Shown here: positions 1 to 14,210 of the stretch, piece after piece
How the letters are laid out: each line of letters starts with the position of its first letter
How positions within the stretch are numbered: the first letter of the stretch is position 1
Position numbers and translations under genes: made by a program
The notes under the pieces: generated by a model
The model's database searches: none
The model's input: only the letters and a program-made list of their open reading frames with translations
What the model was told of the DNA's origin: nothing
Origin: a virus
Taxonomy: Duplodnaviria > Heunggongvirae > Uroviricota > Caudoviricetes
Virus record (IMG/VR): IMGVR_UViG_648276652_000020
Length of the DNA stretch: 14,210 nucleotides
Strand: one strand, 5' to 3'

Positions 1-19
1 CTATTTGATAAATATTAAA

Positions 20-1315
20 TTAATTTTTCATTGCTTCGTTATGGGGCATGGTTGGGGCAAACTCGCTTAACTGTGTATTTAACAAAGCTACCTGTGCATT
101 ATTGTTTTCAGACATCCATTTTCCGTATACCTGAAATACCATTTGCGCATCTGCATGGCCCATCTGGTTTGCTATAAATGCCGGGTTAGCACCAGCTGTC
201 AGCGACCAGCAGGCATAAGTATGTCTCGACTGATATGATTTTCGATGGCGGAGCCCGGCACGTTTTATCGCTGCGTCCCACATCTGCCTTATTGAGTCAA
301 CGGTAAAATGGTCACCATAATTTTTTACTCTCGCTGACACTTCAGGTTGAAAAACAAAGGTGCATTTTTGTTTTTCTGTTCTGCCATACTCTCTGAGGTG
401 AACATCAATGATATGCTCTTTGCTCAGTCTCGTTAATGTCATCTGACTCCGGAGAGCGTCGATTGCTGGCTTAATAAGATGAATGACCCGATTGGTTCCC
501 GCCTGTGTTTTTGGTACCGTGAAACGGTCTTTTGCTAAATTTCTCCTGATCATCATTGTTCCATTTTTCAGATCTATGTCCTCCCATCCAAGTGCACACA
601 GCTCACCAGGGCGAACGCCAGTATAAACAGAAACACACCATAAATTTTTTGCTTGCTGATTTCTGCACGCATCGATAAGACGGATAAATTCCTCCCGCGA
701 AAGAGGATCCGGAATGGTTCTTGATTCCTTTAATGGCGAGATCCCCTTAAACGGATTATCTGCCAGGTAACCGTTATCAACACCAAACTGGAACACGGCG
801 TTAAGATTTGTCATGTAATTATTTACAGTCACAGCCGATCTCCCTGGTTGTGTAACAATATAGTTACTTTTGGGGATCTGGTATCCAGTCAGTAGCTCTT
901 TACGAACCTCCAGTAATTTTTCTTTATTAATCGATGAGGCAAGATTTTTTTCACCGATTATGCTCAGGATATTTTTGATGACGGCACGGTATGTGTTGAG
1001 TGATGTTTTGGCGACTTCAGTTTCTTTCAGTGCCAGAAATTTTTCAGCCAGTTCTTTTATGGTTAAATCTTGTCGGGCCTCACCAAATTTTTCCAGATTG
1101 CGTGAGGAGGGAAACTGTTTTGCATAGTCGAAAACACCAGTTTTTATTGCGTAACAAACAGAGGAGCGTAGTTCACCTGCAACGCGCCTGTTTTTTGTTG
1201 TGTCAGGAACCCCCAGATTTTCCCTGACTCTTACGCCTTTATAAACAAACCAGATACGTAATTTCCCTCCATGGTTTTCCACGCCTGTCGGATATTTCAT
1301 TTCAACTTCTCTCAT
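20..1315 (-). CDS. int: Prophage tyrosine integrase (lambda/Rac-family site-specific recombinase)
   Basis: 431-aa ORF. C-terminal region carries tyrosine-recombinase-type motifs (VYTGVRPGEL; HRKSYQSRHTYACWSL; VFQVYGKW). Sits at the prophage edge next to an excisionase-like gene. The internal Met at 1300 (MKYPTG...) is an alternative start with a GAGAG SD-like sequence upstream. Confidence 0.9.
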   Translation of the reverse strand: MREVEMKYPTGVENHGGKLRIWFVYKGVRVRENLGVPDTTKNRRVAGELRSSVCYAIKTGVFDYAKQFPSSRNLEKFGEARQDLTIKELAEKFLALKETEVAKTSLNTYRAVIKNILSIIGEKNLASSINKEKLLEVRKELLTGYQIPKSNYIVTQPGRSAVTVNNYMTNLNAVFQFGVDNGYLADNPFKGISPLKESRTIPDPLSREEFIRLIDACRNQQAKNLWCVSVYTGVRPGELCALGWEDIDLKNGTMMIRRNLAKDRFTVPKTQAGTNRVIHLIKPAIDALRSQMTLTRLSKEHIIDVHLREYGRTEKQKCTFVFQPEVSARVKNYGDHFTVDSIRQMWDAAIKRAGLRHRKSYQSRHTYACWSLTAGANPAFIANQMGHADAQMVFQVYGKWMSENNNAQVALLNTQLSEFAPTMPHNEAMKN

Positions 1316-1334
1316 TAGTTAGTGTGGCTTTTAG

Positions 1335-1585
1335 TCAAGTAAGATGACGTCTTGGTCTCGCTGATGCCTGGCGCTCAATCCAGCGATCAATTTCTTCCAG
1401 GTTGTAAAAGCATGGACTGTTATCCCATGGCATACCGTCATGAGCGACATGCTTATATTCCCTTCCTTCCATAAACGATTTTTCCCGGGCCTTTTTTAAC
1501 GTACCTTTTTTATTCCTTTCAGCGCAATTAACTGCTCTTCGGATACCCATTTGCCGGGAGAGACAATCATGATTACTTCGCTCAT
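1335..1585 (-). CDS. xis: Excisionase-like small DNA-binding protein (lambda Xis-like), split across two frames at an A_AAA_AAG heptamer; programmed -1 frameshift, pseudogene or homopolymer error
   Basis: Frame A (1585->1496) encodes MSEVIMIVSPGKWVSEEQLIALKGIKKVR*. The -1 frame continues from the heptamer at 1505-1511 as ...KKGTLKKAREKSFMEGREYKHVAHDGMPWDNSPCFYNLEEIDRWIERQ... to 1335. The fused ~83-aa product has a W in the N-terminal helix and an hydrophobic-EGREY-x-H motif resembling lambda Xis (KDGREYLFHE). Lies between int and the exonuclease gene. Confidence 0.5.
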
Positions 1586-1657
1586 CGATTTCTTTATCTC
1601 TTACATCAGACGAGCGCCGGTTGCAGAATACCAGTCACAACCGGCGACAGTTGAACA

Positions 1658-4129
1658 TTAAGAATCAGCCTGACTCGGGATAAGTTTTTGCCAGATAACT
1701 GAAACGTATTTTGCCTGGTAACGGGCGTCATCAAGTGCATTATGGCGCTCACCTTCGAATGGAATAGCCGTTCTGGCATCGAAGTCTATGGCTTTCCCCA
1801 GCTCAACGATTGTGCGTACATCGCGATCGTTGTAGTAACGCCACGGGCAGGGGATCCCCTGCCGTTCGTATGAACGGCGCAAAATCGTGTTGTCGAAGTT
1901 GGCTCCATTTCCCCAAACCTGAACAAAAAATTCACCGGAGTTTTCGTCGATAAATTCCCGCAATTGTAATAGTGCATCATCTAACGGGATTTCATCGGTC
2001 ATAATGGCAGATTGCGCTTCGCGTGATTGCTTAAGCCACCATTTAATGGTGTCCCGATCAATGACTCCGCCAGCAGTTTCCAGATCGATAGTCTTACTAA
2101 ATTCCGGTCCCATATCTCCGGTTTGCGGATCGAAAAATATTGCACCTATTGAGATGATCGGGGCATCAGGATTTTTTCCCATGGTTTCAAGGTCGATCAT
2201 TAGATGGTCACACGTCCTGCTGGTGGATGTGATAACGTGATGACCGTTCACCGTAATTAAGGGATCTGCCGTCTCGCCAGTTTCACTATCGCTGGCGTGG
2301 TCCTGAGCGCTGCCAGCATTCCCCTTGTGTGGATGTTCAGCGCCTTCCATTTTCTCCGAATCGTCTTCCTGAACTTCAACCTGGTTCTTGTCATCGAATG
2401 TTTCCTGGTATGTTGCGTCGCCCATCACCGCACCACAATCATGGCAGTTGCCGCCACCGCTCTGACCGCAGGCGGTGCAGATCTTTTTCGGTTCCTGTTG
2501 CACTACTGGTTCAGGTTGTTTCGTTTCTGGCTCGTTTTGTTGCGTATTTGGGCTGTTTTGTTCCGCTTTCTGATCGTTCTGTTCCGTTTCTTGCTGGTTC
2601 TGGTTCACAGAATCGCGGGTTTCAATCCCCTTTACCCATTCCGGATCATTCGGATCGCTAATCCCTGCAACAAATTCACCGCGTGATACTGCAAGCAGTT
2701 CATCGGTGTCAGGCTGGCTGATATTGGCTGCCTGCATAATTTTGTTTACTTCGTCAGCGGTAACTTTTACCGGCCCTGGTTGTGCGGTCGTGTCAGATGC
2801 ACCAGTATTTTGTTGTGAACCTGAGTATGTACCGTTTTTGCGGGCGAAATATTCTTCTTTCGTGATTTCAGTAGCCCCGGCAGCCAGTGCCTTATCCAGA
2901 CCAGAAAGTTTGTTTGCGCGACCGTATTTTTCGCCATCCTTGTCGGTGAAGAGGAAGTAGAACGGCCCCTCACGCTCTACAGATGGTTCGACTTCCACTT
3001 TGCATTCGGTTTTTTCGTTGTCCGGAATTGCCGTTTCCACTGCATCAGTTTCTGGTACTGGCGACGAGAGAGTATCAGTTGCGCTCTGATTTCTTCCTTC
3101 ATCTTCAAACACGCCCTTTGTAGTCAGGTATTCAGTAATGTATTTGTTCAGTGCCACAGGGTCTTTGTGAATGTCGATCGGACGTTCACGGACAAGGCCA
3201 AAAATAGTCTGGCGGTCGTAGCGAAGGGCATCAGGCTGTTTGCGCATTGATGCCGAGATACGCTTCCAGTCTTCGCGGTCGTTGTCGATAACTTCATTTT
3301 TTGCCCAGCGATGGATGCTGCCGTCAATGTTTCCGGCATCCACATCACCAGGCCAGAGAGCGTAGGCCAGTTCGTCATCCAGTGTTTTCCATGTCTGCTT
3401 GTATTCGCGATGAGTGGCAGCAATGACCGGGCTGATTTTTCCTGTTGAATTGTCAGTGTACTGTTGATTGGCTCTGGCGCGGGCGAGATCAACAACAGAC
3501 GTGTATTTTCCGGTTTCCTTGCGTTCACCTTCGCGACGTTTTTTCCAGATGCGCATCTCTGCCTGAATTTCGGGCCATTTAGCACCAGGAATACATTTAT
3601 GCTTAACCCACCCAATGGCGTGCAACTTAAGCTCCGGATACATGGCGTTAACTTCTGGCATTTTCATCAACGCTTCAACGATATGTCCGTCGAATGTTGC
3701 CATGTCTTCCTGCAACAATTCCTGTGCGCTAATAACCATATCAACGGTGATGTTTTCACATGTGTCGAACTTAACCAGGACCGCGTTCTGTACTTCAGGG
3801 GACAGCTTGTCAAAATTGACGTTCATCGGATCGGATTCTGGTTCGACCGGAATAAAGGAAGCGGATTCCTCATCCCAGCAGTTTTCCTGCATATATTCGG
3901 TATCCCAGGAGTCGATGGCAGGGCGGGGCATGCCGGGTTTATCCTCGCAAACAAGAAATTTATAAGCGCAGTCCTGAGCAGCCGGATATTGCTCCAGGAA
4001 TTGCCAGGTAAATTTGGCTCGGGCGCGGCGTTCGTCGCCGGCTTCAATGGCAGTGGCTACAGCGACTGCACCTTCTTCCTTTATTGCCTGTTCGTCCGGA
4101 ATGGCGGCGCAAATAAAGACTTTACTCAT
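1658..4129 (-). CDS. Prophage exonuclease, 823 aa, with C-terminal DEDDh (DnaQ-like) 3'-5' exonuclease domain (the kind often annotated exodeoxyribonuclease VIII-like)
   Basis: C-terminal domain shows the three DEDDh motifs: Exo I MIDLETMG, Exo II VWGNGANFDNTIL, Exo III ERHNALDDARYQ. The middle is an acidic/Q-rich low-complexity linker with a Cys cluster CTACGQSGGGNCHDCG. Start codon at 4127-4129 has GAGG 10 nt upstream. Confidence 0.85.
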   Translation of the reverse strand: MSKVFICAAIPDEQAIKEEGAVAVATAIEAGDERRARAKFTWQFLEQYPAAQDCAYKFLVCEDKPGMPRPAIDSWDTEYMQENCWDEESASFIPVEPESDPMNVNFDKLSPEVQNAVLVKFDTCENITVDMVISAQELLQEDMATFDGHIVEALMKMPEVNAMYPELKLHAIGWVKHKCIPGAKWPEIQAEMRIWKKRREGERKETGKYTSVVDLARARANQQYTDNSTGKISPVIAATHREYKQTWKTLDDELAYALWPGDVDAGNIDGSIHRWAKNEVIDNDREDWKRISASMRKQPDALRYDRQTIFGLVRERPIDIHKDPVALNKYITEYLTTKGVFEDEGRNQSATDTLSSPVPETDAVETAIPDNEKTECKVEVEPSVEREGPFYFLFTDKDGEKYGRANKLSGLDKALAAGATEITKEEYFARKNGTYSGSQQNTGASDTTAQPGPVKVTADEVNKIMQAANISQPDTDELLAVSRGEFVAGISDPNDPEWVKGIETRDSVNQNQQETEQNDQKAEQNSPNTQQNEPETKQPEPVVQQEPKKICTACGQSGGGNCHDCGAVMGDATYQETFDDKNQVEVQEDDSEKMEGAEHPHKGNAGSAQDHASDSETGETADPLITVNGHHVITSTSRTCDHLMIDLETMGKNPDAPIISIGAIFFDPQTGDMGPEFSKTIDLETAGGVIDRDTIKWWLKQSREAQSAIMTDEIPLDDALLQLREFIDENSGEFFVQVWGNGANFDNTILRRSYERQGIPCPWRYYNDRDVRTIVELGKAIDFDARTAIPFEGERHNALDDARYQAKYVSVIWQKLIPSQADS

Positions 4130-4209
4130 TTTGTTTTAACCTCATTACAGATTTAAGGGTGAACAAATCCCTGCCATTGCTGGCATATAAAAATGAAACC
4201 GGATATTAA

Positions 4210-4413
4210 TTACGGTGCTGTTTTAAGTCCTGCCGGGATTTCGTTATTGTCCATGCGAATAACTTTCTCAACCGGATAACAGTTGCCGGGAATTTTCTGT
4301 TCCGCTGCGGCAGCCATGCATTCTTTCATTGAGTCATGTATACCAATAACAAGATCAACTGGCTCGCCCGTATTAAGAAAAACCGTCAGAACGAGTGCAA
4401 ATGTTGTATTCAT
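4210..4413 (-). CDS. Hypothetical small protein (67 aa from the internal Met; ORF extends to 4467)
   Basis: Start at 4413 has AGGA 8 nt upstream and forms an ATGA start/stop overlap with the upstream ORF (plus 4410-4413). N-terminus is hydrophobic (MNTTFALVLTVFL). No family recognised. Confidence 0.5.
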   Translation of the reverse strand: MNTTFALVLTVFLNTGEPVDLVIGIHDSMKECMAAAAEQKIPGNCYPVEKVIRMDNNEIPAGLKTAP

Positions 4414-4598
4414 TGCCAGTATCCTTTTTGCATCAGACGTAAACGGGCCAGCATTGATACAATGCATATTTGATTTAATAGCTCCCGTTCGTGTTTTCTC
4501 TTATTAATGGCATCTTCAGTAAATACAGGGTTACTGATTCTGACACCAATTTCAAAACAACCTTCAGACGTATTAACGTTTGGTAATAACGTTTCCAT
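4410..4598 (-). CDS. Hypothetical small protein (63 aa; a longer GTG-initiated version would reach 4694)
   Basis: ATG at 4596-4598 preceded by GAGGA at 7-nt spacing. Stop overlaps the start of the next gene (ATGA), suggesting translational coupling. No family recognised. Confidence 0.45.
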   Translation of the reverse strand: METLLPNVNTSEGCFEIGVRISNPVFTEDAINKRKHERELLNQICIVSMLARLRLMQKGYWQ

Positions 4599-4615
4599 TA
4601 TCGCATCCTCAACAA

Positions 4616-4777
4616 TGAATTTTGTGATGCGGTGCCTGGTGCCTCCAGGTGACGTTAACCAGTTAATAATTAACGCCGGATACAGAGAACCCACCCATAA
4701 GAACCAATACGGAAGTCAACTGGCCTTTTTAACTGTTCCGCGTGCGCTGAGCCGCATTCACCGCATCACAAAATTCA
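4616..4777. repeat. Perfect 19-bp inverted repeat (tgaattttgtgatgcggtg at 4616-4634; caccgcatcacaaaattca at 4759-4777) separated by 124 bp
   Basis: Read directly from the sequence; arms are exact reverse complements. The 3' arm on the minus-strand transcript ends about 3 nt before the SD of the 4598 gene. The spacer contains further small palindromes (cctgg-tgcct-ccagg; gttaac; ttaataattaa). Confidence 0.8.
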
Positions 4778-4778
4778 C

Positions 4779-4827
4779 TTTAAAAAGGGCGGGTATCACA
4801 AGGGAAAACAAAAAACGGATACCCGCC
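4779..4827 (-). terminator. Candidate intrinsic terminator-like hairpin on the minus strand (10-bp GC-rich stem, 20-nt loop, then CUUUUUAAAG)
   Basis: Stem ggcgggtatc (4788-4797) pairs with gatacccgcc (4818-4827). On the minus strand the stem is followed by a T5 run (rc of 4779-4787). The loop is unusually long, so efficiency is uncertain. Confidence 0.3.
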
Positions 4828-5174
4828 AAAAGGTAATCAACATGGGTTGTTGCAGCGGGGTTGTCACTTAAGCGTATGGTCAACCTGACAACCCGGTGCC
4901 ACTAATGGGGTAAGAATAACCCCGCCATACTTACCGCCGCGCCATTTCGAGGATTGCCACAACCGGAAGCGCACAGACGAAGATGTCAGTGGTACACAAC
5001 AAAGGGAGGAATGACTTCGCCGTGCGCTTTCGCGTTATGCCCTGACTTTTCAGGGATATATCCTTTCAGTAAACTGTTTGTGCCGGATTCTTATCCGTGT
5101 CCGGCGCACGACCACGCGCTGTCACGTGTGGTCTCCATTCTCAACCAGTAACCTCAATGGAGGATAAAATTAAA

Positions 5175-5474
5175 ATGGTCAGCAAACTAAATCAGACTCG
5201 CTGGAAGATTCATTATGAAACAGCGCGTTTAAATTATATTCTTGAATGTTTTGGGGATAACCTTGCTGCTGAGGAAGGCTATCCAAACCATGTCGATGGT
5301 TTCGAAGCGATATATCTTTATCTATCCCGTAAACATGGATGGACTATTTCACAGTGTCGTTTAATGCCACTGGATGATATTCGCCTTGCTCTTTCGTTAG
5401 AGCTATCAGGGTGGCGACTCCCTGATGATGCAAAGATTGACGACCATCATTCTCACGATGATATAAGTTGTTAA
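5175..5474 (+). CDS. Hypothetical protein (~99 aa) encoded opposite to the surrounding leftward operon
   Basis: ATG at 5175 preceded by GGAGGA (5159-5164). Translation has balanced composition (MVSKLNQTRWKIHYETARLNYILECFGDNLAAEEGYPNHVDGFEAIYLYLSRKHGW...). Its 3' end overlaps the convergent minus-strand ORF by 131 bp, so one of the two may be mis-called. Confidence 0.45.
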   Translation: MVSKLNQTRWKIHYETARLNYILECFGDNLAAEEGYPNHVDGFEAIYLYLSRKHGWTISQCRLMPLDDIRLALSLELSGWRLPDDAKIDDHHSHDDISC

Positions 5475-5733
5475 GTTCCAGTAGTTTGGCTTTTGCAATG
5501 ACCTCTACAGATTTCCAGAATTTGTGGGGGTCTGTACTCTCTTCCTGTTCGTCAGGAATGTTATTGTCCTCAACAGAAACAGAATACAGTCCGGTAAACG
5601 CATCGCGCACATTACGAGCCATATTATCAATGTCTTTTTTCGTTTCAGCTTCTAATGCAACTTCGTTCAGACGTTGACGAAGTGTATGTGCTGCAATTTC
5701 TTGGATTTCTTTTGGTAACTCTTTAAATTCCAT
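5344..5733 (-). CDS. Hypothetical protein (129 aa from Met at 5733; ORF extends to 5745)
   Basis: GAGG SD 6 nt upstream of the ATG at 5731-5733. The upstream gene's TGA stop overlaps an in-frame ATG (plus 5743-5747). N-terminal two-thirds is charged and helical-looking (MEFKELPKEIQEIAAHTLRQRLNEVALEAETKKDIDNMARNV...). Confidence 0.55.
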   Translation of the reverse strand: MEFKELPKEIQEIAAHTLRQRLNEVALEAETKKDIDNMARNVRDAFTGLYSVSVEDNNIPDEQEESTDPHKFWKSVEVIAKAKLLELNNLYHRENDGRQSLHHQGVATLIALTKEQGEYHPVALNDTVK

Positions 5734-5744
5734 AGTCAACCTCA

Positions 5745-5978
5745 TCAGTCAGTGTTTCTGGCTAACCAGCGATGCGCGCCAGTTTCGGTTTTAAACGTTT
5801 TGCTTTTGGTATACGTCATCGCGGTGAATGTGCCGTCCTGGTTGGAAAACACGCCGTACACCAGAGATTCGTTGTTGCCAAGATCGATAGTATCCATGCT
5901 GACCTCATTTCCCCTTAACGCCGGGGTAGCGGAACAAAAACCTGCTGCATAGTTATTAAAGTTGAACCCTGCCGTCAT
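5745..5978 (-). CDS. Hypothetical small protein (77 aa; alternative start at 5897 gives 50 aa), first gene of the leftward operon next to the repressor
   Basis: ATG at 5976-5978 has GAGG 7 nt upstream; the internal ATG at 5897 also has an SD. Lies directly downstream of the candidate leftward promoter. No family recognised. Confidence 0.55.
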   Translation of the reverse strand: MTAGFNFNNYAAGFCSATPALRGNEVSMDTIDLGNNESLVYGVFSNQDGTFTAMTYTKSKTFKTETGAHRWLARNTD

Positions 5979-6076
5979 GTTCTTACGCCTCGGGCTGGCT
6001 ACTTACCCCCTGACCACTGCCTGGTAACTCGAAGTATTGCCCGGCGTTCTGTGGGGTGGGGTGAGGGAATGAATGA

Positions 6077-6122
6077 AGTTTAGAAAAATGAACTTTTCAG
6101 GTCAATGTTTTTTTATCAAAAC
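6077..6122 (-). promoter_or_regulatory. Candidate leftward early promoter (pL-like) with an adjacent operator-like palindrome
   Basis: On the minus strand: TTGACC (rc of 6100-6105), 17-nt spacer, TAAACT (rc of 6077-6082). Immediately upstream is gtttttttatcaaaac (6107-6122), a GTTTT...AAAAC pseudo-palindrome matching the operator-like sites near the repressor start. Assigned by hexamer matching only. Confidence 0.3.
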
Positions 6123-6189
6123 ATTTTAGGCAGGCAGCTGTTAAGCCATCACCACGATGGCATACAGTTAATCAAATAGATGAGGTTGG

Positions 6190-6828
6190 TTAAATATCTT
6201 GTTGAATTTTAAAGCATACGCCCAATATGCAAGATAGATCTTCCAGCATAATTGAAGGGTAGCGAGGATTCGTGGGGACTAAAAGAATATCCGGCCCTTC
6301 TATCTCCAGTTTACGAATGACAGGTGTTGTGGTCCCTTTGGGTAAGGCAAGGACAATATTTCCTGGTTGTACGGTTCGATCGGGATCAACAAAAACTGTT
6401 GAACCATTTGGGATGGAAACTCCCCCACCAGATGTTGACATACTGTCACTCTCTAGAACAACTGCAAAGGTATTGGCCGGGATTTCTCCGACAAGCTGCA
6501 CACAAGAGGTTATTGAGGAATTTTTCATATAATCACTCCAGCTTGCTGCCTGCTGAAGTGATAGTAGCGGAACCGTTTTTATCGGCGGTAAAGATAGATC
6601 AAGCGAATCACCTGTATTTAACTCTCCTCCATTAAGAAGCCAATTTTCGTTTACTTTCAATATCTTTGCCAGTGAACTTATGTAACGCGAGGACGGCGCT
6701 CCTCCACCGTTCATCCATTGACTTACGGAGCCTTTTGATGCGCCAGTGGCATTGACAAGGTCTTTGCCTTTCAGGTTTAGCGCATGCATACGTTGGGTTA
6801 TGCGTTCAGATATTGTTTGCTTGCTCAT
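6190..6828 (-). CDS. cI-like prophage repressor (N-terminal HTH, C-terminal S24/LexA-like autopeptidase domain)
   Basis: 212 aa. N-terminal HTH region (...LNLKGKDLVNATGASKGSVSQWMNG...). C-terminal domain with the Ser-containing motif VVLESDSMS...VFVDPD and a downstream Lys (VIRKLEIEG), as in lambda CI/LexA. Divergent from a cro-like gene. No SD, consistent with a leaderless pRM-type transcript. Confidence 0.9.
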   Translation of the reverse strand: MSKQTISERITQRMHALNLKGKDLVNATGASKGSVSQWMNGGGAPSSRYISSLAKILKVNENWLLNGGELNTGDSLDLSLPPIKTVPLLSLQQAASWSDYMKNSSITSCVQLVGEIPANTFAVVLESDSMSTSGGGVSIPNGSTVFVDPDRTVQPGNIVLALPKGTTTPVIRKLEIEGPDILLVPTNPRYPSIMLEDLSCILGVCFKIQQDI

Positions 6829-6890
6829 GTTTTGATTTTAAAACACAGATGGTTTTGTTTCTTGACTTTCTTTGGTTTTGATTATTAAAC
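6828..6890. promoter_or_regulatory. Divergent promoter/operator region: three operator-like sites at 23-bp phasing overlapping candidate pR and pRM
   Basis: GTTTTG-initiated sites at 6829, 6852 and 6875. Site 1 gttttgattttaaaac and site 3 gttttgattattaaac match 14/16; site 2 is more degenerate. Rightward -35 TTGACT (6862-6867) with -10-like TATTAA (6883-6888). Leftward -10-like TAAAAT (rc of 6834-6839) sits 4 nt from the repressor ATG. Confidence 0.5.
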
Positions 6891-6919
6891 TTTTGGCGTT
6901 CAGTTTTATGGAGCGACTC

Positions 6920-7162
6920 ATGAAAAAATCAGAAGTATTAGGCTATTTTGGCGGAGTTGTTAAAACAGCCGCAGCTCTAGGAACGTCAAAAACCACAGTC
7001 AGCATGTGGGGGGAAGAGGTTCCGTGGAAATGGGCGTTGCTAATTCAGGCAGTCACTGCCGGGGCGCTCAAATATGAGTTACACATACCGACGGTTGTCA
7101 TTCCCGGTTCTGATCATAATCCGCCTTCTAACCAAGGGGGGATTCATGAAAATCAAGCATGA
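6920..7162 (+). CDS. ydaS: Cro-like HTH regulator (YdaS-like)
   Basis: 80 aa from ATG 6920 with GGAG 6 nt upstream. MKK...GG...AAALG.S..TVS.W pattern resembles YdaS/Cro-like HTH proteins. Divergent from the repressor; overlaps the next gene by 17 nt. Confidence 0.65.
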   Translation: MKKSEVLGYFGGVVKTAAALGTSKTTVSMWGEEVPWKWALLIQAVTAGALKYELHIPTVVIPGSDHNPPSNQGGIHENQA

Positions 7163-7571
7163 ACACATCCGCATGGCGATGAATGCCTGGGCGCATCCGG
7201 ACGGCGAAAAAGTACCGGCTGCGAAAATTACCAAAGCGTATTTCGAACTGGGAATGACGTTCCCGGAACTGTACGACGACAGCCATCCGGAAGCCCTGGC
7301 TCGCAATACCCAGAAAATTTTCCGCTGGGTAGAGAAAGACACCCCTGATGCAGTTGAAAAAATTCAGGCGTTGTTACCAGCGATCGAAAAGGCAATGCCA
7401 CCTTTGCTGGTGGCCAGAATGCGCAGCCACAGTTCAGCTTATTTTCGGGAGCTGGTGGAGACGCGGGCGCGACTGGTGAGAGACGCTGATGATTTTGTCG
7501 CAGTGGCAATCGCCGGTTTCAATCAGATGAACCGTGGTGGCCCGGCAGGAAATGCTGTGGCAGTACATTGA
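7146..7571 (+). CDS. ydaT: YdaT-like protein (CII-like regulator family; historically annotated as toxin YdaT)
   Basis: 141 aa from ATG 7146 with AAGGGGGG upstream. N-terminus MKIKHEHI and C-terminal ...VH match my recollection of Rac YdaT. Position is cro-proximal, as for lambda cII. Confidence 0.7.
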   Translation: MKIKHEHIRMAMNAWAHPDGEKVPAAKITKAYFELGMTFPELYDDSHPEALARNTQKIFRWVEKDTPDAVEKIQALLPAIEKAMPPLLVARMRSHSSAYFRELVETRARLVRDADDFVAVAIAGFNQMNRGGPAGNAVAVH

Positions 7572-7642
7572 CTGACAATAGCCATATCGAATCGCTTCCG
7601 GCAACTCGTGAGTAAAACGATTCGGTATCAGAAGAGGTGAGT

Positions 7643-8713
7643 ATGGCTAACGCCTGGCTCAGATTATGGCATGACATGCCAAATGACCCTAAGTGGCGAA
7701 CAATTGCCAGGGTGTCAGGGCAGCCAATTGCAACAGTGATGGCAGTGTATATCCACCTCCTGGTGAGCGCGTCACGAAATGTCACGCGAGGTCACATTGA
7801 TGTCACGACAGAAGATTTGGCAAGTGCGCTCGACGTGACAGAAGAGGTAATTGATTCAATTTTGCAGACGATGCAGGGGCGGGTACTTGATGGTGATTTA
7901 ATCACTGGATGGGAAAAACGCCAGGTGCTTAAAGAGGACAACGGCAATATTTCGCAAACCGCAAAATCTCCTGCAGAGCGCAAGAGGGCGCAGCGAGAGA
8001 GGGAAAGAAAGCGGGAACAAAATGGCGATTGTCACGGCGCGTCACGAAATGTCACGCACATGTCACGACGAGTCACGACAGATAAAGATACAGATAAAGA
8101 TACAGATCAAGAAGATCAAAACACTATGGTCCATGGCGTAAAAAACGCCACGAACCAGGCAGGGGATGTTCAGACCGTCAATCCTGGTCAGCCAGCAGGC
8201 ACGACACCGGAAGCCGATTCAGCGTATGCGCTGAAAGCCGATTCGGGCGCTGTGCAGCAGGTGATGATCGCAAGGCCGGAGCAATCACACCAACTGCAGC
8301 AGCCTGAAGCCGATTCCGCCATTCAGCGGGAAGCCGATCGGGTAGTCCCGGAAAACACCGGGCAGTCTGTGGGACGAGTGGATTATCCGGATGTGTTCGA
8401 ACAGGTCTGGCGGGAGTACCCGTTGCGTGCCGGAGCAAACCCGAAGAAATCCGCTTTCAGTGCCTGGAAGGCCAGATTACGCGAGGGGGTGCCACCAGAG
8501 GCCATGCTGGATGGCGTGAGGCGTTACGCAAGATACCTGGCGGCTACCGGGAAAACGGGAACGGAATTTGTTCAGCGAGCGACGACGTTTTTTGGACCGG
8601 ACAGGAATTTTGAGAACCCCTGGTTGCTCCCGGTAAGCGGCACGAACAACCAGCGTTGTGTGAATCATATTTCTGAACCGGATAACGAAATTCCGCCGGG
8701 CTTCAGGGGGTAA
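7643..8713 (+). CDS. Putative replication initiator (lambda O-like in organisation) containing internal iteron clusters
   Basis: 356 aa from ATG 7643 with AGAGG 5 nt upstream (the ORF track starts at GTG 7637). Two clusters of GTCACG repeats lie inside the ORF. The low-complexity, charged middle (SRNVT repeats, TDKDTDKDTDQEDQ) looks like an interdomain linker. Follows the cro/cII-like genes. Confidence 0.65.
   Translation: MANAWLRLWHDMPNDPKWRTIARVSGQPIATVMAVYIHLLVSASRNVTRGHIDVTTEDLASALDVTEEVIDSILQTMQGRVLDGDLITGWEKRQVLKEDNGNISQTAKSPAERKRAQRERERKREQNGDCHGASRNVTHMSRRVTTDKDTDKDTDQEDQNTMVHGVKNATNQAGDVQTVNPGQPAGTTPEADSAYALKADSGAVQQVMIARPEQSHQLQQPEADSAIQREADRVVPENTGQSVGRVDYPDVFEQVWREYPLRAGANPKKSAFSAWKARLREGVPPEAMLDGVRRYARYLAATGKTGTEFVQRATTFFGPDRNFENPWLLPVSGTNNQRCVNHISEPDNEIPPGFRG
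7767..7844. repeat. Iteron cluster 1: four direct GTCACG/GTCACA repeats at 10-11-bp phasing plus one inverted copy
   Basis: GTCACG at 7771, 7781, 7802 and GTCACA at 7791; inverted CGTGAC at 7834-7839. Shares the 21-mer gcgcgtcacgaaatgtcacgc (7767-7787) with cluster 2 (8037-8057). Confidence 0.6.
8031..8120. repeat. Iteron cluster 2 plus adjacent A-rich tandem repeat: candidate prophage replication origin
   Basis: GTCACG at 8031, 8041, 8051, 8062, 8072 (10-11-bp spacing), followed by gataaagataca x2 and gatcaagaagatcaaaac (8081-8120). Iterons next to an A-rich segment within the initiator gene, as in ori-lambda. Confidence 0.6.
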
Positions 8714-8753
8714 GTGTTAATTTCTGGTCATGAGGTAATTTTCAGGAGGGCTT

Positions 8754-9176
8754 GTGGCAAAAGTTTTTACACAAGAAGAGCGGGAAAAAATTAAAGGGCA
8801 GGTTCTTGAACTCGTACGCCAGAGTGGGCGCGAGACGTTACGACAACTGGAAGCTAAAACTGGGGCAACAAGATATCTGATGAGCGTTCTGGCCAGAGAG
8901 CTGGTTGCCAGTGGCGATGTATACAATTCTGGCTACGGGTTATTCCCGTCTGAACAGGCTCGTAAAGACTGGCAAAATGCCCGCAAAAAATTATCGAGGG
9001 CAAAGCTGAAGAAACCGGTTGTGGTTGATCCGGACCTTATCTGGTCATTACCTGACGGAGAAATACGTCGCTACGACAGTCGCCTAAACATAATCTGTCG
9101 CGAGTGCCGGAAGAGCGAAGTTATGCAGCGCATATTGTCGTTTTATCAGGGGGATGTTCGGTATTTATTGAAGTGA
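8754..9176 (+). CDS. Hypothetical protein (140 aa), last gene of the replication-side operon before the prophage ends
   Basis: GTG start at 8754 with AGGAGGG upstream. No Walker A motif, so not a DnaC/P-type helicase loader. N-terminal region may be a winged-helix-like fold. Function unknown. Confidence 0.5.
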   Translation: MAKVFTQEEREKIKGQVLELVRQSGRETLRQLEAKTGATRYLMSVLARELVASGDVYNSGYGLFPSEQARKDWQNARKKLSRAKLKKPVVVDPDLIWSLPDGEIRRYDSRLNIICRECRKSEVMQRILSFYQGDVRYLLK

Positions 9177-9510
9177 CGAGATTAAAGTGCATTAGTTCAG
9201 ATGCAAATTGACATTTTGTGGCACAGGGTAGAGCTAGCGTGGTTGTCCGCTTTGTGCCAAGAGCAGACGCTGGTAATTCGTGCCTAATATACTTCACTTA
9301 ACTTATATCCCAGCTTTGATACAGATCATACAAATTAAATGCCCCAGTAATTGGCAGGCTGAGTAACTTAAAACTCCTTAGAATATAGGATGATTTGTAT
9401 CGGCACTCATTCCACCATGCATTCCGATTAACCCCGCATAGCCAGTTGAACTTTGCTACTCTGTGAGAGGTAGTACCTTCTATCCAGTGCGGATTTAATT
9501 AATGGAATAA

Positions 9511-11514
9511 ATGATTATGAGTGAAAATGATACAACCCCAAAGAAGTCTACAAGCCAGATTAACAAAGCGGTATTCTTTACATCTGCTTTGCTAATTTTC
9601 CTTCTTGTCGCCTTTGCCGCCGTATTCCCGGATGTCGCCGACAAAAATTTTAAACTACTTCAGCAACAAATCTTCACGAATGCCAGCTGGTTCTACATAC
9701 TTGCTGTGGCCCTGATTTTACTGAGCGTCACGTTCCTTGGACTCTCACGTTACGGTGATATAAAGCTGGGCCCAGACCATGCGCAGCCTGATTTCAGCTA
9801 CCACTCCTGGTTCGCGATGCTTTTTTCGGCAGGGATGGGGATCGGCCTGATGTTCTTTGGCGTTGCCGAACCTGTGATGCATTATCTTTCGCCACCTGTC
9901 GGCACTCCAGAGACCGTTGCGGCAGCGAAGGAAGCCATGCGCCTGACGTTCTTCCACTGGGGTCTGCACGCATGGGCAATTTATGCCATCGTGGCGCTGA
10001 TTCTGGCCTTTTTCAGTTACCGTCACGGTCTGCCTTTAACGCTGCGTTCTGCGCTCTATCCCATTATCGGCGATCGCATTTACGGGCCTATAGGCCACGC
10101 GGTTGATATCTTCGCCGTGATAGGCACTGTCTTTGGCGTTGCAACATCGCTGGGTTACGGTGTATTGCAGGTGAATGCCGGTTTGAACCATCTTTTCGGC
10201 GTGCCCATCAATGAAACGGTACAGGTCATTTTGATCGTGGTCATCACGGGGTTAGCGACGATTTCGGTGGTGTCCGGCCTGGACAAGGGAATACGCATCC
10301 TGTCTGAGCTTAATCTGGGCCTGGCGGTGTTGCTCCTGGCGCTGGTCTTGTGCCTGGGTCCCACTGTGCTTCTGCTGAAGTCATTTGTGGAAAATACGGG
10401 TGGTTATCTGTCGGAACTGGTGAGTAAAACGTTCAACCTTTACGCGTATGAACCCAAGTCGAGCAACTGGCTGGGGGGCTGGACATTATTATACTGGGGA
10501 TGGTGGCTTTCATGGTCGCCGTTTGTAGGTATGTTCATTGCACGCGTTTCCCGCGGCAGGACAATTCGTGAGTTCGTGACTGGCGTGTTGTTTGTTCCCG
10601 CCGGCTTTACGCTCATGTGGATGACGGTGTTTGGAAACAGCGCCATCTATCTCATCATGAACCAGGGCGCCACTGACCTCGCCAATACCGTTCAGCAGGA
10701 TGTTGCGCTTGCCCTGTTTAATTTCCTGGAGCATTTCCCGTTCTCTTCCGTGCTGTCATTCATTGCAATGGCGATGGTCATCGTCTTCTTTGTAACGTCT
10801 GCTGATTCGGGGGCAATGGTTGTGGATACTCTGGCATCAGGTGGGGTGGCAAACACGCCCGTCTGGCAGCGAATTTTCTGGGCATCGCTCATGGGCGTTG
10901 TTGCTATTGCCCTGCTGATCGCAGGGGGGCTGAGTGCGTTGCAAACCGTAACGATAGCGAGTGCATTGCCCTTCTCAGTTATCTTATTAATATCCATATA
11001 CGGACTGTTAAAAGCCCTGCGTCGGGATTTGACCAAGCGTGAAAGCCTTAGCATGGCGACTATTGCTCCTACGGCTGCACGTAACCCAATTCCCTGGCAG
11101 AGAAGGTTACGCAATATCGCGTATTTGCCGAAGCGCTCTCTTGTGAAACGTTTTATGGACGACATTATCCAACCCGCCATGACGCTGGTTCAGGAGGAAC
11201 TTAACAAGCAGGGAACGATAAGCCACATCAGTGACGCCGCCGAGGATCGTATTCGCCTTGAAGTCGATTTGGGCAACGAGCTGAATTATATATATGAAGT
11301 GAGGCTTCGCGGGTATAACTCACCGACCTTCGCGCTCGCTGCGCTGGATAATGATGAGCAGCAGAGTGAACAACATCGATATTATCGCGCTGAAGTCTAT
11401 CTCAAAGAGGGCGGCCAAAATTATGATGTAATGGGCTGGAATCAGGAACAGCTGATTAATGACATACTGGACCAGTACGAAAAACACCTGCACTTCCTGC
11501 ATCTGGTTCGTTAA
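9511..11514 (+). CDS. BCCT-family transporter, BetT-like (choline/glycine betaine/osmolyte uptake)
   Basis: 667 aa. BCCT signature WTLLYWGWWLSWSPFVGMFIARVSRGRTIREF. Multiple transmembrane segments and a long cytoplasmic C-terminal extension ending ...INDILDQYEKHLHFLHL, closely resembling the E. coli BetT C-terminus. Start at 9511 or 9517; the SD is weak. Confidence 0.93.
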   Translation: MIMSENDTTPKKSTSQINKAVFFTSALLIFLLVAFAAVFPDVADKNFKLLQQQIFTNASWFYILAVALILLSVTFLGLSRYGDIKLGPDHAQPDFSYHSWFAMLFSAGMGIGLMFFGVAEPVMHYLSPPVGTPETVAAAKEAMRLTFFHWGLHAWAIYAIVALILAFFSYRHGLPLTLRSALYPIIGDRIYGPIGHAVDIFAVIGTVFGVATSLGYGVLQVNAGLNHLFGVPINETVQVILIVVITGLATISVVSGLDKGIRILSELNLGLAVLLLALVLCLGPTVLLLKSFVENTGGYLSELVSKTFNLYAYEPKSSNWLGGWTLLYWGWWLSWSPFVGMFIARVSRGRTIREFVTGVLFVPAGFTLMWMTVFGNSAIYLIMNQGATDLANTVQQDVALALFNFLEHFPFSSVLSFIAMAMVIVFFVTSADSGAMVVDTLASGGVANTPVWQRIFWASLMGVVAIALLIAGGLSALQTVTIASALPFSVILLISIYGLLKALRRDLTKRESLSMATIAPTAARNPIPWQRRLRNIAYLPKRSLVKRFMDDIIQPAMTLVQEELNKQGTISHISDAAEDRIRLEVDLGNELNYIYEVRLRGYNSPTFALAALDNDEQQSEQHRYYRAEVYLKEGGQNYDVMGWNQEQLINDILDQYEKHLHFLHLVR

Positions 11515-11521
11515 CAGCAAC

Positions 11522-11550
11522 ATGCCGCCACAGAGGCGGCATTTATTTAT
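11522..11550 (+). terminator. Rho-independent terminator downstream of the BetT-like gene
   Basis: Stem atgccgcc (11522-11529), loop acaga, stem ggcggcat (11535-11542), then ttatttat. Confidence 0.7.
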
Positions 11551-11577
11551 CCCGGCTGCAATATGAGGGAATGCAGA

Positions 11578-12855
11578 ATGATTTCACGCTGGAAATGGAT
11601 GCTGAAGCAGACATTTAAAAAACTATGGTTCAGGGCAACGTTATTCGCAATTGTCGCAATAATAACGGCCCTTTTATCAATTCTTTTTAAATCAATGATA
11701 CCTGAGTCGGTTTCCGTGAAGGTTGGTGCGGAAGCAGTCGATAACATTCTGAACATACTGGCATCGAGTATGCTGGCAGTGACCACATTTTCGCTGAGCA
11801 TCATGGTCACAGCCTACGGTTCAGCCACTACTAATGTGACTCCCAGAGCTACTCGTTTAGTTGTTGAAGACGTCACCACACAAAATGTACTGGCCACCTT
11901 CATCGGTTCTTTTCTCTTCAGTCTGGTAGGGATTATTGCCCTCAATATGGGAGCTTATGGAGAAAGGGGGAGAGTCATTTTATTCATTGTAACACTGGTT
12001 GTCATTGCCTTAATCCTCATCACATTGCTTCGCTGGATACAGCATTTGACCTCTCTGGGGAGGGTTGGTGAGACAACGGCAAAAGTAGAACAGGCGGCCA
12101 TCGAAACATTTATTGCGAGAGCAAGAAATCCCTGTCTCGGCGGATATCCATGGCTTGAGAACAATGAACAGCCGAAAGGAACGGTTGCAGTTTATCCGAA
12201 AAAGATTGGCTATGTTGAATATGTTGATATGGTGAAACTCAGCAAGCTGCTGACCAATGATCCCCGTCATGTATACCTCGTGGCGCAGCCGGGCAGTTTC
12301 ATACATCCGTCCACGCCAGTTTTGTACCTGAGTCAGGGCCAGGAGTCATCAATCAGCACCGATTTACTTGAGACGATTATTGTCTCGGATGTACGTTCAT
12401 TTGCTCAGGACCCCCGATTTTGTCTTAGCGTCATGGCCGAAATAGCCTGCCGAGCCCTTTCCCCCGCAGTGAACGATCCTGGAACCGCCATTGATGTCAT
12501 TGGCAGAGGTGTACGTATACTTTCCGCTTACGCGCAGAATAAATCTGATGAAATAGAAGTGAAATATCCTTCTGTACATGTTGCACCACTTCAGAATAAC
12601 GATCTACTTGAAGACTTTTTCTCACCTGTTGCGCGCGATGGTGCCAGTATGAGGGAAATTCAGATAAGGGTACTTAAAGGACTGTCGATGCTGAGTAAGG
12701 GTTGGCCTGGAATTTTTGCTGAAGCCGCACAAACCCTAGCATTTGAAACATTAGAGCATGCTACTCGTGCTGACCATATAGATTCTGACAGATATCTAAT
12801 AAAATCAATTTATTATAATTTATTTAGTGGCGAAGATTCTAATAAAAAACCATAG
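11578..12855 (+). CDS. Putative membrane protein, possibly DUF2254-like (from memory), with N-terminal TM helices and a large soluble domain
   Basis: ATG 11578 with GAGGGA 6 nt upstream (the track starts at 11563). N-terminal hydrophobic segments (LFAIVAIITALLSILF; FIGSFLFSLVGIIALNMG; ILFIVTLVVIALILITLL). Motif CRALSPAVNDPGTAIDVIG is what I associate with DUF2254. Family assignment is from memory only. Confidence 0.65.
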   Translation: MISRWKWMLKQTFKKLWFRATLFAIVAIITALLSILFKSMIPESVSVKVGAEAVDNILNILASSMLAVTTFSLSIMVTAYGSATTNVTPRATRLVVEDVTTQNVLATFIGSFLFSLVGIIALNMGAYGERGRVILFIVTLVVIALILITLLRWIQHLTSLGRVGETTAKVEQAAIETFIARARNPCLGGYPWLENNEQPKGTVAVYPKKIGYVEYVDMVKLSKLLTNDPRHVYLVAQPGSFIHPSTPVLYLSQGQESSISTDLLETIIVSDVRSFAQDPRFCLSVMAEIACRALSPAVNDPGTAIDVIGRGVRILSAYAQNKSDEIEVKYPSVHVAPLQNNDLLEDFFSPVARDGASMREIQIRVLKGLSMLSKGWPGIFAEAAQTLAFETLEHATRADHIDSDRYLIKSIYYNLFSGEDSNKKP

Positions 12856-12985
12856 TTGCGGAGCAAGCGATACGGTTGTTGGCAAGTCAAGGGCAAAGCA
12901 TTCGCGTGAGAGTGGGCGTCTGCTTTGTGCCAGAAGCGGACATACGTAACTTATGATACGCATCGCCAATCATCCGTTTCAAACA

Positions 12986-14210
<1,225 letters not shown>

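Follow-up and report, generated by a model that had tools for sequence, protein, structure and literature searches.

A frame break at an A_AAA_AAG heptamer in a prophage excisionase gene is probably a one-adenine deletion and not a programmed frameshift site

Background

When the reading frame of a gene breaks at a heptamer on which ribosomes are prone to slip, it has to be asked whether the break is a programmed recoding site, a lesion in the DNA or an error of sequencing. Runs of adenines attract polymerase slippage as well as sequencing errors, and ribosomes slip on them too. A break of this kind is present in an excisionase-like gene (xis) in the 14,210-nt stretch of viral DNA analysed here (IMG/VR record IMGVR_UViG_648276652_000020), which as a whole is referred to as the window. 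An earlier note, made from the sequence alone, had described the gene as split over two frames at an in-frame A_AAA_AAG and had offered three explanations, namely programmed frameshifting that sets the dosage of Xis, a mutation that inactivated the gene of a cryptic prophage, or a homopolymer error in sequencing; if homologues encoded this protein without a frame break and with an A-run of another length, a mutation or an error would be indicated. The heptamer A_AAA_AAG is among the most shift-prone of Escherichia coli when stimulators are present (PMC4066793), and it occurs in the same register in dnaX, where it is flanked by a Shine-Dalgarno-like stimulator upstream and a hairpin downstream (PMC3711429).

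Methods

Two nucleotide queries were used to follow the locus through complete E. coli genomes. The first, comprising 361 nt around xis, gave matches in 2,662 of 5,426 genomes; for the second, a 146-nt core, the locus was counted where at least 80% of the core was matched, which was the case in 2,574 complete genomes. The length of the A-run was read in 17 loci, IMG/VR contigs were scanned with exact patterns and the predicted products were looked up as exact proteins. Pfam matches to DUF1233 were judged against a score cut-off of 22 bits, and folding energies and heptamer counts were compared with those of shuffled sequences.

Results

Prophage context of the xis gene

Directly downstream of xis lies an intact tyrosine integrase gene (int; 20..1315, minus strand) with the Pfam domains Arm-DNA-bind_2 and Phage_integrase, the start of which corresponds in RefSeq relatives to the ATG at 1300 (426 aa). 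With its stop at 1335, the int start at 1300 or 1315, both genes on the same strand and both at the end of the prophage, xis has the neighbourhood of the Xis family, and in the E. coli relatives int abuts rspB. Upstream of xis an intact exonuclease gene (1658..4129, minus strand; 823 aa) is found with a C-terminal Rv2179c-like 3'-5' exonuclease domain and a length, 2472 nt, that is the same in relatives. Further prophage genes follow beyond it, encoding DUF1482, DicB (4410..4694, minus strand), DUF1391, an S24 repressor, a P22-Cro-like protein, YdaT and, as the last of the early region, DUF977 (8754..9176), as well as a 133-aa ORF (5344..5745, minus strand) without Pfam match. Because of this gene content and of the position of rspB beside int in the relatives, the window reads as the early-left arm of a Qin-like lambdoid prophage. 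Next to the early region come three genes whose products are a BCCT transporter (9511..11514), a DUF2254 protein (11563..12855) and a LysR regulator (12986..13867). The window shows no phage late genes, and this points to a prophage that has been truncated or to cargo genes. Among complete E. coli genomes none matched the window over its full length, the best match extending over 86% of it at 96.4% identity.

Some observations on the window stand apart from the xis gene. The part carrying the BCCT, DUF2254 and LysR genes (9200-13970) is 99.2% identical, without gaps, to several E. coli chromosomes, and positions ~4700-5340 differ strongly from TK3889, whose prophage is similar elsewhere. DicF did not reach the Rfam gathering score anywhere in the window, though DicB is present. 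The int-xis-exonuclease module also occurs in complete phages of 45-49 kb.

The xis gene is divided over two frames that meet at the heptamer

On the minus strand, ORF-A (1585..1496) encodes 29 aa, MSEVIMIVSPGKWVSEEQLIALKGIKKVR, an N-terminal xis fragment consisting of 27 native residues, V, R and a stop. ORF-B (1550..1335, stop codon 1337..1335) encodes 71 aa in the -1 frame relative to ORF-A; its first 15 codons are an out-of-frame reading of the N-terminal part of xis, and alignment to single-frame homologues places the native coding part at 1505..1338, corresponding to G28-T83 of intact Xis. Codons 25-27 of ORF-A are ATA (1513-1511), AAA (1510-1508) and AAG (1507-1505), so that, as had been noted earlier, the heptamer A_AAA_AAG (1511..1505) stands in the X_XXY_YYZ register of the upstream frame, which after it reads the sense codons GTA CGT and then ends at its third codon, TAA (1498-1496). 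With ATA AAA AAG at 1513..1505 and ORF-B in the -1 frame, the locus has the slippery heptamer of a dnaX- or IS3-type programmed -1 site. A -1 slip would yield an 83-aa protein, MSEVIMIVSPGKWVSEEQLIALKGIKK joined to GTLKKAREKSFMEGREYKHVAHDGMPWDNSPCFYNLEEIDRWIERQASARPRRHLT, which includes the EGREY motif and restores the wild-type residues K26-K27-G28 exactly; the Glu-C peptide expected across the junction of this trans-frame product is QLIALKGIKKGTLKKARE. The sequence AAAAAAG as such is not unusual in the window, where it was counted 4 times against 4.4 expected from shuffles. Neither promoter-like nor terminator-like signals for a separate expression of ORF-B were found between 1200 and 1800, and no Shine-Dalgarno sequence was seen by eye before its ATG at 1550.

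The second A_AAA_AAG that the earlier note had pointed out lies, as described there, 14 nt downstream (start to start) and in the new frame (1497..1491, minus strand), where TTA AAA AAG encodes L30-K31-K32 of Xis in the C-terminal xis frame. It is probably an incidental outcome of AAA-rich lysine codons, since other genera lack it and have CTA, TTG or CTG followed by AAG AAG. This second heptamer is in the xis-frame register in all intact E. coli alleles too, and a -1 slip on it would lead, after 12 codons (AAA AAA GGC ... ATA TAA), to a TAA and hence to a truncated product of ~44 aa. A 39-aa ORF at 1450..1331 was considered as the -1 continuation from the second heptamer and rejected, its frame being that of ORF-A, +1 relative to xis. 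This +1 frame is open for ~55 codons past the TAA of ORF-A, from 1495 to 1331 (minus strand). A database protein, P0066, is another frameshift variant in which xis runs into the +1 frame (…KSFMEGNISMSLMTVCHGITVH…), and therefore further indel alleles of xis are in circulation.

The two ORFs encode the halves of one excisionase domain

Against Pfam DUF1233 (PF06806, 'putative excisionase'), the 83-aa fusion covers model positions 1-69 of 70 with 108 bits, while on their own ORF-A matches positions 1-23 and ORF-B positions 22-69. Given these complementary ranges, the two ORFs are the two halves of one domain, which bears out the earlier description of an Xis-like gene split over two frames, with a -1 shift leading to the complete protein. 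The family profile matches PDB entry 2KVV ('putative excisionase', NMR, K. pneumoniae) over residues 7-72 (E 2e-6), and the same entry is the best structural match (TM 0.61/0.65) of an AlphaFold (AF2) model of the 83-aa product with a mean pLDDT of 73, the next being the phage P2 DNA-binding protein 4LHF. The AF2 model has strands at residues 13-15, 44-46 and 59-62 and helices at 16-23, 29-36 and 63-75, and together with 2KVV it indicates one compact domain of residues 7-73; with moderate confidence, Xis is thus predicted to adopt the small winged-helix-type fold of the solved DUF1233 members. In this model the break at residue 27/28 would sit between helix 1 (16-23) and helix 2 (29-36) of the winged-helix DNA-binding domain, and ORF-A would comprise strand 1 (13-15) and helix 1 only. 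Because the break separates the first two helices, neither fragment alone should fold, bind DNA or give a working protein. No NCBIfam model exists for this Xis or for XisR.

The closest relative studied by experiment is XisR (YdaQ, b1346), encoded by the Rac prophage of E. coli K-12 and shown there to bind attR and to promote excision (PMC4632033). It is likewise small and encoded immediately upstream of a tyrosine integrase, and it aligns with residues 12-71 of the window's Xis at 26% identity (pairwise E 2e-5); its 71 codons, however, form a single frame without an A-run at the equivalent position. The idea that ORF-B, also of 71 aa, is the counterpart of XisR and shares with it the same split was therefore rejected, the equal length being coincidental.

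Seven adenines are the rule in E. coli, phages and IMG/VR

Among 40 matches of the 361-nt query sampled evenly down the ranking, 34 were one base longer than the window (362 versus 361 nt), equal length was seen in the top match only, and the remainder were partial matches or divergent alleles. Only nine of the 2,574 genomes bearing the locus (~0.35%) were identical to the window over the 146-nt core, and the next 51 matches listed (99.3% identity) were all 1 nt longer. In alignment the majority allele reads ATA AAA AAA GGT (A7) and forms a single ORF of 252 nt, annotated as 'excisionase family protein' WP_000005552.1. This intact protein of 83 aa, found in Qin-like prophages beside rspB and in four phages, is the conceptual -1 product of the window, and its gene stands in the same int-xis-exonuclease order. 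The nearest intact allele, that of HB-Coli0, aligns over 285 nt of xis and flanks without mismatch and with one gap, which is the missing A. The window thus carries six adenines (A6; 1511..1506, minus strand) where the intact allele has seven, a 1-nt contraction that constitutes the lesion, causes the gene to be read as two ORFs and has the heptamer as its product. A 91%-identical allele (CU37RT-2) reads ATA AAA AAG GGA and is single-frame without the A7 run.

Four complete phages with genomes of 45-49 kb, PhiR42_1, HannyBb, mEp460_ev081 and Tritos, carry the A7 allele, 1 nt longer and with a single ORF. Exact-pattern scans of IMG/VR retrieved A6 in 2 contigs, one of which (L024) is IAI39-like, A7 in at least 120 and A8 in 1, and by exact look-up the 83-aa product was present in at least 1000 contigs, the 71-aa ORF-B product in 21 and the 29-aa ORF-A product in 16. 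Near-identical intact orthologues, then, differ only in run length, the broken allele is rare and polyphyletic, and the opposite length variant occurs as well; such rare contractions (A6) and expansions (A8) have the signature of homopolymer indels. Homologues encoding Xis in one frame with a run of different length, which the earlier note had named as evidence against its own leading proposal, are accordingly what was found (A7 in nearly all of the ~2,570 E. coli genomes, in the four phages and in at least 120 IMG/VR contigs). As a side observation, a 22.9-kb contig labelled as a Veillonella parvula MAG (L007, JAGZPX010000007.1) encodes an 83-aa xis product identical to the E. coli protein and is almost certainly an Escherichia contig that was mis-binned.

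The A6 allele occurs on several backgrounds

A6 is no new feature, as RefSeq already lists identical alleles as frameshifted pseudogenes: in nine of nine A6 E. coli genomes (IAI39, CE10, AR_0013, N32, AF57, 190, MSHS 472, O157:H7 Z1814 and ET791) xis is entered as 'xisR, excisionase family protein, frameshifted', with 146 nt identical to the window. These nine genomes are spread over at least four backgrounds. IAI39, CE10, AR_0013, N32 and AF57 have in common an exonuclease gene truncated by IS629 and one integrase allele, from which it follows that the deletion is real and inherited in DNA at least there. Strain 190 represents a separate background in which several neighbouring genes are also 'frameshifted', in MSHS 472 the exonuclease gene is deleted, the integrase of O157:H7 Z1814 is 7% divergent, and in ET791 int, xis and the exonuclease gene are all frameshifted. 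The haplotypes around the pseudogenes differ from that of the window, for instance in the exonuclease gene, which carries IS629 in the IAI39 group and is intact here. The haplotype of the window resembles neither the IAI39 group nor any other A6 genome more closely than it resembles A7 genomes, and for this genome there is accordingly no case for an inherited A6.

The A6 lesion was also seen in Shigella flexneri SFBU0723 (L013, 1501-1746), where xis has further indels, int shows 18 gap positions and the exonuclease part shows 7; either this prophage has decayed heavily or the assembly is noisy.

Distant homologues are single-frame and lack the heptamer

Full-length relatives with 63-86% identity were found in Cronobacter, Klebsiella, Lelliottia, Silvania, Leclercia, Raoultella and Scandinavium. 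They are 83-94 aa long and single-frame, and keep ALKGIKKGTLKKARE across the junction. At the first site their DNA reads ATT AAA AAG GGG, ATC AAA AAG GGG, TTG AAA GAA GGA or CTG AAG GAA GGC, with AAA AAG GGG in Leclercia and Raoultella, and at the second site CTA, TTG or CTG followed by AAG AAG, or TTA AAG AAC. In the DNA of the Leclercia, Raoultella, Silvania and Scandinavium homologues no X_XXY_YYZ heptamer was present at either site. Across the E. coli genomes, the four phages, the at least 120 IMG/VR contigs and the other genera, the two-frame layout with its heptamer was not conserved.

Stimulatory elements and residual slippage

The 80 nt past the heptamer fold with -10.1 kcal/mol, compared to -14.9 ± 2.7 for shuffles (z = +1.76), which gives no sign of a stimulatory 3' structure, and this fold has no RNA stem in the 15 nt next to the heptamer. 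The stimulatory Shine-Dalgarno sequence of dnaX is spaced ~10-14 nt 5' of the slippery site; no such sequence at the right spacing precedes the heptamer in xis, where the sole candidate, AAAGGA, ends 2 nt before it. An Rfam scan of the whole window brought no family to its gathering score, and neither the supplements to Sharma et al. 2014 nor the text of the GeneTack paper mention a recoding cluster for an excisionase, ydaQ or DUF1233.

Some slippage may nevertheless occur. In reporters, heptamers without stimulators shift at 2-10 times a background of 0.055% (PMC4066793), and non-programmed suppression of single-base deletions in E. coli amounts in aggregate to 1-10%, including slippage at A_AAA_AAG in lambda cI (PMC10861913). 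Compensatory frameshifting at indels has been reviewed as a class by Atkins et al. (PMC5009743). It is thus plausible that the A6 allele gives a low but non-zero amount of intact Xis by incidental -1 slippage, at a level that we would place between a fraction of a percent and a few percent of ribosomes, and which, considering the 25-60% frameshifting that one study reported for C_AAA_AAA in the over-expression vector pDEST17 (PMC1851650), could be larger than assumed. Such a leak would be an unselected by-product and not a regulatory device.

Discussion

The coincidence that makes this locus look like a recoding site, i.e. the frame break falling exactly at a heptamer, is not due to chance, because removing any A from ATA AAA AAA GGT must yield ATA AAA AAG GT. 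We consider it probable that the window carries a genuine, recent one-A deletion of a recurrent type in an ordinary single-frame xis gene of 83 codons belonging to a Qin-like prophage. Replication slippage would have dropped one A from the A7 run, converting ATA AAA AAA GGT to ATA AAA AAG GT; the resulting frameshift would divide xis between helix 1 and helix 2 and leave both ORFs nonfunctional alone; and since the lesion falls within a lysine-codon A-run, an in-frame A_AAA_AAG would be left behind automatically, on which a minority of ribosomes could slip by -1 and produce exact wild-type Xis at a low level. We take the deletion to be one of the DNA itself and not of its read-out alone. The main competitor of such a deletion is the possible, though on balance doubtful, case of a sequencing or assembly artefact, in which the strain would truly be A7 with an intact xis and one A was lost in the chemistry or in the consensus step. 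The overwhelming majority of A7 alleles, the single base by which the xis region differs from the nearest A7 haplotype, the standing of homopolymer runs as the classic place for indel errors, the clustering of frameshifts in some assemblies with A6 records (strain 190, ET791 and S. flexneri SFBU0723) and the existence of an A8 variant all agree with it. General sequencing noise is disfavoured relative to a real change by the alignment of the window to TK3889, which extends over 6.8 kb at 99.2% identity with zero gaps, so without any other homopolymer indel in the conserved parts, and by the intactness of the other large ORFs; A6 is, moreover, demonstrably real elsewhere, in five independently sequenced genomes that have an IS629 insertion in common. 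Of the explanations in the earlier note, it is thus the two held in reserve, an inactivating mutation in a cryptic prophage and a homopolymer sequencing error, that the evidence supports.

Readings in which the split is selected or programmed appear improbable even when all are taken together. Programmed frameshifting as in dnaX, by which the ratio of 29-aa to 83-aa product and hence the excision frequency would be set, can draw on the correct register of a heptamer that is shift-prone in combination with stimulators (PMC4066793), on a shifted product that is a complete DUF1233 domain and on the existence of frameshift-controlled excision activators such as FseA of a symbiosis island, which depends on +1 frameshifting (PMC5009743). 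The dnaX signal, however, is conserved across genera and truncates its protein, whereas a shift in xis would restore it, and the xis site comes without stimulator and without conservation. The two-frame allele is limited to ~0.35% of the locus-bearing E. coli genomes and scattered over unrelated backgrounds, complete phages and, without exception, the distant homologues lack the arrangement, neither a downstream structure nor a correctly spaced Shine-Dalgarno sequence accompanies it, and the 29-aa product is, judging from the model, a domain fragment without a plausible role. The proposal that frameshifting sets Xis dosage therefore has to be given up as hardly credible. It is also very unlikely that A7 and A6 are the states of a reversible phase variation between excision-proficient and excision-locked or low-Xis prophages, with the heptamer supplying basal Xis in the OFF state. 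The repeated origin of A6 on different backgrounds, the occurrence of A8 and an OFF allele that would in principle suppress itself are what one would expect of such a switch; but a run of 7 nt is short for a contingency locus, length variants are very rare and in several cases go along with other prophage decay (IS629 in the exonuclease gene, the exonuclease deletion of MSHS472, the S. flexneri indels), and the run is not maintained, as CU37RT-2 has AAA AAG GGA and Leclercia and Raoultella have AAA AAG GGG. Equally improbable is the related reading that the A6 'pseudogene' yields wild-type Xis at ~1-10% dosage, as a selected low-excision state that can be reversed by slippage from A6 to A7; if true, it would represent a homopolymer switch the OFF state of which is buffered by ribosomal slippage.

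As a deletion, the A6 allele would belong with other systems in which a one-base lesion is leakily suppressed. In deletion mutants of lambda cI at A_AAA_AAG a 1-nt deletion at a slippery run is likewise followed by a minority of ribosomes regaining the frame (PMC10861913), and C_AAA_AAA in pDEST17 (PMC1851650) and indels in the G7-run of herpesvirus thymidine kinase (PMC5009743) are of the same class. In xis the slipped product would be exactly wild-type, and the leak is here expected by analogy. Lesions in A-runs may in this way suppress themselves, the slipped product being the wild-type protein, and 'pseudogene' calls at A-runs may therefore understate residual function.

As one more frameshifted gene in a prophage remnant, the locus carries little biological weight. 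It is of use as a calibration case for genome scans, in which a frame break at a perfect in-frame A_AAA_AAG will resemble recoding: because any one-base loss from a lysine-codon A7 creates the heptamer, the motif has no evidential weight unless the split and its stimulators are conserved. The insertion in the exonuclease gene of the IAI39 group (L015-L017, L021 and L022; locus positions 43-1428) is an IS629 element of the IS3 family, the transposase of which is annotated with a programmed frameshift and an 'AL1L pseudoknot', so that a true recoding site is found ~1 kb from the false one.

Follow-up and report, generated by a model that had tools for sequence, protein, structure and literature searches.

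A dicBF-type prophage locus with a non-DicF small RNA allele and a covarying long helix upstream of dicB

Background

The sRNA DicF, encoded by the Qin prophage, has been verified in Escherichia coli K-12. Its loop and 3' region can pair with the ribosome binding site of ftsZ, with ACUCCG lying opposite CGGAGAG, and a 5' seed is used for xylR and pykA. According to two papers that both cite Faubladier 1990, RNase III acting on the full-length read-through dicBF RNA yields a 72-nt DicF (53 + 19 nt) (PMC9438474, PMC5069750). A 190-nt DicF species also needs RNase III, which makes its 5' end, and RNase E generates the 53-nt form, a dependence known for K-12 DicF only (PMC10448788).

Two other described elements are close to the locus studied here. 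KilS (b4833), located in the kilR 5' UTR of the K-12 Rac prophage, is a northern-verified RIL-seq sRNA that may have its own promoter. DicF and KilS have both been shown to accumulate as discrete RNAs associated with Hfq. STnc100 (RF02076) is a prophage-associated sRNA of Gammaproteobacteria, and the canonical RNA has been detected in Salmonella and E. coli.

Results and discussion

Identity of the locus

The window analysed here is a stretch of 14,210 nucleotides (IMG/VR record IMGVR_UViG_648276652_000020), and our subject is the segment 4599-5174 in it. The gene that starts at 4598 (4410..4598, minus strand, 62 aa plus stop) is dicB, encoding a cell-division inhibitor: the product matches Pfam PF05358 (DicB) over its full length with 130.8 bits, and the RefSeq record NZ_CP047277.1, whose locus is 99.9% identical, gives the gene the same name. 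Genes for DUF1482 and DUF1391 proteins were recognised in the same way, by Pfam and by the annotation of that RefSeq locus. On the minus strand the order is a DUF1391 gene, a phrog_1363 gene, an untranslated segment, dicB and a ydfD-like gene; 4599-5174 makes up the larger part of this untranslated segment of about 745 nt (4599-5343).

When we aligned the region with the K-12 Qin ydfC-dicF-dicB region and with phage Tritos (alignment A1), mean column identity was 88% and only the DicF core was replaced; 4599-5174 thus corresponds by homology to the intergenic DNA of K-12 Qin that spans ydfC, dicF and dicB. The surrounding gene order is also the one of the K-12 operon (ydfABC-dicF-dicB-ydfD), from a DUF1391/ydfA-like gene to dicB and a ydfD-like gene. 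Untranslated sequence on either side of the sRNA is nearly identical, and the two loci share an upstream helix (helix U below), a stem-loop in the precursor, a terminator base of the form GGCGG...CCGCC C-U5, a spacer domain and a long closing helix (helix D below) just 5' of the dicB Shine-Dalgarno sequence. The succession described for DicF, operon leader, sRNA, intrinsic terminator, RNase III helix and dicB, is found here in the same order. The differences from K-12 are that about 45 nt of sRNA core are replaced, that helix D is perfect where K-12 Qin has two wobble pairs, and that the immunity region is Rac-like (racR/ydaS/ydaT) instead of dicA/dicC. The system is a known one, with an ordinary processing site upstream of dicB, and its small RNA is a rare allele and not DicF. 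To the overall explanation, in which 4599-5174 acts at the RNA level, read on the minus strand, within a dicBF-type early-leftward prophage operon whose RNA machinery comprises a DicF-type sRNA and RNase III helices, we assign a probability of about 0.8.

The small RNA slot

The first-pass annotation, made from the letters alone, had pointed to a GC-rich hairpin followed by U5, and repeats, folds and alignments (A1-A3) bear this out: the hairpin (4782..4827, minus strand) has a perfect 10-bp stem (4788-4797/4818-4827) with seven G-C pairs and a U-rich loop of 20 nt. C and U5 (4782-4786) come after the stem on the minus strand, and the hairpin is present in both the MFE and the centroid folds. 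A GC-rich stem followed by a U tract is what defines an intrinsic terminator, although the loop is longer than typical; a simple terminator scanner, which allows loops of up to 8 nt, missed the complete hairpin 4788-4827 for this reason. Immediately 5' lies an AU-rich single-stranded tail, AUGUUGAUUACCUUUU (4828..4845, minus strand), which stands in place of the DicF seed UUUCUGGUGACGUUU. The K-12 DicF 5' end aligns at 4832, and we presume that an RNase E-type 5' end would lie in this tail. The tail was unpaired in the folds of every cassette variant tested, and 15 of 15 variants, the window included, fold as a tail, a clamped hairpin and a U tail.

This architecture, with a tail of about 15 nt, a GGCGG...CCGCC-clamped hairpin and a U tail, upstream of a repeat-closed spacer and a division-inhibitor gene, is that of DicF and KilS, a class which is positional and has no formal model. 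Alignments A1, A2 and A3 agree in having conserved flanks and a replaced sRNA core; the flanks of the slot are GACAACCCCGC and UUUUAAAGUGAAUUUUGUG. KilS occupies the same slot, with the same terminator base and a U-rich loop, and is likewise followed by a repeat-closed spacer upstream of a cell-division inhibitor gene, kilR there and dicB here. It differs in its 5' tail, which is GCUGUGUGUAGUCC, and also in its loop and upper stem; its closing helix contains a wobble pair and a bulge of one nucleotide, whereas helix D is perfect. KilS may also be transcribed from its own promoter, while we saw no promoter-like site on the minus strand from 4830 to 5174, which fits an sRNA processed from the operon transcript. 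The slot is variable in general: among 119 IMG/VR loci we counted 41 distinct cassettes of the same architecture, some of them mosaics that combine a KilS-type tail with a DicF-type loop.

The allele in the window is not recognised as DicF. The Rfam DicF model (RF00039, gathering threshold 48 bits) gave no match in 4400-5400 even at E<=10, while the positive controls scored 76.7 bits (K-12) and 72.5 bits (Tritos), and class-B variants of the slot 39.4 and 34.1 bits. The aligned window sequence also lacks both DicF motifs, the ACUCCG anti-SD/anti-ftsZ loop and the 5' seed (CUGGUGAC; CUGGUGACGUUU in the comparison with K-12). Since the model fails and both motifs are missing, the functions of DicF cannot be transferred to this sRNA. 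The allele may act in trans on a target set distinct from that of DicF. Duplex prediction with the ftsZ translation-initiation region had no power to discriminate: in full-length RNAduplex runs genuine DicF reached a z of only about -1 against shuffles, and in a scan with 16-nt windows 49% of the shuffles equalled or beat it.

The suggestion that the segment might encode a small ncRNA has gained ground, given that the hairpin and U5 occupy the slot of two experimentally verified sRNAs, DicF in Qin and KilS in Rac. The allele is a previously undescribed addition to the DicF/KilS class; our literature search on DicF-like RNAs and DicF variants returned no paper describing this allele series. RefSeq has no ncRNA annotation for it, which says little, as most genomes lack an annotation of canonical dicF too.

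It is also conceivable that the hairpin and U5 are a mere intra-operon terminator or attenuator that curbs read-through into the toxic dicB, i.e. a decayed DicF without function in trans, with helix D still an RNase III site. Such decay would agree with the loss of both seed motifs and the silent Rfam DicF model, with the loops of the sub-variants, which differ chiefly in the length of the U run in a way that resembles slippage and not seed conservation, and with the rarity of the allele, found in 156 of 5426 complete E. coli genomes compared with 4010 for DicF and 1696 for KilS (many identical copies are in O121:H19 Shiga-toxin strains). However, the tail, clamped hairpin and U tail typical of Hfq-type sRNAs are retained in all variants, changes in the stem are mostly wobble or compensatory (GGCGGGUAUC/GAUACCCGCC versus GGCGGCAUCAG/CUGAUGUCCGCC), and among E. 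coli sequences of classes A, A' and B the tail AUGUUGAUUACCUUUU does not vary. In one phage the cassette is duplicated in tandem, and KilS, equally unlike DicF, is nevertheless a verified sRNA. We regard a terminator without a trans-acting product as rather unlikely, though it deserves serious consideration, and prefer a putative sRNA of the DicF/KilS type.

A covarying helix upstream of dicB

Between the sRNA and dicB, the first-pass annotation had reported a perfect 19-bp inverted repeat with a 124-bp spacer. Its arms (4616-4634/4759-4777, 19 nt each) are indeed 100% complementary with 124 nt between them, and chance does not account for them: when 4599-5174 was shuffled 1000 times with dinucleotide composition preserved, the longest perfect inverted repeat per shuffle measured 7-14 bp. 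The repeat makes up the core of a longer helix, helix D, which closes a multi-hairpin spacer between the sRNA and dicB; from the repeat, the consensus fold and the pair counts, its 5' strand is 4759..4779 and its 3' strand 4614..4634 (minus strand; alignment A4, columns 166-187).

The MFE fold of 4585-4905 (z = -4.87) contains helix D. Covariation is strong across Enterobacterales: for 15 homologues (alignment A4, RNAalifold), drawn from Escherichia, Shigella, Pseudescherichia, Scandinavium and Klebsiella, the helix comprises 21 pairs, nine of which show double compensatory changes, with 99% of the cells paired; none of 500 shuffles reached the observed values, and slid controls fell to 32-45% paired. 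In Klebsiella sp. I138 the arms are largely different in sequence yet still pair. One refuting condition named at first pass, homologous prophages that lack or scramble the repeat without compensatory pairing, thus turned out in its favour: such prophages retain it, and the differences between arms are compensatory. With 21 pairs, including a perfect Watson-Crick run of 19, the helix has the length of about two turns (about 20 bp or more) that characterizes RNase III sites.

The dicB Shine-Dalgarno sequence, GAGGA (4606..4610, read from the sequence), is found 3-5 nt past the 3' side of helix D and 7 nt before the ATG. The distance of about 3 nt given earlier for the repeat arm holds when the two additional pairs of the consensus helix are counted; from the arm itself, at 4616, to GAGGA at 4610-4606 it is 5 nt.

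The spacer domain and STnc100

The interior of the spacer (4635..4758, minus strand) folds in the 15 homologues into several hairpins: one of the form CCUGG-AGGCA-CCAGG at 4635-4649, an 11-bp hairpin at 4651-4677, a variable central segment at about 4678-4739, closed by three pairs, and a hairpin at 4740-4755. A covariance-model search, proposed in the first-pass annotation, found nothing at the Rfam gathering thresholds over the whole window, but below them STnc100 appeared at 4621-4775 on the minus strand with 33.5 bits and E 2.3e-5 (gathering threshold 47). It is the only credible match at E<=10; those to snR75 and HCV CRE were rejected as chance. The homologous spacers all score 33-39 bits with STnc100 except that of Pseudescherichia, which reaches 47.8, while canonical copies score 48-107 bits.

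The element shares with STnc100 a 5' element beginning GGUGAAU, a CCNGG-AGGCA-CCNGG hairpin and a closing helix. It differs in the length of this helix, 21 bp here and 20-26 bp in the subfamily against a canonical median of 9 bp, in the absence of its own downstream terminator, which most canonical copies sampled possess, and in its location: canonical STnc100 belongs to late regions, close to Q, stx or tRNA arrays, the present element in a 5' leader of an early-left operon. We also considered whether every STnc100 element is an RNase III cassette and rejected the idea, as canonical closing helices have 6-10 bp.

The STnc100 match, the scores of all homologous spacers with the Pseudescherichia copy above the gathering threshold, the conserved and covarying inner hairpins, and the published detection of canonical STnc100 as RNA would all be expected if the 4635-4758 domain were itself a stable STnc100-family sRNA, excised by RNase III and with its own function in trans. 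This would be compatible with our main explanation. We consider it improbable, since the window scores under the Rfam threshold and the subfamily has the long helix and lacks the terminator of most canonical copies; even canonical STnc100 has no established function in the literature.

[quoted passage not shown]

That the segment could be a processing site, one of the earlier suggestions, is supported by the homologous K-12 RNA, which is RNase III-processed in the accounts cited above. The 3' end of the 72-nt K-12 DicF falls at 4768 in alignment A1, inside the 5' arm of the repeat; this position is obtained by adding 53 and 19 nt as given in those papers, with an uncertainty of at most about 5 nt, and is within the arm either way. 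By analogy, an RNase III cut giving an sRNA 3' end extended by 19 nt is predicted here at about 4768, with the same tolerance.

Upstream, the K-12 position 137 nt 5' of DicF aligns with 4969. Here RNAalifold and the K-12 mapping delimit helix U (4959..5038, minus strand), of about 20 bp, in which 5017-5038 pairs with 4959-4980 below a hypervariable apical loop. In 11 homologues it has 20 pairs, three with double changes, and with about 20 pairs and two small irregularities it too has the length of an RNase III site. By homology, helix U corresponds to the upstream site at which RNase III generates the 5' end of the DicF precursor of 190 nt, and a cut is predicted near 4969. For this particular allele, RNase III cleavage would follow from the K-12 precedent and from the conservation of both helices.

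Three smaller stems lie in this region. A conserved stem-loop of 12 pairs, GGGGUUGUCA...UGACAACCCC (4857..4894, minus strand), is found just 5' of the sRNA, within the precursor; it includes the gggttgtca/tgacaaccc stem noted before, now placed at 4858-4866/4886-4894, forms in the MFE fold, and changes between homologues mostly on one side and in wobble-compatible ways. A small variable hairpin, GGGG-UUAUUCUUA-CCCC (4907..4923, minus strand), also lies in the precursor, with GAGG/CCUC among its homologues. The ccctga/tcaggg stem is present, one base away from its earlier position, as CCCUGA-AAAG-UCAGGG at 5040..5055 (minus strand; arms 5040-5045/5050-5055); it is weakly conserved, and K-12 keeps it only partly, with CAGAC in place of CAGGG.

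On this basis the following sequence of events may be proposed. RNase III would cleave the long transcript from the repressor-controlled leftward promoter within helix U (4959-4980/5017-5038), and the resulting precursor would measure about 190 nt. An sRNA of about 50-60 nt with the DicF/KilS architecture (single-stranded tail, GGCGG...CCGCC-clamped hairpin and U tail) would be released by intrinsic termination at the hairpin and U5 (4782-4827) and by a cut of the RNase E type at about 4830-4845, in the AU-rich tail. Transcripts that read through the terminator would fold the 21-bp helix D (4759-4779/4614-4634), closing the STnc100-like multi-hairpin domain, and a cut there by RNase III would produce an alternative form of the sRNA, extended at its 3' end by about 19 nt, and detach it from a dicB mRNA whose leader would measure about 25 nt.

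The cut may also matter for translation. In silico, the probability that the dicB SD is unpaired was 0.00-0.6 in the unprocessed read-through RNA and 0.8 after a cut in helix D; the AUG was paired in every model, and the unmasking of the SD was predicted in dicB-type loci only, not at K-12 Rac kilR. These models suggest that the cut would free the dicB SD and so raise translation. RNase III sites are known in phage early mRNAs, such as the lambda N leader and the T7 R sites, and in lambda N cleavage alters access to the downstream ribosome binding site. The resemblance lies in a helix of about two turns, carried by an early polycistronic transcript and separating functional units when cleaved; the sequences are unrelated, the helix here closes a branched domain of 124 nt instead of a simple hairpin, and the effect on dicB is a prediction of the models.

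Two further roles suggested in the first-pass annotation fared poorly. Retroregulation of the lambda sib type is a bad fit, since the upstream fragment would be shielded by the terminator hairpin. A nut- or put-like antitermination RNA that acts in cis, allowing read-through of the terminator into dicB, would suit an early-leftward operon with an internal terminator, but we hold it to be very improbable: boxA and boxB are absent (the first-pass annotation had found no lambda-type boxA), helix D lies 3' of the terminator that would have to be overridden, no Rfam antitermination family matched even at E<=10, and for its K-12 homologue a role in RNase III processing is documented.

Coding potential

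We agree with the earlier description of the segment as ORF-poor. The ORFs 4507-4836 (plus), 4954-5151 (plus) and 4758-4883 (minus) had no match in a PHROG search, and homologue indels of 1, 5 and 14 nt disrupt any frame. An in-frame extension of dicB is open to GTG 4694, and its translation matches phrog_24763 (E 1.3e-19); we read such extensions as ORFs miscalled over conserved RNA, because the frame is not maintained in kil-type and other loci. That the segment encodes small proteins, e.g. an N-extended DicB from GTG 4694, as this match and a 94-aa 'DicB' listed by RefSeq in strain M8 might suggest, or the 109-aa product of the plus-strand ORF 4507-4836, is hardly credible and was rejected, since the canonical 62-aa DicB covers the entire Pfam model and has its own SD, the kil-type, Pseudescherichia and Klebsiella loci carry the element in other frames or with stops, and variation compensates between helix strands and not at codon third positions.

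Conclusions

No new biology is needed to explain this element, which is the dicF/RNase III processing region known since 1990. The Rfam DicF annotation, however, overlooks the allele: prophages common in O121:H19 STEC look sRNA-less because the model misses it, and they carry a different sRNA in the slot. More tentatively, and with considerable doubt, we propose that dicBF/kil-type early operons may hold, in the DicF slot, a modular sRNA cassette that recombines, its tails and loops being swapped independently, that the present allele may be a functional Hfq-type sRNA with a regulon different from that of DicF, and that the repeat-closed domain may be an STnc100-family element whose closing helix grew from about 9 bp to about 21 bp, making it an RNase III switch that couples formation of the sRNA 3' end to the unmasking of the dicB ribosome binding site. 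As a family of tail/loop mosaics, the slot is therefore a compact natural system for studying target change in horizontally acquired sRNAs. The dicF-dicB spacer, moreover, ties the functionally uncharacterised STnc100 to a documented RNase III event, which suggests a role in cis for at least one STnc100 branch.

The dicBF-type operon

The gene starting at 4598 on the minus strand is dicB (Pfam DicB, 130.8 bits, all 62 residues covered), and Pfam also placed on the same strand a DUF1482 (ydfD-like) gene downstream of it and a DUF1391 (ydfA-like) gene upstream. E. coli N18-04097 carries a 99.9% identical stretch, annotated alike, within a lambdoid prophage whose immunity genes are racR/ydaS/ydaT and which also has an exonuclease and, adjoining yccA, an integrase. 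Aligned with the K-12 Qin prophage and phage Tritos, window 4560-5200 (minus strand) was collinear with the ydfC-dicF-dicB intergenic region, with a mean column identity of 88% and both dicF flanks almost unchanged. The "ORF-poor stretch" of the first-pass annotation is therefore a long untranslated segment of a dicBF-type operon, extending on the leftward transcript from 5344, where the phrog_1363 gene stops, to 4598, where dicB begins.

A 99-aa ORF at 5175-5474 (plus strand), with a strong GGAGGA Shine-Dalgarno sequence, opposes this operon; it overlaps the 129-aa phrog_1363 gene (5344-5733, minus strand) at that gene's 3' end. It had no match in Pfam or PHROG; short opposite-strand ORFs are annotated at this position in related prophages, and Rac has sieB there.

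A conserved helix closes the spacer

The inverted repeat at 4616-4634/4759-4777 is as claimed, with 19 nt in perfect complementarity and 124 nt separating the arms; when 4599-5174 was shuffled 1000 times with dinucleotides preserved, the longest perfect repeat per shuffle was 7 to 14 bp. The RNA 4905-4585 (minus strand) has a folding energy of -119 kcal/mol (z = -4.87 relative to shuffled sequences), and the long repeat is paired in both the MFE and the centroid fold, as are the terminator hairpin and the upstream stem. Homologues were collected from E. coli genomes and phages, from viral contigs, and from one genome per species, probed with the conserved hairpin TCACCNGGAGGCACCNGGCAC. RNAalifold, applied to 15 sequences from Escherichia, Shigella, Pseudescherichia, Scandinavium and Klebsiella, lengthened the repeat to a 21-bp helix (helix D, 4759-4779 with 4614-4634) closing a domain of three conserved hairpins and a variable centre.

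In this alignment 9 of the 21 pairs show pair-keeping two-sided changes and 99% of cells are paired; none of 500 shuffles reached the observed covariation of the whole structure, and pairing falls to 32-45% when the partners are slid. The arms of Klebsiella sp. I138 (CAGGCUUUGCAAUACGGUG / CACCGCAUUGCAAAGCCUG) are mostly unlike those of E. coli and still pair, while in those of Pseudescherichia and Scandinavium pairs have switched from A-U to G-C and from C-G to U-A; two pairs that are Watson-Crick in the window are wobbles in the K-12 (Qin) helix. The first-pass annotation would have been contradicted by homologues scrambling the repeat without compensation, and the opposite was found, as changed arms still pair. 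We conclude from these sequence comparisons that helix D is a selected RNA structure.

Probable RNase III processing

According to two articles that cite Faubladier et al. 1990 (PMC9438474; PMC5069750), the 53-nt DicF ends at an intrinsic terminator, and RNase III, by cutting the full-length dicBF mRNA, makes a 72-nt DicF with a different 3' end. By alignment, the annotated DicF end plus 19 nt (K-12 locus position 2954) corresponds to window 4768, within the 5' strand of helix D; if the 53-nt form is counted with its U tract, the 72-nt end shifts to ~4763, still within that strand. An RNase III cut is usually staggered by 2 nt, which would place the 5' end of the dicB mRNA near 4623 and give it a leader of ~25 nt.

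Partition-function folding predicted that the dicB Shine-Dalgarno is mostly paired in unprocessed RNA including the sRNA tail or more (probability of being unpaired 0.00-0.15 in the window and 0.16-0.21 at three other dicB-type loci), and 0.8 unpaired once helix D is cut. Unmasking was not predicted at K-12 Rac kilR, and the dicB AUG is still paired in every dicB model. That cutting the helix might unmask the Shine-Dalgarno is only a lead.

Upstream, the 5' end of a 190-nt DicF species requires RNase III, the 53-nt form requires RNase E, and an internal promoter is absent (Ragunathan and Vanderpool, PMC10448788). The position 137 nt upstream of DicF aligns with window 4969, in the 3' strand of a second helix (helix U, 5017-5038/4959-4980), which is kept in 11 distinct homologues; it has ~20 pairs, three of them changed on both sides, and its apical loop is hypervariable. 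The sRNA is thus positioned between two RNase III-type helices, D and U, both within 4599-5174. Between helix U and the sRNA, on the minus strand, lie a variable small hairpin and a conserved stem-loop (4857-4894), whose gggttgtca/tgacaaccc stem is present at 4858-4866/4886-4894; the ccctga/tcaggg hairpin also exists, one base away from where it had been placed (5040-5045/5050-5055).

A cassette in the DicF position

The GC-rich hairpin with U5 consists of a 10-bp perfect stem (4788-4797/4818-4827), a U-rich loop of 20 nt, then C and U5 (minus strand). In the alignment with K-12 Qin and Tritos the flanks are conserved and the core (~4787-4845) is unlike DicF: they have only the terminator base (GGCGG...CCGCC C-U5) in common, besides a few U residues, and the window RNA has neither the DicF 5' seed (CUGGUGACGUUU), shown to pair with xylR and pykA, nor the ACUCCG loop, shown (as 3' region) to pair with ftsZ. 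When pairing with ftsZ was computed, the known DicF interaction itself did not exceed shuffles. The Rfam DicF model (gathering score 48 bits) scored 76.7 bits in K-12 Qin, 72.5 in Tritos and 39.4 and 34.1 in variants of the class B cassette, and did not match the window even at E<=10. The main rival still alive is that the window allele is a mere terminator, the remnant of a decayed DicF. KilS, a northern-verified Hfq-associated sRNA of Rac, the other lambdoid remnant of K-12, occupies the same slot upstream of kilR and is followed by the same repeat, and all 15 folded cassettes have a ~15-nt single-stranded tail, a clamped hairpin and a U tail.

Among 119 viral-contig loci we found 41 distinct cassettes: about 80 loci carry the DicF type, about 20 the KilS type, about 6 a Shigella type, 4 that of the window (class A) and 2-3 class B, and mosaics combine a tail of the KilS type with a loop of the DicF type. 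In 5426 complete E. coli genomes, DicF-type matches occurred in 4010, KilS-type in 1696 and window-type in 156, many of the identical window-type copies being held by O121:H19 STEC genomes. The window sRNA, unlike DicF in the DicF slot and found in so few genomes, would therefore be a rare member, not described before, of a known class.

In PP818812.1 ('Actinobacillus phage vB_Apl-pPE4', ~700-900), which in spite of its name resembles a lambdoid phage of E. coli type, the class A cassette and the first part of the repeat 5' arm form a tandem duplicate upstream of kil, and a 'hypothetical protein' is called over the sRNA. The sRNA loop (4800-4819) is 75% complementary (15/20, 7-bp core) to 4483-4502 of the same transcript, dicB codons ~32-38; in AU-rich sequence such a match may arise by chance.

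The spacer and STnc100

The domain that the repeat encloses scored 33.5 bits (E 2.3e-5) with Rfam STnc100, below the 47-bit threshold. All homologous spacers gave 33-39 bits, likewise below it; a Pseudescherichia spacer homologue gave 47.8, and canonical copies found by the same motif 48-107. The closing helix has a median of 9 bp in canonical STnc100, whereas it has 20-26 bp in the early-operon subfamily. We read the spacer as a divergent relative of STnc100 with a lengthened helix, not a formal family member.

In Pseudescherichia (L028), Scandinavium (L033) and Klebsiella sp. I138 (L082) the long-helix spacer directly follows a coding gene, and a DicF-like terminator hairpin was not found before it; the sRNA cassette and the spacer, a putative processing domain, are therefore separable, independent modules. 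The genes after the spacer in these genera are differing, unrelated small genes (dicB, kil and others). In Shigella flexneri (L038, 3121-3424), matches to Rfam isrK (61.5 bits) and to C4 antisense RNA (75.7 bits) lie <=~100 nt after a repeat-closed spacer, and therefore the same leader module stands here before another RNA-based system.

Canonical STnc100 copies are marked by the motif TCACCGGGAGGCACCCGGCAC in >100 loci across Enterobacterales (L016-L135, one genome per species). The copies often recur with tRNA genes in between, and have a closing helix of only ~9 bp (for example L089, 3717-5512; L099, 4776-5127; L021, 5491-5933; L044, 3539-4648).

Other readings of the region

The dicB-frame extension at 4599-4694 (minus strand), the 3' half of the spacer, translates to a match with phrog_24763 (E 1.3e-19), and RefSeq calls a 94-aa DicB in strain M8; however, at other loci the frame of the element differs or is interrupted by stops, and the changes within the element are compensatory, and such matches are probably ORFs miscalled over a conserved RNA. 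A coding role of the region is unlikely, as plus-strand ORFs have no family matches and homologues differ by indels of 1, 5 and 14 nt. An antitermination element, also proposed, found no support.

Every structure described in the first-pass annotation is present in the sequence, and its RNase III/ncRNA reading is supported by homology to the characterised K-12 dicF-dicB system; the covariance-model search that it suggested left the window without a DicF match and with STnc100 below threshold. Taken as a whole, the feature belongs to biology that is already known, while the specific sRNA allele is, judged by sequence, a new member of the DicF/KilS class. In the RefSeq records of complete E. coli genomes shown, even the canonical dicF and kilS have no annotation, and therefore these annotations systematically under-report the sRNAs that prophages carry.

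What the first reader, a model, noticed from the sequence alone, without database searches (positions are those of the whole stretch)
5175..5978. Uncharacterised three-gene cluster beside the repressor, with a convergent, overlapping opposite-strand gene
Directly downstream of the candidate pL lie two translationally coupled hypothetical genes (77 aa and 129 aa, minus strand). A ~99-aa plus-strand gene with its own strong SD runs antisense into them and overlaps the 129-aa ORF by 131 bp. I could not assign any of the three to a known family. Repressor-proximal slots in lambdoid prophages commonly carry lysogen-expressed accessory genes such as superinfection exclusion or defence functions (lambda rexAB and sieB are the classic cases). 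This is the strongest candidate in the window for an undescribed accessory system.
Basis: partly seen in the sequence, partly recalled or inferred. Interest (0 to 1): 0.6.

Follow-up and report, generated by a model that had tools for sequence, protein, structure and literature searches.

The report
Convergent overlapping prophage gene pair
Next to the repressor of a defective E. coli prophage sits a small swappable cassette of two uncharacterised genes, encoded on opposite strands with their tail ends overlapping; the pair is conserved across enterobacterial prophages, one of the two genes is missed by standard annotation, and its function (possibly a lysogen-expressed accessory protein with a phage-made partner) is still untested.

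Summary
5745-5897(-) is an ordinary YdfA/YdaF (DUF1391) gene, the first gene of a Qin/Rac-type dicBF early-left operon; it is probably 50 aa, not 77.

The 129-aa gene has an N-terminal domain found in hundreds of E. coli prophages. Its C-terminal ~65 aa ("B-core") belongs, with the plus-strand 99-aa gene ("A"), to a ~0.4-kb variable cassette (about 5171-5578) present in 27 of 5426 complete E. coli genomes.

A is a real gene:
- pN/pS is 0.28 outside the overlap.
- 291 cluster representatives match its profile.
- AlphaFold pLDDT is 90, all-alpha, with no structural neighbour.
- PGAP leaves it unannotated in both E. coli records inspected.

Of 23 distinct full-length A homologues, 19 have a B-core ORF converging on the 3' end. 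The overlap is 92-257 bp, always in the same phase, across several genera and at least two different prophage positions. A occupies the slot that holds sieB in Rac.

Function is unknown. My favoured, unproven model is that A is made in the lysogen and B, made from the lytic operon, counteracts it through antisense RNA and possibly protein binding. This is an interesting lead, not a demonstrated defence system.

The parts
5175..5474 (+). Gene A: 99-aa all-alpha protein of an unnamed family, unannotated by PGAP in the two E. coli records inspected.
   Evidence: ORF. 58 clusters at 90% identity, all named ones from Enterobacterales, none with a Pfam domain. 291 representatives at E<=1e-3. pN/pS 0.28 outside the overlap. 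AlphaFold pLDDT 89.9, pTM 0.77. No CDS at this position.
5344..5733 (-). 129-aa gene of the early-left operon: backbone N-domain (residues 1-55, about 5569-5733), low-confidence linker, and B-core (residues ~61-129, 5344-5553).
   Evidence: phrog_1363, 2151 and 9419 match the N-terminal part; phrog_25397 matches the C-terminal part. PGAP protein WP_000394568.1. Domain mosaic. AlphaFold confidence is low (pLDDT 62), with helices 8-50, 69-93 and 100-116.
5344..5553 (-). B-core: predicted two-helix C-terminal domain with motif TPxEFWxxVKxxA...L...H..EV..L.SL..EQ. It travels with A.
   Evidence: Alignments. Found opposite A in 19 of 23 distinct homologues. Every stand-alone version has an SD 5-8 nt before its ATG. 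pN/pS 0.49 outside the overlap.
5344..5474 (.). 131-bp tail-to-tail overlap of A (residues 57-99) and B (residues 87-129).
   Evidence: Overlaps of 92-257 bp in other lineages, all equal to 2 mod 3. Within the overlap, B's pN/pS is 1.18 and A's is 0.40, so A's reading frame dominates there.
5171..5578 (.). Variable cassette (A plus B-core) inside a conserved backbone.
   Evidence: Megablast of 5100-5760: full length in 27 genomes; only 5100-5170 or 5579-5760 in hundreds. K-12 Qin carries ydfB-ydfC here instead.
5100..5174 (+). Conserved slot flank ending ...CTCAATGGAGGATAAAAT(G). The same SD and start junction precedes at least four unrelated cargo ORFs in other prophages. In this window the canonical ATG reads ATT and A starts 6 nt later.
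   Evidence: Sakai ECs_1061, L046 69 aa, L047/L048 64 aa, window A.
5079..5133 (.). Two tandem hairpins (inverted repeats) upstream of A. Their role is unknown: 5' leader, operator, or a processing site of the minus-strand operon RNA.
   Evidence: -38 kcal/mol, z -4.4 on the plus strand and z -3.9 on the minus strand. The first stem co-varies between lineages.
5745..5897 (-). YdfA/YdaF-like DUF1391 gene (50 aa), a backbone gene. The open frame continues upstream to 5978 (77 aa).
   Evidence: PF07151, 94.7 bits. High nucleotide identity to K-12 ydfA in the alignment. PGAP protein WP_000379585.1.
6077..6105 (-). Candidate early-left (pL-type) promoter, TTGACC-17-TAAACT, between the repressor gene and the YdfA-like gene.
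   Evidence: Consensus scan only, 9 of 12 positions.
5542..5567 (+). Weak terminator-like hairpin 70 nt after the A stop codon.
   Evidence: Folding z is only -2.3.

Best explanation
WHAT IT IS (shown). The window carries a Qin/Rac-type 'dicBF' early-left operon on the minus strand: repressor, YdfA-like DUF1391 gene, a protein with a conserved N-domain, a DicF-position hairpin, dicB, DUF1482, exonuclease. The ydfB/ydfC position holds a ~0.4-kb exchangeable cassette with two parts. One is gene A (99 aa, plus strand). The other is B-core, fused here to the C-terminus of the operon's N-domain protein. A and B-core are encoded tail-to-tail with about 100-130 bp of shared DNA. This pairing recurs across Enterobacterales prophages. 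A sits in the slot that sieB occupies in Rac.

HOW IT PROBABLY WORKS (inferred, untested). In the lysogen the repressor keeps the minus-strand operon off, so A can be transcribed from the conserved plus-strand flank and made. A would be the lysogen-phase accessory protein, for example an exclusion or abortive-infection effector, or a regulator.

When the operon fires, transcription runs antisense through A. Polymerase collision and pairing of the complementary 3' ends would lower A expression. The same transcript produces B, whose small helical C-domain may bind and neutralise A. That would make the pair a lysogeny/lysis toggle with self-immunity, comparable in logic to P22 sieB/esc/sas or BstA/aba.
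For: Backbone:
- Pfam and PHROG hits.
- Alignment to K-12 Qin.
- Rac layout with sieB(+) converging on ydaF.

A is a real gene:
- 58 clusters, all named ones from Enterobacterales, and 291 representatives.
- pN/pS 0.28 in the 55 codons not shared with B.
- pLDDT 89.9.
- It is kept in contexts where no B-carrying gene is called on the other strand.

B-core is a real coding element:
- Conserved TPxEFW motif outside the overlap.
- pN/pS 0.49 there.
- A canonical SD before every stand-alone copy.

Pairing:
- 19 of 23 distinct full-length A homologues have B-core converging on them, always in the same relative frame.
- B's N-terminus changes while the pairing holds: stand-alone 55-70 aa, 129 aa, 166 aa in phage phiSTEC1589-Stx1c within the rightward operon, or fused to AlpA.

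Cassette and slot:
-.

Accessory or defence neighbourhood:
- PDC-S42.
- putAbiC.
- An ECs1072-family paralogue in tandem with A.
- A RelE/RelB pair in the same region in strain ZLWT; in Sakai Sp4, genes annotated only as a 'plasmid stabilization system protein' plus a hypothetical protein.

Precedent for antisense-controlled exclusion: sas/sieB of P22 (PMC7067206).
Against: - No expression data exist. No convincing plus-strand sigma-70 promoter was found upstream of A in this window.
- The SD is 11 nt from the ATG.
- A-B binding is untested. The B model has low confidence.
- Inside the overlap B shows no purifying selection of its own (pN/pS 1.18).
- The pair is not obligate. A occurs without B in Edwardsiella and in distant homologues. 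B occurs with a deleted or nonsense A.
- In some stand-alone modules both genes carry the same upstream inverted-repeat motif. That hints at co-regulation rather than reciprocal expression.
Confidence: 0.4

Rival explanations
1. A and B are independent neighbours. A is a solitary moron, like the other cargo ORFs of this slot. B-core is just a C-terminal tail. The overlap is genome compaction with no functional coupling.
For: - A exists without B in Edwardsiella L007 and in distant homologues L041 and L043.
- B persists with A deleted or carrying a nonsense codon.
- In E. coli both lie in one recombination segment, so their co-variation there follows from linkage alone.
- B's overlapping half shows no selection of its own.
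Against: - The pair co-occurs in 19 of 23 distinct lineages, in the same frame phase.
- It does so in unrelated positions (beside the repressor, and in the replication/nin-side region of phiSTEC1589) and with B's N-terminus swapped.
- Stand-alone B ORFs keep an SD, an ATG and the EFW motif.
Confidence: 0.25
2. The polarity is reversed. The operon protein with a conserved N-domain and a polymorphic C-domain is the effector (host takeover or toxin made on induction). A is its constitutively expressed immunity or antidote, arranged like the convergent immunity genes of pore-forming colicins. That comparison rests on my own knowledge of colicin operons. A's mRNA would also act as an antisense brake on leaky B expression.
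For: - A conserved N-domain is joined to several alternative C-termini, each with a different opposite-strand partner gene.
- The partner genes share one conserved SD/start junction.
Against: - A is lost by nonsense mutation, start loss or deletion while B stays intact. That is unexpected if A protects against B.
- B-core is a predicted short two-helix element, less conserved than A (36% against 66% mean column identity). That looks more like an antidote than an effector.
- Stand-alone B-cores lack the N-domain.
Confidence: 0.15
3. A is a small regulatory or DNA-binding protein that tunes lysogeny or induction, for example an anti-repressor or a modulator of the early-left operon. It would not be a defence effector.
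For: - One family member is an XRE-HTH fused to an A domain (P0079).
- In L041 an HTH gene lies directly upstream of A.
- Tandem A-A proteins suggest the domain dimerises.
- A always sits beside the immunity region.
Against: - All structural scores are below significance.
- The family is acidic (median pI 5.5), which is unusual for a DNA binder.
- No operator-like target has been identified.
Confidence: 0.15
4. The plus-strand ORF is not a gene. It would be an accidental open frame antisense to a real gene.
For: - PGAP does not annotate it in the records inspected.
- Several E. coli copies carry nonsense mutations.
- No promoter has been found.
Against: - 56 of its 99 codons lie outside any other gene and show pN/pS 0.28.
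- 291 family representatives, including non-overlapping homologues.
- A confident fold.
- A conserved SD/start junction.
Confidence: 0.03

Closest known systems
sieB (with esc and the sas antisense RNA) of Rac, lambda and P22
   Same: Same genomic slot. In Rac, sieB lies on the strand opposite the early-left operon and converges on the DUF1391 gene ydaF. It is a lysogen-expressed accessory gene. In P22 an antisense RNA and an antidote peptide control it (PMC7067206).
   Different: A has no sequence similarity to SieB: no Pfam hit. A has no hydrophobic segment (maximum Kyte-Doolittle 0.57). In P22 the antidote Esc is an in-frame product of sieB itself, whereas here the partner is a separate protein on the other strand. 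No exclusion phenotype is known for A.
ECs1072 family phage-associated protein (NCBIfam NF033230)
   Same: Distant homology over A residues 17-87 (E 3e-7; hhalign E 1e-4). Members also sit antisense to the lambdoid early operons (Sakai ECs_5703). One member lies directly upstream of A in Salmonella. Its function is also unknown.
   Different: A scores 30.6 bits against a cut-off of 70. A is about 50 residues shorter. No B-core partner is seen at ECs_5703.
ydfA-ydfB-ydfC-dicF-dicB-ydfD (dicBF) operon of cryptic prophage Qin
   Same: ydfA, the long leader, dicB, the DUF1482 gene and the exonuclease are collinear and highly similar. This operon is the backbone of the finding (PMC5069750).
   Different: ydfB and ydfC are replaced by the N-domain protein plus the A/B cassette. 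The DicF position holds a different hairpin that Rfam's DicF model does not match.
Prophage defence with cognate self-immunity (BstA/aba)
   Same: A repressor-proximal accessory locus. The proposed logic is that a lysogen-expressed effector is switched off for the prophage's own lytic cycle (PMC8585504).
   Different: No homology. BstA self-immunity is a DNA element, not a protein or antisense transcript. The function of A/B is untested.
Antisense-controlled (type I) toxin-antitoxin pairs such as ralR/ralA of Rac
   Same: Convergent, overlapping transcription units in the early-left region of a cryptic prophage. ralA overlaps ralR and rcbA.
   Different: Here both strands encode conserved proteins. 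A is not a small hydrophobic or nuclease-like toxin by any search made. No toxicity data exist.

Membership tests
DUF1391 / YdfA-YdaF (Pfam PF07151), for the 77-aa ORF | Pfam model score above the gathering threshold | tested here: met
   94.7 bits against 27.3, residues 29-75.
DUF1391 / YdfA-YdaF (Pfam PF07151), for the 77-aa ORF | Among the first small genes after the repressor-controlled early-left promoter in Qin- and Rac-type prophages | tested here: met
   Collinear with K-12 ydfA, the first gene after dicA. In Rac, ydaF is the second gene after racR, behind ydaG.
SieB superinfection exclusion, for gene A | Sequence homology to SieB | tested here: not met
   No Pfam, PHROG or PADLOC hit for A.
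SieB superinfection exclusion, for gene A | Membrane-associated protein (my recollection of the SieB literature, not checked here) | tested here: not met
   Maximum Kyte-Doolittle value over 19 residues is 0.57. The model is a soluble helical fold.
SieB superinfection exclusion, for gene A | Position and orientation: antisense to the early-left operon, between the DUF1391 gene and kil/dicB | tested here: met
   Rac layout compared with the window.
SieB superinfection exclusion, for gene A | Aborts the lytic growth of superinfecting phages | not testable with these tools
   Needs plaque assays.
ECs1072 family (NCBIfam NF033230), for gene A | Score at or above the curated cut-off of 70 bits | tested here: not met
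   30.6 bits, E 3e-7. hhalign probability 56%. A is a distant relative, not a member.
Type II toxin-antitoxin module, for the A/B pair | Two adjacent genes co-transcribed as one operon | tested here: not met
   The genes are convergent and overlap at their 3' ends.
Type II toxin-antitoxin module, for the A/B pair | Homology of either partner to a known toxin or antitoxin family | tested here: not met
Type II toxin-antitoxin module, for the A/B pair | Direct protein-protein neutralisation | not testable with these tools
Type I (antisense RNA) toxin-antitoxin, for the A/B pair | Complementary overlapping transcripts | tested here: inconclusive
   The coding overlap of 92-257 bp is conserved, but no transcript ends are known.
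Type I (antisense RNA) toxin-antitoxin, for the A/B pair | Small hydrophobic or otherwise toxic peptide | tested here: not met
   Neither A nor B has a hydrophobic segment.
Known anti-phage defence systems (PADLOC-DB 2.0) | Any component model hit | tested here: not met
   No hits for A, B, the YdfA-like protein or a stand-alone B-core.
DicF sRNA (Rfam RF00039), neighbouring feature | Covariance-model match | tested here: not met
   No hit at the gathering threshold or at E<=10, although a terminator-type hairpin sits at the DicF position.

The most novel reading that the evidence does not exclude
A and B-core form a previously unrecognised two-protein prophage module whose partners are encoded on opposite strands of the same DNA. 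A would be a lysogen-phase effector (exclusion, abortive infection or toxin). B would be its lytic-phase antidote. The conserved 3' overlap would act as a built-in RNA-level toggle between the two states. If so, this is a new class of defence or toxin-antitoxin-like system. Automated annotation misses it because one partner is hidden behind the other.
Probability: 0.25. Interest if true: 0.75.

Novelty: new variant of a known kind. Interest (0 to 1): 0.58.

Why it matters
If the model holds, three things follow.
- It adds a new protein family and an unusual architecture to prophage-encoded accessory or defence functions: protein-coding genes overlapping on opposite strands, kept together across genera.
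- It gives one of the better comparative cases for a functional antisense-overlapping gene pair in bacteria. Both reading frames show purifying selection outside the overlap, and the phase is identical in 19 lineages.
- It shows that a hot spot beside the repressor of Qin/Rac/Sp4-type prophages holds exchangeable cargo behind one conserved ribosome-binding junction. These prophages include ones in STEC O121 and O157.

Even if no A-B coupling exists, gene A is a widespread family with a confident fold that current E. coli annotation omits.

Tried and rejected
- **Rfam:** no DicF or any other family at the gathering threshold. Only a sub-threshold STnc100 match in the dicB leader.
- **Family libraries for A:** Pfam, PHROGs and PADLOC gave nothing.
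- **PDB sequence-profile searches for A and B:** nothing.
- **Single-sequence scan of the species-representative genomes:** nothing. The alignment-based scan found only two loci.
- **AlphaFold of the 129-aa protein:** low confidence (pLDDT 62), so it was not used for fold search.
- **Promoter scans:** no convincing plus-strand sigma-70 promoter upstream of A in the window.
- **SieB homology of the Klebsiella 2TM neighbour:** none.
- **Literature:** searches for ECs1061, ECs1063, ECs1064, ECs1065, ECs5703, ECs1072 and DUF1391 found no functional study.

Full report
**1. Observation.** The three ORFs exist as described: 5745-5978(-) 77 aa, 5344-5745(-) 133 aa (129 aa from the ATG at 5733), and 5175-5474(+) 99 aa. 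The opposite-strand overlap is 5344-5474, or 131 bp. A GGAGG lies at 5159-5163, 11 nt before the plus-strand ATG. PGAP annotation of two near-identical E. coli loci lists a 50-aa DUF1391 protein and a 129-aa hypothetical protein. It lists nothing on the plus strand.

**2. The backbone is ordinary.** Pfam and PHROG hits identify the surrounding genes:
- integrase and excisionase;
- an 823-aa exonuclease;
- DUF1482 and DicB;
- a LexA/S24-type repressor;
- P22-Cro-like, YdaT/CII-like and DUF977/Ren-like genes.

The 77-aa ORF matches DUF1391 at 94.7 bits. An alignment with cryptic prophage Qin of K-12 shows collinearity. ydfA is nearly identical from the internal ATG. The long leader and dicB are conserved. 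The ydfB-ydfC segment is replaced in the window. So the finding lies in a dicBF-type early-left operon (PMC5069750). The 27-codon extension of the 77-aa ORF is probably not coding: K-12 ydfA and PGAP start at the internal ATG, and the extension is frameshifted in Sakai.

**3. The plus-strand ORF (A) is a real gene.**
- A single-sequence search found only two clusters. One is a 64%-identical Cronobacter protein.
- In Cronobacter that protein lies on the plus strand between kilR(-) and the repressor(-). No ydfA and no 129-aa gene are present.
- Searches with alignments gave 58 clusters at 90% identity. All named ones are from Enterobacterales, all are 'hypothetical', and none has a Pfam domain.
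- A profile search of 1.84 billion representatives gave 291 proteins at E<=1e-3 and 137 at E<=1e-10. They include tandem A-A proteins, one XRE-HTH-A fusion and one protein with a hydrophobic N-terminal extension ahead of the A domain.
- Nei-Gojobori counts over 13 lineages give pN/pS 0.28 for the 55 codons outside the overlap, with pS saturated at 0.83.
- AlphaFold2 with a 56-sequence alignment gives pLDDT 89.9 and pTM 0.77. The fold is five helices.
- The only family link is a sub-threshold match to NCBIfam 'ECs1072 family phage-associated protein': 30.6 bits against a cut-off of 70, hhalign E 1e-4.

**4. A comes with a convergent partner (B-core).**
- In Cronobacter an uncalled 59-aa minus-strand ORF overlaps the 3' end of A. 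It resembles the C-terminal third of the window's 129-aa protein.
- The same holds in phage phiSTEC1589-Stx1c. There the partner domain ends a 166-aa protein of the rightward operon, and A is unannotated.
- Across all loci fetched there are 23 distinct full-length A sequences. Of these, 19 have a B-core HMM hit on the opposite strand across their 3' end.
- The overlaps are 92-257 bp, and every one equals 2 mod 3.
- B-core occurs alone (55-70 aa) or fused to different N-termini: the backbone N-domain, a 166-aa protein, an AlpA-like HTH, and others.
- Every stand-alone copy has a canonical SD 5-8 nt before its ATG.
- Outside the overlap B shows pN/pS 0.49 and the conserved motif TPxEFWxxVKxxA. 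Inside the overlap its pN/pS is 1.18 against 0.40 for A, so A's frame dominates the shared DNA.
- The AlphaFold model of the 129-aa protein has low confidence (pLDDT 62). It suggests an N-terminal helix, a low-confidence linker and a C-terminal helical hairpin.

**5. Cassette and slot.**
- Megablast of 5100-5760 against 5426 complete E. coli genomes finds the whole segment in 27 genomes. These include STEC O121:H19.
- The flanks 5100-5170 and 5579-5760 alone occur in hundreds. The variable unit is therefore about 5171-5578, which is A plus B-core.
- The left junction is striking. The conserved sequence ...CTCAATGGAGGATAAAATG precedes different cargo ORFs in other prophages: Sakai ECs_1061 (61 aa), a 69-aa ORF and a 64-aa ORF. 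Each faces a different C-terminus of the N-domain protein.
- In the window the canonical ATG reads ATT, and A starts 6 nt later.
- In Rac, sieB(+) converges on the DUF1391 gene ydaF with a 4-nt overlap. A therefore occupies the sieB slot.

**6. The pair is not obligate and A decays.**
- Some near-identical E. coli copies of A carry nonsense codons: codon 7 in four contigs and codon 15 in one. Others have lost the start codon.
- In a Salmonella relative and an E. coli relative the 5' half of A is deleted while B is intact.
- Edwardsiella and two distant homologues have A without B.

**7. Neighbourhood.** Related loci carry accessory or defence candidates beside the pair:
- a PADLOC PDC-S42 protein (E 5e-92) and a true ECs1072-family gene (162.8 bits) in Salmonella;
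- putAbiC in Serratia;
- a hydrophobic 156-aa protein (provisionally 2TM) with a very weak SLATT hit in Klebsiella;
- a RelE/RelB pair in strain ZLWT, and in Sakai Sp4 genes annotated only as a 'plasmid stabilization system protein' plus a hypothetical protein.

Neither A nor B has a hydrophobic segment, and both are acidic.

**8. Interpretation.**
- Shown: the mosaic anatomy, the reality of A and of B-core, their conserved convergent overlap, and the cassette nature of the slot.
- Inferred: A is expressed in the lysogen because it is antisense to a repressed operon. Firing of that operon would silence A through collision and pairing of the complementary 3' ends while producing B, which may bind A. 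This resembles P22 sieB/esc/sas and prophage defence with self-immunity.

The rivals are independent neighbours, reversed polarity (A as immunity to a polymorphic effector), and a regulatory role for A. I give the favoured model about 0.4 overall. The anatomical claims alone deserve about 0.9.

**9. Limits.**
- There are no expression data, no identified promoter and no complex prediction.
- The B alignment is shallow.
- The selection statistics use non-independent sequence pairs.
- Upstream of A lie two strong hairpins. In one subclade, inverted repeats bracket both genes. Their meaning is open.

Noticed in passing
window 4785-4845 (-): At the position of K-12 dicF there is a strong terminator-type hairpin, GGCGGGUAUC...GAUACCCGCC followed by a U-run (-18.5 kcal/mol, z -5.1). 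Its internal sequence differs from DicF, and Rfam's DicF model does not match even at E<=10. It may be a variant sRNA with different targets.
   Followed up: partly
window 4621-4775 (-): Sub-threshold match to the Salmonella sRNA family STnc100 (33.5 bits against a gathering score of 47, E 4e-5) in the leader just upstream of dicB. The region is also conserved in K-12 Qin.
   Followed up: no
window 5079-5133: Two tandem hairpins immediately upstream of gene A (-38 kcal/mol, z -4.4 on the plus strand; also stable on the minus strand). The first stem co-varies between lineages: GCCGGA/TCCGGC in E. coli against GCCTG/CAGGC elsewhere. It could be a 5' leader, an operator or a processing site of the dicBF-type transcript.
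   Followed up: partly
L026 3957-3985 / 4371-4399; L027, L028, L006 likewise: In one subclade the A/B module is bracketed by 14-29 nt inverted repeats (AATCTGGATATCCCCAA) about 20 nt upstream of both start codons. In L006 both arms carry the same G-to-A change. This could be a shared operator or promoter element, or the terminal repeats of a small mobile cassette.
   Followed up: partly
L014 and L015-L018 (IMG/VR E. coli contigs); L023/L024; L049-L051: Gene A is repeatedly inactivated while the opposite-strand gene stays intact. The changes are nonsense at codon 15 or codon 7, start-codon loss, and deletion of the 5' half.
   Followed up: partly
L053 3324-3770 (+) and 4672-5610 (-) (Salmonella enterica): A bona fide ECs1072-family gene (162.8 bits) sits directly upstream of A on the same strand. 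A PADLOC defence candidate, PDC-S42 (E 5e-92), lies between the A/B pair and the repressor.
   Followed up: partly
L039/L040 5718-6533 (+) (Serratia marcescens): A putAbiC (PF16872) abortive-infection-like gene lies next to the A/B pair, where other Serratia copies have the repressor.
   Followed up: no
L056 3376-3846 (+) (Klebsiella): A 156-aa protein with a hydrophobic segment (provisionally 2TM) lies directly upstream of A. It has only a very weak SLATT_4 hit (E 0.06) and no similarity to Rac SieB.
   Followed up: partly
L045 14361-14816 (Sakai Sp4, ECs_5703): The ECs1072-family gene lies antisense to the rightward early operon, between the YdaT/CII-like gene and the replication gene. As I recall, this is where lambda has the oop antisense RNA.
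   Followed up: no
window 9176-9511 and beyond: The prophage is a ~9.2-kb remnant. After the DUF977/Ren-like gene come a BCCT transporter, a DUF2254 protein and a LysR regulator. The same junction occurs in about 390 complete E. coli genomes.
   Followed up: partly
window 6190-6828 (-) compared with L001 7488-7826: The window has a full 212-aa HTH plus S24 repressor ORF. The closest complete genome (strain SOI121) is annotated with only a 112-aa 'LexA family protein' at this place, so the repressor may be truncated there.
   Followed up: no
L005 2911-3559 (+) (phage phiSTEC1589-Stx1c): Two small genes in the same antisense orientation lie just upstream of A (95 aa and 119 aa). By eye, the second looks like a helix-turn-helix protein. 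This could be a toxin-antitoxin-like pair.
   Followed up: no

Follow-up and report, generated by a model that had tools for sequence, protein, structure and literature searches.

Paired iteron arrays inside a replisome-organiser-type gene suggest a lambda-like origin in an Escherichia coli prophage

Why does a phage replication gene carry the same short DNA repeat in two separate places within its own reading frame? The question is raised by a gene at positions 7643-8713 (+ strand, 356 amino acids) of an E. coli prophage, in a stretch of 14,210 nucleotides that we call the window. An earlier note on this DNA had pointed to two clusters of GTCACG repeats in the gene, one of them beside an A-rich tract, and had proposed a candidate origin. 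From the repeats themselves and their history in homologous loci, we put the probability at roughly three in four that a Rac/Qin-like lambdoid prophage has its replication origin here, within the coding sequence of its own initiator. Searches of the literature, that on Rac oriJ and the Eru replication types included, turned up no experiments on binding, unwinding or origin firing in this initiator family, and no earlier description of its origin.

The gene product matches PHROG 3729, 'replication initiation protein' (E 1.7e-257), its C-terminal half matches PHROG 1701, 'DnaD-like helicase loader', and RefSeq names it 'phage replisome organizer'; by these annotations it is a phage replisome-organiser-type initiator. 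The whole protein matched zero Pfam-A families at E <= 0.01. When the domains were scanned separately at E <= 10, only HTH_Crp_2 and PF09681 (Phage_rep_org_N) were returned, the latter as a weak, full-length match to the N-domain of 16.6 bits against a threshold of 23.3, and of 59 homologues 0 matched PF09681 at E <= 0.01, nor did they reach the threshold of any other family. From its N-terminus the protein consists of a winged-helix domain, a basic helix, a disordered linker, a C-terminal domain of helicase-recruitment type and a DnaT-like tail. The winged-helix model of the N-domain has its lowest rmsd to the N-terminal domain of DnaD (DnaD-NTD) and to a plasmid initiator. The former serves mainly in oligomerisation; that the iterons are recognised by the N-domain, and not by the basic helix, is thus an assumption of the mechanism proposed below.

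The basic helix (AERKRAQRERERKRE, residues 110-130, encoded at 7970-8032 on the + strand) is conserved and lies just upstream of the second repeat array; residues 110-130 are helical in the AF2 model, and R113, R118, E119 and R120 are invariant in alignment A1. Residues 129-165 have a pLDDT of about 40 in the same model and form the disordered linker between the folded N-domain and the C-terminal half; array 2 and the A tract described below encode residues 130-160. The last 24 residues (8639-8710, + strand; SEPDNEIPPGFRG, compared with SEPDNHIPPGFRG in host DnaT) resemble the C-terminal end of primosomal protein DnaT (NCBIfam NF002770, positions 156-179 of 179), and PDB chains 6aep, 2ru8 and 9zbt also match this tail. 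A literature search for the role of the last DnaT residues returned no statement on it.

GTCACG occurs 14 times in the window, compared with 5.5 +/- 2.3 expected from shuffles for the whole window, and nine of the 14 matches fall in two arrays within the initiator gene (7771-7839 and 8031-8077). Array 1 has direct copies at 7770-7810 (+ strand), with GTCACG at 7771, 7781 and 7802 and GTCACA, a one-mismatch copy, at 7791; these are spaced 10, 10 and 11 bp apart and are followed after 32 bp by an inverted core (7834-7839, - strand; CGTGAC on the + strand). The direct copies encode residues 43-56, which cover the last part of a helix and the loop leading to the helix-turn-helix (the AF2 model places a loop at residues 46-55), and the inverted copy encodes residues 64-66 (DVT), in the turn that joins helices 2 and 3 of this motif. 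Array 2 (8030-8080, + strand) has five GTCACG copies, at 8031, 8041, 8051, 8062 and 8072, with spacings of 10, 10, 11 and 10 bp, and encodes residues 130-146 in the disordered linker. Five GTCACG in 47 bp have a Poisson chance of about 1.6e-11, and of 2e-7 when all start positions are counted. The count of four to five copies per cluster at helical-turn spacing given in the earlier note needs a small correction for array 1, where only three copies are both exact and direct, one more being a variant and one inverted; the identical 21-mer reported for both clusters is exact (GCGCGTCACGAAATGTCACGC, at 7767 and 8037).

The repeats also show in the protein, as had been remarked: the peptide ASRNVT occurs at residues 43-48 and again at 133-138, and TDKDTDKDTD is present too. 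The DNA repeats could then be a side effect of the repeated peptides (SRNVT, TDKD) or of replication slippage, with no function at the DNA level, and this would suit a D/K/E-rich linker of low complexity in a family where tandem-repeat copy number varies among relatives. The hexamer is, however, translated in all three frames, as VT, SR and CH or GH, which makes the repeated peptide a by-product of the DNA repeat. Four-fold degenerate sites within the hexamer are 91-100% conserved, whereas the same amino acids elsewhere use varied codons, and among homologues every change of the repeat core changes the peptide but leaves the 10-11-bp DNA period as it was. An origin of the repeats in the peptide or in slippage is scarcely credible on this evidence.

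The earlier note had named absence of the repeats from close homologues as a refutation, and the origin reading passed this check: both arrays are kept in homologues of 51-87% identity, and they stand at equal gene-relative positions in many genera. Some 28 loci, whose genera include Aquitalea, Rahnella, Serratia, Bordetella, Pseudomonas, Acidovorax and Chromobacterium, have GTCACG at gene positions of about 129, 139, 149, 160 and 192 (the last inverted) and about 389-430, over a background in the same loci of about 0-1 copy per 2 kb of flank. A codon alignment of E. coli, Aeromonas and Pseudomonas has near-identical synonymous sites in codons 43-56 and saturated ones elsewhere. Across 25 homologues, codons for the same residue are identical in 71% of cases in array 1 versus 38% outside it (odds ratio 4.0, p = 2e-35, a statistic that ignores phylogeny), with codons V47, T48, H51, V54 and T55 at 0.91-1.0 identity; the inverted copy at gene position 192 recurs in many homologues, and its codon V65 is 1.00 identical. 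Array 2 ranges from three to seven copies across the family, with a spacing of 10 bp in 111 cases and 11 bp in 17. The three reading frames, the synonymous sites and the constant gene positions, together with the core changes and the unrelated N-domain described next, show that the repeats are under selection as DNA.

The presence of two clusters, which the earlier note had called less usual than a single iteron array, is fairly singled out and yet not peculiar to this copy, being a conserved feature of the family. Array 1 does not occur everywhere: region 1 contains fewer than three exact copies in about 20 of 79 loci, and in a few of them (L113, L115, L129) no core is repeated at all. Distances between the arrays cluster at a 10-bp period (Rayleigh R 0.67, falling to 0.42 at 10.5 bp, phylogeny being ignored in both), but we do not rely on helical phasing between the arrays, since it is confounded by the iteron period and by phylogeny and is weaker at 10.5 bp.

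In distant homologues the core itself becomes GTAACG, GTGACG, GCAACG or GAACGC, and it does so in both arrays together. Among the 39 loci that have at least three copies in both regions, the core was identical in the two arrays in 39 of 39, with 0 discordant (21 GTCACG, 2 GTAACG, 4 GTGACG, 3 GCAACG and 9 GAACGC); when array-1 regions were shuffled among loci, the observed match was reached in 0 of 10,000 trials. Counted on a tree in which iteron-encoded residues were masked, the core class has switched at least 4 and about 9 times. The five variants share an invariant ACG and differ only in the three bases ahead of it, so that specificity swaps should be simple to design. Naming specificity residues by correlating alignment columns with iteron class was dropped, as class and phylogeny were too confounded in the 66 sequences.

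The arrays also travel with the N-domain. Nucleotides 1-458 of the gene, which hold the N-domain and both arrays, recombine as one module onto different C-termini, and nucleotides 476-1069 recombine onto a different N-domain, with the boundary at nucleotides 458-476. In E. coli O157 the same C-domain is fused to an unrelated N-domain (hhalign probability 0.4% against the N-domain of the window) that has its own iteron, AAGGGGCTT, once more in two arrays (nucleotides 172-207 and 441-474) and then a purine tract. With repeats that are conserved at the DNA level and alter in step with the protein, the region is very probably the replication origin of the phage.

What lies beside array 2 is consistent with this. 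The array adjoins a 12-bp tandem repeat and an A-rich tract, as described previously: the purine-rich, A-rich tract (8078-8125, + strand), a candidate DNA-unwinding element, includes the tandem ACAGATAAAGAT in 2.9 copies at 8078-8112, and 8080-8119 is the GC minimum of the initiator gene (GC 27.5%, AT skew +0.59). Directly 3' of the tract is an imperfect inverted repeat of 31 bp with 13-bp arms (8127-8157, no strand assigned; TGGTCCATGGCGT aaaaa ACGCCACGAACCA), which the earlier note had not mentioned; folded as DNA, its bottom strand gives -10.9 kcal/mol (z -5.5) and its top strand -8.7 kcal/mol (z -3.1). A 'terminator' match on the - strand at 8157-8127 is this same inverted repeat. In homologues a purine/A-rich tract always comes after array 2, often with an inverted repeat behind it. 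The 40 nt past the last iteron are 49% A and 73% purine, compared with 23% and 53% locus-wide, with the consensus ..AGATAAAGA.., and GC-rich inverted repeats at the same place have a stem of at least 6 in 39% of cases versus 12% in the background. Our best reading is that array 2, the A-rich tract and the inverted repeat would together form a lambda-like origin. The AT-rich tract of lambda is also followed by a palindrome.

Conserved repeats might instead be operator-type sites for another protein of the early operon or of the host (DUF977, a YdaT/CII-like protein or a nucleoid protein) and serve transcription, not replication. The neighbouring genes do encode proteins of DNA-binding type, namely DUF977, with a weak match to a PHROG 'DNA binding protein', and the YdaT/CII-like gene product; moreover, in reverse complement the iteron looks like a -35 hexamer, and a single promoter-like match is seen on the - strand at 8055-8028. 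Yet the arrays are kept in Pseudomonas, Ralstonia and metagenomic phage loci that lack DUF977 and YdaT, and they co-vary and co-recombine with the initiator N-domain and not with the neighbouring genes. Promoter-like matches are not enriched (3 found versus 4.1 expected), and the order of iterons, A-tract and inverted repeat is that of an origin. We consider an operator role quite improbable.

Neither the promoter nor the terminator scan produced matches above shuffles, no Rfam family matched anywhere in the window, and DnaA boxes (TTWTNCACA, at most one mismatch) were not enriched there (35 versus 29.8 expected), with none in 7767-8160. One promoter-like site from the consensus scan, whose matches were not enriched over shuffles, is TTGACT-18-TAAACT at 6862-6891 (+ strand). 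This candidate pR-type promoter is placed where repressor and cro diverge, past the S24 repressor gene (6190-6828, - strand) and ahead of the rightward genes, and its transcript would cross cro, ydaT and the initiator gene.

For the origin reading we propose the following mechanism. The N-terminal winged-helix domain would bind the 10-11-bp iterons (core GTCACG) as a same-face array, with array 2 (8030-8080), in the coding stretch of the disordered inter-domain linker, as the origin-proximal array. The duplex would open at the A-rich tract (8078-8125), next to which stands the inverted repeat (8127-8157), and the C-terminal domain with its DnaT-like tail would bring in the helicase-loading machinery of the host, since this type of phage encodes neither a helicase nor a loader nor a primase. 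Tritos, a complete phage of 46 kb, has the initiator as its only recognisable replication gene, and in both the window and Tritos the initiator is followed only by the DUF977 gene, with no phage helicase loader or helicase genes. In relatives the genes that follow encode a DnaC-like loader (Aeromonas, O157), a primase-helicase (Pseudomonas), DnaB (Ralstonia) or a P protein (O113). Homology of the window to Tritos stops at 9276; the prophage is truncated, so the copy of the putative origin in this genome may not fire.

Array 1 (7770-7839), 260 bp upstream of array 2 in the coding region of the DNA-binding domain, would be a second binding site for the initiator. It is best read as an auxiliary site in the stretch encoding a surface loop of the winged-helix domain, most likely concerned with cooperative assembly or looping of the nucleoprotein complex, or with autoregulation; the data fit an auxiliary origin role and a regulatory role alike. 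A more restrictive account takes array 2 and the A-rich tract alone as the origin. Array 1 would then serve for autoregulation or as a roadblock, with initiator bound inside the gene that encodes it damping rightward transcription; or it would be comparable to incA of P1 or incC of F, as a site of titration or handcuffing; or it would be a passenger that gene conversion keeps similar to array 2. Array 2 is indeed the more widespread of the two, with 20 loci having it alongside fewer than three copies in region 1; the exact shared 21-mer is compatible with recent conversion between the arrays, and whole units come and go in array 1, with 7 codons (21 bp) inserted in L168 and L088. In vitro, lambda needs only the iterons next to the AT-rich region (PMC7466680). 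Against this, the synonymous sites of array 1 are kept across genera in which other synonymous sites are saturated, array 1 switches core with array 2 in every class, and the two-array layout recurs with an unrelated N-domain. A neutral passenger should not persist in this way, and we regard array 2 as sole origin as somewhat unlikely overall.

A broader proposal, rather less probable than not, is that a widespread family of proteobacterial phage initiators has a bipartite origin in its coding sequence, one array in a permissive loop of the DNA-binding domain and the other in the inter-domain linker, with both arrays bound by the N-domain and both needed for full function. If so, site and reader would be inherited and recombined as one unit, since the sites lie within the gene of their reader. 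Concerted 'dialect' switching, at least four times, would then create replication-specificity groups, and the two-array design of the unrelated O157 N-domain would make the layout a functional requirement and not a historical accident.

Among the closest known origins is ori-lambda, which lies within the O gene, with tandem initiator-binding repeats and an AT-rich tract on one side (PMC7466680). The likeness asserted in the earlier note extends to the layout, with iterons, A-rich tract and inverted repeat in an inter-domain linker, an arrangement described for oriL of SPP1 as well (PMC6316719), but not to the protein or the type of iteron. As in the lambdoid origins of lambda, P27 and 933W, the candidate origin occupies the central part of the initiator gene, between the stretches for the DNA-binding and the partner-binding domain, with the AT-rich tract (here 8080-8119) directly beside the iterons. 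The N-terminal half and the iterons likewise make up a specificity module with an exchangeable C-terminal half, and the gene is likewise downstream of a cI/cro switch and transcribed through. Unlike in lambda, the initiator is not a detectable O homologue (PF04492, Phage_rep_O, was not matched), its iterons are 10-11-bp direct repeats with a 6-bp core and not four or more dyad-symmetric sites of about 19 bp, a second array stands 260 bp upstream inside the coding region of the DNA-binding domain, and in the window the initiator gene is not followed by a P gene.

Iteron plasmids such as P1 (incC/incA) and F (incB/incC) have two arrays near or flanking the initiator gene, one serving as origin and one as auxiliary. 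The window shares with them two separated arrays of one putative initiator-binding repeat. It differs in that the initiator is not of the Rep_3/WH1-WH2 type (no Pfam match), the iterons are half as long, both arrays are inside coding sequence and there are no DnaA boxes.

At oriL in gene 38 of SPP1, the replisome organiser binds direct repeats in its own gene, with an AT-rich unwinding element adjoining (PMC6316719). [quoted passage not shown] Its match to PF09681 is nevertheless below the curated threshold, and SPP1 encodes its own loader and helicase, whereas the Tritos-type phage encodes none. A distant second origin such as oriR of SPP1 was looked for and rejected, the two arrays being the only GTCACG clusters in Tritos. 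The origins of phage-inducible chromosomal islands (PICIs) of E. coli, functionally tested in that host, have two sets of short iterons and an AT-rich putative melting site (PMC6092414). Their iteron sets flank the AT-rich region outside the pri-rep gene, whereas here both arrays are upstream of the A tract and within the gene; a PICI-like flanking layout was rejected, as there was no iteron-like enrichment downstream of the A tract.

The candidate origin is very probably an uncharacterised variant of the classic lambda layout. For the non-lambda replication modules of Stx phages, according to a 2022 survey, the replication proteins are not known (PMC8951638). Modules related to the one in the window occur in O157 and O113 prophages. 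An origin defined in sequence, with a clear specificity code, would give a handle on replication that uses one phage protein only, would let replication compatibility groups among co-resident prophages be predicted, and would provide a natural system for initiator-site co-evolution in which the sites are within the initiator's own reading frame. A search of a plasmid collection returned 11 records only, mostly large plasmids, mislabelled chromosomes and phage-sized Pseudomonas records, which are uninformative on autonomous replication. The initiator gene was present at a coverage of at least 80% in 1646 of 5426 complete E. coli genomes.

Fourteen copies of the hexamer GTCACG occur in the window, compared to 5.5 ± 2.3 in shuffled sequences, and nine of them fall in two arrays inside the putative replication initiator gene (7643-8713, + strand). 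Array 1 (7771-7839) consists of three exact direct copies (+ strand) at 7771, 7781 and 7802, a fourth at 7791 with one mismatch (GTCACA), and one at 7834 that is inverted (- strand). Array 2 (8031-8077) contains five direct copies (+ strand) at 8031, 8041, 8051, 8062 and 8072, spaced by 10 or 11 bp, and the Poisson probability of five copies within 47 bp is ~1.6e-11. The exact 21-mer GCGCGTCACGAAATGTCACGC is common to both arrays, at 7767 and 8037. Adjoining array 2 is a 12-bp tandem repeat, ACAGATAAAGAT (8078-8112), in an A-rich tract (8078-8125), where 8080-8119 has 27.5% GC, the minimum of the initiator gene, and a strong excess of A on the coding strand. These features (two clusters, 21-mer, 12-bp tandem and A-rich tract) had been described in an earlier note and all were found in the sequence; absent from that note was an imperfect inverted repeat with 13-bp arms (8127-8157) after the tract, whose fold as single-stranded DNA is far more stable than that of shuffled sequences (z of -5.5 for the bottom strand and -3.1 for the top strand).

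Three lines of comparative evidence argue that the repeats are selected as DNA. Translation of the hexamer uses all three frames (VT, SR and CH/GH), indicating that the peptide repeat results from the DNA repeat and not the reverse. When the E. coli gene is aligned by codon with those of Aeromonas phage pAEv1818 and Pseudomonas phage P7869 (~73% protein identity over the N-terminal winged-helix domain, or N-domain), codons 43-56 are almost identical and synonymous positions are scrambled everywhere else. The per-codon contrast in synonymous identity is large: among 25 homologues aligning without gaps, codons for the same residue agree in 343 of 483 cases within codons 43-66 vs 457 of 1206 outside (odds ratio 4.0, p = 2e-35, a test uncorrected for shared ancestry), and the four-fold degenerate codons of V47, T48, V54, T55 and V65 are 91-100% identical. 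A search of related initiator genes found GTCACG at matching gene positions (129/139/149/160, inverted at 192, and ~389-430) in ~28 loci with 51-87% identity, from Aquitalea, Rahnella, Serratia, Bordetella, Pseudomonas, Gilvimarinus, Acidovorax, Castellaniella, Chromobacterium and other genera, with 0-1 GTCACG per 2 kb in the flanks.

More distant homologues without GTCACG carry GTAACG, GTGACG, GCAACG or (C)GAACGC at the same two places, each core having a variable triplet followed by an invariant ACG. Scoring an array as at least three copies of one core per region, 39 of 79 loci had arrays in both regions, and at all 39 the core was the same in both (GTCACG at 21, GTAACG at 2, GTGACG at 4, GCAACG at 3 and (C)GAACGC at 9), with no discordant locus. 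Shuffling array 1 regions among loci reached this agreement 0 times in 10,000 trials. Parsimony on a neighbour-joining tree of the N-domain, with iteron-encoded residues masked, gave ~9 changes of core class, the logical minimum being four. Array 2 is the more constant element. It was present at 20 of the 79 loci where region 1 had fewer than three exact copies, and the reverse held at nine. The remaining 11 loci had neither array at this threshold; some have degenerate copies, and no repeated core was found in three of them (L113, L115 and L129). Two genes from a Serratia MAG (L131) and Pantoea (L152) fuse an initiator-type N-domain to a different C-terminus, judged by eye to be GIY-YIG-nuclease-like, and contain none of the five cores, suggesting that the N-domain may have a non-initiator use.

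The anatomy that follows array 2 is also conserved. Across homologues, neighbouring copies in array 2 are 10 bp apart in 111 cases and 11 bp apart in 17, and a few spacings are doubled. The 40-nt stretch downstream of the last iteron averages 49% A and 73% purine, compared to 23% and 53% locus-wide, with a recurring hexamer-periodic motif, ..AGATAAAGA.., even in GC-rich hosts. Past the tract, GC-rich inverted repeats with a stem of at least 6 bp occur in 39% of loci vs 12% of random windows (Mann-Whitney p = 1.6e-7). In many beta-proteobacterial homologues, the position equivalent to 8127-8157 has a GC-rich stem of 7-11 perfectly paired bp closed by a T(G/A)AC loop, and loci with an inverted repeat at the homologous position include L103, L126, L138, L144, L146, L158 and L163. 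The loop is often T(G/A)AC and the arms vary by locus in what looks like compensatory change. The element could serve as a binding site for a protein, or as a single-strand hairpin used in priming or helicase loading.

The initiator (356 aa) matches PHROG 3729 'replication initiation protein' along its full length, its C-terminal half matches PHROGs annotated 'DnaD-like helicase loader', 'primosomal protein' and 'replication protein', and its RefSeq name is 'phage replisome organizer'. No Pfam family reached threshold. An end-to-end alignment of PF09681 (Phage_rep_org_N) to the N-terminal 129 residues scores 16.6 bits, below the cut-off of 23.3, leaving membership unproven. An AlphaFold2 model of residues 1-165, built from 59 homologues, is confident at residues 10-90 (pLDDT mostly >90) and predicts helices at 29-45, 56-63 and 67-77 plus a beta wing, a basic helix at 110-130 and a disordered stretch at 129-165. 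In this model, residues 43-56, encoded by array 1, form a helix end and the loop leading into the helix-turn-helix, whose turn (residues 64-66) is encoded by the inverted copy at 7834; the coding sequence of the disordered linker comprises array 2 and the A-rich tract. Both arrays thus lie where the protein tolerates an imposed sequence, and the array 1 loop of some relatives contains insertions of 7 codons (21 bp, two units).

The last 24 residues (aa 333-356, window 8639-8710) are almost the same as the C-terminal end of DnaT, a primosomal protein of the host (SEPDNEIPPGFRG vs SEPDNHIPPGFRG), and many homologues have the whole DnaT DNA-binding domain (PF17948) instead of this short tail. This suggests that the phage protein engages the host pathway for replication restart or the one for DnaB-DnaC loading; a literature search found no statement on the contacts made by the last DnaT residues. 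In Tritos, a complete E. coli phage (46,360 bp), the initiator gene is the sole recognisable replication gene, and no helicase, loader or primase gene was recognised in the genome. The C-terminal half also contains a 36-nt direct repeat (8207-8242 and 8303-8338, 75% identical) encoding PEADSA...(K/E)AD, and a relative in E. coli O157:H7 lacks part of the segment between the copies.

Recombinant genes in E. coli place a boundary at the A-rich tract. Some share only gene nt 1-458, which take in the N-domain, the two arrays and the first part of the tract; in these (L168) the shared part is joined to a different C-terminus with PF17948, and a 'replication protein P' gene comes next. Others share only nt 476-1069 on a different N-terminus, as in E. 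coli O157:H7 F6667 (L167; NZ_CP038366.1, gene 1481-2572). A boundary here is what would be expected were the N-domain and its iterons a single unit of specificity. No similarity was detected between the O157 N-terminus and the initiator N-domain family (hhalign probability 0.4%), yet in the O157 coding sequence a different repeat, AAGGGGCTT, forms two arrays with 11-bp spacing (nt 172-207 and nt 441-474), the second followed by a purine-rich tract. The two-array design thus recurs in an unrelated reader. A DnaC/IstB-like ATPase gene follows the O157 gene, whereas the window has no such gene.

Together, these results show arrays that are non-random, under selection as DNA, inherited along with the N-domain and varying in step with each other, and a scan of the Tritos genome found no GTCACG cluster beyond the two in the initiator gene. 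This strong comparative evidence supports the candidate origin proposed in the earlier note, and we put the probability that array 2 and the A-rich tract are an origin read by the initiator protein at about three in four. The winged-helix N-domain, possibly aided by the invariant basic helix, would bind successive iterons on one helix face, with array 2 loading the initiator complex beside the A-rich tract, which would then melt; a possible role for the inverted repeat is to mark or stabilise the opened region. The host DnaB-DnaC loading machinery would be linked to this complex by the C-terminal domain and DnaT-like tail. As in lambda, transcription from the cro-side promoter would cross the origin. 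For array 1, the probable contribution is cooperative binding or looping across 260 bp, or damping of the initiator's own transcription; that origin function needs it seems somewhat less likely than not.

An iteron origin embedded in its own initiator gene is already a textbook principle. The initiator falls outside the lambda O family, as there is no detectable homology and the iteron architecture differs. The three nearest systems, lambda, SPP1 and the E. coli PICIs, all differ from the arrangement here, in which the two arrays share one side of the A tract and both lie within the reading frame: lambda has a single array, SPP1 has its second origin elsewhere in the genome, and in PICI origins two iteron sets flank an AT-rich region outside the gene (PMC6092414). 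A literature search found no description of the candidate origin, and a survey of non-lambda Stx-phage replication modules stated that nothing is known on the proteins involved (PMC8951638). What is new is that the bipartite layout runs through the whole family, that five iteron cores switch in concert and that the layout recurs in an unrelated domain, points that are all easy to test.

The window is E. coli chromosome with the left part of a Rac/Qin-like lambdoid prophage, adjoining rspB. Genes for an integrase (20-1315, -), a RecE-like exonuclease (1658-4129, -), an S24-type repressor (6190-6828, -) and a YdaT/CII-like protein (7074-7571, +) precede the initiator gene, and a DUF977 gene (8754-9176, +) follows, with BCCT transporter, DUF2254 protein and LysR regulator genes downstream. 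Homology to Tritos spans 1-5110 and 7141-9276, ending ~100 bp past the DUF977 gene, which indicates that late genes are absent and that this copy sits in a prophage remnant. The remnant (~9 kb) retains the integrase, excisionase region, SOS-type (S24) repressor and initiator. In the immunity region (5110-7141, repressor and cro side), Tritos homology is limited to a 310-bp block (5754-6063), and the flanking exonuclease and replication modules are 93-97% identical to Tritos, a pattern typical of lambdoid mosaicism. At least 80% of the window is common to only 49 genomes. The initiator gene is found at ≥80% coverage in 1646 of 5426 complete E. coli genomes and is 97.7-99.2% identical to its counterparts in seven sequenced E. 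coli phage records, including Tritos and Evi. Window ~4775-4827 aligns with Tritos 29634-29686, annotated as DicF sRNA, in a block of 92.7% identity; an Rfam scan of the whole window, this stretch included, had no hit that reached a family's gathering score. The RecE-like exonuclease gene, which is on the opposite strand, contains a 21-bp tandem repeat at 2516-2599 (4 copies, 73% matches).
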